Shown: positions 1 to 64,000, counted from the stretch's first letter. The stretch: 64,000 nucleotides of DNA from Longimicrobiales bacterium (GCA_965203485.1 OZ241892.1:1536001-1600000), one strand, 5' to 3'. The notes: generated by a model from the sequence alone, not told the origin. Numbers and translations are program-made.

Positions 1-309
1 GTCCAGTTGCAGGATCGGCTCGCCGGTTCGCACGAGCGTTCCCTTGTCGCGCAGAACATGCCGCACCACGCCGGTCTCCTCGGCGGACACGGTCACGTCC
101 TGCAACGCCTGCACGACGCCGACGAGGCGAATCGTCAAGTCCAGCGATCTCGGCTCGACTCGGATCGCCTCCACGTTCACGACCCGCTCGAACGCCGGCG
201 CGTCTTCGTCGGGCGGCACTTCGGCGCCGCCCGCGCATCCGGCCGCTCCGGCGCACGCTGCAAGCGCCAGCCCCGCGCGGTTCCTTCCGTTCTTCCTTCC
301 CGGCCTCAT
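1..309 (-). CDS. RND efflux periplasmic adaptor (membrane fusion protein), runs off the left window edge
   Basis: Manual translation from ATG 309 (ATGA overlap with TolC stop): MRPGRKNG..LAACAGAAGC..VVNVEAIRV..GVVQALQDVTVSAEETGVVRHVLRDKGTLVRTGEPILQLD, a typical MFP lipoyl-like segment. Confidence 0.85.
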   Translation of the reverse strand, partial: MRPGRKNGRNRAGLALAACAGAAGCAGGAEVPPDEDAPAFERVVNVEAIRVEPRSLDLTIRLVGVVQALQDVTVSAEETGVVRHVLRDKGTLVRTGEPILQLD

Positions 310-1886
310 TCCTTGTCTCCGCCTTCCGCACCGACGGCCTTCCGCGCGTCCACCAGGGGCACGGTCCCGGCGGCTTCGTCGAGCCGCGCGCCGGCCGCCA
401 AGTAGTCGTAGACCGCCTGGGCGTAGTTGAACTGGCTCTGTCGCAACGCCACCTCGGCGTCCGTGAGCTCCAGCTGGCCGCTGACCCCCTCGCGGTACTG
501 CATGCGCGCGATCTCGTAGCCGCGTTGCGCCTGCGACACCGCCAACCGCTGGGCCGCCGCTCGCGCGCGCGCCTCTTGCATCTCGTCGGCCAAGTTCCGC
601 AACTGCGCGTCGGCCTGGTTCGCCGCCAGGCTTCTCCGCGCTTCGGCCTGCCGGAGGGCGGCGCGCCGTTGGCCGATCCTCGCCTGGCGGCTGAATCCCG
701 AGAAGACCGGGAAGCTCACGCGAAGGCCGACCTGCTTGGTCGTGCCCCGTTGCGACGCGTCGGCGAAGAAGTCCGGCGGGCCGTTCTGCTGGGCCGCCAG
801 CCCGTAGGTCCCGAACGCCACGACCGTGGGCAGGTACCCGACCTGCTCGATGCGCAGCTCCGCCTGCCTCAGGTCCTCGGTGATCTCCAGCTGGCGGACG
901 TCCGACCGCCGCTCGGCGCCGCCCTCGATCAAGCGGCGTACCGCCGCGCCGCTGGCCAGCAACGTCCCCGAGAACTCGAGAATGTCCCGGTTCGCCTCCG
1001 TGTTGCTCGCGACGTCGTCCAGGTCGAGAAGCGCCAGCTCGCCGGCTACCGCGATCTCGCCGCCGGGACCGACGTCGAGTTCGGCCCCGAGGTCCCGGGC
1101 GAACGCGACTTGCCGGTTACGGGCGCGCCTGAGGTCCGGCTCCAGGTTGGCGAGCTCGACTTCCAGCCGAAGCACGTCGTAGGAGTCGGCGAGGCCGGCC
1201 TCGTGCATCGCCGAGGTCTCGTCCAGCGACAGCCGGACGCGCTCCACCGATTCCTCCAGCAACCGGGCCTCTTCTTGGGCCAGCAACAAGTCGTAAAAGG
1301 CGATCCGCACGCGCGTCACCGTCCCCTGGGTGCGTCCGCGCAGAACTTCGCGCTGGAGCCCGCGATACTTCGACGCCACGCCCAAGCCGACCATCACGCT
1401 CGGCTCCAGGATGCGCTGCTCCGCGTTGATCGACAGATTCCAGATGTTGTCCGCGCCGAACTGGACTGGGATGAACTCGCCTTCCGCCGCGTTCGGATCG
1501 AAGATCTGGGCGGGCAGAAAGCTCACCTGCGGAGCGACGTTGCGCGTGTAGGAACTCGACAGGTCGATGCTCGGGTAGAACGTGCTCCACGTCTCGGCGA
1601 GCTGCTTGTCGGCGAGGGCGACCTCCTGGGCCGCATCGACGATGTCGAGATTGCGGTCCAGCGCAACGCGCACGGCGGCGCTCAGGAGCAACGGAGCGCT
1701 GAAGCTCTCCGCGGGCGGGGCCGTGGTCTGGCGCTCCGCGGCGAACGCAGCGCCCGGGAGCGTCGCGGCCGCGAGGACGCCGGCAACCATCGCGTGCGCG
1801 CCGCGGCGGGCCGCAACCGGGGACGCGTTCGCGGGCAACGGGCGAGAGCCGCGCGCGGCGGGCTCGCCGGTCCGGTCCGGTCTCAT
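306..1886 (-). CDS. TolC-family outer membrane efflux protein
   Basis: AVRVALDRNLDI, two OEP-like halves, YREGVSGQLELTDAE, YDYLAAGARLDEAAG; start uncertain (1790/1886/1913). Confidence 0.9.
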   Translation of the reverse strand: MRPDRTGEPAARGSRPLPANASPVAARRGAHAMVAGVLAAATLPGAAFAAERQTTAPPAESFSAPLLLSAAVRVALDRNLDIVDAAQEVALADKQLAETWSTFYPSIDLSSSYTRNVAPQVSFLPAQIFDPNAAEGEFIPVQFGADNIWNLSINAEQRILEPSVMVGLGVASKYRGLQREVLRGRTQGTVTRVRIAFYDLLLAQEEARLLEESVERVRLSLDETSAMHEAGLADSYDVLRLEVELANLEPDLRRARNRQVAFARDLGAELDVGPGGEIAVAGELALLDLDDVASNTEANRDILEFSGTLLASGAAVRRLIEGGAERRSDVRQLEITEDLRQAELRIEQVGYLPTVVAFGTYGLAAQQNGPPDFFADASQRGTTKQVGLRVSFPVFSGFSRQARIGQRRAALRQAEARRSLAANQADAQLRNLADEMQEARARAAAQRLAVSQAQRGYEIARMQYREGVSGQLELTDAEVALRQSQFNYAQAVYDYLAAGARLDEAAGTVPLVDARKAVGAEGGDKE

Positions 1887-2393
1887 GCCCGGTCCCGATC
1901 TTCTTCTGGACATTGCTCTAGCGCTCGATCTCCTTGGCCCGGGGAGGCGCCGCGGGCCAGCGCGTCTCCGAAACAGGCTACGAAGGAAGGACTTGGCTGG
2001 ATTCGCGGCGGCCGGTCTCGGCGGGTCGTCGAGCCGCTCCACGTCGCCAGCCGCCGCCGAAATGTACTCTCGCCGACAAATCTACCCGCGTTCGCGCCGC
2101 TTCGACCCGTGCAGACCAGTACGGTCCCGCCCGGTCCGCCGATCGCCGTTCCCGACCAGCGAGAACCGCCGGCGTGGGCGCTGCGTCCGCGCCGCGAACG
2201 GCGACGTGGGCGCGCCGGTCGAAACCCGTTCGACCCTGCGCCCGCCGCCGGGCCCGGAGGGCGCCGCTCGGCCCCGCGCTTGACTTGGGCCGCCCGCCGA
2301 CATAAACTCCAAGCATCATTACCATTCGGTGGCGCCGGGCGGGGTTCGCGCGGCGGATGCCGAAGCAACGTCAGGTGACTGAAGGAGCACAGG

Positions 2394-2618
2394 ATGCGGA
2401 CCACGGGAACCGTCAAATGGTTCAACGATGCCAAGGGTTTCGGGTTTATCAGCCCGGAGGCCGGCGAACGGGACTGTTTCGTCCACTACTCGGCCATCGA
2501 GGGAGATGGCTTCAAGAGCTTGGCCAACGGAGAGCAGGTCGAGTTCGACATGGTCGACGGTCCGAAGGGGCCGTCCGCCGAGAACGTGACCCGCGTCGGG
2601 GGAGGCGATCTAGGGTAG
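2394..2618 (+). CDS. csp: Cold-shock protein (CSD)
   Basis: [15 protein letters not shown] (RNP1), DCFVHYSAI (RNP2); AGGAG RBS upstream. Confidence 0.97.
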
Positions 2619-2673
2619 GGGTAGACCGGCAGGCGTCCGCCGCGAGCAGCGCCGGGGCGGACGCGGAGCACAA

Positions 2674-2724
2674 GGGGCGGGGTCGGCGTTTCCGGCGACG
2701 GGACGACGGCCCCGCTTCGCATTT
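2674..2724. terminator. GC-rich hairpin between convergent genes, possible intrinsic terminator
   Basis: GCGGGGTCG..CGGCCCCGC inverted arms followed by TTCGCATTT; weak U tract. Confidence 0.4.
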
Positions 2725-2749
2725 CGGGGGCGGACGGCGCGAAGCCCCG

Positions 2750-3265
2750 TCAGGAAAGCAACGCCGCATGCCAGCGTTCCGCGGCCGGGCCCTCCCATCG
2801 CCCGGCGCGCAGTTCGGCCATGCGGCCGATCGCGTTGTCGAACACGATCGATGCGCCGCCGACCCGGCCAGCGCGCGCCTCGCGGCGAAACGCGGCGCGG
2901 CTCGCCTGGACGACCTCGCCCTGTTCGTCGCGATACCACACGGCCTCGTTGCCGAGCAGGCGCGCGCCCGCCGCCTCGGCCAGCGCGCGCACGGCGCGCA
3001 CTAGCGCGTCGATCGAGCAACCGGACGCGGAGGCCGCCGCCTCGTCCGCGCCAACCACGAGGAAGCGCCCGTAGCGCAACGACCGAGCGGCCCGCAGCGG
3101 GGTCCCGTGCGCCGCCCAGCCGTCGAGGAACTCGTCCACTCCATGCAGGAAGCGTTCGGCGGCGGCGGCCGCAAGCGCCGGGGTCATCCCGAAGATCCAG
3201 ATCCGGGCGCTGTCCGGCAGGCCGTCGAGCCCGAGTCCGTCCCCGTCGCGCGTCCGCGGCTTCAA
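2750..3265 (-). CDS. Conserved hypothetical protein (WxAHG...SGCSID type)
   Basis: LPDSARIWIF, WAAHG, ASGCSID, IVFDN; TTG start overlaps the AI-2E stop. Confidence 0.75.
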   Translation of the reverse strand: MKPRTRDGDGLGLDGLPDSARIWIFGMTPALAAAAAERFLHGVDEFLDGWAAHGTPLRAARSLRYGRFLVVGADEAAASASGCSIDALVRAVRALAEAAGARLLGNEAVWYRDEQGEVVQASRAAFRREARAGRVGGASIVFDNAIGRMAELRAGRWEGPAAERWHAALLS

Positions 3266-4440
3266 GCCGGCGTCTCCCCGGCGCCCGGCGCAGTGCGCCC
3301 CTGCGTCGCCGTCGCGCCTCCGGCCGCGTCCGGCGGCGGCGCCTTGTCCAGCAGAACGGCCACCCACTTCAGGTCTTGCGTGTTCTCCAGCATGATCTTG
3401 ACGATCATCGTGAGAGGGACCGACAGCAGCGCGCCGATCGGGCCCCACAGCCATCCCCAGAAGATCAGGGAGAAGACCACGAACATGGTCGAAAGACCCA
3501 GGCTGCGTCCCATCAGAATCGGTTCCAGCCAGTTGCCCAGCACCACGTTGACCACCAAATAGCCCAAGCCCACGACAAGAGCCCCCTGCACGTCGAAGCC
3601 GGTCACGGCGTTGACCTCGAAGTCGAACTGCACCAGCGCGAGCGCCAGCGCGGGCAGAGACGCCAGTATCGAGCCGATCGTGGGCACGTAGTTCAGCCCA
3701 AACGCCACGAGGCCCAGCAGGATCGGCGACTCCACGCCCATCGCCCAGGTCCACGAGCCCAGCAAGACGCCCGTGGCCAAGCTCACCAGGGTCTTGATCA
3801 CCAAGTAGCGCTGCACTTCGCCGACGATCTTCTCCATCCGCGTGCCGGACCCCACGCCGCTGCCGCCGATGAGGCGCAACTTGCGCGGAAGCACGGCGGC
3901 TTCGCCGAGCGCGAACGCGAGGATGAGAAAGACCAGCAACGTCATCGACACGACCGACAGCGCCCATCGAAACGCCACGCCCGCCCACGACACCAGCACC
4001 GGAAAGTTGAGGAGGCCCATGACGTTGGCGCGCAGGTCGCCGAGGAGGCCCCAGCGTCCCTCGAGCCGCCCCAGCACGTCGTTCAGCTGGATCTGCAACG
4101 CCTCGGCGTACGCGGGTATGCGCGCCTGCAACTCCGAGAACTGCTGGACCGAGAGCACGACCAGCAGGCCGAAGACGCCGGCCACCACCACCACGGTGGC
4201 CAAGATCGCCAGGGACAGCGGGACGCGCTTCTTCGTCAGCCAGAGCACAATCGGCAGGCTGATCACGGCGAGGAACGCGGCGACGGCGAAGGGCAGCAGC
4301 ACCGGTTGCGTCAGGCGCATGCCGTGAATGAGGACGACGACGACGGCCAGCGTTAGGAGGAGCCGCAGGCCCGGCGTCTGTTCCAACCGGTCGAAGACCA
4401 TCGCGCCTGCGCGCGGAGACCGCTGGTCGCGCGAGGTCAC
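3262..4440 (-). CDS. AI-2E (PerM/TqsA-like) family transporter
   Basis: Multiple TM helices; YLVIKTLVS, LNYVPTIGS, LEPILMG, FWGWLWGPIGALLSVPLT. Confidence 0.93.
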   Translation of the reverse strand: MTSRDQRSPRAGAMVFDRLEQTPGLRLLLTLAVVVVLIHGMRLTQPVLLPFAVAAFLAVISLPIVLWLTKKRVPLSLAILATVVVVAGVFGLLVVLSVQQFSELQARIPAYAEALQIQLNDVLGRLEGRWGLLGDLRANVMGLLNFPVLVSWAGVAFRWALSVVSMTLLVFLILAFALGEAAVLPRKLRLIGGSGVGSGTRMEKIVGEVQRYLVIKTLVSLATGVLLGSWTWAMGVESPILLGLVAFGLNYVPTIGSILASLPALALALVQFDFEVNAVTGFDVQGALVVGLGYLVVNVVLGNWLEPILMGRSLGLSTMFVVFSLIFWGWLWGPIGALLSVPLTMIVKIMLENTQDLKWVAVLLDKAPPPDAAGGATATQGRTAPGAGETPA

Positions 4441-4449
4441 GGCCTGCGG

Positions 4450-5226
4450 CTAGCAGACGATGGGAACAAGGGACCGCGGCCGGGCGGCGGCGTTTTCCAC
4501 GTACGGGAGCGTGTAGACCCGTATCTGCGCGCAACCGCGAATCACTTCGATCCGGTATATCTCGGTCGTGGGAAGAGTCGCCAAGTCGCGCACGCCGCCG
4601 AACGCCGGGGCGTCGTCCACGTAGATGCGCGGGCGCTGCACGACCGATCCGCGCGTGCGGATGCAGTCGCGCGACCGGTTGAAGACGCCCGTGTTCGCGC
4701 CGGCCTCGAAGCACGGGACGAACTCGAAGCCCGGCTGGCTGGAGAGGAACGCCGCCACGTCGAGGTCGGGGGCCAGCTTGATCTCCTCTTCGGCGAAGGC
4801 GCGGGCCGAGTACGGCAGCTCGGCCAAGCGCTCGCCCAGGCGGTCCACGTACACGACGATTCCCTCCAGCAGAACCGGCTTCGGCACGACCGCCACCTCG
4901 ATGGTCTGCCCAGCCCGGATGTCGAGCACCTGGGCCAGGTCCACGTAGCCGAAGCGGGAGACCAGCACGTGGCTCGGACCCGGCGGCACGCCGGCGATCG
5001 CAAAGCGGCCCTCGTCGTCCGTCAGGCCCACGATCGCCGATCCGTCGCGCCGCAAGGTCTCCGTCAAGCGGACGACCGCGCCGACGACCGGCCGACCCGC
5101 GAACGTGTCGATCACGTGACCGCCGAACACGACGGGCTGGTCTGCCGCTTGGCCGCAGGCGGCCGGCGACGCCCCCGCCGCAAGCGCGAGGGGCGCCGCG
5201 AACCCGGCCAGAACCGCCCTCGTCAA
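4450..5226 (-). CDS. Secreted protein with carboxypeptidase-regulatory-like domain and TonB-receptor plug-like domain, no barrel
   Basis: Signal peptide; GHVIDTFAGRPVVGAVV..TDDEGRF..VSRFGY; RIYVDDAP..EIYRIEVIRG; TTG start overlaps the peroxiredoxin stop. Confidence 0.75.
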   Translation of the reverse strand: MTRAVLAGFAAPLALAAGASPAACGQAADQPVVFGGHVIDTFAGRPVVGAVVRLTETLRRDGSAIVGLTDDEGRFAIAGVPPGPSHVLVSRFGYVDLAQVLDIRAGQTIEVAVVPKPVLLEGIVVYVDRLGERLAELPYSARAFAEEEIKLAPDLDVAAFLSSQPGFEFVPCFEAGANTGVFNRSRDCIRTRGSVVQRPRIYVDDAPAFGGVRDLATLPTTEIYRIEVIRGCAQIRVYTLPYVENAAARPRSLVPIVC

Positions 5227-5693
5227 AGCGCCCTGACCGCCGCCTCGACGTCGTCGAAGGGCGGCAACGTTCCCGGATCGTCGCTCGTCCACGCGAAGGC
5301 CACCCGCCCGCCGCCGTCGACGACGAACGCCGACCGCTTGGCGACGCCCCGCAACCCGAAGAAGTCCTCCTCGAGCACGCCGTACGCGCGGGCCGCCTCC
5401 TTGTTGAAATCCGACAGCACCGGAAAGGGCACGCCCATCTCCTCGGCCCACTTCTGGTTGGCGAACGGCGAATCGACGCTCACGCCGAGAATCGCGGCCC
5501 CCAGCCCGCCCCACACGCTCCAGTTCTCGGCGACGCCGCAAAGCTCCTCGGTGCACGTGCCCGAGAACGCCAACGGGACGAAGAGGAGCACGACGGGCGC
5601 TCCCCGGTGCTCCGAGAGCGTGACCGGATCCTGGCTCAGCGCCCGCAACAAGCGAAAGTCCGGGGCCGGAGCCCCCACGGCGATCGTGGTCAT
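5223..5693 (-). CDS. Peroxiredoxin (AhpC/TSA family, AhpE-like)
   Basis: VGAPAPDF, PLAFSGTCTEE (PxxxS/TxxC), SVDSPF, LSDFN, RSAFVVD; AGGAG RBS. Confidence 0.93.
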   Translation of the reverse strand: MTTIAVGAPAPDFRLLRALSQDPVTLSEHRGAPVVLLFVPLAFSGTCTEELCGVAENWSVWGGLGAAILGVSVDSPFANQKWAEEMGVPFPVLSDFNKEAARAYGVLEEDFFGLRGVAKRSAFVVDGGGRVAFAWTSDDPGTLPPFDDVEAAVRAL

Positions 5694-6073
5694 CGTAGTC
5701 TCCTGGTCTCCGCGCCGACCGTTGGTTCGGGTTGCCTTGCGCGTCCCCGGGGGCGGGCCGTGGCATGGGCTTGGCTTCGCCGGCGCAACATGCCCGCGAG
5801 GACCAAAAAACGCGAGCCAGCAACGTTCGCCGGACCGGACGGCGCTCGCCTTGGGGGCGCTCGGACGGCTCGAATCTAACGGCGGGCCCGACTTGTCGGC
5901 CGAGAGCCGCTCGACGGACGGTTGCGGTAGACCGTTCCTTCGCCTGCGGCGGCCCTGGCCTGCCGGAGCCGACTTGCATACATTTGATTTGGCTCTCGGT
6001 TTCGCGAGGGCGCTTGGCCGCAACCGTCTCGCAACGAGGGGCCGGGCCGGTCTCCGTTGCGCGGAGGATGCCC

Positions 6074-8638
6074 ATGAAAAGACTGCTCCTCGCTTTCCTC
6101 GCCTCGGGAACGTTGCCGACTGGGGTCGCGTCGGTCTCATGGGCGGGAGACTTGCGGGCCGCCGCCTGGTCGGGGCGGGCCCACGGCGCGGTCTCTTCGA
6201 CGAATGGGCAGACGTCCGGGCTTGCGCGCCTGCCCCTCGGCGGCGGGACCGATGCTCCGGCCTCTCGGCTCGTCTTCGGCGACACGGTGCGGCGCGCGCT
6301 TGTGGACCCGAACGCGATCGTCGAGGAGTACTGCACGCGGTGCCACAACGAGCGGCGCCGCACCGGCAACCTCGTCTTGGAGGGCTTCGACGTCGCCGAA
6401 GCCGCCGAGATGCGGCCCGTCGTCGAGAAGATGATCCGCAAGTTGCGGGCCAGGATGATGCCGCCCGCGGGCGTCCGCAGGCCCGAGCCCAGCGTGATCG
6501 CAGGGATGGCCGCCGCCCTGGAGGACGAGATGGACCGGATCGCGGCCGCGGCGCCGAACCCCGGACGCCGAACCTTCCAGCGGCTCAACCGCGCCGAGTA
6601 CGCGAGCGCGGTCGAGGACCTCCTGGGCCTGGACGTGGACGTGGCCGCGTTTCTGCCCCTGGACACGAAGAGCGCCAACTTCGACAACATCGCCGACGTG
6701 CAGATGCCGTCGGCGACCGTCATGGAGGGCTACCTGCGCGCGGCCGGACACATCAGCCGGCTGGCGCTGGGCGATCCCGACGCCGAGCCCGCGTCGACGA
6801 TCTACCGAGCGCCGCGCGTGGCCTCGCAGAAGGACCGCGCCGAGGGCGCGCCGCTGGGGACGCGCGGCGGCCTTTCGGTCGTGCACACCTTCCCCGCCGA
6901 CGGCAAGTACGTCTTCCACGTCATGCCGTACGCGGCGGTCGAGGGCGAGGTCTTCGGGCGCACGTTCGGGACCGAGCAGATCGAGGTGTCGATCGACGGA
7001 GCGCGCGTCGCCCTGTTGACGATCGACCGCTGGATGTCGGAGGCCGAGCCCACGGGGCTCAACGTGCGCACCGACTCGATCCACGTGACCGCCGGCCCCA
7101 AGCGCGTTTCGGTGGCGTTCGTTCGCCAGTTCGAGGGCGAGGTGGACGACCTGATCCGGCCCATCGACCACACCTTGGCGGACGGGCAGATCGGCATCGG
7201 CCTGGGCGTGACCACGCAGCAGCACCTGCAGCGCGTCACGATCCTCGGCCCGTTCGCGGTGACGGGCGTGTCGGCGACTCCAACGCGCCGGGCGATCTTC
7301 AGCTGTCGTCCGACGGCGCCTGCCGAGGCGCGGCCGTGCGCGAGCGAGATCGTGGGCCGCCTCGCGGCGAAGGCGTACCGGCGGCCCGTCTCGGACGCGG
7401 ACGTCGAAGGACTGCTCGCGTTCTACGACCGCGGCGCGGAGGCCGGGGGCTTCGAGCGGGGCGTGCGCACGGCGTTGCAGGCCATCCTGGCCAGCCCGCA
7501 CTTCCTGTTCCGGCTCGAGCGCAGGCCCGGGAACGCGCCCGCGGGCGGCGTCTATCCGCTCGGCGGCGCGGACTTGGCCTCGCGGCTCTCCTTCTTCCTC
7601 TGGGGCTCTCCGCCCGACGACGAACTCGCGGCGGCGGCCGCCAGCGGCGCATTGTCCGACCCGGCGGAGCTGGCGGCGCAGGCCAAGCGCATGATCGCAG
7701 ACCCGAAGTCGCGCGCGCTGGCCACCCGGTTCGCGGCGCAGTGGCTCCGGCTTCAGGACCTGGAGAAGATCCATCCGGACGCGCTCTCGTATCCCTACTT
7801 CGACCAGACGCTCGCCGACGCCATGCACGGCGAGACCGAGGCCCTCTTTGCGCACTTGGTCGAAGAGGACCGCCCCGTGCACGAGCTGCTCCGCGCGGAC
7901 TACACCTTCGTCAACGAACGGCTGGCCCGGCACTACGGGATCAGCGGCGTGACCGGACACGAATTCCGCAAGGTCCCCTACCCCTCCGACGACCGCAGGG
8001 GCATCCTGGGGCACGGCAGCGTCCTGACGCTCACGTCGCATCCGGACCGCACGTCGCCCGTGCTCAGGGGCAAATGGGTGCTGGAAGTCCTGCTCGGCGC
8101 CCCTCCGCCTCCCCCGCCCCCGGACATTCCGGCCTTCGAGGAAACCGCGACGGCCGAGGAAGGCCGCTTTCTCACGGTGCGCGAGCGCATGGAGGAACAC
8201 CGGGCCAACCCGCAGTGCCAGTCGTGCCACGACGTGATCGACCCGCTGGGACTCGCCCTGGAGAACTTCGACGTGACCGGGGCGTGGCGCACCCGCGACG
8301 GCGGCAACCCGGTGGATCCGGTGGGCGTCATGTACGACGGGACCGAGCTGGCGGGCCCCGAAGACCTTCGCGAGGCGCTGCTCGGTCTTTCCGAGGTCTA
8401 CTACCGGACGTTCACCGAGAACTTGATGGCCTACGCGTTGGGCCGCAGAATCGAACACTACGACATGCCGACGATCCGGCGGATCACGCGCCAAGCGGAA
8501 GCTCAGGACTACCGGATGTCGTCGTTCCTGCTAGGCGTAGTCGGAAGCCCCGCGTTTCGCACGACGCGAGCCGGCGCGGCAACCGAAGACGACCCCGAAG
8601 ACGACCCCGGACACGGCCCCGAGGCCGAACGCCACTAG
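6074..8638 (+). CDS. DUF1592/PSD-family multidomain protein with two c-type haem motifs
   Basis: CTRCH and CQSCH; RLNRAEY, LASRLSFFLW..PD, FAAQWL, TSPVLRGKWV, IDPLGLALENFD, YALGR; GGAGG RBS. Confidence 0.9.
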   Translation: MKRLLLAFLASGTLPTGVASVSWAGDLRAAAWSGRAHGAVSSTNGQTSGLARLPLGGGTDAPASRLVFGDTVRRALVDPNAIVEEYCTRCHNERRRTGNLVLEGFDVAEAAEMRPVVEKMIRKLRARMMPPAGVRRPEPSVIAGMAAALEDEMDRIAAAAPNPGRRTFQRLNRAEYASAVEDLLGLDVDVAAFLPLDTKSANFDNIADVQMPSATVMEGYLRAAGHISRLALGDPDAEPASTIYRAPRVASQKDRAEGAPLGTRGGLSVVHTFPADGKYVFHVMPYAAVEGEVFGRTFGTEQIEVSIDGARVALLTIDRWMSEAEPTGLNVRTDSIHVTAGPKRVSVAFVRQFEGEVDDLIRPIDHTLADGQIGIGLGVTTQQHLQRVTILGPFAVTGVSATPTRRAIFSCRPTAPAEARPCASEIVGRLAAKAYRRPVSDADVEGLLAFYDRGAEAGGFERGVRTALQAILASPHFLFRLERRPGNAPAGGVYPLGGADLASRLSFFLWGSPPDDELAAAAASGALSDPAELAAQAKRMIADPKSRALATRFAAQWLRLQDLEKIHPDALSYPYFDQTLADAMHGETEALFAHLVEEDRPVHELLRADYTFVNERLARHYGISGVTGHEFRKVPYPSDDRRGILGHGSVLTLTSHPDRTSPVLRGKWVLEVLLGAPPPPPPPDIPAFEETATAEEGRFLTVRERMEEHRANPQCQSCHDVIDPLGLALENFDVTGAWRTRDGGNPVDPVGVMYDGTELAGPEDLREALLGLSEVYYRTFTENLMAYALGRRIEHYDMPTIRRITRQAEAQDYRMSSFLLGVVGSPAFRTTRAGAATEDDPEDDPGHGPEAERH

Positions 8639-8670
8639 CAACGCAGGCACGAAAGCGAGGTCACGACCCG

Positions 8671-10059
8671 ATGAAGATCATCAGCGGAAGACACATCTCC
8701 CGCAGAGCCATGCTGAAGGGAACCGGAGCCGCGATCGGCCTCCCGCTGTTGGACGCCATGGTGCCCGCGGGCCGCCTTTGGGCCGCCACGCCCAACGGCA
8801 AGGCGGCCGACCGCACGCGCCTGATCTGCATCGAGCAGGTGCACGGGGCCGCCGGATGCAACGACTGGGGCGCGTCCCAGAACCTGTGGGCGCCCGCCGC
8901 GACGGGGCGCGACTTCGACCTGTCGCCGACCAGCTTGAAGCCGCTCGAGCCGTTCCGCGACTACCTGACGATCGTGAGCGACACGGACGCCCGCATGGCG
9001 GACGCATACGCGCCCAGCGAGATCGGGGGCGACCACTTCCGCACCAGCGCCGTCTTCCTGACGCAGGCGCGTCCGAAGCAGACGGAAGGATCGGACGTGC
9101 GCGTGGGCACGTCGATGGACCAGCTGTACGTGCAGCGCTTCGGCGCCGACACGCCGATCCCGTCGCTTCAGCTGTCCATCGAGAACGTGGATCAGGCCGG
9201 CGGTTGCGCGTACGGATACGCCTGCGTGTACACCGACACGATCAGCTGGTCGTCGCCGACGGAGCCGTTGCCCATGATCCGCGATCCGCGAGCGGTGTTC
9301 GAGCAGCTCTTTGGTGCGGGCGGAACACCGGAGCAGCGAGCGGAGCGCCTCGACACCGACCGCAGCATCCTGGACTGGGTCATGGACGAGATGTCGTCTC
9401 TCCGCCGCCAGCTCGACCCGGCGGACGCGCGTCGGCTCGACCAGTACGCCGACAACATTCGCGAACTCGAGCAGCGCATCCAGCGAATCGAAGCCCAGAA
9501 CTCCAGCGGCGAGGAGCGCCAGATTCCCGAAGCGCCCGTCGGCGTGCCGGACTCGTTCGAAGAGCACGTCAAGCTCATGTTCGATTTGCAGGTGCTGGCG
9601 TTCCAATCGGACACGACGAGAGTGTTCTCGCTCAAGCTGGGACGGGACGCTTCGCCGCGCGTCTACCCCGAGTCGGGCGTCGACACTCCGTTCCACGCCG
9701 CGTCGCACCACGGCGGGCGGGAGGAGCGCGTGCGCCAGTTCGCCAAGATCAACGAGTACCACGTGTCGATGATGCCCTACCTGCTCAAGAAGCTGCAGGA
9801 GGCGGACGAGGGCGAGGGCTCGTTGCTGGACAAGACCATGATCGTGTACGGCTCCGCCATGGCGGACAGCAACCTGCACAATCATGCGCGTTGCCCGCTG
9901 TTCCTGGTCGGCGGCGCGAACGGCGCCTTGGAAGGCGGACAGCACGTTCGGGCTCAACCGGGGACGCCGATGGCCAACGTGATGCTGAGCTTGTTGCACA
10001 AGCTCGGCGCCGACGACATCGAGAGCTTCGGAAACAGCAACGGACGCTTCGCCTTCTAG
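8671..10059 (+). CDS. DUF1552 (HxxSHH) family protein, Tat-like signal
   Basis: ISRRAMLKG..IGLPLLDAM, ISWSSPT.PLP, DPRAVFEQLFG, RSILD, HAASHH, NLHNH. Confidence 0.9.
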   Translation: MKIISGRHISRRAMLKGTGAAIGLPLLDAMVPAGRLWAATPNGKAADRTRLICIEQVHGAAGCNDWGASQNLWAPAATGRDFDLSPTSLKPLEPFRDYLTIVSDTDARMADAYAPSEIGGDHFRTSAVFLTQARPKQTEGSDVRVGTSMDQLYVQRFGADTPIPSLQLSIENVDQAGGCAYGYACVYTDTISWSSPTEPLPMIRDPRAVFEQLFGAGGTPEQRAERLDTDRSILDWVMDEMSSLRRQLDPADARRLDQYADNIRELEQRIQRIEAQNSSGEERQIPEAPVGVPDSFEEHVKLMFDLQVLAFQSDTTRVFSLKLGRDASPRVYPESGVDTPFHAASHHGGREERVRQFAKINEYHVSMMPYLLKKLQEADEGEGSLLDKTMIVYGSAMADSNLHNHARCPLFLVGGANGALEGGQHVRAQPGTPMANVMLSLLHKLGADDIESFGNSNGRFAF

Positions 10060-10184
10060 CGGGAGCGGCCGTCCGGCGGCCCGGCTGGCGCGGGCGGACT
10101 TGCGGGAAGCGGCGGGAAAGAGGCGACCGCCTGGGTTGCCGGCCTGCGGGCCGGGCCGGGCGCCAGCACTTGGGGAGCAACGAC

Positions 10185-12092
10185 ATGAAACGCAAGGAGA
10201 CCGGGACCACGCGCGGATGCAGGATGCTCGGGCTGGCCGTCGTGGCGCTCCTCGTCGCGGGCGCGCGGGCCTCGGACTCGCCGGTGGCCGACGCCGCTCA
10301 GCGAGGCGACCTCGAGGCCGTGCGGGCGCTGCTGCGCGACGGCGCGGACGCCAACGCGGCGCAAAACGACGGCATGACCGCGCTCCATTGGGCCGCAAGC
10401 CGCAACGAGGCCGAGATGGCGCGGGCGCTCCTCTACGCGGGCGCCGCCGTGCACGCGACCACGCGGCTGGGGGGCTACACGCCGTTGCATTTGGCGGCGC
10501 GGGCGGGGCACGCGGCGGTTGCCGGGATACTGCTGGAAGCGGGCGCCGATCCGAATCAGTTCACGACGACGGGCGCGACCGCCGCGCACTTTGCGGCCGA
10601 GGCCGACGCGGGAGCGGTGACCGCCGCGTTGCTGGCCCACGGAGCCGACGTGGACGCCCGCGACGCATTCGCCGAGCGGACGCCGTTGATGTTCGCGGCG
10701 GCGCGCGGCGCGGACGCCGCGGTGCGGACCTTGCTGGAAGCGGGCGCCGACTTGGCCTTGACGACGCGCGTCAAGGACTACGCGGCGCTCGACCAAGCCA
10801 TGCGCGAGGAACGGCGCCGGCGCGCCCGCGTCCGCCAGGCCGCCGAAGACCCGGAGTCCGAAAAGCCCGAAGCGGCGCAACCGCAACCCGCGGCGCCGGC
10901 GCAACCTGCCCCCGCGGCGGCACGCGCCCCGGCGAACGCCGCCAATCCGCGGGAAGCCGAACTCGCGCGCGCTCCAGCGGCGCCCGCCAACCCGGCGGAC
11001 TCGGCGCCTCCGCCCGCGCCCGGCAGCGAGGCCGCGCCGGCGGCTAAGCCGCACCCCGTCAAGGCGCTCTCCTCGGCCGAGCAGATCGGCAAGCAGGGCG
11101 GCTTCGGGGCTCTCCACTTCGCAGCGCGCCAGGGACACCGGAGCACGGCGGCGCTCCTCGCCGAGGCCGGCGCCGACATCGACCAGCCGACGGCCGGCGA
11201 CCACTCGAGTCCGTTGCTCGTCGCCGTGGTCAACGGCAACTACGACCTCGCGCGCGACCTGCTCGAGCGCGGCGCCGATCCAAACGTGGTCAGCGACGAC
11301 GGCGCGGGCCCCCTCTTCGCCACCCTGAACATCGAATGGTCCTTGCGCACGTGGTATCCGCAGCCCCAGGCGTTCCGCCAGCAGGAGACCAGCTACCTCG
11401 AGCTGATGCGCCTGCTCCTCGAGGCGGGCGCGAATCCCAACCAGCGCACCACGACGCACATCTGGTACGCCGCGTACAACGCGGGCCGCATGGGCGTGGA
11501 CTTCACCGGCGCCACGCCCTTCTGGAGGGCCGCCTACGCTGTGGACGTGGATGCCATGCGGCTGCTGGTGGCGCGCGGCGCCGACCCCAACATGTGGACG
11601 CTGAACCTGCCGCCGCGGCGACGGTTCACGGATCCGAACTTTCCGGACACGCGGCCCCAGGAACCTCCGGCGGATCCGTCCGGGTTGCCGCCGGTTCCCA
11701 CGGGCGGACCCGCCGTTCATCCGCTGCACGCGGCCGCCGGCGTGGGCTTCGGAACCTCGCGGGTCGCCCAGCAGCACCGCGCCGTGCCCGACGGCTGGCT
11801 GCCGGCCGTGCGCTACCTGATCGAAGAGCTGGGCGTCGACCCCGACTTGCGCGACAAGGACGGCTACAATGCCATCCACCACGCGGCGGCGCGCGGCGAC
11901 AACGCGACGATCCTCTACTTGGCGTTGCAGGGCGCGGACGTGCACGCAATCAGCCGGCGCGGCCAGACCACGGCCGACCTGGCCAACAGCCCGGAGCAAC
12001 GCGCCCAGCCGCACCCCGCGACGGTCGCCCTGCTGGAGAAGCTGGGCTCCCGCAACAACCACCAGTGCCGGTCGTGCGGCGGCAACCGTTAG
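10185..12092 (+). CDS. Secreted ankyrin-repeat protein
   Basis: Many TALHWAA/TPLHLAA/TPLMFAA..GADxN repeats; Pro/Ala-rich linker; C-terminal CRSC. Confidence 0.92.
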   Translation: MKRKETGTTRGCRMLGLAVVALLVAGARASDSPVADAAQRGDLEAVRALLRDGADANAAQNDGMTALHWAASRNEAEMARALLYAGAAVHATTRLGGYTPLHLAARAGHAAVAGILLEAGADPNQFTTTGATAAHFAAEADAGAVTAALLAHGADVDARDAFAERTPLMFAAARGADAAVRTLLEAGADLALTTRVKDYAALDQAMREERRRRARVRQAAEDPESEKPEAAQPQPAAPAQPAPAAARAPANAANPREAELARAPAAPANPADSAPPPAPGSEAAPAAKPHPVKALSSAEQIGKQGGFGALHFAARQGHRSTAALLAEAGADIDQPTAGDHSSPLLVAVVNGNYDLARDLLERGADPNVVSDDGAGPLFATLNIEWSLRTWYPQPQAFRQQETSYLELMRLLLEAGANPNQRTTTHIWYAAYNAGRMGVDFTGATPFWRAAYAVDVDAMRLLVARGADPNMWTLNLPPRRRFTDPNFPDTRPQEPPADPSGLPPVPTGGPAVHPLHAAAGVGFGTSRVAQQHRAVPDGWLPAVRYLIEELGVDPDLRDKDGYNAIHHAAARGDNATILYLALQGADVHAISRRGQTTADLANSPEQRAQPHPATVALLEKLGSRNNHQCRSCGGNR

Positions 12093-12607
12093 GGGTTGCC
12101 GCGGCCGGGCTCTCCGGCGCCGCGTTGTTGGCCGCCCTCTCGCCCGGCGGCGCCGCCGCACAGAACACGGAATGGAACCGCTACACGCTGGAAGGACTGG
12201 TGGGCGTGCACGTGGTGGCGGAAACCAACGACGGCTGTCAAGGCGCTGGTCTGGCCGCGGAGTCCGTTCGAGCGGACGCCGAGACCGCGTTGCGAGACGC
12301 CGGCGTGCCGCTGTTGGCGCGCGAGGAGATGCTCGCGACGCCTGGGTTGCCGGAAGTGCGCGTCGCCTTGGAGTGCGGCGGGGGCGTCTCGGGAGTCGTG
12401 GGCTACGCCGTCTCCGTGCGCGTTCAACAGGCCACCCAGATGATTCGCGACACGCAGATCACTCTTTCGGAGACGGTCACTTGGTACGTCGCCGCAGTCG
12501 GCGTCGCCGAGGCTGCGTCCACGGCTTCGGCCGTGAACACGGCGCTTCGGGCAAAGCTGGCGGAGTTCGCGGAAGCCTTCGAGGCGGCGAACGCCAAAGA
12601 GAGTTAG
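12074..12607 (+). CDS. Hypothetical secreted protein
   Basis: GTG start overlapping the ankyrin end, signal peptide ending AAA-Q, two Cys, protein-like composition. Confidence 0.65.
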   Translation: MRRQPLGVAAAGLSGAALLAALSPGGAAAQNTEWNRYTLEGLVGVHVVAETNDGCQGAGLAAESVRADAETALRDAGVPLLAREEMLATPGLPEVRVALECGGGVSGVVGYAVSVRVQQATQMIRDTQITLSETVTWYVAAVGVAEAASTASAVNTALRAKLAEFAEAFEAANAKES

Positions 12608-12688
12608 GGAGACTCGCCGGGAGGCTGTCCACACAGGCTTTCGCCGGCGCCGCAGTCGCGAACGCGAAGCGCCCGAGGCGGGGCCGCC

Positions 12689-14980
12689 TCAGCCGCCGAG
12701 CACGTTGAGCTGGCGGGTGAACTTGAGGAAGACGGAACGGCCTATCGGTCCTGCGAGGTCGCCGATGCCGCGCACGTCGTTGTAGACGACGAAGAGTCCC
12801 GTGCCCGCGGTGTTCAGCCAGCCGAAGCGCACGTTGGCCGACCACTGATCGATCTGGTCGGAGTACTGGACCAGCGTCTGGAGGTAGATCCGCGGCGTGA
12901 AGAAGTAGCCCAGCTTGACGCTGGCCAGCGTCGCCGTGAAATCGCCCTGCGGGAGGTGCACGTCGTTGTAGGCTACCCGGAGCGTGGCGCTGGAGCGGGC
13001 GCCCCGGCGGATCGTGACGTTCGCGCTCGACGTCCGCTTGCTTCCCGACAGGAAGCCGCCCCAGTTGAAGCGGGAATTGAGCGACAGGGTCCGCGACTGG
13101 TCTGTGAAGAAGACAATTTGCGACTCCCAGCCCGCGTACGTGCCCGCGGGAACCACCACCTGGGCGCCCGATATCTCGAAGGGTTCGTACAAGCCTTCGG
13201 TCACGTAGTTGGCGCCGGTGTGCAACTCCATTCCCGAGGACCACTCCCAGTGGGTGTCGAGGTGCCAGCGCGACGACTCCTCGAAGCCACGGGCTACCCC
13301 GTCCCTGATCGTCCGGTACGTGAAGTAGGAAACATGCGGGCGCACTTCTCGGAACAAGCGGGAGGGACGCCAGTACCACATTCCAAACGCTTGGTAGTAG
13401 CGATGGCCGCTACGCGGCAGGAAACCGACTTCGGGGTTGAACTGCTCGCCGATCTCTCGAACGGTCGCGTTGGCTCGCCAGTTGCGGCTGGCCCAGCTGC
13501 CGGTCAAGTCCCAAGCCATGTCCGATCCATCGAGCCCCGGCGTCTCGGTACGCCCCACGAACGAGGTGAGCGTTAGCTGGTCGCCGATGCCGATGCGTCC
13601 GTCGAATGCGTAGGTGCGGTTGAAGTCGTCGTTCAAGCCGCTGCCCCGGTTGACGAAGATGCCGCCCAGCCGCGACCTGTTGGGCAGTTCCTTGGCCACC
13701 CGCGCCACCGAGTAGTGGTTGGCCGCGCCGCCCGCCTCGGCCGCGTCCGTGCGGATGTGCAGCAGGCCCAGGTTGAGGCCGGCCACTCGTCCCGACAGCC
13801 GTCCTCCGCCCTTGATGGGAACCGGTTGCCCGTCCGAGATGCCGATCCGCCGACTGAAGAACAGGTCGGCGCCCCCCGCCCCGACCGTGAAGAAGCCCGC
13901 ATTCTCCAGGAAGAACGGGCGCTTCTCGGGGAAGAGCAGCGAAAAACGAGTGAGGTTGACCTGCTGGTCGTCCACCTCCACCTGGGCGAAGTCGGTGTTG
14001 AAGGTGGCGTCGAGGGTCAAGCCCTGCGTGACTTGGATCTTGGTCTCGCCGCCGATTTCCGCGTCGCGCTCGAAGGATGTCTGCACGGCGTTCTCGTAGT
14101 CTCTCGCCGTCGAGCCGAGCACGTACGGCGTAATGGTGGCCGCCCGGCGAAACGGCGGCTCGACGCCCGCCAGCTGCCCAGCGAAGTCCAGTCGGTAGAG
14201 GCCGAACTCCCGCGGCACGGGCGCCCAGAAGTCCTCTTCGTTGAGTCGCCGGATCCGCCGCGACACGTTGAATCCCCACACGTCGGTCTCGGACCCGTAG
14301 CGGAGCGTGCTGAAGGGGATGCGGAACTCCGCGTACCAACCCTTTTCGTCGCGCGAGGACGCCACGGTCCAGCTGCCGTCCCAGTTCTTGTTGAAGCCGC
14401 CGCCCGCGCCCGCCTGGAACCGCCGTTGCCCCCCGCCCCCGCCGCCGAGAAAGAAGCCGCCCCCGCCGCCCTGGGCCGCGACTTGGCCGTCGTACTCGAT
14501 GCCCGCCGGAGTGGTGCCGAAGACGAAGCCGTTCTGCTGGTCGTTGTACGTGTCGAAGACCATCAGGATCGCGTCCGCGTCGGTGATCTCGTAGTCGCGT
14601 ATCGATTCGCCCGGCACGATCCCGGCGGCCTGCGAGTCGTAGGCCCAAACGGCCACGTAGAGGGCGTCCCGGTCGAAGAGGATGCGCAACTCGGTGCGTT
14701 CCGAGGCGGGTTGGCCGTCGGCGGGTTCGCGCTGGACGAAGTCGGTGAGCGGCGCGGCGGCCTGCCAAGCAGTCTCGCTCGGCACGCCATCGACGATCGG
14801 GGGCGTGGCTGTTCGCGCGGCGACGGCCGTGCCGCCCGCGGGCCGCGCGCCGGAGCCGCCGGTTTCGCCTTGCACGGCGGCGTCTTGGGCCCCGAGCGGG
14901 CCAGCGCAGACCACGGAAGCAAGGAGTGCGCCGACCGTTGCGGCCGACGCACGGAGAGAGATCGGGCGAACTCGTGTCAT
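12689..14980 (-). CDS. CBM9-like + DUF5916 outer-membrane protein
   Basis: PIVDG..W, TELRILFD..LYV, WYAEFRIPFSTLRY, NTDFAQVEVD..NLTRFSLLFPEKRPFFLE, LFFSRRIG; beta-strand-rich C-terminus. Confidence 0.88.
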   Translation of the reverse strand: MTRVRPISLRASAATVGALLASVVCAGPLGAQDAAVQGETGGSGARPAGGTAVAARTATPPIVDGVPSETAWQAAAPLTDFVQREPADGQPASERTELRILFDRDALYVAVWAYDSQAAGIVPGESIRDYEITDADAILMVFDTYNDQQNGFVFGTTPAGIEYDGQVAAQGGGGGFFLGGGGGGQRRFQAGAGGGFNKNWDGSWTVASSRDEKGWYAEFRIPFSTLRYGSETDVWGFNVSRRIRRLNEEDFWAPVPREFGLYRLDFAGQLAGVEPPFRRAATITPYVLGSTARDYENAVQTSFERDAEIGGETKIQVTQGLTLDATFNTDFAQVEVDDQQVNLTRFSLLFPEKRPFFLENAGFFTVGAGGADLFFSRRIGISDGQPVPIKGGGRLSGRVAGLNLGLLHIRTDAAEAGGAANHYSVARVAKELPNRSRLGGIFVNRGSGLNDDFNRTYAFDGRIGIGDQLTLTSFVGRTETPGLDGSDMAWDLTGSWASRNWRANATVREIGEQFNPEVGFLPRSGHRYYQAFGMWYWRPSRLFREVRPHVSYFTYRTIRDGVARGFEESSRWHLDTHWEWSSGMELHTGANYVTEGLYEPFEISGAQVVVPAGTYAGWESQIVFFTDQSRTLSLNSRFNWGGFLSGSKRTSSANVTIRRGARSSATLRVAYNDVHLPQGDFTATLASVKLGYFFTPRIYLQTLVQYSDQIDQWSANVRFGWLNTAGTGLFVVYNDVRGIGDLAGPIGRSVFLKFTRQLNVLGG

Positions 14981-15215
14981 GGCAGTGCGCGGCAAATGCG
15001 ACGAGCGGGCGATGCCGGGTTTCGGCATCCACAACCGCAACTGACCGCAACATCGGAATACTACCGTGTGCGCGCAGTCGAGCCAAGCCGGCGACCGAGT
15101 CCGCTTGTCGGACCAAAGCAGAGATGTCCGCATCCAGTGCGGCGGTCTCCGTCATTGGGGGTCGCTGCAAGATCATCTGCCCCGCCTGAGCGAGCACGGT
15201 CGTCTTCGGGCGCTA

Positions 15216-18200
15216 CTATCTGATCCGGATGGCGCCTGCTAGGCCGAGGCGGCGTTGCGGGGGTTCGAGCGGCGAGGAGGCGTGCTCGCCGTAGAGGTGG
15301 AGGAGGAACCGCAGGCTCTCGGCGGCGGGCGAGTGCGCGGCCGTGCCGGACTGGGCGGACTTGCCGAGCAGCGAGAAGCGCGCGCCGGCGTTGAAGCGCT
15401 GGCCGGCGCCGGCGTCCTGGCTCCAGCGTCCGAACGGCGTGATCGTGGCGCCGTTGTCGAGCGCGACGCCCCAGCCGAGCTCCATGGCCATGCGCCCGGG
15501 CGCCCAGCCGGACGGCGCGGCCGTCGGCGCCGTTTGCGCTGTCTGCACGGCGGGTTCGAGCGCGGCGGCGCCTTGGCGCCAGAGTTCGCCCGTCACGCCC
15601 GCGCCGGTGCCCCAGGTCGGCTCGACGGAGAGCAACAGGCCATCCTCGGCGCCGCCGCCGGGCTGGAGCCGGAGCGAGACGCCGGCGCCCCATTCGCGCA
15701 ACCCCTCGGCCTGGTGCGCGAGCAGCGCGCGCCCGCGCATCGCGACGGACAGGCCGGTGGGCGCGTGGTCGAACGACGCTTCGCCGCCGGCCTCGGCGCC
15801 GAGGCCGGTCTCGGCGTCGCCGGCGTCGAGGCGCGCGCCGAGCTCGAGCCGCGTGCGCAGCGACGCTTCGCCGCCGAGCGCCCAGGTCTTCGCGACTTCG
15901 GGCGCGAGCCGGACGCGGTGCGCGCGCGCGGTCACGCCTGCCAGGTCGGCCGCGTCGTCGGAGCGCACGCGCACGGAGAACGCGTCGGCCTTGAGCGCGA
16001 TGCCGCCCGCCAGCTCGCGGCGCGCGCCGAGCGCGCCCATCAGCATCGCGATGTCGGCGCCGAACCGGCCGCCGGCCGTCTCCTCGAGCGTCGCGTCGCC
16101 GGTTCCTGCGCCTGCGAGGGCCCAGAGGCCGAGCCCGCCGGTGGGCGACCAGTGCACGTAGGGATGCACGCTGGTCAGGCTCGCGGCGACGGAGCCCGCG
16201 CCGTTGACGGCGCTCTCGAACTCGGTCTCGAAGCTGCTGCGCGCGCCGGCGACGCCGACGAGCAGGCCGGACGCGAAGCGGTAGTCGGCGCCGAGGTGCG
16301 CCGAGCGCGCGCGCCCGCCGTCGAAGCGCAGGCCGTCGGCCGGGCGGCCCTCGTAGCCGCCCATGCCCGCGCGGCCCCAGACGGTCCAGCCGGGACGCAG
16401 GCCGGCGGCGTCCTGCGCGCCGAACGCGCCCGAGTCGCTGGCCGCGCCGCCGCCGAGCGAGAGCTGGAACGAGCTGCGCTCGAGCAGGTCGCCGCCCGAC
16501 AGCGGATTGAACGTCACGCCGCCCGGCGCGGCCGCCGCCGGCTCCTGCTGGCCCCGGTAGTCGCCGACCGCGCCGAGTCCGGCGGCGGCGCCTGCCGGGC
16601 CGCCGAATCCGCCTGCTCCAGCGCCCGGGCCGCCGAAGAGCAGCGCGGCCGGGTCGAGCGCGCCAGCGGACTGCGCGCCACCCAGGCCGCCGGCGCTCGG
16701 CAACGCGACTTGGACGCCGAGCAGGCCCGACGCCGCACGCGCCAGCGCCTGCCAGCCGCACGCTCGGTCGCCCGTTTCGGCGCCCGCCCCGGCGGCTCCA
16801 ACCCGGTCCTCCGCCCGTTGCGCGAAGCCGCCGTCGCACCCCACGGCGCGTCCTCCGAGCTGGAGGTGCGAGCGTCCGAGTCCGCCGGCCGACTCGATCC
16901 CGAGCCTGCCGCCGATCACGTCGACGGCCTCGGCGCCGACGGAGCGCCCGAACGCGGCCAGCGCGCCCTCGAGCACGCGCGCTCGCTCGGAGCGCGACGC
17001 CTCGACGACGACGGCGACGGTCTGCTCGGCGGCCAGCCCGCCGGGATCGGTCGCCGTCACCGTCACGCTCGCCGTGCCGATAGCGAACGGCTGGATGGTC
17101 AGCACGCCGCCCGCAACGCTCGCCGCCGCCACCGCCGTGTCCGACGACTCGGCGGCGTACGCGAGCGCGTCGCCGTCCGGGTCCCGGAAGTACGCGTCCA
17201 GCGTCTCCTGCACGGCCGCGCCGTGCGCGTCGAGCGCCGCGACGGCGATCTGCGCGGTCGCTTCGGGCGCCTCGTTGACGTCGGTCACGACGACGGTCGC
17301 GTTCGCCGTCGCCGCCAGGCCGCCCCTGTCCGTCGCGGCGACGACGAGCGCGTGCTCGCGCGGACCCGTCTCGTAGTCCTCGCCGGCGCCGACGTAGCGC
17401 ACGGCGCCGCTCGATGCGTCCAGCTCGAACAGGCCGCCGCCGCCCGAGACCAGGCTGTACGACAGCACGTCGCCCTCGTCCTCGTCGGCGGCGGCGACGG
17501 CGCCGACGGCGAGCGGGCCGGCAGCGTTCTCGGCCAGCTCGAACGTCCAGCTCGCCTGCTCGAACACGGGCGCCTCGTTCACGTCGGCGACGACGACGAC
17601 GACGGCCGCCTGCGCGGCGAGGCCGTCGGCGCCCGTCGCGGCGACGACGAGCGCGTGCTCGCGCGGGCCCGTCTCGTAGTCTTCGCCGACGCCCACGTAG
17701 CTGATCGCGCCGCTCGCAACGTCCAGCTCGAACAGGCCGCCGCCGCCCGAGACCAGGCTGTACGACAGCGCCTCGCCCTCGTCCGGGTCGGTCGCCGACA
17801 CCGTGCCCAGCACTATGGGCCCGGCCGCGTTCTCGGCCAGCTCGAACGTCCAGCTCGCCTGCTCGAACACGGGCGCCTCGTCGGCGTCGGCGACGGCTAC
17901 CACGACGCCGGCCGCCGCTCGCAATCCGCCCGCGTCGGCGACGGCGACGGCCAGCGCGTGCTCGCGCGGGCCCGTCTCGTAGTCTTCGCCGGCGCCGACG
18001 TAGCGCACGGCGCCGCTCGCAGCGTCCAGCTCGAACAGGCCGCCGCCGCCCGAGACGAGGCTGTACGACAGCGCCTCGCCCTCGTCCGGGTCGGTCGCGC
18101 TGACCGTGCCCAGCACTATGGGCCCGGCCGCGTTCTCGGCCAGCTCGAACGTCCAGCTCGCCCGCTCGAACGCCGGCGCCTCGTTCGCGTTCGTCACCTT

Positions 18201-21200
18201 CACCGTCACGCGGACGGTCGACGCGAGGCCGCCGACGTCGGCGGCCGACACGACGAGCGCGTGCTCGCGCGGGCCGGCCTCGTAGTCCTCGCCCGCGCCG
18301 ACGTAGCTGACCTCGCCGCTCGTCTCGCCCACCTCGAACAGGCCGCCGCCGCCCTCGCGCAGCCGGTAGTACACCTCGTCGCCCTCGTCCGGGTCCACGG
18401 CGCTCACGGCGCCCACGACGACGGCGCCCGCGACGTTCTCGGCCAGCTCGAACGCGTACGACTCGGCCCCGAACTTCGGCGGCCGTCCCGGCTCCGGCTC
18501 GCCGCCGCCGCCCTCGACCCTGCGCGTCGGATCGCTCGCGAACGCATGGCTGCCCAGCGACAGCGCAGCCGGCGTCGAACCGTCGGCGGCCGACACGATC
18601 GCGGCGCCGCTCGCGTCCAGCGCGCCGGCGGCCAGCGCGATCCCGTTCGGCGCGCGGTCGTGAGGACGCACCTCGTACGCGAACTCGACGCGCCGCCCGC
18701 TCGCCGACGCCAGCGCGGCGTGCACCGTGCGCGTGCCCATCGCCAGCGCCAAGCGCGGGCCGCCCGTCACGCTCACCGGCCGGTCGAACACGACGGCGAT
18801 CTCGATCGTCTGGCCGGCGCGCCACCGGCCGCCCGACGGCGGACGGCCCGCCTCGACGCCCGCGACCGCAGGCGGCGACACCACGCTGCCGTCCACCAAG
18901 TGGCCGCCGACGTTCGTCAGCGCGTGGCCGCCCAGCGACAGTCCAGCCGCCGCCGTGCCGCCCAGCAGCGTGATCGCGCCGCCGTTCAGCGACAGCGCGC
19001 CCGCGCCCACGCTGATCCCGTCCGCGTCGGCGTCCGACGCCTGAACGGCGTACGCGAACTCGAGCGCAGCGCCCTGCGTCGCGCCCAACGCGCCCGCCCT
19101 AGCGCCGGAGCCCGCCGAACCGCCGTCCCAACCCGCGCCTGCATAGCCTGCCGCGACGCCGGCCCAGCCCGCGGAGCCGGAGCCCGCCGCGCCGCCGACC
19201 CAGCCCGCGCGCGCGGCGGCGGCGTAGCCGACGACGCGCACGAAGCGCGCCGCGCGCGTCTGCGCGCCGATCGTCAGCGCCAGCTGCGGCGAGCCCGTAA
19301 CGGCGACGGCGCGGTCGAAGCGCACGTGCACGCGGATCTCCTCGCCCAGCTCGTAGCGGCCGCCGCCGATCGGCGCGCTCGCCAGCGTCACGCCCGCCAC
19401 GGCAGGCGCCGTCTCGGCGCTCCCGTCCACCAGGTGGCCCGCGACGTTCGACAGCGCGTGCGTGCCCAGCGACAGAACGGCCGCCACGCGCCCGCCCGCG
19501 ATCATGATCGTCCCGCCGTTCAGCGACAGCGCCGCCGCCGCGACGCTCACGCCGTCGGCGTCGGCGTCGGCGCCCGCGACGACGTAGCCGAACACCAGCT
19601 CGGCCGTGCCGCTCCCGCTCGCGTAGCCCGCCTGCCGCGTCGCGCTCCCGATGCCCAGCGCCAGCTGCGGCGCGCCCGCAACGTCGACCGGACGGCTGAA
19701 CGCCAGCGCGACGGCGATCCGCTCGCTCAACCCGTACGCGCTCCCGTTCGCAGGCGACGATACCAGCCGCGCGCCCGTCACGACCGGCGCCGCCTCGAGC
19801 GTGCCGGCGACGGCGTGGCCGCTCGCGTTCACTATCGCGTGGCTCCCCAGCGACAGAACCGCCGCCGCCGTGCCGCCCGCGACCACCAGCGTCCCGCCGC
19901 TCAGCGACAACGCGCCCGCGCCAACGCTGATCCCGTCCCTGTCGGCGTCCGCCGCCTGAACCACGTACGCGAACTCGAGCTCGGACGTGCCGCTCCCGCT
20001 CGCGTAGCCCGCCTGCCGCGTCGCAGCGCCGATGCCCAACGCCAGCTCGGGCGTGCCCGTCACCGCCACCGCGCGGTCGAAGCGCACCGCCACCCGTATC
20101 TCCTCGCCCAGTCCGTACGACCCGCCGCGCGACGGCGCGCTCGCCAGCCGAGCGCCCGCAACCGCCGGCGCGCCCTCGACGCTGCCGTCCACCTTGTGCG
20201 CGCCAGCGTTCGCGATCGCGCTCGAGCCCAGGCCCAGCCCGGCCGCCGTCGCCCCGTCGCGCGCGTCGGCTATCGCGCCGCCGTTCAACGACAGCGCGCT
20301 CGCGCCCACGCTGATCCCGTCGGCGTCCGCGTCCGCAGACGCGACCACGTAGCCGAACACCAGCGCGCGCGTCCCGCTCCCGCCAGCGTAGCCCGCCTGC
20401 TTCGTCGCGCTCCCGATGCCCAGCGCCAGCTGCGGCGCGCCCGTCACGACGACCGGGCGAGCGAACGTCACCCGTACCTCGATGCGCTCGCCCAACCCGT
20501 ACGTGTCGCCGCTCGCCGGCGCGCTCGTCACCGACGCCGCGCTCGGCGACGACGCCGTGAACGTCCCGCCCGCCACCTTGTGGCCCCCGCTGTTCGCCAC
20601 CGCGTGCGCGCCCAGGCCCAGCAAAGCGTCCGCCGTGCCGCCCGACACCTTGATCGTCCCGCCGTTCAGCGCCAAAGCGCCCGCCGCGACGCTGAGCCCG
20701 TCGGCGTCCGCGTCGGCGGACACGACCACGTACCGGAACGCCAGCGCAGCCGTCCCGCTGCCGCCCGCGTAGCCCGCCTGCTTCGTCGCAGCGCCGATGC
20801 CCAGCGCCAGCTGCGGCGCGCCCGTCACCGCCACCGCCTTGTTGAACTCGACCTCGACCTCGACCGTGTCGCCGCGCTCGAACGTGTCGCCCACCTGCGG
20901 CGACCCGATCGTCACGCCCATCACCCCCGGCGGGCCGCGCGTCGCGTCCACGCGGTGGCCCCCAGCGTCCGCGACCGCGCTCGACCCCAGGCCCAGCGCC
21001 GCCGCCGTCGAACCGTCGCGACCGTCCGCGATCGCGCCGCCGTTCAGCGCCAAAGCGCTCGCGCCGATGCTGAGCCCGTCGGAGTCGGCGTCGCCCGCGA
21101 CGACCACGTAGCCGAACGCCAGCGTCTTCGTGCCCGTGCCGCCCGCGTAGTCCGCCTGCCGCGTCGCAGCGCCGAACGACAGCGCCAGCTGCGGCGTGCC

Positions 21201-24200
21201 CGTCACCGCCACAGCGCGCGCAAACGTCACCCGAACCTCGATCCGCTCGCCCAACCCGTACGTCGCGCCGCTCGCAGGACTGCTCGCGACCGCCACGCCC
21301 GTCACGCCAGACGCCGTGAACGTCCCGCCCGCAACCTTGTGGCCCGCGCTGTTCGATATCGCGTGCGTGCCCAACCCCAAAGTCGCGTCCAGCGTCCCGC
21401 CCGCCAGCCGAACCGTACCGCCGTTCAATCCCAGCGCCGTCGTCGCGACGCTCAACCCGTCGGCGTCCACGTCCGCCGTCACCACCACGTACCGGAACTC
21501 GAGCGACGACGTGCCGCTCCCGCTCGCGTAGACCGCCTGCTTCGTCGCGCTCCCGATCCCCAGCGCCAGCTGCGGCGCGCCCGTCACCGCCACCGCCCGG
21601 TTGAACGCCAGCGTCGCCACGATCGTGTCGCCCCGCTCGAACGTCGTGCCCACCGGCGGCGAGCCGAGCGTCACGCCCGTCACGCCGGGCGGCCCCAGGC
21701 TCCCGTTCACCTTGTGCGCCGCAGCGTTCGATATCGCATGGCTCCCCAGACCCAGGCCCGCAGCCTCGCTCGCGTCGCGCGCGTCGTCGATCGCACCGCC
21801 GTTCAACGCCAGCGCGGCCGGCCCGATGCTCAAACCGTTCGCGTCCGCGTCCGCAGCCACCACCACGTAGCCGAACGCCAGCGTCTTCGTGCCGCTCCCG
21901 CTCGCGTAGCTCGCCTGGCGCGTCGAGTCGCCGATCGTCAACGCCAGCTGCGGCGTGCCCGTCACCGTCACCGCGCGGGCGAACGTCACCTCGACCTCGA
22001 TCCGCTCCGTGCGACCGTACGTGCTGTCGCTCGCTGGACTGCTCGATATCGACACGCCGCTCACCGACGACGCCGTGAACAGCCCGCCGTTCACCACCAG
22101 GAAGTTCTCGAACGCATGGCGCTCCAAGCTCAGCAACGCGTCCGTCGTCCCGCCCGACACGTCGATCGTGCCGCTGTTCAGCGCCAGTGCGCTCGCGCCA
22201 ACGCTCAACCCGTCCGCGTCCACGTCCGCCGTCGCCACCACGTACCGGAACACCAGCGCCGCCGTGCCCGTCCCGCTCGCATACGCCGCCTGCCGCGTCT
22301 GCGCCCCGATCCCCAGCGCCAGCTGCGGCGTCCCCGTCACGTCCACCGCCTTGTTGAACCGCACCGTCGCAACAATCGTGTCGCCGCGCTCGAACACCGC
22401 GCCCGCCGGCGGCGGCGCCACCGCCAACCCCGTCACCCCAGGCGGGCCCAACCCGCCGTTCACCTTGTGCGCCGCAGCGTTCGCTATCGCGTTCGACCCC
22501 AAATCCAGGCTCGCAGCGCCGATGCCCGGACGAGCGTCGTTGATCGTACCGCCGTTCAACCCCAGCGCGCCCGCCGCAATGCTCAATCCGTCCGCGTCCG
22601 CGTCCGCAGGCCGGACCGCGTACCCGAACACCAGCGTGTCCGCACTGCTCGAACCCGAATCGTAGTCCGCTTGGCGCGTGACCGTACCGATCCCCAAGGC
22701 CAGTCGCGGCGTCCCCGTCACCGCCACGTCGCGCGTGAACGCCACCTTCACCTCGATAGACTCGCCCAGCTCGTACGTGCTCGCGCTCGCTGGCGCGCTC
22801 GACACCGTCACGCCGCTCACCGCCGACGCCACGAACGCGCCCGTCACCTTGTGCCCCGCGCTGTTCGCAACCGCGTGCGACCCCAAGTCCAGCGTCGCGT
22901 CCAGCGTCCCGCCGGCCAGCCGGATCGTCCCGCCGTTCAACGTCAACGCGCCCGCCGCAATGCTCAACCCGTCCGCGTCAGCGTCGCCGACCGCCACCAC
23001 GTACCCGAACACCAGCGTGTCCGTCCCCGTCCCGCTCGCGTACTCCGCCTGCCTGGTCGCGCTCCCGATGCCCAGCGCCAGTTGCGGCGTGCCCCCCACG
23101 TCCACCGCGCGGTGGAACACCACCGACACCTCGATCGTCTCGCCGCGCTCGAACACGTCGCCCACCGCAGGCGAACCGATCGACAACCCCGTCACGCCCG
23201 GCGATCCCAGGCTCCCGTCCACCTTGTGCGAACGAGCGTTCGCGACCGCATGGCTGCCCAAACCCAACGCCGCCGCCGCCGTGCCGCCCGAAAGCACAAT
23301 CGTCCCGCCGTTCAGAGCCAACGCGCTCGCGCCCACGCTGATCCCGCTCGTGTCCGCGTCAGCCGCCGCCACCACGTAACGGAACACCAGCGTCCGCGTA
23401 CCGCTCCCGCTCGCGTAGCCCGCCTGACGCGTCAGCGTGTCGATCCCCAGCGCCAGCTGCGGCGTGCCCGTCACCGCCACCGCACGCTCGAACTCCACCT
23501 CCACCTCGATCGCCTCCGTGCGTCCGTACGTGCTGTCGCTCGCCGGCGCGCTCGTGATCGCCACCCCCGCCACGCCAGGCGCCACCTCCTTCGTCCCGTC
23601 CACCTGGTACTCCACCGCGTCCGCGAAGCTCCACTGCGCCAACGACAGCCGAGCGTCCGTCGCCGCCCCCGCCGCTCGAATCGTCGCGCCGCCCGGCAAC
23701 GTCAAAGCGTTCGCTCCGATGCTGATTCCCGTCGTGTCCGCGTCCGCCGCAACCACCGTGTAGCAGAACACCACGATGTTGCCGCTCGTTACCGCGTCGC
23801 ACTGCGCAGCGCTCCGCGTCTGCGAACCGATCCCCAAAGCCAGCCGCGGCGTCCCCGTCGCCGTCACCCCCGCGTTGAACCCCACCCCCACGCGTATCTC
23901 GTCGCCCAGTCCGAACACGCTGTCCGTGCTCGCGTACGCCAGCCCCGTGTTCGACGGCGTCAGGAAGAACGCGCTCGTCACGTGCGGCACGTCGCCCGCC
24001 ACCTTGTGCGCCCCAGCATTCGTGAACACGTGCGAGCCCAACGCCAAGTCCGCCGCGTCCGACCACAACCGACCGTCCGCGATCGTGTCCGACGCGCTCG
24101 CCGCCAAAGCGCCCGCACCCACGCTGATCCCGTCCGCGTCCGCGTCCGTCGCCTGCACCACGTACCGGAACGTCACTCGCGAAAACGTCGCGTCCCTGCG

Positions 24201-26750
24201 GTTGTAGTCCGCCTGACGCGTCGAGTCGCCGACCTCCAACGCCAGACGCGGCGTGCCCGCCACGTACACCCCTCGCACGAACGCCACCTCCACCTCGATC
24301 GCCTCGCCCACCAAGTACGTGTCCCCCACCACAGGACGGCTCGTTATCCTCACCCCCTTCACCACCGGCACCGTCCGCGTGTTGCCCGTCACCTTGTGCG
24401 CCGCGCTGTTCGATATCGCGTGAACGCCCAGACCCAGCACCGCGTCCGTCGTCGTCCCCATCCGCCGAATCGCGCTCCCGGACGGGGTCTCCAGCGCGCT
24501 CGCCCCGATGCTGATCCCGTCCGCGTCCGCGTCCGTCTGGAACACCGTGTACTCGAACTCCAACGCCGTCGTACCCGAACCCCTCGCGTACCACGCGTTA
24601 CGCAAGCTCGACCCGATCCCGACACGCACCCGCGGCCTGTTTGCGCCCGTGCCCGTCACCGTCACCGCCGCGCTGAACTCCACCGTCACGACCACCACGT
24701 CGCTCAACTCGAACGTGCTGTCCGCCGGAGCTTCGCCAATCGACACCCCCGTCACCCGCGGCGGGCCCGTGCTGCCGTCCACCTTGTGCGCCGCCGCGTT
24801 CGCAATCGCGTGGCTCCCCAACCCCAGGCTCGCGGGCGTCGCGCCCGGACGCACGTCCGCAATCGTCCCGCCGTTCAGCGTCAACGCGCTCGACCCGATG
24901 CTGATCCCGTCCGTGTCCGCGTCGGCAACATCGACCGGGTACACGAACACCAGCGTGTCCGCCTTGCTCGTCGCCGACCACCACCTCGCCTGCCGCGTCG
25001 CGCTCCCGATCCCCAACGCCAGCTGCGGAGCGCCCGTCACCGACACCGGCCGCGAAAACGCCACCTTCACCCATATCGCTTCGCCGCCCCCGTACGTGCT
25101 TGCGCTCGCCGGCGTGCTCGAGATCGCCACCGCGCTCACCGAAGGCGTCGTGGCCGTGCCCGTTACCTTGTGGTTCGTGCTGTTCGTCACCGCGCTCGAT
25201 CCCAGCCCCAGCGTCGCGTCCGCCGTCTGACCGGCCAGCTTGATCGTCCCGCCGTTCAGCGTCAACGCGCTGGTGCCGACGCTCAATCCGTCCGCGTCCG
25301 CGTCGCCGGTCGCCACCACGTACCGGAACACCAGGGTGTCCGTGCCTGTGCCGCTCGCGTAGCTCGCCTGCCGCGTCGCGCTCCCGATCCCCAGCGCCAG
25401 ACGCGGCGTCCCCGTCACGTCCACCTCTCGGTTGAACACCAACGAGACCTCGATCGTCTCGCCCGGTTCGAAGGTGTCGCCCACCGTGGGCGAGCTGAGC
25501 GTTAGAGCCGTCACCGCCGGCCCCAGGCCGCCGTTCACCTTGTGTGCCGCCGCGTCCGTGACCGCGTGCGAACCCAACCCCAAGTTCGCCGCCACCGAAG
25601 CGTCTCGAGCGTCGTTGATCGTCCCGCCGTTCAGCCCCAGCGCGCTCGACCCGATGCTCAGACCGTTCAAGTCCGCGTCCGCCGCCGCTGTCACGTACCG
25701 GAACGCCAGCGAGGACGTCCCAGTGCCGCTCGCGTAGCTCGCCTGCCGCGTCTGCGTCCCCACCGTCAGCGCCAGCTGCGGAGTGTCCGTCACCGTCACA
25801 TTATGCGTGAACGTCACGGCCACCGCGATCGTGTCGCCCTGCATGTACGTGTCGCCCACGACCGGACTGCTCGACATCGCCACGCCGCTCACCGCCGCCG
25901 CCTCGGCCACCTTGTGCGCCGCAGCATTCGTGATCGCGTGCGTGCCCAGGCTCAACGTCGCGTTCTGCATCGTGCCCGACCGCCGGATCGTTCCGCTGTT
26001 CAGCCCCAGCGCGCTCGACCCGATGCTCAGACCGTCCACGTCCAAGTCCGCAGCCACTACCACGTACCGGAACACCAGCGTGTCCGTCCCAGTGCCGCTC
26101 GCGTAGCTCGCCTGCCGCGTCTGCGCTCCGACCCACAGCGCCAGCTGCGGAGTGCCCGTCACGTCCACCGCCGCGTCGAACACCACCTTCGCCGCGACCG
26201 TGTCCCCAGCGCTGTACGTGCTGTCGGTGCCTGCGTTGCTCGAAATCGCCACCCCGCTGACCGTCGGCGCCGACAACCCCAGGAGGCCGTTCACCTTGTG
26301 TGCCGCGGCATTTGTGATCGCGGTCAAAGTACGGTTAATGTCCAGTCCTGTATTGCTATTCTCAAGATCGTTGTCCAGCGCGTTCGAGGCGATGCTGATC
26401 CCGTCCGCGTCCAGGTCCGCCGCCGCCACGTGGTACCAATACTCCAACCACCTGAACGGGAAACCACTGCGAGGCGGTCTTCCCCCTGGGCAAGTAGTCC
26501 CAGCACAGGCCGTTCTGGTGTTTGCCCCAATCGTCAGACTCAATTCCGATTCGTTGTCGTTAAAGCTCCAGTCGACGCCGACGCTGAACCACAGTCTTAC
26601 CTTGATAGTGTCGCCGAACCGGTACGTGTTGTCCGCCCCCGCCGAGCTGACGATCTTCAGGCTGTCTACCCGACCCTGGGCGCTCAACGAGTCGGCGCCG
26701 AACACCGCCAGCAGGCCTAGGGCCGCGAGCGCGGTTCTGGCTACGGGCAT
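15216..26750 (-). CDS. Giant (3844 aa or more) repetitive adhesin-like surface protein: 21 ~127-aa repeats, 4 cadherin repeats, Ig-like domain, autotransporter-like beta-barrel
   Basis: Signal peptide (..GADSLSA-Q); repeats counted from the translation; cadherin motifs ELAEN/DPDEG/DYE/DVNEAP; barrel segment WTVWGR..LGADY..PYVHW; true start may be ATG 26818. Confidence 0.92.
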   Translation of the reverse strand: MPVARTALAALGLLAVFGADSLSAQGRVDSLKIVSSAGADNTYRFGDTIKVRLWFSVGVDWSFNDNESELSLTIGANTRTACAGTTCPGGRPPRSGFPFRWLEYWYHVAAADLDADGISIASNALDNDLENSNTGLDINRTLTAITNAAAHKVNGLLGLSAPTVSGVAISSNAGTDSTYSAGDTVAAKVVFDAAVDVTGTPQLALWVGAQTRQASYASGTGTDTLVFRYVVVAADLDVDGLSIGSSALGLNSGTIRRSGTMQNATLSLGTHAITNAAAHKVAEAAAVSGVAMSSSPVVGDTYMQGDTIAVAVTFTHNVTVTDTPQLALTVGTQTRQASYASGTGTSSLAFRYVTAAADADLNGLSIGSSALGLNGGTINDARDASVAANLGLGSHAVTDAAAHKVNGGLGPAVTALTLSSPTVGDTFEPGETIEVSLVFNREVDVTGTPRLALGIGSATRQASYASGTGTDTLVFRYVVATGDADADGLSVGTSALTLNGGTIKLAGQTADATLGLGSSAVTNSTNHKVTGTATTPSVSAVAISSTPASASTYGGGEAIWVKVAFSRPVSVTGAPQLALGIGSATRQARWWSATSKADTLVFVYPVDVADADTDGISIGSSALTLNGGTIADVRPGATPASLGLGSHAIANAAAHKVDGSTGPPRVTGVSIGEAPADSTFELSDVVVVTVEFSAAVTVTGTGANRPRVRVGIGSSLRNAWYARGSGTTALEFEYTVFQTDADADGISIGASALETPSGSAIRRMGTTTDAVLGLGVHAISNSAAHKVTGNTRTVPVVKGVRITSRPVVGDTYLVGEAIEVEVAFVRGVYVAGTPRLALEVGDSTRQADYNRRDATFSRVTFRYVVQATDADADGISVGAGALAASASDTIADGRLWSDAADLALGSHVFTNAGAHKVAGDVPHVTSAFFLTPSNTGLAYASTDSVFGLGDEIRVGVGFNAGVTATGTPRLALGIGSQTRSAAQCDAVTSGNIVVFCYTVVAADADTTGISIGANALTLPGGATIRAAGAATDARLSLAQWSFADAVEYQVDGTKEVAPGVAGVAITSAPASDSTYGRTEAIEVEVEFERAVAVTGTPQLALGIDTLTRQAGYASGSGTRTLVFRYVVAAADADTSGISVGASALALNGGTIVLSGGTAAAALGLGSHAVANARSHKVDGSLGSPGVTGLSIGSPAVGDVFERGETIEVSVVFHRAVDVGGTPQLALGIGSATRQAEYASGTGTDTLVFGYVVAVGDADADGLSIAAGALTLNGGTIRLAGGTLDATLDLGSHAVANSAGHKVTGAFVASAVSGVTVSSAPASASTYELGESIEVKVAFTRDVAVTGTPRLALGIGTVTRQADYDSGSSSADTLVFGYAVRPADADADGLSIAAGALGLNGGTINDARPGIGAASLDLGSNAIANAAAHKVNGGLGPPGVTGLAVAPPPAGAVFERGDTIVATVRFNKAVDVTGTPQLALGIGAQTRQAAYASGTGTAALVFRYVVATADVDADGLSVGASALALNSGTIDVSGGTTDALLSLERHAFENFLVVNGGLFTASSVSGVSISSSPASDSTYGRTERIEVEVTFARAVTVTGTPQLALTIGDSTRQASYASGSGTKTLAFGYVVVAADADANGLSIGPAALALNGGAIDDARDASEAAGLGLGSHAISNAAAHKVNGSLGPPGVTGVTLGSPPVGTTFERGDTIVATLAFNRAVAVTGAPQLALGIGSATKQAVYASGSGTSSLEFRYVVVTADVDADGLSVATTALGLNGGTVRLAGGTLDATLGLGTHAISNSAGHKVAGGTFTASGVTGVAVASSPASGATYGLGERIEVRVTFARAVAVTGTPQLALSFGAATRQADYAGGTGTKTLAFGYVVVAGDADSDGLSIGASALALNGGAIADGRDGSTAAALGLGSSAVADAGGHRVDATRGPPGVMGVTIGSPQVGDTFERGDTVEVEVEFNKAVAVTGAPQLALGIGAATKQAGYAGGSGTAALAFRYVVVSADADADGLSVAAGALALNGGTIKVSGGTADALLGLGAHAVANSGGHKVAGGTFTASSPSAASVTSAPASGDTYGLGERIEVRVTFARPVVVTGAPQLALGIGSATKQAGYAGGSGTRALVFGYVVASADADADGISVGASALSLNGGAIADARDGATAAGLGLGSSAIANAGAHKVDGSVEGAPAVAGARLASAPSRGGSYGLGEEIRVAVRFDRAVAVTGTPELALGIGAATRQAGYASGSGTSELEFAYVVQAADADRDGISVGAGALSLSGGTLVVAGGTAAAVLSLGSHAIVNASGHAVAGTLEAAPVVTGARLVSSPANGSAYGLSERIAVALAFSRPVDVAGAPQLALGIGSATRQAGYASGSGTAELVFGYVVAGADADADGVSVAAAALSLNGGTIMIAGGRVAAVLSLGTHALSNVAGHLVDGSAETAPAVAGVTLASAPIGGGRYELGEEIRVHVRFDRAVAVTGSPQLALTIGAQTRAARFVRVVGYAAAARAGWVGGAAGSGSAGWAGVAAGYAGAGWDGGSAGSGARAGALGATQGAALEFAYAVQASDADADGISVGAGALSLNGGAITLLGGTAAAGLSLGGHALTNVGGHLVDGSVVSPPAVAGVEAGRPPSGGRWRAGQTIEIAVVFDRPVSVTGGPRLALAMGTRTVHAALASASGRRVEFAYEVRPHDRAPNGIALAAGALDASGAAIVSAADGSTPAALSLGSHAFASDPTRRVEGGGGEPEPGRPPKFGAESYAFELAENVAGAVVVGAVSAVDPDEGDEVYYRLREGGGGLFEVGETSGEVSYVGAGEDYEAGPREHALVVSAADVGGLASTVRVTVKVTNANEAPAFERASWTFELAENAAGPIVLGTVSATDPDEGEALSYSLVSGGGGLFELDAASGAVRYVGAGEDYETGPREHALAVAVADAGGLRAAAGVVVAVADADEAPVFEQASWTFELAENAAGPIVLGTVSATDPDEGEALSYSLVSGGGGLFELDVASGAISYVGVGEDYETGPREHALVVAATGADGLAAQAAVVVVVADVNEAPVFEQASWTFELAENAAGPLAVGAVAAADEDEGDVLSYSLVSGGGGLFELDASSGAVRYVGAGEDYETGPREHALVVAATDRGGLAATANATVVVTDVNEAPEATAQIAVAALDAHGAAVQETLDAYFRDPDGDALAYAAESSDTAVAAASVAGGVLTIQPFAIGTASVTVTATDPGGLAAEQTVAVVVEASRSERARVLEGALAAFGRSVGAEAVDVIGGRLGIESAGGLGRSHLQLGGRAVGCDGGFAQRAEDRVGAAGAGAETGDRACGWQALARAASGLLGVQVALPSAGGLGGAQSAGALDPAALLFGGPGAGAGGFGGPAGAAAGLGAVGDYRGQQEPAAAAPGGVTFNPLSGGDLLERSSFQLSLGGGAASDSGAFGAQDAAGLRPGWTVWGRAGMGGYEGRPADGLRFDGGRARSAHLGADYRFASGLLVGVAGARSSFETEFESAVNGAGSVAASLTSVHPYVHWSPTGGLGLWALAGAGTGDATLEETAGGRFGADIAMLMGALGARRELAGGIALKADAFSVRVRSDDAADLAGVTARAHRVRLAPEVAKTWALGGEASLRTRLELGARLDAGDAETGLGAEAGGEASFDHAPTGLSVAMRGRALLAHQAEGLREWGAGVSLRLQPGGGAEDGLLLSVEPTWGTGAGVTGELWRQGAAALEPAVQTAQTAPTAAPSGWAPGRMAMELGWGVALDNGATITPFGRWSQDAGAGQRFNAGARFSLLGKSAQSGTAAHSPAAESLRFLLHLYGEHASSPLEPPQRRLGLAGAIRIR
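17270..18486 (-). repeat. Four tandem 303-bp cadherin-domain repeats, copies 2-4 highly similar at DNA level
   Basis: Period of 303 nt (EAP at ~17270, 17573, 17876, 18179); shared TFELAENAAGP, LSYSLVSGGGGLFEL, EDYETGPREHAL. Confidence 0.93.
18500..26680 (-). repeat. Array of 21 imperfect ~380-bp (~127-aa) intragenic repeats
   Basis: Recurring V.GV.I.S.P...TY..GE.I.V.V.F...V.VTG.PQLALGIG..TRQA.YASGSGT..L.F.YVV...DADADG.S....L.LNGG.I....L.LGSHA..N...HKV.G. Confidence 0.95.
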
Positions 26751-26789
26751 TGCGCGGACCCAGAATGCTCGGGCTGGGCGGCCGCAAAC

Positions 26790-26815
26790 GGGGGGGGGGG
26801 GGGGGGGGGGGGGGG
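26790..26815. repeat. G26 homopolymer (C26 on the adhesin coding strand), candidate phase-variation tract
   Basis: Directly visible; immediately follows the minus-strand ATG at 26818-26816. Confidence 0.9.
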
Positions 26816-26882
26816 CATGTCGGGGCTCGCCCTTTGTCGGCGTCGCGCCTCGTGACGCGCGTGGCCAGGTTCGGAACTTCAG

Positions 26883-27328
26883 CCCGTCTTGTTCACGAGG
26901 GGGGGCGTGGTGAAGGGGTGGCGTGCGGCGGCGAGGCCAGTAGGTTCAAGGTGTTCGGGCCGAGAACCGGCGGCCCGCCGCGCGCAACGCCGAGGTGAAG
27001 ATAACGGAGGGGCGAGCTGAAGAGCGTCGTGGACCTGGCGCTGTCGTCGTCGCCCCGGCCCAACCGCCGCTGCCGGGGTCGGGACGCGCGGCCCGAGCGC
27101 CGGCTCGTCGCGCTGTTCGGCTACCAGATCATGCACGTGCTGCGCAACCTGCTCGAACGCGCCACCAAGACCGGCTGGAGCCTGCGCCGGCTGCTCGAGC
27201 GCGTGCTGCGAGCGCCCGCCCGGGTCACCGTATCCGGACGCCGCGTCACGACCGTCGTCGGCCGCTCCGCCGCGCACTGGACGCTGGCCGCCCGCCAGCT
27301 GGCGCTGCTGCCCGACCCGGGCGGCTAA
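26883..27328 (+). mobile_element. Internally deleted IS1380-family-like remnant (putative left end plus transposase C-terminal fragment 27011-27328)
   Basis: GELKSVVDLALSSSPRP..GYQIMHVLRNLLERAT.TGWSLRRL.ERVLRAPARV..SGRRVT resembles IS1380-type transposase C-termini; in-frame TAA at 27002; CCCGTCTTGTTCAC at 26883 is terminal-IR-like (from recall, unverified). Confidence 0.7.
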
Positions 27329-27999
27329 CGCCACCAGCCGGCAACCGTCCCCGTTCCCGCTTCACGGTCCGGCCCTCCCAGATCGTGCGCATGGTCGCGC
27401 CGCCCTTGGTGGAAGACGACATGGAGCAACGCGCCCGCGACGAAGGCTTGGTAGAGAGTCGCGCCGGGTCCGTCCGCAATGGGCCCAAGCGCCTCGGAGC
27501 CCAGCGCGTAGCCCGCCATCGTCGCGGCGCACAAGAAGCCGACCGCGAGCCACACGGCGAGGGGCCCGTGTCGGGGCCTGAGAAGCCACCAAATGACCGA
27601 GCCCACGAGCAACCGGTGGAGCGCCACGGCCATGATCAGCGGGTCGCCGAGTCCCGCTTCGCTTCGAGTGGCCAGCGCGGCGCCCTCCAGCAGAACGTGA
27701 ACGGCGGCGCCCGAGGCTCCCACCAGGACGGCCACGTCGTCCGTGCGCGGCGACCGAGCGCGAAAGATGCGCTCTGCGGCCCAGACCACCAGCGAGCCTG
27801 CTGCGACCGCCAGCACAGGCAGGGGGTCGCGCTCGCGCCACGCCGCGGGAAGCACGTACCAAGCCACGAGGCCCGGAAAGGCTATGTAGATGAAGTTGTC
27901 GACGCTTCGCGTCAAGCGCGGATGCTCGTGCAACCAACTGTACAGCAAGACCCCCGCCGCGGGCGCCGCGACCGCAACGGCCAAACCCGTGGACATCAT
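27325..27999 (-). CDS. Membrane protein, ZIP-like metal transporter domain
   Basis: About 7 hydrophobic segments; HVLLEG and VALHR motifs, His-rich tail HVVFH..HAH; GAGGAGG RBS. Confidence 0.7.
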   Translation of the reverse strand: MMSTGLAVAVAAPAAGVLLYSWLHEHPRLTRSVDNFIYIAFPGLVAWYVLPAAWRERDPLPVLAVAAGSLVVWAAERIFRARSPRTDDVAVLVGASGAAVHVLLEGAALATRSEAGLGDPLIMAVALHRLLVGSVIWWLLRPRHGPLAVWLAVGFLCAATMAGYALGSEALGPIADGPGATLYQAFVAGALLHVVFHQGRRDHAHDLGGPDREAGTGTVAGWWR

Positions 28000-28196
28000 G
28001 GACAGTTCCCTCCTCTATTTGAACCTCGCTTGTGCGCGCGCGCATCGGTTGCGGGGCGTCGTGCGTGGGAAGGCGGGATTCCTCGCACGCGGGACCGGGC
28101 GAACTGGGCGCTTGCATCAGCCACTTCCAGGTGGAATCCCCGTGCAAACGCGCGGGGCCGCGCCGAGCGGTTGTCGCGGTCCCGCCCTCCAGCGTC

Positions 28197-29690
28197 TCAG
28201 GCCTCCTCGCCCCAGCGCCGTACCAGGGGACTCGCCAGAAGCGCCACCAGCCCGACCAAGCCAAAGATCGTCGCCATCTGGCTGAACAGCGAGGCCGGCG
28301 CCAAGCCCTCCAGCAAGCCTGCAATTCGGCCTGCCTGGAGGTTGCCCAGGGCCGTCGCCACGAACCAGAGGCCCATCAGCTGGCTGACCCGCTTGGCAGG
28401 CGCCAGCTTGGTGACGGCCGAGAGGCCCACGGGCGAGAGCGCCAACTCGCCGACCGTGAACAGGAAGTACATGACGACCAGCCAGGAAGCCGAGGCCGGC
28501 GAGTCGGCCGTCGCGTTGGCGGCGCCCCATGAGACGACGAGGAAGCCGGCGCCGACGAGCAGGAGTCCGAGAGCGAACTTGAGCGCCGTGGACGGGTTGG
28601 CCCGGCGGGTCGCCAGCCACACCCAGAGCGAGCCGAAGACGGGCGCGAGGACGATGATGAAGAGGGAGTTGACGGACTGGAGCCAGCCGGCCGGGTAGCT
28701 GAAGCCGAAGATCGTGCGGTCGGTGTAGTCGCGCGCAAAGATGTTGAGGGACGATCCCGCCTGCTCGAAGCCTGTCCAGAATGCGGCGGCAAGGATGCAC
28801 AGCCAGAATATGACTGCGATGTTTTTCTGTTCCGCTCTGTTGTGGCCGCCGAAGAAGGTCACGGCCACGAAGTAGACCAGGACGACGGCCAGCACGACCC
28901 ACGTGAGTCCCTCGGCCACCTGCGGGAGCGTGATCGTCGTCGAGAGAAGGATTCCCCCGACCGCCAACGCCGCCGCCACGCCCAGGCAGACGCCGAAGGC
29001 GCGGAGGCCCAGCCGGCGCCGGGTCTCGGCGGACAGACCGCTCCGCAGCAAGCCCGCATCTCCGAGCTTGCCGTACGAGAGCCTGAACTGGATCACGCCC
29101 AGGACCATGCCGAAGCCGGCCAGCGAGAACCCGAGGTGCCAGTTGTAGTTCTCGCCGAGCCACGAGCAAGCCAAGGGACCCAGGAACGCGCCCAGATTGA
29201 TGCCCATGTAGAAGATCGAGAAGCCCGCGTCGCGACGGGCGTCCTTTTCCGGGTACAGGTCCGCGACGACCGAACTCACGTTCGGCTTCAGAAGTCCCGT
29301 GCCGACGGCGATGATGCCCAGGCCCGCGAAGAACATGGGCGTGAACGGCACGGCCATGCTGAAATGGCCGGCCGCGATGACGCATCCGCCCACGAAGACG
29401 GCCTTGCGCTGGCCCCACAGGCGGTCGGCCACCCAGCCGCCGGGGAGGCCCAGGAGGTAGACCATGCCGGTGTAGAGGCCGTAGATGGCGCCGGCCGTGG
29501 CCGCGTCGAGCTCGAGCCCGGGGTTCGCCCCGACCGTCGCCTGAGTCATGTAGAGAATGAGGAGCGCCCGCATTCCGTAGTAGGAGAATCGCTCCCACAT
29601 TTCGGTGAAAAAGAGGGTGTAGAGCCCTCGCGGGTGTCTGTCGGCGACGGGTTGGCTCAACGTCGGGTCTCCGTGGATCGGGGCTGGCAA
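28197..29690 (-). CDS. Proton-dependent oligopeptide transporter (POT/PTR2)
   Basis: EMWERFSYYGMR (ExxERFxYY), GGWVADRLWG, FYMGINLG, GELALSPVG; start uncertain. Confidence 0.96.
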   Translation of the reverse strand: MPAPIHGDPTLSQPVADRHPRGLYTLFFTEMWERFSYYGMRALLILYMTQATVGANPGLELDAATAGAIYGLYTGMVYLLGLPGGWVADRLWGQRKAVFVGGCVIAAGHFSMAVPFTPMFFAGLGIIAVGTGLLKPNVSSVVADLYPEKDARRDAGFSIFYMGINLGAFLGPLACSWLGENYNWHLGFSLAGFGMVLGVIQFRLSYGKLGDAGLLRSGLSAETRRRLGLRAFGVCLGVAAALAVGGILLSTTITLPQVAEGLTWVVLAVVLVYFVAVTFFGGHNRAEQKNIAVIFWLCILAAAFWTGFEQAGSSLNIFARDYTDRTIFGFSYPAGWLQSVNSLFIIVLAPVFGSLWVWLATRRANPSTALKFALGLLLVGAGFLVVSWGAANATADSPASASWLVVMYFLFTVGELALSPVGLSAVTKLAPAKRVSQLMGLWFVATALGNLQAGRIAGLLEGLAPASLFSQMATIFGLVGLVALLASPLVRRWGEEA

Positions 29691-29914
29691 GCTCGGGCAA
29701 CGTCGGAAGACGGCGGGCAGGCGTCAATACTGGCGCGTCCGCTTCACAAACCGCGGGCACGCCCGATCGGCGGGATGCCGTCGGCGCGCGCTCGAAATCC
29801 GGCTGGCGCGGGGCGCGAAACGCGGCGCCGGCCGCGAAACCCCGCGTTGGGGGCCCCGGGAAGAATCGAGCAGGCGCAGGCGGCAAGGACGCGGAAGAAG
29901 CAAGGTCCGACGCG

Positions 29915-30712
29915 CTATCGCGGCGACTTGCGCGACGGACGCTTGCGCTCGCGCTCCCGCCGGCCCGGAGCGCGGCCGCCCGGGCGCGAGCCGACCGCGA
30001 CTCTGGCGGACTTGATTTCGGATCGGAGGGCGGGCCGCCACCGTCCGACCTCGAGCGGCCCCAGGCGGAACGGGCCAAACCGGATGCGGCGGAGAGCGGC
30101 GGCTGGACACCCGACCGCCCTCAGGAGTCGGCGAACTTCGCGCTTGCGTCCTTCGGCCAAGACCAGCCGGACGCCCCATTCGCCGCCCTCCGTGCGCGTC
30201 TTGCGCACTCTCTTGGGGCGGGCGAACCCGTCGTCCAGCTCCACTCCGGCCTTGAGCGCGCGGATCGTCCGGGCCGTGACCGGTCCTCTCACCGCGGCCA
30301 CGTACTCGCGTTCGATTCGGCCGCCGGGATGGGCAAGGGCCGCGGCCAAGTCGCCGTCGTTGGTCATCAGGAGCAACCCCGACGTGTCGCGGTCCAAGCG
30401 TCCGACGTACCGCAGACCCGCTGCCCACGGGGGCAGCACGTCGTAGACGGTATCGCCTCCATAGGGGTCGTTCCGCGTGCAGAGGACGCCCGCGGGCTTG
30501 TGGAACGCGATCCAACGCCGGGGCGCGGGGCGGACGACCTTCCCGTCCAAGGACACGACGTCCACGCCGGGCGCCACACGAACACCCGGTTGCTTCGTGG
30601 GCTGGCCGTTGACGGCGATCCTGCCCTGCTCCAGCATCGCCTCGGCCTGTCTCCGCGACGCGACGCCGGCCTGCGAGAGGTACTTCTGGACGCGGACGGG
30701 GGCGGCCGTCAC
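29915..30712 (-). CDS. rluB: RsuA/RluB-family pseudouridine synthase
   Basis: S4 domain (RVQKYLSQAGVASRR), VGRLDRDTSGLLLMTNDG, EGRKREVRR; follows scpB. Confidence 0.9.
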   Translation of the reverse strand: MTAAPVRVQKYLSQAGVASRRQAEAMLEQGRIAVNGQPTKQPGVRVAPGVDVVSLDGKVVRPAPRRWIAFHKPAGVLCTRNDPYGGDTVYDVLPPWAAGLRYVGRLDRDTSGLLLMTNDGDLAAALAHPGGRIEREYVAAVRGPVTARTIRALKAGVELDDGFARPKRVRKTRTEGGEWGVRLVLAEGRKREVRRLLRAVGCPAAALRRIRFGPFRLGPLEVGRWRPALRSEIKSARVAVGSRPGGRAPGRRERERKRPSRKSPR

Positions 30713-31458
30713 AGGTCCGCGGCGCGGTCGGCGCGAGCCGCATCCGCGGCGGGATCGGGATCCTCGGGGCCGGGGCCGACGGGCGTGGAACCGGCGTCGG
30801 CGCGGTCGGCGTGAGCGGGGCCCGCATGGGCCAAGACGGCTTCGACGGCGTCCGTGGGCGTGAGTTCCGGGTCGACGGAGGCGCTGGGGTCGCCCGCTTC
30901 GGCCTCTTCCGAGAGCGGAGCCTCGGCCGCGGCCGGATCGCGCAGCACGATGGGCAGCTCCTCGGGCCTGGGGAGGGCGTCCAGCGACTCGAAGCCGAAG
31001 TGCTCCAGGAATTGCGGCGACGTGCCGTACAGGACCGGGCGCCCTATTCCGTCCCCCCGCCCCACGACGTGGACGAGCTCTCGGGCGAGCAACGTGCGGA
31101 TCACGCCGGACGAGGCGACGCCGCGCACGCTCTCGACGTCCACGCGGCTGATCGGTTGCCGGTAGGCGACGATGGCCAACGCTTCGAGGGCCGGCCCGGA
31201 AAGGCGCGACGGCTTCGCGACGGTGTCGAGCTGTTCGAGATACGGTGCAAATTCCGGCCGGGTCATGAGCTGGACGCCGCCCGCCACTTGCCGGAGCTCG
31301 AATGCCCGGCCGGACTCGGCGTAGTGCGTCCGAAGCTCGGCCAGCGCCGCCTCGACCCGGTCCTCGTCGAGCGCCTCGTCCGCCCGGGCAATCTCCTCCG
31401 GAGACAGCGGCGCGTCGCTCGCGAAGAGGACGGCCTCGACGACGCTCGCGTCGTTCAC
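30709..31458 (-). CDS. scpB: SMC-Scp complex subunit ScpB
   Basis: VEAVLFAS, LS.PALEALAIVAYRQPISR, IGRPVLYGT..FLEHFG. Confidence 0.95.
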   Translation of the reverse strand: MNDASVVEAVLFASDAPLSPEEIARADEALDEDRVEAALAELRTHYAESGRAFELRQVAGGVQLMTRPEFAPYLEQLDTVAKPSRLSGPALEALAIVAYRQPISRVDVESVRGVASSGVIRTLLARELVHVVGRGDGIGRPVLYGTSPQFLEHFGFESLDALPRPEELPIVLRDPAAAEAPLSEEAEAGDPSASVDPELTPTDAVEAVLAHAGPAHADRADAGSTPVGPGPEDPDPAADAARADRAADL

Positions 31459-32357
31459 GGCGCCGAGGGGGCCGCCGAGGCCGCGGCGGCCGGGCGTTCG
31501 GGCGGCGGCTCGTGGACCGCCGGACCCGCGGCAGGGCCCTTCGCAGAAGGTTGTCCGTACTCCGCGCCGATGTCGCCGAGTCCTCCGAACGCGCGCTCGT
31601 TCATCTGTCGGCCCGCGTATATCCAAAGGGGCGAGAACGGCTCTCTCTGGCGAAGAGACACGATCTGCCGCTTCCCCAGCTCGAGGCCCGCGAGCAACGT
31701 CATGACTCCGTGCATGCTCCGTCTCCACGGAGCCACCAAGCTGCGGAACTCGATCCGCCGCACGCGCCTGAGCGTCTGCACGATCAGATCGGCCTTGCCG
31801 CGCATCGCCACCGGCCTTGGTCGCACCCGGTGCGCCGCATCCCTCTCCTGGGGCGGCTCCACGCCGAGAGCGACCGCGTAGATTTCGTCCCAAGCGACCT
31901 CGAGCGGCATCCTCCGCGGCCGGGGCGGCCTGGCCGGCACATAGCCCTTCGCGAAGCGACGACGGCGGTCGTCCTCGGCGGCTCGGAAGCGGTGGGCAAT
32001 TTCGCGCACTTGCTCGTATTCGAGAAGACGGCGCACCAGCTCCGCCCGCGGATCCTCGTCGTCATCGTCGCCGGGCGCTCCCGGCAACAGCAACCGCGCC
32101 TTGATGCGCACCAGCGTCGCCGCCATTTCCAGGAATTCTCCGGCTTCGTCGATTCGGCGGGCCACCACGCTCTCGACGGCCTCGACGAACTGCCGCGTGA
32201 TCGGCGCGATGGGAATGTCGAAGATGTCCACGTCCTGCGTGCGAATCAGGTGCAGCAGCAGGTCGAGCGGGCCTTGGAAGTGGTCGGTGTCGACCATGAG
32301 GAACCCGTCTGTCGACGCGCCGTCGTCGAGTCCCCGAACGGCGACTCGGCCGGTCAT
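31455..32357 (-). CDS. scpA: Segregation/condensation protein ScpA
   Basis: FQGPLDLLLHLI, FLEMAATLVRIKARLLLP, DPRAELVRRLLEYE, LLAGLEL. Confidence 0.95.
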   Translation of the reverse strand: MTGRVAVRGLDDGASTDGFLMVDTDHFQGPLDLLLHLIRTQDVDIFDIPIAPITRQFVEAVESVVARRIDEAGEFLEMAATLVRIKARLLLPGAPGDDDDEDPRAELVRRLLEYEQVREIAHRFRAAEDDRRRRFAKGYVPARPPRPRRMPLEVAWDEIYAVALGVEPPQERDAAHRVRPRPVAMRGKADLIVQTLRRVRRIEFRSLVAPWRRSMHGVMTLLAGLELGKRQIVSLRQREPFSPLWIYAGRQMNERAFGGLGDIGAEYGQPSAKGPAAGPAVHEPPPERPAAAASAAPSAP

Positions 32358-33004
32358 CCGAGCACCAGCCCGAGAATCCAAGTCAGGGCCAGTCGGACCG
32401 GCGCGAAGACCACCGAGAACGCGCCCGGCGCCAGCGCCACCACGAGCAAGACGCCCACCGCGCCAAAGCGGCCAAACCGCAGGTAAGGCGCCCGCAACGA
32501 CCGCGGAAGCAGGTGGAGGAGCACCCTGGAGCCGTCCAGGGGCGGGACCGGAATCAGGTTGATCCACGCCAAGGTAAGATTGATCAAGATGCCGTAGAAG
32601 AGAACCGAGGAGAAACCGGCGCCCGCAACGACGGCCGAGCCGAAGGCCCCGCCCGTGGTCCGCCAGAGGACGAACCCCGCAACCGACAACACCGCCACGA
32701 GCGCCAAGTTGGCCGCGACGCCGGCCAGCGACACGCGAATGTCGCCGCCCCGGTAGTCGCGGAAGTTCTCGGGATTGACGGGAACCGGCTTCGCCCAGCC
32801 GAACACGAAACCGCCCGGAAGGAGATGGAGGGCCACGGGCACCAGAAGCGATCCGACCAAGTCCAGGTGCGGAAGCGGGTTCAGCGTGATGCGACCCAAG
32901 TCGCGAGCCGTGGGGTCGCCCTCGCGCCAAGCCTGCCACGCATGGGCGACTTCGTGAACGACGACGGAGAAGACGAGGACCAGCACGACGACGAGAAAAT
33001 CCAT
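32354..33004 (-). CDS. Site-2 protease (peptidase M50)
   Basis: HEVAH, GDPTA..GRITLNP, GWAKPVP, NLIPVPPLDG. Confidence 0.95.
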   Translation of the reverse strand: MDFLVVVLVLVFSVVVHEVAHAWQAWREGDPTARDLGRITLNPLPHLDLVGSLLVPVALHLLPGGFVFGWAKPVPVNPENFRDYRGGDIRVSLAGVAANLALVAVLSVAGFVLWRTTGGAFGSAVVAGAGFSSVLFYGILINLTLAWINLIPVPPLDGSRVLLHLLPRSLRAPYLRFGRFGAVGVLLVVALAPGAFSVVFAPVRLALTWILGLVLG

Positions 33005-33163
33005 TGCGATGCAATATAGGCGAACGGGGGGACGCGCGGAGCGGGACGGGTCGGTTCGGCGCACCCGTTGACCCTTGGGCGGCGCGTCTCTATTCTTGTC
33101 GGTGCCGATCGGGACTTCGCGGCGGAAGCGGAGCGGCGGATTGCCGGAAGCGAAACGGAGAAA

Positions 33164-33418
33164 ATGCCGAACATCAAGAGCGCGAAGAAGCGCATGGAGC
33201 TCAGCAGGCGGGCGCGCGACCGCAACCGGGTGACGCGGTCCCGCATCCGAACGGCCGTGCGGCGCGTTCGCGAAGCCGGTTCGCGCGAGCAGGCGGAGGG
33301 CCTCCGCCGGCAGGCAGTCGCCATCGTCGACCGGGCGGCGGCGCGACGCGTCATGCACCCCAACAGGGCCGCGCGCATCAAGTCGCAACTCGACCGGCTG
33401 GTCCGCGCCGCTTCCTGA
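33164..33418 (+). CDS. rpsT: 30S ribosomal protein S20
   Basis: MPNIKSAKKR..RNR..RSRIRTAVR..H.NRAARIKS. Confidence 0.97.
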   Translation: MPNIKSAKKRMELSRRARDRNRVTRSRIRTAVRRVREAGSREQAEGLRRQAVAIVDRAAARRVMHPNRAARIKSQLDRLVRAAS

Positions 33419-33442
33419 GGGAGGTTGCGCGGTTCGGACCGC

Positions 33443-34801
33443 TCAGCCGGCGGAGTCCAGGCTCCAGGCGGTGCGGCCCGCCACCAGCGTTCGCACGGGA
33501 CGTCCGATCGCGTTGAAGCCGGAGAACGGCGTGTTGCGGCTCTTCGACAAGAACCCGCCCGCGTCGATGGTCCACCGGCGCGACGGGTCGATCAGCGCCA
33601 CGTCCGCCGGGCGGCCGGGAGCCAAGCTGCCTGCAGGCACGCCCAGGAGTCTGGCGGGGGCGGCGGACATGCGCTCGATCAGAGTGGGCAGATCGATGAC
33701 GCCGCCCAGAACAAGCTCGGTGTGCAGCACGGCGAACGCGGTCTCCAGACCGACGACGCCGAACGGCGCGTCGTCGAACGCCTGCTCCTTCTCGTCGTAG
33801 TGGCAGGGCGCGTGGTCGGTCGCCACGCAGTCGATCACGCCTTCGGCGAGCGCCTGGCGCAATGCGCCGACGTCCTCGGCCGGGCGAAGCGGCGGGTCGA
33901 CCTTGTACTCGGCGCCGTAGCCGGCCAGCATCTCGTGGTGGAGGAGAAGATGATGCGGCGTGGCCTCCGCGGTCACCCGCGCGCCTCGCTCCCTCGCCCT
34001 CCGGATCAAATCGCATGCGGCGGCGGTGGTGACTCGCTGCACGTGAAGACGGCCGCCCGTGGCCTCGGCCAGCGCCACGTCGCGCGCCGTTCCAACCTCC
34101 TCGGCGACCGCGGGCTTGCCTCGCAATCCCAGGCGGGTCGAGACGACGCCCTCGTGCATGACCCCGCCCTCGGCGAGCCACGAATCTTCGGCGTGGGCCA
34201 GGACGGGCACGCCGAAGGACTGCGCGTACTCCAGCGCGCGCCGCATGATCAGCGTGGACCGCACGGCCCGGCAGTCGGCCAGGGCCACGGCGCCCGCCGC
34301 GACGACCTCGCCGAATTCGGTGAGCCGCTCGCCCGCGCAGCTCACCGACAGCGCCGCCGCCGGAAGCACTCTGGCGCCGACGGCCCTGCGCCCGGCCGCG
34401 ACCGCAAAGCCCACGGCGGCCGGGTCGTCCACGACCGGGTCGGTGCCGGGCATCGTACAGACGGCCGTGCAACCACCGGCCGCAGCCGCGCGCGCGCCCG
34501 ACGCGATCGTCTCCCGATGCTCCCCCCCGGGCTCGCAAAAATGCACGTGCGGATCCACGAAGCCGGGCGCCGCCACCAGGCCCGACGCATCGATGAGGCG
34601 ATCGCCGTTCGCCGCCCGTTCTCCGCCGCCGGGTCCCCCGCCCACCCGGGCCGACGCCGCTCGGCCTCCGGTCGCTTCCGGCGCAAGTCCGGCGCCCACG
34701 GCCGCGATCCGTCCGTCCTCGATCAGCACGTCGGCCCGACGGTCCACCCCTTGCGCCGGGTCCACCACCCGCCCGCCGCGTATCCAAAGCCGGCCGCTCA
34801 C
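33443..34801 (-). CDS. pyrC: Dihydroorotase-like protein (type I), probably catalytically degenerate (PyrC'-like)
   Basis: PGFVDPHVH, AAAGG.T, HAED, TAEATPHHL, PPLR, TDHAP, SKSRNTPF; downstream of pyrB; key residues substituted. Confidence 0.9.
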   Translation of the reverse strand: MSGRLWIRGGRVVDPAQGVDRRADVLIEDGRIAAVGAGLAPEATGGRAASARVGGGPGGGERAANGDRLIDASGLVAAPGFVDPHVHFCEPGGEHRETIASGARAAAAGGCTAVCTMPGTDPVVDDPAAVGFAVAAGRRAVGARVLPAAALSVSCAGERLTEFGEVVAAGAVALADCRAVRSTLIMRRALEYAQSFGVPVLAHAEDSWLAEGGVMHEGVVSTRLGLRGKPAVAEEVGTARDVALAEATGGRLHVQRVTTAAACDLIRRARERGARVTAEATPHHLLLHHEMLAGYGAEYKVDPPLRPAEDVGALRQALAEGVIDCVATDHAPCHYDEKEQAFDDAPFGVVGLETAFAVLHTELVLGGVIDLPTLIERMSAAPARLLGVPAGSLAPGRPADVALIDPSRRWTIDAGGFLSKSRNTPFSGFNAIGRPVRTLVAGRTAWSLDSAG

Positions 34802-34847
34802 TGCGCCGTTCGCTCCGTTCGAGTCCCGGACGCGCTCGGGCGCCGCG

Positions 34848-35813
34848 TCACGCGCCCGCCGCCTCCGACTCGGCCGCCGACGGAGCTCCTCCGGCAACGA
34901 GATAGAGCACGGCCATCCGGACGGCGATGCCGTTGGTCACCTGCCGAAGGATCACGGAGTGCGGTCCGTCCGCCACGTCCGAATCGATCTCGACGCCGCG
35001 GTTCATGGGGCCGGGATGCAGGACCAGCAACGGCTTCCGGGCGTTCGCAAGGCGTTCCCGGGTAACGCCGAAGACGCGGTTGTATTCCCGCAGCGACGGG
35101 ACGAAGCCGCCGCGCATGCGCTCGAGCTGCAACCGAAGCACGTTGAGCGCATCCGCCCACTCGACGGCTTCCTCCACGCGCGCCAGCACTCGGGCTCCCA
35201 AGTCCTCGATCCCCGCCGGCACCAGAGTGCGGGGTCCGCACACGGCCACCCGAGCGCCCATCTTCGTCAGCCCGTAGATGTTGGAGCGCGCGACGCGGGA
35301 ATGCAGGATGTCGCCCAGGATGCAGACCTTGAGGCCGTCGAGCCGCCCGAAGTGATCGCGCAGCGTGAGGAGGTCGAGGAGAGCCTGGGTGGGGTGTTCG
35401 TGGGCGCCGTCCCCCGCGTTGATCACGTTCGAAGGGATGCGCCGGGCCAGAAATGCCGCGGCGCCTGCGCTCCAGTGGCGCAACACCACCATGTCGATCT
35501 GCATGGCCTCGAGGTTGCGGGCCGTGTCGACGAGAGTCTCGCCCTTGGTCACCGACGAGTCGGAGGGCGCCACGTGCACCGTGTCGGCCGACAACCGCTT
35601 CTCGGCGAAGTCGAACGACAGCCGCGTGCGGGTCGAAGGCTCGAAGAAGAGGTTGACGATGGTCTTGCCCCGCAGCACGGGCACCTTCTTGATGCGCCGG
35701 GCCGAGACTTCCTTGAAGGGGCCGGCCGTGTCGAGGAGCAGCGTGATCTGTGCCGCGGACAAGGATTCCAGCCCCGTGAGGTCCTTGCCCAAGGCCGCGG
35801 GCGCGGCGCTCAC
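34848..35813 (-). CDS. pyrB: Aspartate carbamoyltransferase catalytic subunit
   Basis: [60 protein letters not shown]. Confidence 0.97.
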
Positions 35814-36364
35814 GGGGCGTCGCGGGCGCACAGCTCCACGGCGAGGTCGCCGTCCACTTCCGGCACGAGGACGTCGACCCTCCGGCCGGCAGCCACGCTG
35901 CACGCGTGTCCCGCCACGTCGGCTTGCACCGGCAGCTCGCGTCCGCCCCGGTCCACCAAGACGCACAGGAGAATCCGCGCCGGGCGGCCCAAGTCGGTGA
36001 GCTCCTTCATCGCCGCGCACACGGTGCGGCCGGTGTAGAGGACGTCGTCGACCAGCACGACGGTCTTGGCGTCCACGCCTCCCGGCGGGATCCGCGTCTC
36101 CCGCACTTCCGGGCGCGGACCGATCTTCATGAGATCGTCGCGGTAGAAGGTGATGTCCAGCGTGCCGGTGGGAACCGGGCCCCGGCCGGTCTCGGCGATG
36201 GCGCGGCCGATGCGGTCGGCCAAGTGCACGCCGCGCCGCTGGATGCCCATGAGGGCGATGTCTCCGGCGCCATCCAGCGCCTCCAACGCCTCGGCGGCCA
36301 TGCGGGCGACGGCCCGCCGGACTGCGGCGGCGTCCATGAGGACGACGGGAGGGACGGAAGTCAC
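35810..36364 (-). CDS. pyrR: Bifunctional pyr operon regulator / uracil PRTase
   Basis: [31 protein letters not shown]. Confidence 0.95.
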
Positions 36365-36658
36365 GTTGTTGGGTCGTTCCCCGGTCGACAGGACGGGCGG
36401 CGCTGCCGGCCAGCGGTCGCGAAACCGAGTCCGGCGCGCAGGGGGTGCGCCGGAACACCAGACGGCCCGCTTGGGCGGGACGAGAGTTCGGCTCTACGCG
36501 AGTCGGCGGGCGGGCGCGGGCGGCCCGTTCGCATTCGCTCGGCGACCTCCGCCCCGCCCGGCGCCGATTGGAAGCTAATTGCGCGCAAGGCCGCCAACCA
36601 GCATCATGGTCTCTCTCTCTCTCGCCCCCCCACGGACCCTCGACCGCCTGCTCGTCCC

Positions 36659-38644
36659 ATGCACCGCCGCCATGCCTTCGCGGGCTCGTTCCGGCCCGTT
36701 CCTCGACGACGCCCCGGCCGTTCGGCGCGACGGGCGACGCTCGCGTGGTGCGCGGCGGCGCTGTTCGCCGCGCCGATGCAGTCGGCAGCGCAGCTGGTGG
36801 AGGACGGCCCCAAGGTCGTGCTGGGATCGGTGCCCTTCGCGCTCTCCGTGCGCACCGAAGACGACGCCGCAGCCGTCCAAGTGCTCGACGCGGCAGGCGC
36901 GTTGCTCGCCGAGGCGCCCGCAGACGCCGGAGAGACGACGCAAATTCGCGACATCGTCGTTCCGTCGCGCGACGCGTTGCCGCTCGAGGTCCGGGCGGGG
37001 GGGGCTCGGGAGGCGTTCGACCGGCCGTTCGCGCCCGGATGGTTCTCCCTGCTGCCTCCACTCCTGGCCATCCTTCTGGCGCTCGTCCTGAAGGAGGTGA
37101 TCAGCGCGCTCCTCGCGGGGATATGGCTGGGCGCGCTGGCGGTGGCGGGCTACGACCCCGTCCAGGCGACGTGGCGGCTCGTGGACCAATATGTGGTTCA
37201 GGCGCTCGCCGACACGGACAGCGGCCACGTGCACATCGTGGTCTTCAGTCTCCTGCTGGGAGGCATGGTCGGGATCATCGGCAAGAACGGCGGCACGGCC
37301 GGGATCGTGCAGGCGGTCGCGCCGCTCGCGCGAAACCGGCGTCGCGGCAAGCTGGCCACCGCGTTGGCGGGCCTCGCGATCTTCTTCGACGACTACGCGA
37401 ACACGCTGGTCGTGGGCAACACGATGCGGCCGATCACCGACAAGCTGCGGGTCTCGCGCGAGAAGCTGGCGTACTTGGTGGACTCGACGGCGGCGCCCGT
37501 CGCGGCCCTCGTGCCGGTCTCCACGTGGGTCGGCTACGAGATCTCGCTCATCGACGGGGGCCTCGAGGCGGCAGCCGCGGGCACCACGGGAGCGGACGCG
37601 GCGTTCCTCGGAGGGCTCAGCCCCTTCGGCGTCTTCCTCGACACCATCCCGTACCTCTTCTATCCCATCCTGGCCATGGCGATGGTGTTCCTGACGTCGT
37701 GGACGAACCGGGACTTCGGTCCCATGGCGCGCGCCGAGACCCGCGCAGCGGACGGCGGCGGCCTCTGCCGACCGGGCGCGACGCCGGCTACCGACACGTC
37801 CGGGTCCTTCCTCGCGCCAAAGGCCGACGTGCCCCGGCGCTGGTGGAACGCGGGCTTGCCGGTGCTGACCGTGGTGACGGTCGTGCTGGCCGGGCTCTAC
37901 ACCACGGGGAGCGCGGCGGCGGGGCCGGAAGCGTCGCTGCGCGAAGTGTTCGGGTCGGCCGACCCGTTCCGCACGCTTCTGTGGGGATCCCTGTCGGGAT
38001 GCGCGGCGGCGGCTCTGCTGTCGCTGGCGCAGCGCGCGCTAACGCTGTCGGAGTGCGTGGAGGCGTGGGCCGGAGGCGTCAAGGCGATGATGGTGGCAAT
38101 GGTGATCTTGACGCTGGCGTGGGCGCTGGGGTCGGTGGCGCAAGACGTCGGCACCGCCGCGTACCTTGCGCAGATCATCCAGGGCAACCTGCCGCTCTTC
38201 CTGCTGCCGGCCGTGGTCTTCACGACCTCGGGCCTGATGGCCTTCGCTACCGGAACGTCGTGGACGACGATGTCGATCATGATCCCGTTGGTCGTGCCGC
38301 TCGCCGTGGCGCTGGCCGGAGGCACGGGGTTCGCGGACGGCTCGCAGTACGGGCTGCTGCTGGGGACCGTGAGCGCCGTGCTCGCCGGCGCGATCTGGGG
38401 CGACCACTGCTCGCCGATCTCGGACACCACGGTGCTGTCCTCCACCGCCGCCGCCTGCGACCACATGGACCACGTGCGCACGCAGATGCCCTACGCGATG
38501 CTGGTGGGCGGCGTGGCGCTCGTTCTCGGCAGCATCGGGACGGCGCTCTGGTTGCCTCCATGGCTGGCGCTCGCTGGCGGCGTGGCGCTTCTGGCCGTCG
38601 TCTTGCGGTTCTTCGGCACGACCGTGGCGGAAGCGCGGGGGTAG
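36659..38644 (+). CDS. NhaC-family transporter with N-terminal extracytoplasmic domain
   Basis: [53 protein letters not shown]; start uncertain. Confidence 0.9.
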
Positions 38645-38719
38645 CTGGAGCGGCGCGTCCAAGCGGCGGGGTCGGGCGGCATCGAACCGGCCGGTGCGCG
38701 GCCGAGGCGGCCCCCGGAC

Positions 38720-39151
38720 TCAGCTCCGCCGGGCGCGGAAGAAGTCGCGCAGCAACGCGGCGGATTCCCGGGCGAGCACCCCGCCCCGCACCTCGGCACG
38801 GTGGTTCAGGCGTTCGTCGCGGACGATGTCGCCCAAGCTTCCGGCCATCCCGGACTTCGGATCGGCGGCCGCAAAGACCAGGCGGTCGACCCGGGCGAGC
38901 ACGACCGCCCCTGCGCACTGGGCGCAGGGCTCCAGCGTGGTGTACAAGGTGCAACCGTCCAGCCGCCAGTCGCCCCGCCGGCGCGCGGCCAGCCGGATTG
39001 CCACGTGTTCCGCGTGGGCCGTCGGATCGGACCACTCGACGGTCCGGTTGTGGGACTCCGCCACAAGTTCGCCGCCCGACACCACTACGGCGCCCACAGG
39101 CACCTCGCCCCGGACGGCGCCCGCTCGCGCGGCCTCGAGCGCCCGCGCCAT
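38720..39151 (-). CDS. tadA: tRNA adenosine(34) deaminase
   Basis: GEVPVGAVVV, DPTAHAE, TLEPCAQC, DPKSG, LNH, L.DFF. Confidence 0.93.
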   Translation of the reverse strand: MARALEAARAGAVRGEVPVGAVVVSGGELVAESHNRTVEWSDPTAHAEHVAIRLAARRRGDWRLDGCTLYTTLEPCAQCAGAVVLARVDRLVFAAADPKSGMAGSLGDIVRDERLNHRAEVRGGVLARESAALLRDFFRARRS

Positions 39152-39245
39152 CCACGATCGGTCGGCGCGGTCCCGGACGTCAGCGCTCGGCGAACGCCCC
39201 GGCTGCCCTTCCCTTCGGCGGATCGGGACCAGCGGCGCCCCCGGC

Positions 39246-39947
39246 CTAGTGCGGGGCGGCTCCGGCCCCGGTCGAGAGCGACCGGATGCGTCGCACGAGG
39301 GCCGACACGCGGCCGACGATCACGAGAGCAGTCGGTTCTTCCACGAGCATGGCGGGAGCCTTCCCCGCAACGGGGTGCAGCGAGACCCGCGAACCGCGCC
39401 TCTCGGAGCGGTAGTAGTCCGGCGAGCCTTCGACGCTCGCCACGATCAGTTGTCCGTTGGCGAGTTCCTCCCTCAGCACCGGCTCGACGACCAGCTGGTC
39501 GCCCTCCTCGATTCCAAGCGCGCCCAGTTGCGCGTTGGCGCGCACGACGAAGGCGCCCCTGCCTTCCACGAGTTGGCGGTCGAGGGACATGTGGGCGGCG
39601 GCCGGCTTGCGACGCGGGCCGGTGGCCTCGGCCAAGCTGCCGAAGCACGGCATGGACGCCGTCTTGGCGTGCAGGTCGACGCCGAGGATGCGGATTCCCC
39701 TGGAGCGCGAGGGGTCCCTCTCCAGAAAGCCCTTGTCGGCCAACGCCTGCAGGTGCTCGGACACCGTCTTGGTGCTCTTGATGCCGAATTCGCGCCCGAT
39801 CTCGCGGATGGAAGGCTGGTAGGTGCGGGACCGCAGGTAGCTGACCATGAAGTCGAGGATGCCTCGCTCGACGTCTGTCAGGACCGACGTGACCTTCGGG
39901 TCGACGGCCACGGGGGAAGATGCGCCCCGTCCTGGTCCGTTGCTCAT
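39246..39947 (-). CDS. lexA: LexA-like repressor with degenerate S24 peptidase domain
   Basis: LT..ER.ILDFM..YQPSIREIG..FGIKS..TV.EHL.AL..KGFLER...SRGI DNA-binding domain; C-domain keeps GI.EGD.LVV, NGQLIVA and IVGRV but lacks AG, GDSM and VKR. Confidence 0.85.
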   Translation of the reverse strand: MSNGPGRGASSPVAVDPKVTSVLTDVERGILDFMVSYLRSRTYQPSIREIGREFGIKSTKTVSEHLQALADKGFLERDPSRSRGIRILGVDLHAKTASMPCFGSLAEATGPRRKPAAAHMSLDRQLVEGRGAFVVRANAQLGALGIEEGDQLVVEPVLREELANGQLIVASVEGSPDYYRSERRGSRVSLHPVAGKAPAMLVEEPTALVIVGRVSALVRRIRSLSTGAGAAPH

Positions 39948-40167
39948 GCGGTCGGGGTGGCGGGTGGGCGTTGGGGAGGGGCGCAGTCGGGTCGCGCGAG
40001 CGGGCCGGGCTTCGCGACGACGACGGGCGGCAACGTAGGCGCTCGCTTCGCGTGGCGCAAACCGCCGGGCGCCGGACATCCGATCGAGAAGTCCGGCCAT
40101 GGCGGCGGGGTCGGCCGAGGCCGATTCGGGCGGAATGGAGCGGCCCTCTCGTGGGGCCGAAACACGC

Positions 40168-41781
40168 TTACTTCGGCGCCTCGGGCGGTCCTTCGGCCAC
40201 GGCAAGCGCCGACAGCGCCGAGTCGATGCGCCCGAGGGACGGCCGCCGGCCCAGGAGGAGCAGGACGTCGAAGATGCCGGGACTGGCCCCCGACCCCGTG
40301 AGCGCCACCCGCAAGGACTGAAAGACCCTGCCCGCCGCCATGTCCAGCCGGCCTGCGAGGGCTCGGAGCGCGTCCTCCAGGGCGACGGCATCCCAATCCG
40401 CTTCCGCCAGAATCGCGCGCGCGCGCTGGAGGACCCGGACGGCCGCGGCCCGGTCGCGGCCCCAGGCCCTTCGAGCCGCCTTGGGGTCGAAGGCCCCAAC
40501 CGGCCCGACGTAAGGCCGCGCCAGAGCCGCCATCTCCCGCAGCGTGCTGCTCCGCGGGGCCAGCAGCTCGGCGAGCCGGACGAGAGGCCCCGAACCCGTG
40601 CCCGGCCCCAGCACAGGCGACGACGGAGCGAGGGAGCCGGACGGCGGAAGGCCGCATGGCGCGGGCCAGCTGGTTCGCTGCCGATCTCCGGAAGCGCCGG
40701 GTCCCCCAGGCGGCCCCCCGGACGGACCCGCCGGGCGTGCCGGCGGCGCAGCGGCCGCGCGCTCCCGCTCGATCTCCTCCTCCAGCACGGGAATCAGTTC
40801 CTCGGCCAGCCGCTCGGGTCTCATGCGGGTCATGTACTGGCGGTTCAGCCAACGGAGCTTCTCGGCGTCGAAGACGGCCCCCTTGCGGATCACGCGGCCC
40901 AGCCCGAAGCCGGCAACGAGGTCGTGCTCGGCGAGCAGTTCGTCGCCCGTCCCCGGGGACCAGCCCAGCAGGGCCAGGAAGTTGACGAGCGCCGCAGGCA
41001 GTATTCCGTCGCGCCGGTACGCCTGGACCGACTCGGCTCCGTGGCGCTTCGAGAGGCGGCTGCCGTCGGGGCCCAGGATGAGCGGCAGGTGGCCGAACTT
41101 GGGAACGGGCTCGCCGGCGGCGCGGTACAGAAGCGCCTGCTTGGGGGTGTTCGAGACGTGGTCGGCGCCGCGCACCACGTGCGTGACGCCCATTGCGGCG
41201 TCGTCGGACACGACGGCCAGGTTGTACGTGGGCGTGCCGTCGCTTCGCAGGATCACGAAGTCCTCGATCTCTTCGTTGTCGAAGCGCAGGCTCCCGAGCA
41301 CGAGGTCGTCCCAGGCGGTCGCGCCGGCCGGCACGCGAAAGCGCACTGCGAACGTCCGCCCTTCGGACGCCAGGCGGTCGCGCTCCTCCGCGGACCAGCG
41401 TGCTGCGAGCATTCGGGGCAACCGAGTGACGGCGCCCGTGCCGGCCGCGACAGCCGCCTCGCGTGCGCGGACGTACTCGTCGGGCGGCGTGAAGTCTCGG
41501 TACGCAAGCCCCTGGTTCAGGAGGCGCAACGCCAGCTCGCGGTGCCGCTCGGACCCCGCGGCCTGGAACACGGGCTCCTCGTCCCACCCGATTCCGAGCC
41601 AGGCCAGCGCGTCCAATATCTCCTCGACGTGCGCGGGCAGGCTGCGTTCGCGGTCCGTGTCCTCGATGCGCAGCAGAAACTGCCCGCCGTGCCGCTTTGC
41701 CAGGAGCCAGTTGAAGAGCGCGGTTCGGGCGCCGCCGACGTGAAGGGCGCCGGTCGGGGACGGCGCGAAGCGTACCCTCAC
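40168..41781 (-). CDS. gltX: Glutamate--tRNA ligase
   Basis: RVRFAPSPTG.LHVGG, LRIEDTD, VVRGADH, RLSKR, FD.EKL.WLN. Confidence 0.96.
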   Translation of the reverse strand: MRVRFAPSPTGALHVGGARTALFNWLLAKRHGGQFLLRIEDTDRERSLPAHVEEILDALAWLGIGWDEEPVFQAAGSERHRELALRLLNQGLAYRDFTPPDEYVRAREAAVAAGTGAVTRLPRMLAARWSAEERDRLASEGRTFAVRFRVPAGATAWDDLVLGSLRFDNEEIEDFVILRSDGTPTYNLAVVSDDAAMGVTHVVRGADHVSNTPKQALLYRAAGEPVPKFGHLPLILGPDGSRLSKRHGAESVQAYRRDGILPAALVNFLALLGWSPGTGDELLAEHDLVAGFGLGRVIRKGAVFDAEKLRWLNRQYMTRMRPERLAEELIPVLEEEIERERAAAAPPARPAGPSGGPPGGPGASGDRQRTSWPAPCGLPPSGSLAPSSPVLGPGTGSGPLVRLAELLAPRSSTLREMAALARPYVGPVGAFDPKAARRAWGRDRAAAVRVLQRARAILAEADWDAVALEDALRALAGRLDMAAGRVFQSLRVALTGSGASPGIFDVLLLLGRRPSLGRIDSALSALAVAEGPPEAPK

Positions 41782-44700
41782 GCGGCAGCGCGTTCGCGAC
41801 GGCGCTCGAACAGGTAGTAGAGGCCCGGCGTGGCGGCGAGCACCAGGAAGGTGGACGACAGAAGACCGCCGATCATCGTGTAGGCGAGAGCGTTCCACAC
41901 GTTGGCGTCGGCGCTCGTGCTGAACAGCACCAGCGGCAGCATGCCCGTGATCGTGGTTGCGGCGGTCATCAGTATCGGGCGGGCGCGCTCCACCGTGCCT
42001 GCCACGAGCGCGTCGTGCAGGCTGAGCCCTCGGTCTGTCCTGATCCTGTTTACGTGATGCACCAGGAGAATCGCGTTGTTGACGACGACGCCTCCCATCA
42101 TGATCACGCCGATGCTCGCTTCGCGCGTGAACGGAGTGTCCAGGATCAAGAACAGGCTGAAGACCCCGATCAGCGCCATCGGCACCGTGAGCAGCACGCA
42201 GAGGGGGAGCAGAAACGACTCGAAGAGCGCCGCCGTGACCATGTACACGAGGACGATGGAGACGATCAGCACCAACCGCATCTGGTTCTTCTCGCTCTGG
42301 CTGATCGAAAAGCTGTCGCTCCGTTTGACGGTGTATCCCGGAGGCACTTCGGTCAACGAGACCACTGCGTCGCTCGTCGCCGACCCAAACTTGTACGATC
42401 CTCGAAACTCGTAGCCCACCGTCCGTTCGTACTGCTGGTCCTCCCGGCGAATGCGCGCCAGCACGTCGCGCGAATCGACGTTCACCACGTCGCCCAAGCG
42501 CACGGGCACGCCGTCGGCGTTGAGGACGAGAGTCTCGACCAGCTCGTGAACGTCGATGTCGCGACTGCCCTCCAGCTTCACCTCGTAGTCGACCTCGTCG
42601 CCGCCGAGCTTAAGGGTGCTTCGGCCCGCGTTGCCCCGGACCGCCGCCAGCACTTGGCGCGAAAGGTTGTCCACCGGCATGTTCTGGAACGCGGCCACGG
42701 CGCGACGGATGTCCACCGCGAATTCCGCCGTCCTTTCGTCGCTGGAGAAGTACCCGCGTTGCGCGTTCGTGTTCACGTCGCGGACGCGCGGCAAGCGTCC
42801 CAGCCGCGTGCCGATGTCCTCGGCAATGTCGCGTACCTTCTCGTAGTTGTATCCCAGCACCTGAATCCTGAACTGAGGCGCTCCTCCCCCACCGCCGTAG
42901 AACGACGGACCGTATCCATAGACACGCACGTCGGCGCCCGTGAATCCGAGCGAGAACGCATAGAGCTGGTCCTTGATCATGACCGGGATGTTCGTGTGCT
43001 CGACCTCGTCGCGAAAATACACGTTGGTGTAGCTCTCCGTGCCTTGCACGTTGGACACGAACTGCTTGACTTCGGGCATCAGCCGCAAGCGCTCCTCGAA
43101 GTAGCTGGTCAGCTCGTCCACGCGTTCCAAGTCCGAGCCTCGAGGCAAGCTGATGTTGATCGCGACGTACGTGGACGGCGCCCAGCTTCCGCGCCACGTC
43201 ACGCCCGTGACGACGTTCTTCTCGAACAGATACCCCGAACCCGCGAGGAGCAATGCGCCGATCGCCACCACGACCCACGGCCAGCGCAGCGTTCGCACCA
43301 CGAGACCGTGGTAGAAGCGCTCGTAGACGGGCGGCCGTCCGGCGTCCGGCGCCGCCGATGCCCCCTGGGCGGACTTCCGGGTCGGCAACAACTTGCCCGC
43401 GAGCGCCGGGATCAAGCTGAACGCCACGACCAACGAGGCCAGCAACGTCATCGCCACGACGACCGCCATCGGCAGGTAGTAGACGCGGAGCTCGCCTTGC
43501 ATGTAGACGAACGGAGCGAAGACGATCAGCGTCGTCGCCGTCGCCGCCAAGACCGGAAGGACGACGTGAGCCGCGCCCTGGCGAACCGATTCGGTCACCG
43601 ATCGTCCGCGCTGCCATCGCCGATAGATGTTCTCCAGGACCACGATGGAATTGTCCACGATCAGCCCGAATCCCATGGCCAAGCCCATCAGCGTAAAGAT
43701 GTTCAGGGAAAGGCCCGACCAGTAGATCAGGTTGAGGGCGATGAGCACGGAGAAAGCGATCGTCGTGAAGACGACCAACGACGAACGGAACGAGCGGAGG
43801 AACAGCAACAGCACGCAGAAGATGACGGCAACGGAAACCAGGGCGCGATTCCTCAGGTCGGAAAGCTGGCTGCGGATCTGCTCGCTCTCGTCGGAGTCGA
43901 GGAGCAGGCGCGTGTTGGCGGGGAGGACTTGTTCCACGGCCGCGATGCGCTCCTTCACTCGGTCGGCGACGCGCACCGTGTTGGCTCCGATCTCCTTCCG
44001 AAGGACGACGCCCACGGCCGGGCGGCCGTTGACGCGATAATGGCTGACAACGTCGTGGTGCGTGTCGCGCACTCTCGCAACGTCCGCGACGCGCACCACT
44101 CGGTCCTCGCTCGTCGTGAGAATCGCGTTGCGGACGTCCTGGGCCGATGCAGCGCGGTTCTGGATCGTGACCGTCCATTCGTTGTCGCCGGAGCGCACGG
44201 CGCCGGCTTCCTGGACCAGGTCGAGGTCGCCGATCTTGGTGGCCACGGCGTACGGGTTCAGATTGAACGCGGCCATCAAGTCCTTGTCCAACTCGACTTC
44301 GAGCAGCCTGTCGCGGCCGCCGCGCACAACGACCAGCGCTACGCCCTCGACGCGTTGCAGCTCGGGCACCACCTGCTCCTCCAGATAGTGCCTGAGGAAC
44401 TCGAGGGTACGAGCGCCCGTGAAGGTGTACGCAAGAAATGGCCGGCGCTGCTCTTGCACCTCGGGCGGCAGGTACGGCTGCACGCCGATGCGGTCCAGTC
44501 CGGGGGGGAGTTCGTTCTCCTCCAGGGTTGCCAGCCGCTCCGACAAGTCCAGCCGCGCGAAGTCCATGTCCGTGTCCCGGGCAAACCAGACTTCGATGCG
44601 GGCGCTTCCTTCCTCGGACGTGGAAATGACCTTTTCCGTGCCGGGCACCAGCTGCACTGCGGCCTCGATCGGCGACGTCACGAAGGCTTCGATCGTCTCC

Positions 44701-44861
44701 GGCGAAGCGCCCCACCAAGAGGCCGTCACTGTGAGGCGCGGCAGGCGCGCGTCCGGGTAGAACTCGAGGGGAACGTTGCGAAACGCGGCGAAGCCCAGCA
44801 GGGCCACGGCGACGTAGCCCATCGCGACGGCCACGGGACGGCGCAGGCTCCCCCGGATCAT
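41778..44861 (-). CDS. RND efflux permease (AcrB/MdtC-like), second copy
   Basis: RPVAVAM, IVDNSIVVLENI, ALFESF..P, VVNNAI, RARPILMT. Confidence 0.93.
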   Translation of the reverse strand: MIRGSLRRPVAVAMGYVAVALLGFAAFRNVPLEFYPDARLPRLTVTASWWGASPETIEAFVTSPIEAAVQLVPGTEKVISTSEEGSARIEVWFARDTDMDFARLDLSERLATLEENELPPGLDRIGVQPYLPPEVQEQRRPFLAYTFTGARTLEFLRHYLEEQVVPELQRVEGVALVVVRGGRDRLLEVELDKDLMAAFNLNPYAVATKIGDLDLVQEAGAVRSGDNEWTVTIQNRAASAQDVRNAILTTSEDRVVRVADVARVRDTHHDVVSHYRVNGRPAVGVVLRKEIGANTVRVADRVKERIAAVEQVLPANTRLLLDSDESEQIRSQLSDLRNRALVSVAVIFCVLLLFLRSFRSSLVVFTTIAFSVLIALNLIYWSGLSLNIFTLMGLAMGFGLIVDNSIVVLENIYRRWQRGRSVTESVRQGAAHVVLPVLAATATTLIVFAPFVYMQGELRVYYLPMAVVVAMTLLASLVVAFSLIPALAGKLLPTRKSAQGASAAPDAGRPPVYERFYHGLVVRTLRWPWVVVAIGALLLAGSGYLFEKNVVTGVTWRGSWAPSTYVAINISLPRGSDLERVDELTSYFEERLRLMPEVKQFVSNVQGTESYTNVYFRDEVEHTNIPVMIKDQLYAFSLGFTGADVRVYGYGPSFYGGGGGAPQFRIQVLGYNYEKVRDIAEDIGTRLGRLPRVRDVNTNAQRGYFSSDERTAEFAVDIRRAVAAFQNMPVDNLSRQVLAAVRGNAGRSTLKLGGDEVDYEVKLEGSRDIDVHELVETLVLNADGVPVRLGDVVNVDSRDVLARIRREDQQYERTVGYEFRGSYKFGSATSDAVVSLTEVPPGYTVKRSDSFSISQSEKNQMRLVLIVSIVLVYMVTAALFESFLLPLCVLLTVPMALIGVFSLFLILDTPFTREASIGVIMMGGVVVNNAILLVHHVNRIRTDRGLSLHDALVAGTVERARPILMTAATTITGMLPLVLFSTSADANVWNALAYTMIGGLLSSTFLVLAATPGLYYLFERRRERAAA

Positions 44862-47800
44862 CCGGCCGGCTCCGGAGCGGGCGCGGCGTCGGCGGACGCG
44901 CGGCGCCGGCGTCCCACCGGCGCCAGGGCGCGGAGGTCTTCCATGACCGAGTAGGTGACCGGCACGACGACCAACGTGAGCGCGGTGGCCACCACGAGGC
45001 CGCCGATGACCGACACCGCCATCGGAGCCCGCAGGTCGGCGCCGCGCCCCAGACCCAGAGCCATCGGCGCCAAGCCCAGCACGGTCGTGACCGTCGTCAT
45101 CACGATGGGCCTGAGCCGCACTTCGCCGGCCTTGAGGATCGCGGCTCGAAGGCCGCTTCCGCGTCCACGCGCCTGGTTGATGAAGTCGACCTTCACGATG
45201 GCGTCGTTGACCACGATGCCCACGAGAATGACGATGCCGATCAAGCTCATCGTGTTCATCCCCTGCCCGGCCAGCGCCAAGGCCAGGATGGCTCCGACCA
45301 GCGCCAACGGCACGGCGGTGAGGATCGTGAACGGGTGGACGAAGGACTCGAACTGCGCGGCCAAGATCATGTAGACGAGCAGCAGGGCGAGCCCGAACGC
45401 AAACGCCAAGTCGCGAAACGACCTTCGCATTTCCTCGTTCTCGCCTCCCACCTCCACGCGCACGGCGGCCGGCGTGCTCATCGCCGCCATCGCTTCGTCC
45501 ACGGCCGCGATCGCGCCTCCCAAGCCCCCCGAAGCCACGTCCGCGTAGACGGTGATCAACCTCGCCTGTTCTTCGTGCCGAATCTCGGCCGGCCCGATCG
45601 TCTCGCGCACGTCCACGAGCTCGGCCAGCGGCACGCCCTCGACCCGAAGCAGGTCGAGCGTCTTCGCGTCGTACCGCAACGAGTCGGGCAGGCGCACGAC
45701 CACGGGGATCTTGCGGTCGAAGTCCACGAACTCGGTGGCCCGGCGCCCGCGCATCGACGTGGCGATCACTTCGGCCACCAGGCGCGGCTCGCGGCTGTAC
45801 TGGGCCGCCGCGTCGCGGTCGATGCTCACTTGGTACTGCGGCTGGCCGCGCTCCGAGCCGATGCGCACGTTCCTGACTTCCGGGACTTCGGCCGCGAGGC
45901 GGCGTTCGACCTCCTCGGCGAAGGCGTAGGCCGTCTCCAAGTCCTCCGACACGAGGCGAACCGCGATGTCCGCCTCGGTGCCGCCGAGCAGTTGTCCGAG
46001 CGCCGTGGCTTGGCCGGTCTCGAACGCGAGAGCGCCCGCCGGAAGCGCCGCCGATGCCTCGGCCCGGATACGTTCCAGCACCGCTTCCGTCTTGGCGTCG
46101 CCGCCGAGCCGCACCTGCAGGACGGCCGTGTTGACGCCGGCAGCCTCCTCCTGCTCGCCTGCGGTCTGCACGTCGCGGCCGATGCGGCTGAAGACCGCGT
46201 CCACGCCCGGATCGTCGAGCAGGATGCGTTCCAGGTCGCCGACCAGCTCGGCCGTTGCGGTCAACGCCGTGCCTTCCGGCAAGTCGACGCTCACCGAGAA
46301 CACGCCCTGGTCCACGTCGGGAAGCAGATCCGTCTCGAGCGCCGAGGCGAGCAGCATCGAACCGGCAAGCGCCGCGCCGGCGATCCCCAGGACCCGTGCC
46401 CGGCGATCCAAGGCTCGGTCGAGGAGGCGGTGGTACCAACCGGCGAAGGCGGCGAAGGCGCGGTCGAACGCCTGGAACAAGGGCGAAAACGCCGCGGCGC
46501 CCGCCCTTCGCGCCAGGTCCGTCCAAAACGCGACGAGTTGGCGGGCGACGGAGAAGAGGACCGCGAGCGCGCGAAACGGCAGCCGGGCCAGCCACCCCAG
46601 CGCGCGGCCCACGCGCCGCCAGAACCCGGCCCGGAGTTCGGCCGCGCCTGCCGCGGGGGCCGGCGGCGGAACCGCGCGCGCGCCGCGAAGGTTGCCCGCC
46701 ATCGTCGGCAGCAACGTGAGCGCCACCAGAAGGCTCGCCAAGAGCGAGAACGCGACCGCCAGCGAAAGCGCGCCGAAGAGTTCGCCGGCGACCCCCTGCA
46801 CGTAGATGATGGGGCCGAACACCGAGATCGTGGTGAGCGTGGAAGCCGTGATCGCGCCTTGGACCTCTTCGGCGCCCTTGGCCGCGGCTTCGAGAAGCGG
46901 GGCCCCCGCTTGGCGGTGGCGGAAGATGTTCTCCAGCACGATGATGGAGTTGTCCACGAGCATGCCGACGCCGAGCGCGAGCCCGCCCAGACTCATGATG
47001 TTCAGCGAAACGCCGAAGGCGTCCATGAGGGCGAACGTGCAGATCACGGACACGGGAATCGCGAGCGACACGGCTACCGGGTACCTGGGATCGCGCAGGA
47101 AGAAGAAGAGCACGACGAACGCCAGAAGGCCCCCGAGCACCAGCGCCTGGACCACGTTGTTGATCGAGTCCGCGATGAACGTGGCTTGGTTGGACGCGAC
47201 CTCGACCGCGAACTCCGGGTACTCCTCGGCCAGCAGGTCCAGCGTCGCCTGCACCTCCCCGGACACCGCCACGGTGTTCGCGTTCGGTTCCTTGTAGACG
47301 AGGATGCCGACCGATTCCAAGCCGTCGTAGCGGGCGATCGCTTCGCGTTCGGCGAATCCGTCGACCACGGTCGCCACGTCCGACAAGCGCACCAAGTGGT
47401 ACGGCGACGCCTCCGCCCCGGGCGGCTCCGGGGAACGTCCCCCGGGCTGCGGGCTCGCGCCCCGCCCACCGCTTCCTCCGCGCCGCGCCACGACGACGTG
47501 GCGAATCTCCTCGACCGACTGGAACTCCCCCAGCGTCCGGAGCGGGTACCGGTAGCGCCCCTGAAGCACCGACCCTCCCGGCGACGAATAGTTGGCTCGC
47601 TCCAAGCCCTGGACGATGTCGTCGAAGGCGACGCCGTAGGTCTCCATGAGCACGGGATCGGCCTCGACCTGTATCTCGCGGTCGAGACCGCCGGTGACGC
47701 TTGCCTGAGCCACGCCGTCCAGCTGCTCCAGCCGTCGCCGAAAGATCGTCTCGGCGATCTCCTTGTTGCGAAGCAGGTCGTCCCGCCCGGTCTCGGCCGA

Positions 47801-48253
47801 AGCGCCGGCGGCGTCGGCTCGCGAGATCGACACAGTCATGATCGGCTCGGCCTGCGGATCGACGCGCAGGATGTTGGGCCGGGCGGCCGTCTCCGGCAGG
47901 GTTTGGCGGATGTTGTCCAGGCGCTCGCGGACGTTCAGGGTGGCGAAGTCCATGTCCGTGCCCCACGCGAAGCGCAGCGTCACGAGGCTGACGCCTTCCT
48001 GCGAGACCGACGTGACCTTCTCGACGCCGGGGACCGCCGCCGCCTGTGCTTCGATCGGCTCCGTGACGAGCCGCTCGACCTCGGCCGGCGCCACGTCCGA
48101 GTAGGCCGTGTGGACCACCAAGCGCGGGAAGCTGACGTCGGGGAGCAGGTCGATCGGCAGGCGCGCATAGGAGATCGCGCCCAGCAGCACGACCGCGAGG
48201 ACCAGCATCGCGACCGCGACGGGCCGTCGAGTGCACGTCCGGGGAACGGACAC
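44858..48253 (-). CDS. RND efflux permease (AcrB/MdtB-like), first copy
   Basis: LPIDLLPD, GMLVDNSIIVLENI, ASTLTT, AAQFES..HP, RLRPIVMT. Confidence 0.94.
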   Translation of the reverse strand: MSVPRTCTRRPVAVAMLVLAVVLLGAISYARLPIDLLPDVSFPRLVVHTAYSDVAPAEVERLVTEPIEAQAAAVPGVEKVTSVSQEGVSLVTLRFAWGTDMDFATLNVRERLDNIRQTLPETAARPNILRVDPQAEPIMTVSISRADAAGASAETGRDDLLRNKEIAETIFRRRLEQLDGVAQASVTGGLDREIQVEADPVLMETYGVAFDDIVQGLERANYSSPGGSVLQGRYRYPLRTLGEFQSVEEIRHVVVARRGGSGGRGASPQPGGRSPEPPGAEASPYHLVRLSDVATVVDGFAEREAIARYDGLESVGILVYKEPNANTVAVSGEVQATLDLLAEEYPEFAVEVASNQATFIADSINNVVQALVLGGLLAFVVLFFFLRDPRYPVAVSLAIPVSVICTFALMDAFGVSLNIMSLGGLALGVGMLVDNSIIVLENIFRHRQAGAPLLEAAAKGAEEVQGAITASTLTTISVFGPIIYVQGVAGELFGALSLAVAFSLLASLLVALTLLPTMAGNLRGARAVPPPAPAAGAAELRAGFWRRVGRALGWLARLPFRALAVLFSVARQLVAFWTDLARRAGAAAFSPLFQAFDRAFAAFAGWYHRLLDRALDRRARVLGIAGAALAGSMLLASALETDLLPDVDQGVFSVSVDLPEGTALTATAELVGDLERILLDDPGVDAVFSRIGRDVQTAGEQEEAAGVNTAVLQVRLGGDAKTEAVLERIRAEASAALPAGALAFETGQATALGQLLGGTEADIAVRLVSEDLETAYAFAEEVERRLAAEVPEVRNVRIGSERGQPQYQVSIDRDAAAQYSREPRLVAEVIATSMRGRRATEFVDFDRKIPVVVRLPDSLRYDAKTLDLLRVEGVPLAELVDVRETIGPAEIRHEEQARLITVYADVASGGLGGAIAAVDEAMAAMSTPAAVRVEVGGENEEMRRSFRDLAFAFGLALLLVYMILAAQFESFVHPFTILTAVPLALVGAILALALAGQGMNTMSLIGIVILVGIVVNDAIVKVDFINQARGRGSGLRAAILKAGEVRLRPIVMTTVTTVLGLAPMALGLGRGADLRAPMAVSVIGGLVVATALTLVVVPVTYSVMEDLRALAPVGRRRRASADAAPAPEPAG

Positions 48254-48256
48254 GGA

Positions 48257-49672
48257 TCAGCCTCCGGGCGGCACGGTCTCCGGCGCCGGGGCGCCGGGGC
48301 GGCCGAACAGCCCGGCGGCCTCGTGCAGGCTCACCAGAACGGCCGCGAACTCGTAGCTCTGGTCGACCGAGTCGCGCAGCGCCGACGCCCGCTCGCGCAC
48401 GGCCGCCCTCAGCTCCTCCACCGACTTGACGGCCAGCTCGTACTCCTCTCGCACGATGGCGAGGCGGCGCTCGGCGACGTCCAAGCGGCGCGCGAGTTCC
48501 GTGGCCGACCGCCACGCGGACTCGAGGTCCACGAACTGGACGCGAACCTGCCGCTCGACGTCCAGCTCGATTTGGCGAATCGACTCGGTGGCGTTCCGCA
48601 TTTCGACGTCGGCTTGGGCGATCGCGAAAGACGTCTGGAACTGCCTGAAGATCGGCACGGACATGCTCACCGACACTCCGCCGGACACGTCCCTGGGACT
48701 CATGTCGAACAGGGCGGCGCTCTTCGAGGCGTACGAGCTCCGCCTGAAGCTGCCGGTCACGGTAAGGGTCGGCCAGCGCGTGGCCTTCTCGCTTCTGAGC
48801 GACGCCTGCTGGACGGACAGCGACGCGCGGGCCTCGTCGACGCGCGGACTCGCCTCCATCGCGCGGGCGACGAGCTCGTCCACGTCGAGTTCGGCTGGAT
48901 CGAAGACCCTGGGCGCGGCTCCGTCCACATCGATCTCGCCGAGCGAGGGATCGCCAAGATTGGCGCGCAGCTCGTAGAGCGCCTTGCCGAGGGCGGCGCG
49001 GGCGTTGTTCACCGCCGTCTGCTGGGCCTCGAGGTCGAGCTGGGCGGCCAGCACGTCCGAACGACCGATCGCCGCAATTTCGAAGCGGCTCCGCGCGAGA
49101 TCCATGTCTCGCTCCCGCTCGGCCAGGAGTTCTTCCTCGACTGCCAGCTTCGCCTTCTGGCGCTGGGCCGCGAGGAAGTGGCGCCGGGTCACGGCCTGGA
49201 TGCCGTTCAGCTCGCGGTCGCCGGCGCGGCGGGTCATCTCCGCCTGGGCCCGCGCGCGGGCGAGATCGTGAAAGCGACGTCCGCCCTGGAAGACGTCGAC
49301 CGCGATCGACGCGCCCTGGCTCGCGCTCGAGTTCTTGATCGTCTTGACGTCTTGGCGCTCGATCGGATTGTCGAAGTTGTCGAACGCCGTCGATCGCCTG
49401 CTGAAGCTCTGGCCGGTGTTGTAGCTCAGGCTGAGGTTGGGGAGGAACGCACCCCACGCTTGGCGCGCCTGCGGGCCGGCCAGTTCGACCCGGTTCAGGG
49501 CTTGGCGGTACTGCGGGTTGTGCCGGGCGGCCCGCGCGAGCGCCTCTTCGAGCGTCAGCACGGTGACCTCCTGCTGGGCCGCGGCCACGGCGGGCAAGGC
49601 GGACAACGCCGCGAGCCACGCCCACGCCAGGAGGGCCGATCTTCGCGCCCGCACCCGGCCGGCCGCGCTCAT
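48257..49672 (-). CDS. TolC-family outer membrane protein
   Basis: Signal peptide, LTLEEAL..A..HNP, two OEP-like halves. Confidence 0.9.
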   Translation of the reverse strand: MSAAGRVRARRSALLAWAWLAALSALPAVAAAQQEVTVLTLEEALARAARHNPQYRQALNRVELAGPQARQAWGAFLPNLSLSYNTGQSFSRRSTAFDNFDNPIERQDVKTIKNSSASQGASIAVDVFQGGRRFHDLARARAQAEMTRRAGDRELNGIQAVTRRHFLAAQRQKAKLAVEEELLAERERDMDLARSRFEIAAIGRSDVLAAQLDLEAQQTAVNNARAALGKALYELRANLGDPSLGEIDVDGAAPRVFDPAELDVDELVARAMEASPRVDEARASLSVQQASLRSEKATRWPTLTVTGSFRRSSYASKSAALFDMSPRDVSGGVSVSMSVPIFRQFQTSFAIAQADVEMRNATESIRQIELDVERQVRVQFVDLESAWRSATELARRLDVAERRLAIVREEYELAVKSVEELRAAVRERASALRDSVDQSYEFAAVLVSLHEAAGLFGRPGAPAPETVPPGG

Positions 49673-50844
49673 CGGGTTGGCCTCCCGTCCGCGGCGGCGA
49701 CGTCTTCCACCAGCGTCACGGCGGCGTCGTGGGGCAAGTAGTAGTGGCCGTCGACCAGGACGATCTCGCCCGGCTCCACCCATCCGTCCTCGGATCCTTC
49801 GCGAACGAGTTCGTAGAAGTCCTTGTTCTGCAGGCCGATGTTGATGTAGCGCCACTTGGCCCGGCCCTCTTCCAGGACGAACAACATGGTGCGGCGGCGC
49901 TTCTCGAGGACGGCTTGGCGAGGGACGATGAGGCGGCCCGCGTAGTGTTGCGCGCGCAGGGTTCCCTCCGCGTACATGCCGGGCTTGATGCGGCCGTCGT
50001 GGTTGGGCAGGTAGACCGTGACGCGCGCGGTGCCGGTCTCGCGGTCCACCATGGGGTTGATGGTGGCGATGCGGCCCACGAAGGTCGTGTCCGGCAGGGC
50101 CGAGAACACCATCGACGCGTTTCGTCCTTCGGCGAGGTGCGGCACCTGGGTGCCGAGGACCTGGAACTGCACCTTGATCGGGCTGATCTCGAGCACCGTC
50201 AGCAACTCGTCGCCTTGGGCGACGTGCTGGCCCGCCACGACCTTGAGGTCCGCGACGCGGCCGGCGAAGGGAGCGCGGACAGTCGTCTTCTCCAGGTTCA
50301 GCACGGCGCGCCGGTGCTCCGCCTCCGCCTGGTCGAGTCCGGTCACCGAACGAGCCAGCCGCGCCCGCTCGGCACGGGCCTCTTCGTCGAGCTCCTCGTC
50401 CATCAGCGTGCGCGCCTTGAAGTCCACCTCCGCCTTGCGCACCGCGGCGGCCCGGGCGGCAACCTCCAGTCCGTACTCCGCCGTGTCGATCTGGACCAGC
50501 AGGCGGCCCTCGCCCACGCTTTGGTTCTCTTCGACCGCCACGGCCGTGACGATCCCCGCCACGCGCGCCTGGACCGTCGACTGGCGCATCGCTTCGGACA
50601 CGCCCCGGGCGTCGAAGGAAACCCAGAACGTGTCGCGGACGGCGGCGGCCCCCACCACGGGTTGCGGAACCTCGGTGGAGAACTGCTCCTGAACCGACTG
50701 GACGACCGCCTCGTTCTCCGCCGGCTCGGCGTCTTGGGCGGCGGCGTCCTCCGCCGGCCTCGTCCGCCAATAGACTCCGGCCGCCACGACGCCGACGATC
50801 AGCGCCGCGCTCAGACCTCCGAGCGCCTTTCGTGAAAGCGCCAT
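49669..50844 (-). CDS. RND periplasmic adaptor subunit
   Basis: N-terminal TM; RAPFAGRV, INPMVD..T.T, N.DG.IKPGM, VP..AV. Confidence 0.93.
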   Translation of the reverse strand: MALSRKALGGLSAALIVGVVAAGVYWRTRPAEDAAAQDAEPAENEAVVQSVQEQFSTEVPQPVVGAAAVRDTFWVSFDARGVSEAMRQSTVQARVAGIVTAVAVEENQSVGEGRLLVQIDTAEYGLEVAARAAAVRKAEVDFKARTLMDEELDEEARAERARLARSVTGLDQAEAEHRRAVLNLEKTTVRAPFAGRVADLKVVAGQHVAQGDELLTVLEISPIKVQFQVLGTQVPHLAEGRNASMVFSALPDTTFVGRIATINPMVDRETGTARVTVYLPNHDGRIKPGMYAEGTLRAQHYAGRLIVPRQAVLEKRRRTMLFVLEEGRAKWRYINIGLQNKDFYELVREGSEDGWVEPGEIVLVDGHYYLPHDAAVTLVEDVAAADGRPTR

Positions 50845-50904
50845 TGCTCAACCCCTTCCTCGTGTGGGCGACTTTGGGGAACCGCTTTCCTGGCCAGTCC
50901 TGCG

Positions 50905-50920
50905 TGCAGCCGCCGTGCCC
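50905..50920 (-). promoter_or_regulatory. Putative sigma54-type -24/-12 promoter of the RND operon
   Basis: GGGCACGGCGGCTGCA matches GG-N10-GC (consensus TGGCACG-N4-TTGCW), about 60 nt upstream of ATG 50844. Confidence 0.5.
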
Positions 50921-51029
50921 GGCGCTGTTTTGCTTGGGATGGATTCGAGCGCACCGGCGGTTGCCCCGGCTTGGGCGGGCCTCTTTGGGAAGCGCCGCGC
51001 CAGAATGCCTGGGAACTGGCCTTCAAGGT

Positions 51030-51060
51030 GACATACACCGGTGGGTTCCGCAAAGTTCCC
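51030..51060 (-). promoter_or_regulatory. Possible ECF-sigma promoter
   Basis: GGAACTT-N15-TGTATGT on the minus strand. Confidence 0.35.
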
Positions 51061-51112
51061 GGGGCGTTCGCATGGCCCTTTGGGACGTGCCGCTTGGGGG
51101 CCCGCGAAACGG

Positions 51113-52330
<1,218 letters not shown>

Positions 52331-52466
52331 CGGGCGTGCCTCGAGAGCGGGCTGGTCGCCGCCGACGGCCTTCGGCGGACTTGTCGCCGGGGCGGCCGCC
52401 GCGCGGGACCGGTCGGTCGGCGGCCGCGGCGCGCGTGCGAGAGGGCCGCCAAGAAAGAGGCGGCTA

Positions 52467-52548
52467 CGGAGGGGGTGGGATTCGAACCCACGTGCCCGAA
52501 GGCGCCGGTTTTCAAGACCGGTGCATTGAACCGCTCTGCCACCCCTCC
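52467..52548 (-). tRNA. tRNA-Ser (anticodon UGA), CCA not encoded
   Basis: GGAGGGG acceptor stem, CCGGT-CT TGA AA-ACCGG anticodon arm, GTGGG-TTCGAAT-CCCAC T arm, discriminator G. Confidence 0.96.
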
Positions 52549-52724
52549 TGCTCCTGCTGCGACGGAAGATGGCGGCAAGGCGGCTGCGCTTCAACCCGGC
52601 CGGGCGGGCCGCAACTCCGGAGCGCCGCGGCCCCCGCGCGAGGTGATGCGGGCGAGCGATCGCCGACGGATCGGCTGGATGCGCCACGCGGCTCGTCCGT
52701 CCCGCGCGGTTGCGCCGGTCGCGG

Positions 52725-52937
52725 TCACGGGATGTAGGTAACGGATGCCGTGCGCCCCCGCGTGCAAACCACGGCTTCCCTCTCGATCGGCTGGCCGGAC
52801 GGCCCGTGGTCCTCGATGATCCGGACTTCGCAACGCTCCTCGAGCAGGCCGAACGCCCAGTTTCGGGCGGGAGTCGTCGCTAGCAACGCGACTGCGGTCG
52901 CGAGGCCCAGGCACGCGATCGCGCCGCGTCGTCGCAT
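52725..52937 (-). CDS. Small hypothetical secreted protein (70 aa)
   Basis: [20 protein letters not shown] signal-like N-terminus, two further Cys; co-oriented downstream of purH. Confidence 0.45.
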
Positions 52938-53058
52938 GATCGCTCGGCTCAACAGGCATGTCCCTATGTCGGTGGAAACAGGCGCCGGCCAGCCGGAACC
53001 GACGGGCCGCCGCGGCGCCCGTCGCAGGGCGATCGGCCCGGCTGGAACGGCACCAAAG

Positions 53059-54891
53059 TTAGTGGCGAAAGAGCCGCTGGCCAGTGAAGACCATGGCGAT
53101 GCCGTGCTCGTCGGCCGCGTCCACGACGTCCTGGTCGCGCATCGAACCGCCCGGCTGCACGACGGCGCGCACGCCCGCCTCTGCCGCCTCGTCCACGCCG
53201 TCGCGGAACGGGAAGAAGGCGTCGGAAGCCATGCAGGCCCCCGCCAAGCGTTCCCCCAGGCCGGCCTCTTCGGCCTTGCGGACCGCCAAGCGCACCGCGT
53301 CCACGCGGCTGGCGAGTCCGCCGCCGACGCCGACCGTCGCCCCGCTGCGCGCCAACACGATGGCATTGGACTTGACGCCCGCGACCGCGGCCCACGCGAA
53401 CGCCAGGTCGTCCGCTTCGGCCTCCGTGGGCTCCCTGCGGGTGACCACCCGCCGAGCGCGGCCTCGGGCGTCGCCCTCGTCGTGGGCCGGGACCGGGCCG
53501 GGGCCCCCGGAGCCGCAGGGCTCGCGGGCGGGGCTTCCCGCGGGCGCGCCCAGGTAGAAGGGCAGCGGCGCAGGCGACTGCACGAGCGCGCCGCCGTACA
53601 CGGAACGCCGTTCCTCGCCCCCGGGATGCTCCGCCGCCCGCGCCAGGAACCGGGCCGCCGCTCGCGCCCCGCAACCGGCGTCTCGCCACCAGCGGACATC
53701 GGCCGGTTCCGACTCGTGGGGACCCTGCCCCGCTGCTTCTGCCGCACCGGGGAACGCCAGCAAGCGAAGGCTCTTCTTGCGTTCCAGCACCTCCAGCGCC
53801 TCCGCCGAGTACGACGGGGCCACCACGCACTCAACGAACATCGTCGCAAGCTCGGCGGCCGTCGCCGCGTCCACGGGCCGGTTCGCGGCCACCACCGAGC
53901 CGAACGCGGAGACGGGATCCGTCCGGCGGGCCCGCGCCATCGCCTGGGCGAGGGTGGCGGCGGCGGCGAGGCCGCAGGGGCTGGTGTGCTTGACTACGGC
54001 GACGGCGGGCCTGGAGCAGAACGCGAACGGCGCCAAGGCGCGCAACGCGCCGTCGAGATCGAGGAAGTTGTTGTAGGACAGCGCCTTGCCGCGCAACTGG
54101 CGGAGAGCCGCCAACCCCGCGGGTTCGCCGGCGCCGAGAGAAAGGAAGGATGCCGTCTGCCCCGGGTTCTCGCCGTAGCGCAGGGGACGAGCGCGCGGGC
54201 GGTCGCGCGCGCAGACTTGGTTCCGCGCGGCTGGAGGCGGCGGCGCGGGCTGGGCGGTTGCCGGGGCGCCGCCGCCTGCCAGAAAGTCGGCGGCGGCGCG
54301 GTCGTAGGCCGCCGAAAGAGCGAACGCCTTGGCGGCCAAGCGGCGGCGGAGGGCGGAGAGGGCCTCGCCGCCGGGAGGGCCCTGGGCGACTTCGGCGCGC
54401 CCGTTCGTGTCGTCCGCCAGCGCGGCGGCGAGGGTCTCGTAGTCGGACGGGTCGGTGACGACCCAGACGTGGCGATGGTTCTTCGCCGCCGCCCGCAGCA
54501 TGGCGGGGCCGCCCACGTCCAAGTTGTCCATGGCGGTCTCGATCGTCGCGCGCGGGTCGGCGATCGTCTCGCGAAATGGGTACAGGTTGACGGCGACCAG
54601 ATCGACCGGCTCGTAGCCGCGCGAGCCGATGGCGGCCATGTCGGCCGGCACGTCGCGGCGGGCGAGGATGCCGGCGTGGATCGCAGGATGCAGCGTCTTC
54701 ACGCGGCCCTCCATCATCTCCGGATGCCCGGTCGCGGTCTCGACTTCGGTGACGGCGACTCCCGCGTCCGCGAGCAGCCGCGCCGTGCCGCCGGTGGAAA
54801 GCACTTCCCACCCCAACCCCGCCAAGCGTTCCGCGAACTCCGCGACGCCGGTCTTGTCCGACACGCTCAACAGCGCGCGGCGGCTCGTCAT
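53059..54891 (-). CDS. purH: Bifunctional AICAR transformylase / IMP cyclohydrolase
   Basis: [65 protein letters not shown]. Confidence 0.96.
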
Positions 54892-55568
54892 GCGGACGCC
54901 CGGGCGGCCGGCGCTCCGAACGCCGCGCGGACCGCCGAGCGAAGCTCTCCGCGGTCCCAAGGGTCCAGGCCGGGCCAGCGAAACGGCGGCGGCGCACCGG
55001 CTCCGAGGCTGCGGGCCAGGGCCGCGGCGGATTCGGGAAAAAGGACGTGCTCGACGGCCAGCACGCGAGCCGCAAGCGATTCGGGCGTGTCGTCCCGCAA
55101 CACGGGGACGGGCCACTGGGCCATGATCGTGCCCTCGTCGTACCGCTCGTTCACGTAGTGGACCGTTGGGCCCGACACGACCGCGCCCGACGCCAGCACG
55201 GCCTCGTGTATCCGGCGCCCGTGCATCCCCCTGCCCCCGAACGAGGGGAGCAACGAGGGATGGACGTTGAGGATCCGTTCGCGGTAAGCCGTGCAGACCG
55301 CGGCGGGGACGAGCGCCAGGAAGCCGGCCAGAAGGACTCCGTCGACGGCGTGTCCGTCCAGCAGGCCGAGCAGCTCGTCCGCGGGGGCGCGGCCGAAGTC
55401 GACTCGGTGGACGGGACGCCCTGCGGCGCGAGCGCGCGCTTCCGCTGCGCAGGGCCGGTCGGCGAACACGACCGCGATGCGGTAGGGGGCGTCCGGCGCT
55501 TCGGCGTCCAGCAACGCTTGGAGGTTGGTGCCGGAACCGGACGCGAACGCGGCGAAGCGCGCGCTCAC
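54888..55568 (-). CDS. purN: Phosphoribosylglycinamide formyltransferase
   Basis: ASGSGTNLQA, LAGF, LNVHPSLLP.FGG, TVHYV..YDEG. Confidence 0.95.
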   Translation of the reverse strand: MSARFAAFASGSGTNLQALLDAEAPDAPYRIAVVFADRPCAAEARARAAGRPVHRVDFGRAPADELLGLLDGHAVDGVLLAGFLALVPAAVCTAYRERILNVHPSLLPSFGGRGMHGRRIHEAVLASGAVVSGPTVHYVNERYDEGTIMAQWPVPVLRDDTPESLAARVLAVEHVLFPESAAALARSLGAGAPPPFRWPGLDPWDRGELRSAVRAAFGAPAARASA

Positions 55569-56200
55569 GCGAGGGCGGTGTCCGGGCCGTGCGACGCCAG
55601 GAAAGGATTGTAAGTCCGCTCGCGCGCAACCGTGGTGTCGGGCCCGTGGCCGGGATGAAGCGTCGTCTCGGACGGCAGCGTCAGCACCTCGGAGCGGATC
55701 GACTTCATGAGCGCGTGGTAGTCGCCGCCGGGCAGGTCGGTGCGGCCGATCGAGCCCAGGAAGACGACGTCGCCGACGAAGGCCGCGGAGGCGGCCTCGC
55801 AGGCGAACAGGACGTGGCCGGGCGAGTGGCCCGGCGCGAAGGCGACGCGGAACTCGGATCCGCCGAACTCCAGGACCGCGCCGGGTTGCAGGTCCGCGTC
55901 CGGGGACGGCGGCCGGACGGGCAGCTGGCCGGCGGACCAATCGTAGATCGGGCGCTCGGCGGGGTGCAGGTGAACCGGCGCGCCGGTGGCCCGCTTGGCG
56001 TGCGCGAGCCCCTCGACGTGATCGACGTGGGCGTGGGTCAGCAGGATCGCGGCGACGTCGAGCCGATGCGACCGAGCCGCGGCGAGCGCGTCGCCCGTTG
56101 CCGCGCCCGGATCGACGAGCACGCCCGCGCGTCCGTCGTCGCACGCCGCTAGAAACGTGTTCTGCTGGTACGCGCCGCCCGCGAACGCGAAGACTCTCAC
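55565..56200 (-). CDS. MBL-fold metallo-hydrolase (glyoxalase II-like)
   Basis: THAHVDH, PGHSPG, GD..F.GSIGRTDL, PGHG. Confidence 0.93.
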   Translation of the reverse strand: MRVFAFAGGAYQQNTFLAACDDGRAGVLVDPGAATGDALAAARSHRLDVAAILLTHAHVDHVEGLAHAKRATGAPVHLHPAERPIYDWSAGQLPVRPPSPDADLQPGAVLEFGGSEFRVAFAPGHSPGHVLFACEAASAAFVGDVVFLGSIGRTDLPGGDYHALMKSIRSEVLTLPSETTLHPGHGPDTTVARERTYNPFLASHGPDTALA

Positions 56201-56221
56201 GGCGCGGCGGCGGCCGAGCCG

Positions 56222-56551
56222 TCAGACGGTGAAGGAACTCCCGCAGCCACAGCCGCCCGACGCCTGCGGATTCTTGAAGGAGAAGCCCGAACCCATCATG
56301 GAGGTCACGTAGTCGATCTCCAAGCCCTCCAGGTACTGGGCGCTGAAGGGGTCGACGAAGACCCGGATGCCGCTCGTCTCGAACACCTCGTCGTCCTCTT
56401 CGGGCGCCTTGTCGATGTCGACGCCGTATTGGAAACCCGAACAGCCCCCCGGCAGGACGGAGACGCGCAAGCCCGAGGCCCCGCCGGTTCCGTGCTCCGC
56501 CAGAAAGCCCCGCACCTTCTCGGCCGCGTTTGGCGTGAGAGTCAGCTGCAT
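56222..56551 (-). CDS. A-type Fe-S carrier (IscA/ErpA/HesB family)
   Basis: GGCSGFQY, F.NP.A..GCGCGSSF. Confidence 0.95.
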   Translation of the reverse strand: MQLTLTPNAAEKVRGFLAEHGTGGASGLRVSVLPGGCSGFQYGVDIDKAPEEDDEVFETSGIRVFVDPFSAQYLEGLEIDYVTSMMGSGFSFKNPQASGGCGCGSSFTV

Positions 56552-56641
56552 GCCGCCTGCGATCCCCGTTCTCGGTTGGGCCGGCGACTCGACTGAAGGC
56601 GCCCGCGCGACGTTGGCCAGCCGACCGCCGACATGCAAAAC

Positions 56642-57268
56642 CTACCGGGGTCGCGACGAGGGGTCAACTGGCGGCCGGAGGTCCTCGCGGTGGTCTTCGC
56701 GCCGGGCTTCGAGGCGACGCGCGAGAGCCGACGCGGCGAGCAGGTCGTCGACCACGCGCGTGGTCGCGGGAACGCGGGACTCCATCTCCCTTCCGTACCC
56801 GGTGCGCACGAGGATGCCGGTGCCTCCCGTCTCCAGGGCCGGCAGCACGTCCGTCACGTTGTCGCCCACGTAGTAGGAGCGGCCGAGGTCGAGGCCGAGT
56901 TCGGCGGCCGCGGCGCGGTGCATCGCCGTGCTCGGCTTTCGGCACGTGGTCTCGGGATCGCCGGCGGGGGTGTCGGGGCAGAAGTGCGTGGCGTCCAGCG
57001 CAACGCCCTCTGCCGCGAGTTGCCGCTCGACCTCCGCGGCGACGCGGCGGTAGTCGGACAGTGCGTAGAGACCGCGACCGATGCCCGACTGGTTCGTGAC
57101 CACGACGAGCGCCAAGCCCAGGTCCCTTAAGCGCCGCAGGGCTTCCGCGGCGTTGGGCAACAGCGCAACTCCGGCGGGATCGGACAAGTAGTGGCGCTCC
57201 TCGACGATGGTGCCGTCGCGGTCCAGGAAGGCGGCGGGGCGCGGGACCGCGGGCGGCCGGGCTAGCAC
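56642..57268 (-). CDS. gmhB: D-glycero-D-manno-heptose bisphosphate phosphatase (HAD IIIA)
   Basis: FLDRDGT, VTNQSGIGRG, CP..P....CRKP, VGD..TD, VRTGYG. Confidence 0.9.
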   Translation of the reverse strand: MLARPPAVPRPAAFLDRDGTIVEERHYLSDPAGVALLPNAAEALRRLRDLGLALVVVTNQSGIGRGLYALSDYRRVAAEVERQLAAEGVALDATHFCPDTPAGDPETTCRKPSTAMHRAAAAELGLDLGRSYYVGDNVTDVLPALETGGTGILVRTGYGREMESRVPATTRVVDDLLAASALARRLEARREDHREDLRPPVDPSSRPR

Positions 57269-58728
57269 GCGGGCGGCTCGTCGCGGCGGCGACCCTCGGT
57301 TGCGGCGCCTTCGGAAACGCGGCGGGCCACGGCTTCCAAGGCGGATGCGACGAGGGCGTCTTCGTCGGGGGCGACGGTGCGCAGGTCCACCAGCAAGCGG
57401 CCCTGGCGGCCCCGCGCGACGATCGGCGGATCGTGGGCGCGCAACTGGGCCAGCCACGCACCGAGCTGGGCCCCGGCGTCGATGCTCGCGAGGGCTGTCG
57501 GCAGGCGAACTCCGGGGCAGGCGCCGCCGCCGACCACGGAATCTCCGTCCACGACCTCCGCGTTCGCGAGAACGGAGCCGCGGGGCGCGCCGCCCAGCCG
57601 GTCCAGGAACTCGTGGGCGCGCCGCCGCAGGGTGTCCGCTGGAACTGCGATCATTCGCAGCGCCGGCACTTCACGGAGCGCCCGGGGCGGGTCTCGGTAG
57701 AGGGCCAGCGTAGCCTCCAGCCCCGCCAGCGCGATTTTGTCGCACCGAAGAGCGCGGCAAAGGGGATGCGTCTTGGCCGCTCCGACGGCCTCGCTCGTTC
57801 CCGCCAAGAGTCCGGCCTGCGGCCCCCCCAGCAACTTGTCGCCGGAGAAGACGACCAAGTGCGCGCCTGCGGCGACGCTGGCGGCGGGGGTGGGCTCGTC
57901 GGGAAGGCCAAGCGCGGCGGGGTCCGCAAGAAGACCGGTTCCCACGTCGTGAATCACGGGGATCCCCGCTTCCGCGCCGAGCGCGGCCAAGCGTTCGACG
58001 GGCGTCTCCTCCGCGAACCCGGAGAGACGGAAGTTGGACCGATGGACCTTGAGGATGGCCCCCACCTCTTCGCCGTCCAGCGCCCGCGCGTAGTCGTTCG
58101 GTCGCGTCCGGTTGGTGGTCCCGACCGGCAAGAGGCGGGAGCCCGCGGCTTCTACGACCTCGGGAACGCGGAAGCCGCCGCCGATCTCCACGAGCTCGCC
58201 GTGCGACACCACGACGCCGCGCCCGCCCGCGAGCGCCGCCAACGCCAGGGCGAGCGCGCCTGCCCCGTTGTTGACGGCAAGGCCGTCTTCGGCGCCGGTC
58301 AGTTCCGCGACGAGCCGGGAGCAGTGCACGTAGCGGGAGCCGCGCCCGCCGACGGCCAAGTCGAACTCGAGGTTGCCGTACCCGGCCGCGGCCGCCATGG
58401 CCCGGCGGGCGGCGGCGGCCAGGGGCGCGCGGCCCAGGTTCGTGTGCAGGATCACGCCGGTGGCGTTGACGACGCGCCTCAAGCCGGGGGCGGCCGCGCG
58501 CCCGGCGTCGTGGCGAACGAGATCGCGGAGTTGGTCGTCGGTCGAAGGAACCGGCACGTCGCCGGCGCGCATGGCCGCAAGCACGGCTCGGACGCGCGCG
58601 GCGACCCATGGCCGACCGTAGCCGGCGGCGAGCTCGGCGCACCACGGCTGGGCCAAGACGCGGTCCACGCCGGGAATCGACCGCCGCGGGTCGGACGTTG
58701 CGGCCGGAGGCGGGGACGCCGTGCTCAC
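57262..58728 (-). CDS. selA: L-seryl-tRNA(Sec) selenium transferase
   Basis: NATGVILHTNLGRAP, ELVEIGGGFR.P, VGTTNRT, VH.SNF, FSGDKLLGGPQAG. Confidence 0.95.
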   Translation of the reverse strand: MSTASPPPAATSDPRRSIPGVDRVLAQPWCAELAAGYGRPWVAARVRAVLAAMRAGDVPVPSTDDQLRDLVRHDAGRAAAPGLRRVVNATGVILHTNLGRAPLAAAARRAMAAAAGYGNLEFDLAVGGRGSRYVHCSRLVAELTGAEDGLAVNNGAGALALALAALAGGRGVVVSHGELVEIGGGFRVPEVVEAAGSRLLPVGTTNRTRPNDYARALDGEEVGAILKVHRSNFRLSGFAEETPVERLAALGAEAGIPVIHDVGTGLLADPAALGLPDEPTPAASVAAGAHLVVFSGDKLLGGPQAGLLAGTSEAVGAAKTHPLCRALRCDKIALAGLEATLALYRDPPRALREVPALRMIAVPADTLRRRAHEFLDRLGGAPRGSVLANAEVVDGDSVVGGGACPGVRLPTALASIDAGAQLGAWLAQLRAHDPPIVARGRQGRLLVDLRTVAPDEDALVASALEAVARRVSEGAATEGRRRDEPPAC

Positions 58729-60158
58729 AAGAGCCGCAACAGCATTCTCGTCGCCCGCATCGCCGAGGACGAAGCCCGCGGGGCAACCATCGTGTCCGGC
58801 GGAGTTCGTGTCGTGTCGGGCCGACTTCGCGTCGTGTCGGACGCGGCCTCCTCTGCCCCGGCGGTCGCGCTGTCGGACTGGGCCGCCTCCCGCGCAACGA
58901 CGATCTTGACGCCCCGCGCCTCCAGGCCGGCCAGGTTGAAGACGCCCGTGAGCACGGCCTCGTAGGCGCGGTTCGCCTCCAGCGGCTCGGGCAGCGTTCC
59001 GGTCAGGGTCTGGGACGGGAGGATCAGCCCGGAGAGCCCGACCACCGGTTCAGGAGCGTCCGCAGGCGCAGCTTGGCCGGCGGAGTCCGCCTGCTCGGCC
59101 TTCCACGCGGCGTGTTCGTGGTCGTGGAAGAGGGGGAAGACGATGACGCCGTCCTCGCCGTCGGGGAACAGGACGCCTTCGATCGCCGCGCCGGGCTCGT
59201 GCGGGTCCAGGTAGTCGTCGAACTCGAAGGTGATCGTGACCGAATCCGAGACCGTGGCCCCGACCAGCTGGGCCGCCGTCGTGTCGGGCTCGACCAGCGA
59301 GAGCACGTCGTACGCGGTATCCGCCGCCGCCAGCGCACCGCCCGTCCGCGAGGCGAACGGCTCCGACGGGCCTGGCTCGCCGTCCCGGTCGCGGTCTTGC
59401 CACGCCCGGAGTTCGAATGGGCCCGCGGGCACGAACCGGAGCGAGTAGAAGCCGTCCGCGTCCGCGTAGCTCCAGTGCGGCGGCGCATCGCCGTCCTGGC
59501 CAAAGACGGCCTCGACGCGCACCCCCGCCGCCGCCGTTCCGTCCACCCGGTTCTCGACCACGCCGGCCACCACGTTGGGCACGAATTCGGCTCCCGTGGA
59601 GACCAGCAAGTCGAACGGATCGCGAAGCGTGTTGCCGAACATGTCGCTGACGACGGGGAGGACCGTGACCCGGTAGACCCGGTTCGGAAGAAGCCCTCGC
59701 TGCGCCTCGACGGAGATCGCGTCGCGCCGGTGTCTCACGCGAAGCGCGCCAACCTCGGGCGAAACCAAGACGGCGTCGCGCATGGCGCCGCCCGCCGCGC
59801 GTTCGCTGATTCTCTCGCTGAACTTGAACTCGAACTCTCTAAATCCTTCCTGTACAACGGCAAATGTGTCGGGAACCGTCGCCACGACATAGGGGGGAAA
59901 CCGATCCTCGGGGCCTCCGGGCGGGGCCTCTGGGCGAGCGCATCCCACGACGGCGACGCACGCGGAGCCCAAGAGCAAGACCAGCCGCCGGCCGGGAAGA
60001 CGGCCAGGCGCGACGGCGCGGCGACGGAGGATGGAGGCGAGGCGCCGACCGCGGCGGACGGAGCCCGGCCAGCCGCCGACACGAACCGTCCGCGTCGCCC
60101 TCCGGCCCGCGCGGGTGCCCGGCCAGCGCCGCGTCCGGCCGCCGCCCCGGTTACGCAT
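58725..60158 (-). CDS. Lipoprotein with Ig-like (Big_5-like) domain
   Basis: Lipobox-like VVGC then A....P.GGP.D..PP.V; F.FSERI; D.FGN; start uncertain. Confidence 0.75.
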   Translation of the reverse strand: MRNRGGGRTRRWPGTRAGRRATRTVRVGGWPGSVRRGRRLASILRRRAVAPGRLPGRRLVLLLGSACVAVVGCARPEAPPGGPEDRFPPYVVATVPDTFAVVQEGFREFEFKFSERISERAAGGAMRDAVLVSPEVGALRVRHRRDAISVEAQRGLLPNRVYRVTVLPVVSDMFGNTLRDPFDLLVSTGAEFVPNVVAGVVENRVDGTAAAGVRVEAVFGQDGDAPPHWSYADADGFYSLRFVPAGPFELRAWQDRDRDGEPGPSEPFASRTGGALAAADTAYDVLSLVEPDTTAAQLVGATVSDSVTITFEFDDYLDPHEPGAAIEGVLFPDGEDGVIVFPLFHDHEHAAWKAEQADSAGQAAPADAPEPVVGLSGLILPSQTLTGTLPEPLEANRAYEAVLTGVFNLAGLEARGVKIVVAREAAQSDSATAGAEEAASDTTRSRPDTTRTPPDTMVAPRASSSAMRATRMLLRLL

Positions 60159-60164
60159 TCGGCG

Positions 60165-62984
60165 TCACGACCCGGCGAGCGCCGACCGTTTCCGCTCGAG
60201 GCTCTCGATCCGCCGGCTCAAGGACGCCGCCCGCTCGCGCTCGCGCTCGACCACGTCCGGCGGAGCCTTCGAGACGAACCCGGGGTTGCCGAGCTTGGCC
60301 CGCGCGGCCTTCAGCCGGCCCCCGGTGCGCTGGACGTCGCGCTCCAGCTTTGCGCGCTCCAGCTCCAAGTCGACCAAGCCCTCCAAGGGCAAGAAAAGCT
60401 CGACGCCGTTGCTCAGTACCGCCGCGGCTCCGGGAACGCCCGGCGACGGAGAGGCGTACGCGACGGCATCGACGCGAGCCAGTCTGCGGAGCAGCGCCTG
60501 CGCGCCCTCGACGAACGTTCGCACCGCGGCCCATCCCACCGTATCCGCAACGTCCCCCGCTCGTCCGTCCGCTTCCGCCTCTGCTTCGGCGCCGACCATC
60601 TCGGGCGACCACAGATGCAGCGTCACGCCGCGGCCCTCGCCCACCCCGTACTCCTTGCGCATCGCGCGCACGCGCCCCACCACGTCTTGGAGCCAAGCGA
60701 ACTGCCGCTCGGCCTCGGCGTCGTCGAACGCCGCGCGCGGCCGGGGCCACCGGGCGTCCACGAGCGGACCGCGTTCGCCCTCCGCGCGCGGAAGCCGGGC
60801 CCAAATATCCTCGGTCACGAACGGGACGATCGGGTGCATCAGGCGGCACACCGTGTCCAGCACGTGGACGAGCGTAGCGCGAGCGGCCTCGCTGCGGCGC
60901 CCGTCTTCGCCGAGTCGGTTCTTGGCCGCCTCCAGGTACCAGTCGGCGAATTCGCCCCGGAAGAAGTCCCGCAACGTCTCGACGGCGGCATGAAGGCGCA
61001 GCTCCTCCAGCTCTTCCGTGACCCGGCGCACCGCGGCTTGGCGGCGGGACAGAATCCACCGGTCCTCCAGGCGAAGGCGGCCGGCCACGTCCTGAAGGGC
61101 CAGCGGAGGGCGGTCGCCCGCGGAGAGCAGCACGAACCGCCCGGCGTTCCAGAGCTTGTTGACGAAGTTGCGGCCGGGCGCGAACGACGCTTCGAGGTCT
61201 TCGTGGTCCAGCCGAAGGTCCGCGCCCACGCCGGTTCCCGCCACCAGCGTGAAGCGCAGGGCGTCCGCGCCGTACAGGCGAACGACCTCGAGCGGATCGA
61301 TGCCGTTGCCAAGCGACTTGGACATCTTGCGGCCCTGCGCGTCGCGCACGGTGCCGTGCAGGTAGACGTCCCGGAACGGCGGCTCGCCAAGCGCGTAGCA
61401 TCCGGCCATGATCATGCGCGCAACCCAGAAGAAGAGTATCTCCGGCGCCGTCGAGAGCACGTGGCCCGGATAGAAGGCCGCCAAGTCGCGCGTCTTCTCG
61501 GGCCAGCCGAACACGGAGAAGGGCCAAAGCCACGACGAGAACCACGTGTCCAGCACGTCCGGGTCCTGCTCGAGGGCGCGCCCGCCGCAAGAGGCGCACT
61601 GCTCCGGGTCCTCGCGGGCGACGACGACCGCCTCGCAGTCGCCGCAGTACCAGACGGGGACGCGGTGGCCCCACCACAGCTGCCGGGAGATGCACCAGTC
61701 GCGGATGTTCTCCATCCACTGCTCGTAGACCTTCGTCCAGCGGCCGGGCGCGAAGCGAACGGCGCCGGTCCTCGACGCCTCCAGCGCGGCCTCGGCCAGC
61801 GGCCTCATCCGAACGAACCACTGCTCGCTCAACCGCGGCTCGACCACGACGTCGCACCGGTAGCAGCGGGGCACCGCGTGCGCGTAGGCGTCCCGCCCGG
61901 CGAGCAGGCCCCGCGCTTCCAGGGCCGACAGCACGGCTTCGCGGGCGCGTTCTCGTTCGAGTCCCCGGAACTCCTTCGGCGCGTTCTCGTTCACGACGGC
62001 CCGCTCGTCCATGACGCTCACCACGTCCAGCCCGGCGCGCTCGGCGATCGCGAAGTCGTTGGCGTCGTGGCCCGGCGTCACCTTGACCATCCCGGTCCCG
62101 AACGCCGGATCGACATGCGGGTCGGCGACCACGGGGATCGTCCGGCCGACAAGCGGAAGCCGGACGGCCGCGCCCACGAGCGCTTCGTAGCGGGGGTCGT
62201 CCGGCGACACGGCCACGCCGGTGTCTCCCAGCATCGTCTCGGGCCGGGTGGTGGACACCGTGAGGAACCAGCGTCCGTCCGCGGCGCGGTTCACGACCGT
62301 GGCGCCCGCGTCCCGGGCCCGGCGCGCGACGTCTTCGTGGCCCCGCGCCAGCGGGTAGCGAAGACTCCACAGGGACCCCTCCGTCTCCCGTCCCTCCGCC
62401 TCCTCGTTGGAGAGCGCGGTCAGGCAACGAGGGCACCAGTTGATGATGTACTCGCCGCGGTAGACCAGATCGTCCTCGTAGAGCCGCACGAAGATCTCGC
62501 GCACCGCCGTGGACAGGCCCTCGTCCAGCGTGAAGCGCGCGCGGCTCCAATCGCAGCTGCAGCCGATGGACTTGAGCTGCTCCAGGATCTGGCCTCCGGT
62601 GCGGTCCACGTGCTCCCAGACGCGCCGCACGAACTCCTCGCGGCCCACGTCGTGGCGCGACGCGCCCTCGGCGGCCAGCCGGCGCTCGACGACGTTCTGC
62701 GTCGCGATGCCGGCATGGTCCGTGCCGGGGATCCAGAGCGCCCGGCGGCCCTGCATTCGCCGCCAGCGGACCAGCACGTCCTGCACGGTGTTGTTGAGGC
62801 CGTGGCCCATGTGCAGGACGGCGGTGACGTTGGGGGGAGGGATGACGACGACGAACGGCTCCGCTCCGCCTTCCGACGACGAGGCGCCGAAGCTGCCGCT
62901 TCGCTCCCAGAGCGCGAGGACGCGGGGCTCGGCGGAACGCGGGTCGAAGACCGTGGGAATCGGCGCGGGGGCGTCTGCGGTCAA
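60165..62984 (-). CDS. valS: Valine--tRNA ligase
   Basis: PPPNVT..LHMGH, DHAGIATQ, TTRPET, DWCISRQLWWGH, KMSKS, C-terminal coiled coil. Confidence 0.98.
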   Translation of the reverse strand: MTADAPAPIPTVFDPRSAEPRVLALWERSGSFGASSSEGGAEPFVVVIPPPNVTAVLHMGHGLNNTVQDVLVRWRRMQGRRALWIPGTDHAGIATQNVVERRLAAEGASRHDVGREEFVRRVWEHVDRTGGQILEQLKSIGCSCDWSRARFTLDEGLSTAVREIFVRLYEDDLVYRGEYIINWCPRCLTALSNEEAEGRETEGSLWSLRYPLARGHEDVARRARDAGATVVNRAADGRWFLTVSTTRPETMLGDTGVAVSPDDPRYEALVGAAVRLPLVGRTIPVVADPHVDPAFGTGMVKVTPGHDANDFAIAERAGLDVVSVMDERAVVNENAPKEFRGLERERAREAVLSALEARGLLAGRDAYAHAVPRCYRCDVVVEPRLSEQWFVRMRPLAEAALEASRTGAVRFAPGRWTKVYEQWMENIRDWCISRQLWWGHRVPVWYCGDCEAVVVAREDPEQCASCGGRALEQDPDVLDTWFSSWLWPFSVFGWPEKTRDLAAFYPGHVLSTAPEILFFWVARMIMAGCYALGEPPFRDVYLHGTVRDAQGRKMSKSLGNGIDPLEVVRLYGADALRFTLVAGTGVGADLRLDHEDLEASFAPGRNFVNKLWNAGRFVLLSAGDRPPLALQDVAGRLRLEDRWILSRRQAAVRRVTEELEELRLHAAVETLRDFFRGEFADWYLEAAKNRLGEDGRRSEAARATLVHVLDTVCRLMHPIVPFVTEDIWARLPRAEGERGPLVDARWPRPRAAFDDAEAERQFAWLQDVVGRVRAMRKEYGVGEGRGVTLHLWSPEMVGAEAEAEADGRAGDVADTVGWAAVRTFVEGAQALLRRLARVDAVAYASPSPGVPGAAAVLSNGVELFLPLEGLVDLELERAKLERDVQRTGGRLKAARAKLGNPGFVSKAPPDVVERERERAASLSRRIESLERKRSALAGS

Positions 62985-63059
62985 CGTGGACTCTCTCGTC
63001 TCTCGGCGCAGTGGCGGGGCGAGGACGCGACCGGAGCTCGATGCCGGCGCGCCCGAAAG

Positions 63060-63935
63060 CTACCGGATGCCGGGGCGCTGGGCGGACGAAGCCGGCGGAA
63101 GCCCCCGTCGGCCAAGGGTGTCCGGCCTGGGCGACGGCGGCGTCCGGCGCTGCGCCGACTCCTTCTCCGCTTGCTCGGCGGCGCGCTGGGCCTCGCGGCG
63201 GAGCTTCATGAACTCCAGCCTCTCCTTCCACGTCAGCTGAACGGCTCGCGTGCCGGCCGCCCGGTCGATGTCGTTGAAGCGAAAGGCCCGAGCCGCCAGC
63301 TCTCCGTTGTAGTCGCGGCGGCCGGCGAAGCCGAACGGAACTGGGAGCGGCACTCCGCCGAGGTAGACGACGCCGTCCTGAGCGCCCCACTTCCGGCCCT
63401 CCGCGTCGGTATGGGTCCAGTCGGTCGCGCGGCGCAAGGCGGCATCCACGGCGGCGGCCGAGTCCGCCATGGCTTCGAGCGCCACCAAGATCTCCATTCG
63501 CAACAGCTCGTCGGGCGTGGGCTCGACGAGTTCGGGCGCAACCGGCAACCAAAGGCGCGGGTCTCCCTGACCCGCCCTCAATCGCTCTGCGGCGGGCCGG
63601 TACCCGGACGGGAAGCCGAAGCGCGGCCCGTCGAGCGCCGGAGCTTGCGGCGCGGCGCTCTCCGGCACGGACGCGTCGATCTCCACGGGTTCGTCCTGCC
63701 CGCTTGGGTCGCCCTGCTCCGCCTCGACGATCCTGACGGCCTGGATCGCGCGAAGCGCCGGAGCCGAACGCTGGACGCGAACGCCGGCGTCCGGCGGCCC
63801 GCCCGCCAAGACCGGGTAGAGACGGAGCACGACCCAGTGCAGCAACGCCGAGGCGACGAGACCGGCCGCGAACGGCGACGCGCCCTTCCGCACGGAGCGT
63901 TCGCGGGGCGCTGGAGGCTTGGCGGCGTGCGACAT
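63060..63935 (-). CDS. Hypothetical single-TM protein
   Basis: N-terminal anchor SALLH (TonB-like anchor motif), Pro-rich linker, DWT.TD.EG.KWG..DG..YLG, helical tail. Confidence 0.7.
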   Translation of the reverse strand: MSHAAKPPAPRERSVRKGASPFAAGLVASALLHWVVLRLYPVLAGGPPDAGVRVQRSAPALRAIQAVRIVEAEQGDPSGQDEPVEIDASVPESAAPQAPALDGPRFGFPSGYRPAAERLRAGQGDPRLWLPVAPELVEPTPDELLRMEILVALEAMADSAAAVDAALRRATDWTHTDAEGRKWGAQDGVVYLGGVPLPVPFGFAGRRDYNGELAARAFRFNDIDRAAGTRAVQLTWKERLEFMKLRREAQRAAEQAEKESAQRRTPPSPRPDTLGRRGLPPASSAQRPGIR

Positions 63936-64000
63936 GTCCCTAGAAGTGTACCACCGCGACGGCGGCCGAGCCCGCGACAGGCGGACGGCGGCCCCGCGGC

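Follow-up and report, generated by a model that had tools for sequence, protein, structure and literature searches.

Most descriptions of phase variation based on simple repeats come from pathogens and mucosal commensals. The Haemophilus genes lic1A and lic2A are an example in which a 5' repeat is accompanied by several initiation codons. In Neisseria meningitidis, the frame of autotransporter coding sequences is set by the length, modulo 3, of a poly-C tract: NalP is ON at 7, 10, and 13 C and MspA at 6, 9, and 12 C (PMC3723659). Campylobacter jejuni, in which tracts of more than 7 G are classed as hypermutable (PMC4235727, Table 1), carries dozens of G/C tracts per genome, which target surface-structure genes, and is described in the same paper as devoid of mismatch repair. 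The 5' repeats associated with several initiation codons, which result in graded expression, are noted there as an exception (PMC4235727). Phase-variable type III Mod and other methyltransferases with poly-C or poly-G tracts are reported in PMC3711429.

The locus analyzed here lies on the minus strand of a 64-kb window (the whole stretch of DNA analyzed, 64,000 nucleotides, to which the coordinates refer) from a Longimicrobiales genome (G000; Gemmatimonadota; GC 69%). As in NalP and MspA, a poly-C tract in a putative autotransporter coding sequence sets the frame by its length modulo 3. Unlike the latter, the run is 26 nt long (12–39 in the relatives) and directly follows the start codon, a second ATG and the entire h-region lie downstream of it, and, judging from the sequences, such tracts would gate about ten paralogues of 2,000–13,000 aa per genome. 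The likeness to C. jejuni consists in the dozens of G/C tracts per genome and the targeting of surface genes, but the tracts exceed the 7-nt threshold by a wide margin and are mostly sense-strand C at 5' ends, and MutS and MutL are present. As in the multi-start repeats, more than one start codon is located near the repeat and more than two expression levels are possible; in those systems, however, the starts lie upstream in different frames, whereas here the second start follows the repeat on its 3' side, and ribosomes would have to reinitiate to use it. Tracts in methyltransferase genes also occur in these genomes, although this likeness concerns other loci and not the focal one. No paper describing a similar switch in the phylum Gemmatimonadota was found.

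The C26 tract and the giant surface protein

The protein encoded at 15216..26750 (minus strand) is 3,844 aa long when counted from the inner ATG, and is composed of ~125-aa repeats (17 of which fit a simple motif), four cadherin domains, a Big_9-like domain, and a C-terminal autotransporter-like beta domain. The h- and c-regions of a putative signal peptide ending in SLSA/Q (26679..26750, minus strand) were recognized by eye. The ESM Atlas clusters nearest to the C-terminal domain (15219..16400, minus strand) are autotransporter beta-domains (0.97), in which PF03797 is present on 33–100% of the members. The domain itself gave no match with the Pfam Autotransporter family (PF03797) or NCBIfam, and an AlphaFold model built from the C-terminal sequence alone was unusable, with a pLDDT of 36.5. 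The beta-signal of autotransporters ends in an aromatic residue; this residue is absent here, the protein ending in ...GAIRIR. The cadherin domains, the signal-like N-terminus, and the autotransporter-like C-terminus are those of a predicted surface-exposed target.

The upstream ATG (26816..26818, minus strand) is preceded, 11 nt on its 5' side, by an SD-like AAAGGG (26830..26835, minus strand), the pairing of which amounts to -4.9 kcal/mol (median of the called starts, -4.3), and is the sole open start codon in the 70 nt 5' of the tract. It is directly followed by 26 C (26790..26815, minus strand), read as poly-Pro. The resulting frame is out of phase with the adhesin and gives a 25-aa ORF (26741..26818, minus strand; MPPPPPPPPPFAAAQPEHSGSAQCP) terminating at TAG 26743-26741, 7 nt into the inner ATG 26750. 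Tracts of C21, C24, C27, or C30 read stop-free into the adhesin ORF as M(P)nVCGRPARAFWVRAMPVART, and in the third frame (C25 or C28) a stop is encountered at 26560..26562 (minus strand), 75 codons beyond the tract. The position of the run, the out-of-frame 25-aa product, and the in-frame lengths C24 and C27 are all as given in the original prediction. All three frames are open at the focal locus, as chance would give (null 0.94). No Rfam family was detected at the locus.

The tract is separated from the inner ATG by a 13-codon leader (26751..26789, minus strand; VCGRPARAFWVRA), the last 12 codons of which are kept in the adhesin frame as CxRxARAFWxxA. When the leader was compared with two G064 paralogues, the ratios of synonymous to non-synonymous codons were 6:3 and 5:2 in the adhesin frame vs. 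1:8, 1:7, 0:6, and 1:6 in the other frames, and the variable columns were distributed as 1/4/9 by codon position (P = 0.017), in a test based on 12 codons and three sequences. In-frame N-termini of the M..PPPPPP(P) type were found in 3 of the 59 database homologues (P0027, P0029, and P0043), and P0029 carries GPARFWTHA-MPVART. The folding of the leader was no better than that of shuffled sequences (z = -1.1). Since the leader is conserved synonymously in the adhesin frame, ATG 26818 is likely to be the true start, and the in-frame lengths would correspond to the ON state; the role predicted for this codon and the lengthening of the n-region are backed by this conservation and by the poly-proline N-termini of the homologues. 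The frame of the leader has shifted between some paralogues (1188594 vs. L246; the focal gene vs. 1250183). Conservation of the peptide read in the C26 frame, suggested by its likeness to paralogue 1250183, was rejected, as no third-position bias was present in a hand count and the ratios were 1:8 and 0:6.

We therefore regard it as probable that C26 is a slipped-strand frameshift on/off switch of the NalP/MspA type controlling the giant surface protein. It is a G/C homopolymer of more than 7 nt with a surface-gene target, located in a presumably translated sequence, the frame of which it sets. Translation would start at ATG 26818, 5' of the tract, and the tract length would change often during replication; lengths of 3n (C24, C27) would yield the full protein with a poly-proline and a lengthened signal peptide, and C26 little or no protein. 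The assembled C26 may thus be an OFF state, although possibly a leaky one, since translation in its frame would stop 7 nt into ATG 26750, where ribosomes may reinitiate.

Long C/G runs in the genome and in relatives

C26 is the only C/G run of more than 8 nt in the window. Across the genome, 42 C/G runs of 14–30 nt were counted vs. ~0.003 expected by geometric extrapolation, and the run lengths are bimodal (8 nt, n = 28; 9, n = 13; 10, n = 2; 11, n = 2; 12–13, none; 14–30, n = 42). The focal tract is simply one of these 42. From 27 to 46 very long tracts per genome are present in G000, G001, G064, and G105. At least 20 of 201 genomes surveyed match (at least 17/112 in the family and at least 2/88 outside it), counts which are lower bounds because the pattern detects runs of up to ~19 nt and misses the focal tract.

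The tracts are concentrated 5' of the adhesin family genes: 9/13 in G000, vs. 33 other tracts among ~2,345 called genes (P = 5e-14), 6/12 in G001 (plus C11 and C10), 1/4 in G002, 10/15 in G105, 10/14 in G064, and 1/6 in G130. The layout is similar in four relatives spanning two genera, so that the ATG-proximal poly-C sought in paralogous adhesins and related genomes was recovered in paralogues of five genomes. An ATG occurs within 10 nt before the C-run in 18/95 tracts of G000–G002, vs. 3/95 on the G strand and 70/1,088 short runs, and in 28/73 vs. 7 in genus g61, these counts being inflated by paralogous copies. The adhesin frame is open from the tract to the inner start in 11/11 leader groups of the out-of-sample set (7.8 expected, P = 0.014), but in only 9/12 of the first set, G000–G002 (7.3 expected, P = 0.22). 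In the G000 paralogues 1062050 and 2790494 and in G001 L075, a stop downstream of the tract closes this frame before the gene, which makes switching by fusion impossible there. At the syntenic site, G001 and G002 have different genes beside the ZIP-like gene (within 1.5-kb flanks).

Eco57I-type, Mod, and Mrr-helicase-MTase genes also contain internal tracts, which keep the reading frame in some cases and shift it in others; the tract at G000 3323431 is frame-shifted. In 22 copies of peptide-precursor genes, an SD-ATG directly precedes the tract. A search of the literature yielded no arrays of phase-variable RiPP-like precursors, which would be new if confirmed.

Tract length differs between copies with 100% identical flanks (C18 vs. 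C14), 98–99% identical flanks (C20/C15/C23), and 95% identical flanks (C20/C18), as well as between orthologues (22/16, 25/27, and 16/13/21). Metagenome scans yielded no second strain of the focal locus. The contingency locus in the OFF frame initially proposed is supported as a contingency locus, near-identical copies differing in length, while OFF applies only to the assembled sequence. As MutS and MutL are present, a mismatch-repair defect is unsupported, and slippage should be damped, which counts against switching. The mutS open frame of G001 is shorter (644 aa).

According to record offsets, the gene-side contig extends 22–24 letters beyond the unique flank into the tract position in 4/4 sequencing runs, and the upstream contig does likewise in 3/4, the runs coming from at most two samples of one study, which may be the assembly's own source, and the offsets standing in for the repeat letters themselves. 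The sequencing data sets listed included no RNA, and nine with a small share of matches, labelled as sponge or marine metagenomes or as coded organisms, were left out and give no indication of habitat. A poly-G artefact had been named as what could undo the prediction: an end artefact was discarded as the origin of C26, since the contigs reach past the unique flanks into the tract, and the assembled length may still be a base off.

Alternative readings of the tract

The on/off switch might be refined, rather than replaced, by a three-state dial, in which C26 would not be an OFF state: after starting at ATG 26818, ribosomes would stop 7 nt into ATG 26750 and reinitiate by translational coupling, so that 3n lengths would be high, C26-type lengths intermediate, and only C25/C28 off. 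We hold this to be possible, though doubtful. Tracts one base short vs. one base long number 16:4 in adhesins and 2:13 in peptide precursors (P = 1.3e-4; states tallied by hand, ambiguous loci excluded), and 7:0 and 2:11 in G105 alone (P = 4.6e-4); since the skew differs by gene family, a shared assembly bias would not produce it, but when G105 is left out, the skew in adhesins amounts to 9:4 (P = 0.27). In 30/36 tract loci vs. 11/20 tract-less loci (P = 0.03), the C26-type frame has a stop at -2 to +7 nt relative to the inner start, 15 of the 36 tract loci belonging to one family; however, a stop so placed also accompanies 46% of 1,002 ordinary ATG starts, the overlaps ATGA and TGATG being products of the code, and PMC2542354 argues for a compositional null for the phase of overlaps. 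The third frame is closed early beyond shuffles (open in 3/12, 7.4 expected, and 5/11, 7.8 expected), and in paralogue 1062050 the fusion frame is closed and the C26-type frame open for 72 codons, but the openness of the C26-type frame is not above chance (9/12, P = 0.24; 8/11, P = 0.52) and the sequence of its peptide is not conserved. In 13/13 loci, the upstream start is more accessible than the inner one, a contrast which is partly trivial because the C-run is unstructured; the focal inner ATG has an average accessibility, as 40% of starts are more closed.

That ATG 26750 is the only real start, with the tract tuning transcription or mRNA fate as part of a leader or promoter, is unlikely. 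The inner ATG (26748..26750, minus strand; MPVART), located within a predicted stem-loop (26773-26723), is retained in most paralogues, and the claim that it has no obvious SD does not stand, as a weak pairing is present (-3.1 kcal/mol; 38% of 1,002 called starts are weaker). The upstream stretch 26816..26874 (minus strand) is ~80% homologous to that preceding the C18/C20 tracts of G000 paralogues 735029/711833, which have AAT instead of ATG before the tract. Promoter-type tracts also occur in these genomes: a tract forms the spacer of TTGACT-N18-TATAAT at L221, and Cn-TTGACA is found at 2790494, L075, L249, and L280. A tract in or beside the -35/-10 elements, as in porA/opc, is thus present at paralogue L221 but not at the focal locus, where no sigma-70 site was found in 26700-27400 in a search confined to that factor. 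In G001, a conserved sigma-70-like promoter, recognized by eye, lies 70–90 nt upstream and is followed by an SD and GTG/ATG and then by the tract, which places the tract within the mRNA. The synonymous conservation upstream of the inner ATG likewise speaks against an inner start only.

Slippage on the C-run, by either RNA polymerase or ribosomes, which would give a constant in-frame share from one DNA allele and no heritable switch, is very unlikely. The 26-nt homopolymer is followed by GTTT, and the tract flanks of G000–G002 are T-rich (T 39–46% at +2 to +6 vs. 11–17% for short runs), but the DNA lengths differ among copies and orthologues, and most descriptions of transcriptional slippage concern A/T runs. 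Neutral expansions or sequencing or assembly artefacts with a fortuitous relation to the frame are highly improbable, since, although some tracts are intergenic or 5' of housekeeping genes (mutS, rpsA), many runs of the fragmented G006 lie at contig ends, and lengths may be off by a base or two, the tracts are enriched in family genes, orthologous positions are kept across species, G088 and G116 (single- or few-contig, same family) have no long tracts, and in-frame, short, and long states all occur, which does not support a general under-call by assemblies.

Significance for Longimicrobiales

With the on/off switch operating at the 9/13 paralogues carrying a tract, the population would be a mosaic of cells displaying different sets of giant surface proteins. 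The occurrence of long tracts in the same gene classes as in the known systems suggests that the cell surface is under strong and fluctuating selection exerted by a host, predators, or phage. As the inner ATG makes every adhesin appear intact, gene callers hide the switch; short-read assemblies break at the tracts, and long reads of such samples could show the ON/OFF states directly. A broader proposal, which we consider rather unlikely, is that a portable SD-ATG-(C)12-36 cassette acts as a three-position dial across whole multigene families in Longimicrobiales, in-frame fusion being high, reinitiation after a stop at the inner start intermediate, and read-through off; in each genome, it would act on about ten of the giant adhesins and on as many as 16 RiPP-like peptide precursors, the cores of which vary. 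If this is true, these uncultured, mismatch-repair-proficient bacteria would display both surface proteins and natural-product precursors combinatorially.

Layout of the focal locus and its product

On the minus strand, an SD-like AAAGGG (26835-26830) is followed by an upstream ATG at 26818, directly before a run of 26 C (26815-26790), and a further 39 nt lead to the inner ATG at 26750, which opens an ORF of 3,844 aa. With C26, the reading frame of ATG 26818 encodes a peptide of 25 aa and closes at TAG 26743-26741 (minus strand); in the frame computation, tract lengths of 3n read into the 3,844-aa ORF (the adhesin frame), and the third frame meets a stop 75 codons downstream. The original prediction had described this ATG, tract, peptide and ORF, and its description proved exact on re-reading of the sequence. 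The SD pairing energy is -4.9 kcal/mol at ATG 26818 and -3.1 at ATG 26750, the median being -4.3 for 1,002 starts called by a simple gene caller.

The protein comprises repeats of ~125 aa, four cadherin domains and a Big_9-like domain, and these domains suggest the label "adhesin". The C-terminal 394 aa are similar to autotransporter beta-domains (ESM Atlas, 0.97); no such match was found in Pfam or NCBIfam, and a single-sequence structure model of the C-terminal domain gave no usable fold. Upstream, a repeated element of ~135 nt (26877-27013; 77-93% identity) also occurs before 6-7 other genes of the source genome (G000), several of these genes having signal-like N-termini. Sequencing run X2 carries a different allele at 27010-27184, with 8-nt and 28-nt insertions, and runs X2-X4 a minor variant with 9-11 changes at 26495-26562, which reflect either strain variation or a paralogue.

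Tracts across genomes and gene families

The focal tract is not a one-off. The source genome is a single contig of 3.56 Mb with 69% GC, and its ScpB finds its best matches in Longimicrobiales and Gemmatimonadota genomes. It carries 42 C/G runs measuring 14-30 nt (~0.003 expected), whereas runs of 12-13 nt are absent. Runs of at least 12 nt number 42 in G001, 11 in G002, 27 in G064, 46 in G105, 6 in G130, 19 in G005, 7 in G007, 3 in G011 and 35 in G006 (many at contig ends), and none were present in G088 or G116. MutS and MutL were each found in all five genomes tested. The original prediction had proposed looking for ATG-proximal poly-C in paralogues and relatives, where tracts are present at many genes: 9 of the 13 long G000 genes sharing the focal C-terminal domain have one at most 335 nt from the inner start, as do 6/12 family genes in G001 (two more having C11 and C10), 1/4 in G002, 0/1 in G007, 10/15 in G105, 10/14 in G064 and 1/6 in G130. 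For a family member of ~13,400 aa (G000:C1:2971339-3011577), the gating tract would be a G22 run on the sense strand. Over the 95 tracts of G000-G002, the flanks are AT-rich (AAT-Cn-GTTT), unlike those of short runs, with 51-57% GC within 10 nt versus 67% further out.

Copies with identical or nearly identical flanks differ in tract length (C18/C14, 100%; C20/C15/C23, 98-99%; C20/C18, 95%), as do orthologous tracts between species (22/16, 25/27, 17/14 and 16/13/21). At the focal locus, contigs from four sequencing runs (at most two samples of one study, perhaps the source of the assembly) reach 22-24 letters into the tract position before they end, the repeat itself being skipped in the comparison; this is compatible with a genuine homopolymer whose length is mixed or prone to error. 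Two metagenome scans yielded no other allele of the locus.

Further tracts occur in or before restriction-modification, priming sugar transferase, GDSL-like, arylsulfotransferase and TonB-dependent receptor genes, and the housekeeping genes mutS and rpsA are also preceded by tracts. Those inside restriction-modification-type genes (G000 319758, 624966, 2029191, 2166441 and 3323431, the Pfam scan covering these G000 genes; in relatives, loci L024, L047, L065, L254, L261, L262, L272, L284 and L286) show mixed frame states, suggesting that methylation may be phase-variable. At the start of the priming sugar transferase (PF02397), an orthologous tract measures C27/C23/C16 in three species (G000 811424; L034; L049), the G001 gene having an ATG immediately 5' of the run. 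C19 is located 90 nt before rpsA (G000 1037531), and at G000 1062050 the gene upstream, which we take to be rpmA, has a stop codon that overlaps the ATG before the tract. A C20 (G000:C1:2516940-2516959; L094, L292) abutting a promoter-like TTGGAC-N18-TATTCT site 82 nt before mutS is absent in four of four relatives and could tune the mutation rate.

In 22 peptide-precursor copies (6 in G000, 16 in G105), an SD-ATG directly precedes the tract, and here the layout is unambiguous. The G000 copies form six tandem units of ~925 nt (G000:C1:2327700-2332700, L092), each with SD-ATG-(CT)n-C24-27 and a precursor of 60-70 aa, presumably RiPP-like from its leader motif, with an RRPWTPPKL leader and a variable Cys-flanked core. 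Three units keep the frame, two carry one extra base, and one has a second frameshift. The array adjoins HprK-like kinases, a sulfotransferase and a P450. The sixteen SD-ATG-C14-22 precursors of G105 are dispersed (L250, L259, L264-L266, L268-L270, L275) and have RRPWAAPRL or LKPWVPPRL leaders and Cys-rich cores, three being in frame, two short and eleven long.

Start choice and the state of C26

At 18 of the 95 tracts in G000-G002, an ATG occurs in the 10 nt immediately before the C-run, as compared with 3/95 on the G strand and 70/1,088 short runs. In genus g61 this holds for 28 of 73 tracts examined, against 7 on the G strand; both counts are inflated by paralogues. Seven G001 paralogues, read by eye, have a conserved sigma-70-like promoter 70-90 nt upstream, followed by SD, GTG/ATG and tract. 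Leader conservation is the strongest test for the start used. When the last 12 leader codons of the focal gene (CGRPARAFWVRA) are compared with those of two G064 paralogues (CDRPARAFWTHA and CGRLARAFWARA), synonymous:non-synonymous changes are 6:3 and 5:2 in the adhesin frame and 1:8, 1:7, 0:6 and 1:6 in the others, variable columns falling 1/4/9 by codon position (P=0.017); the two G064 leaders against each other give a weaker 3:4. Poly-Pro N-termini are called in frame in 3 of 59 database homologues, one with GPARFWTHA-MPVART. Between tract and inner start, the adhesin frame contains no stop in 9 of the 12 leader groups from G000-G002 (7.3 expected, P=0.22) and in all 11 from an independent genus (7.8 expected, P=0.014); it is closed at G000 1062050, G000 2790494 and G001 L075. 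The leader frame has changed between some paralogues, and some tracts look promoter-linked. In G105, L221 is a promoter-type tract, with G14 within a TTGACT-N18-TATAAT spacer, and Cn directly precedes TTGACA in four genomes (G000 2790494, L075, L249, L280).

The frames, the genome-wide tract distribution and the leader selection signal bear out the essentials of the predicted contingency locus. Its capture in the OFF frame holds insofar as the assembled C26 is out of frame; that C26 is OFF is in doubt. The assembly may have miscounted the tract by one base, and a 26-mer is probably present at mixed lengths in the population. In addition, the peptide's stop falls 7 nt into ATG 26750, close enough for reinitiation to be plausible; PMC3711429 takes 10 nt as its criterion for translational coupling.

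That C26 is instead a leaky state, in a three-state system, is possible but rather unlikely. The start can be clearly assigned at 30 adhesin loci: 10 of these are in frame, 16 lack one base, as the focal one does, and 4 have one base too many. G000 3011519, 711833, 735029 and 2790494 and loci L075, L219, L221, L242, L248 and L283 were left out because they were ambiguous or had no start nearby. The corresponding numbers for the peptide precursors are 6, 2 and 13 (one omitted; P=1.3e-4). The short:long contrast holds within G105 alone (7:0 versus 2:11), but without G105 the adhesin skew is 9:4 (P=0.27). A stop lies -2 to +7 nt from the inner start at 30/36 tract loci versus 11/20 tract-less ones; however, 46% of ordinary starts also have one, one family provides 15 of the 36, and a compositional null for overlap phase is argued in PMC2542354. 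Furthermore, the openness of the C26-type frame is at chance level, and the out-of-frame peptide has no conservation in the leader comparison. The bolder reading, a three-state dial across multiple families, we consider unlikely.

Proposed switch and known systems

In the contingency-locus reading, translation would likely begin at ATG 26818, and replication slippage would add or remove C's; 3n lengths would give a signal peptide of ~47 aa starting with poly-Pro and the full surface protein, and other lengths short peptides with little or no protein. The focal feature is real and, as far as its sequence indicates, has the characteristics of known poly-C switches. It would work like those of the Neisseria autotransporters NalP and MspA (PMC3723659), and the tract repertoire resembles those of Campylobacter (PMC4235727). 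A literature search, most subscription papers being outside its reach, found no report of such tracts in Gemmatimonadota or of phase-variable RiPP precursors. The kind of mechanism is already known; what differs from those systems is the phylum, the length of the tracts (12-39 nt, with mismatch repair present), their position directly after the start with the inner ATG kept, and their use across multigene families.
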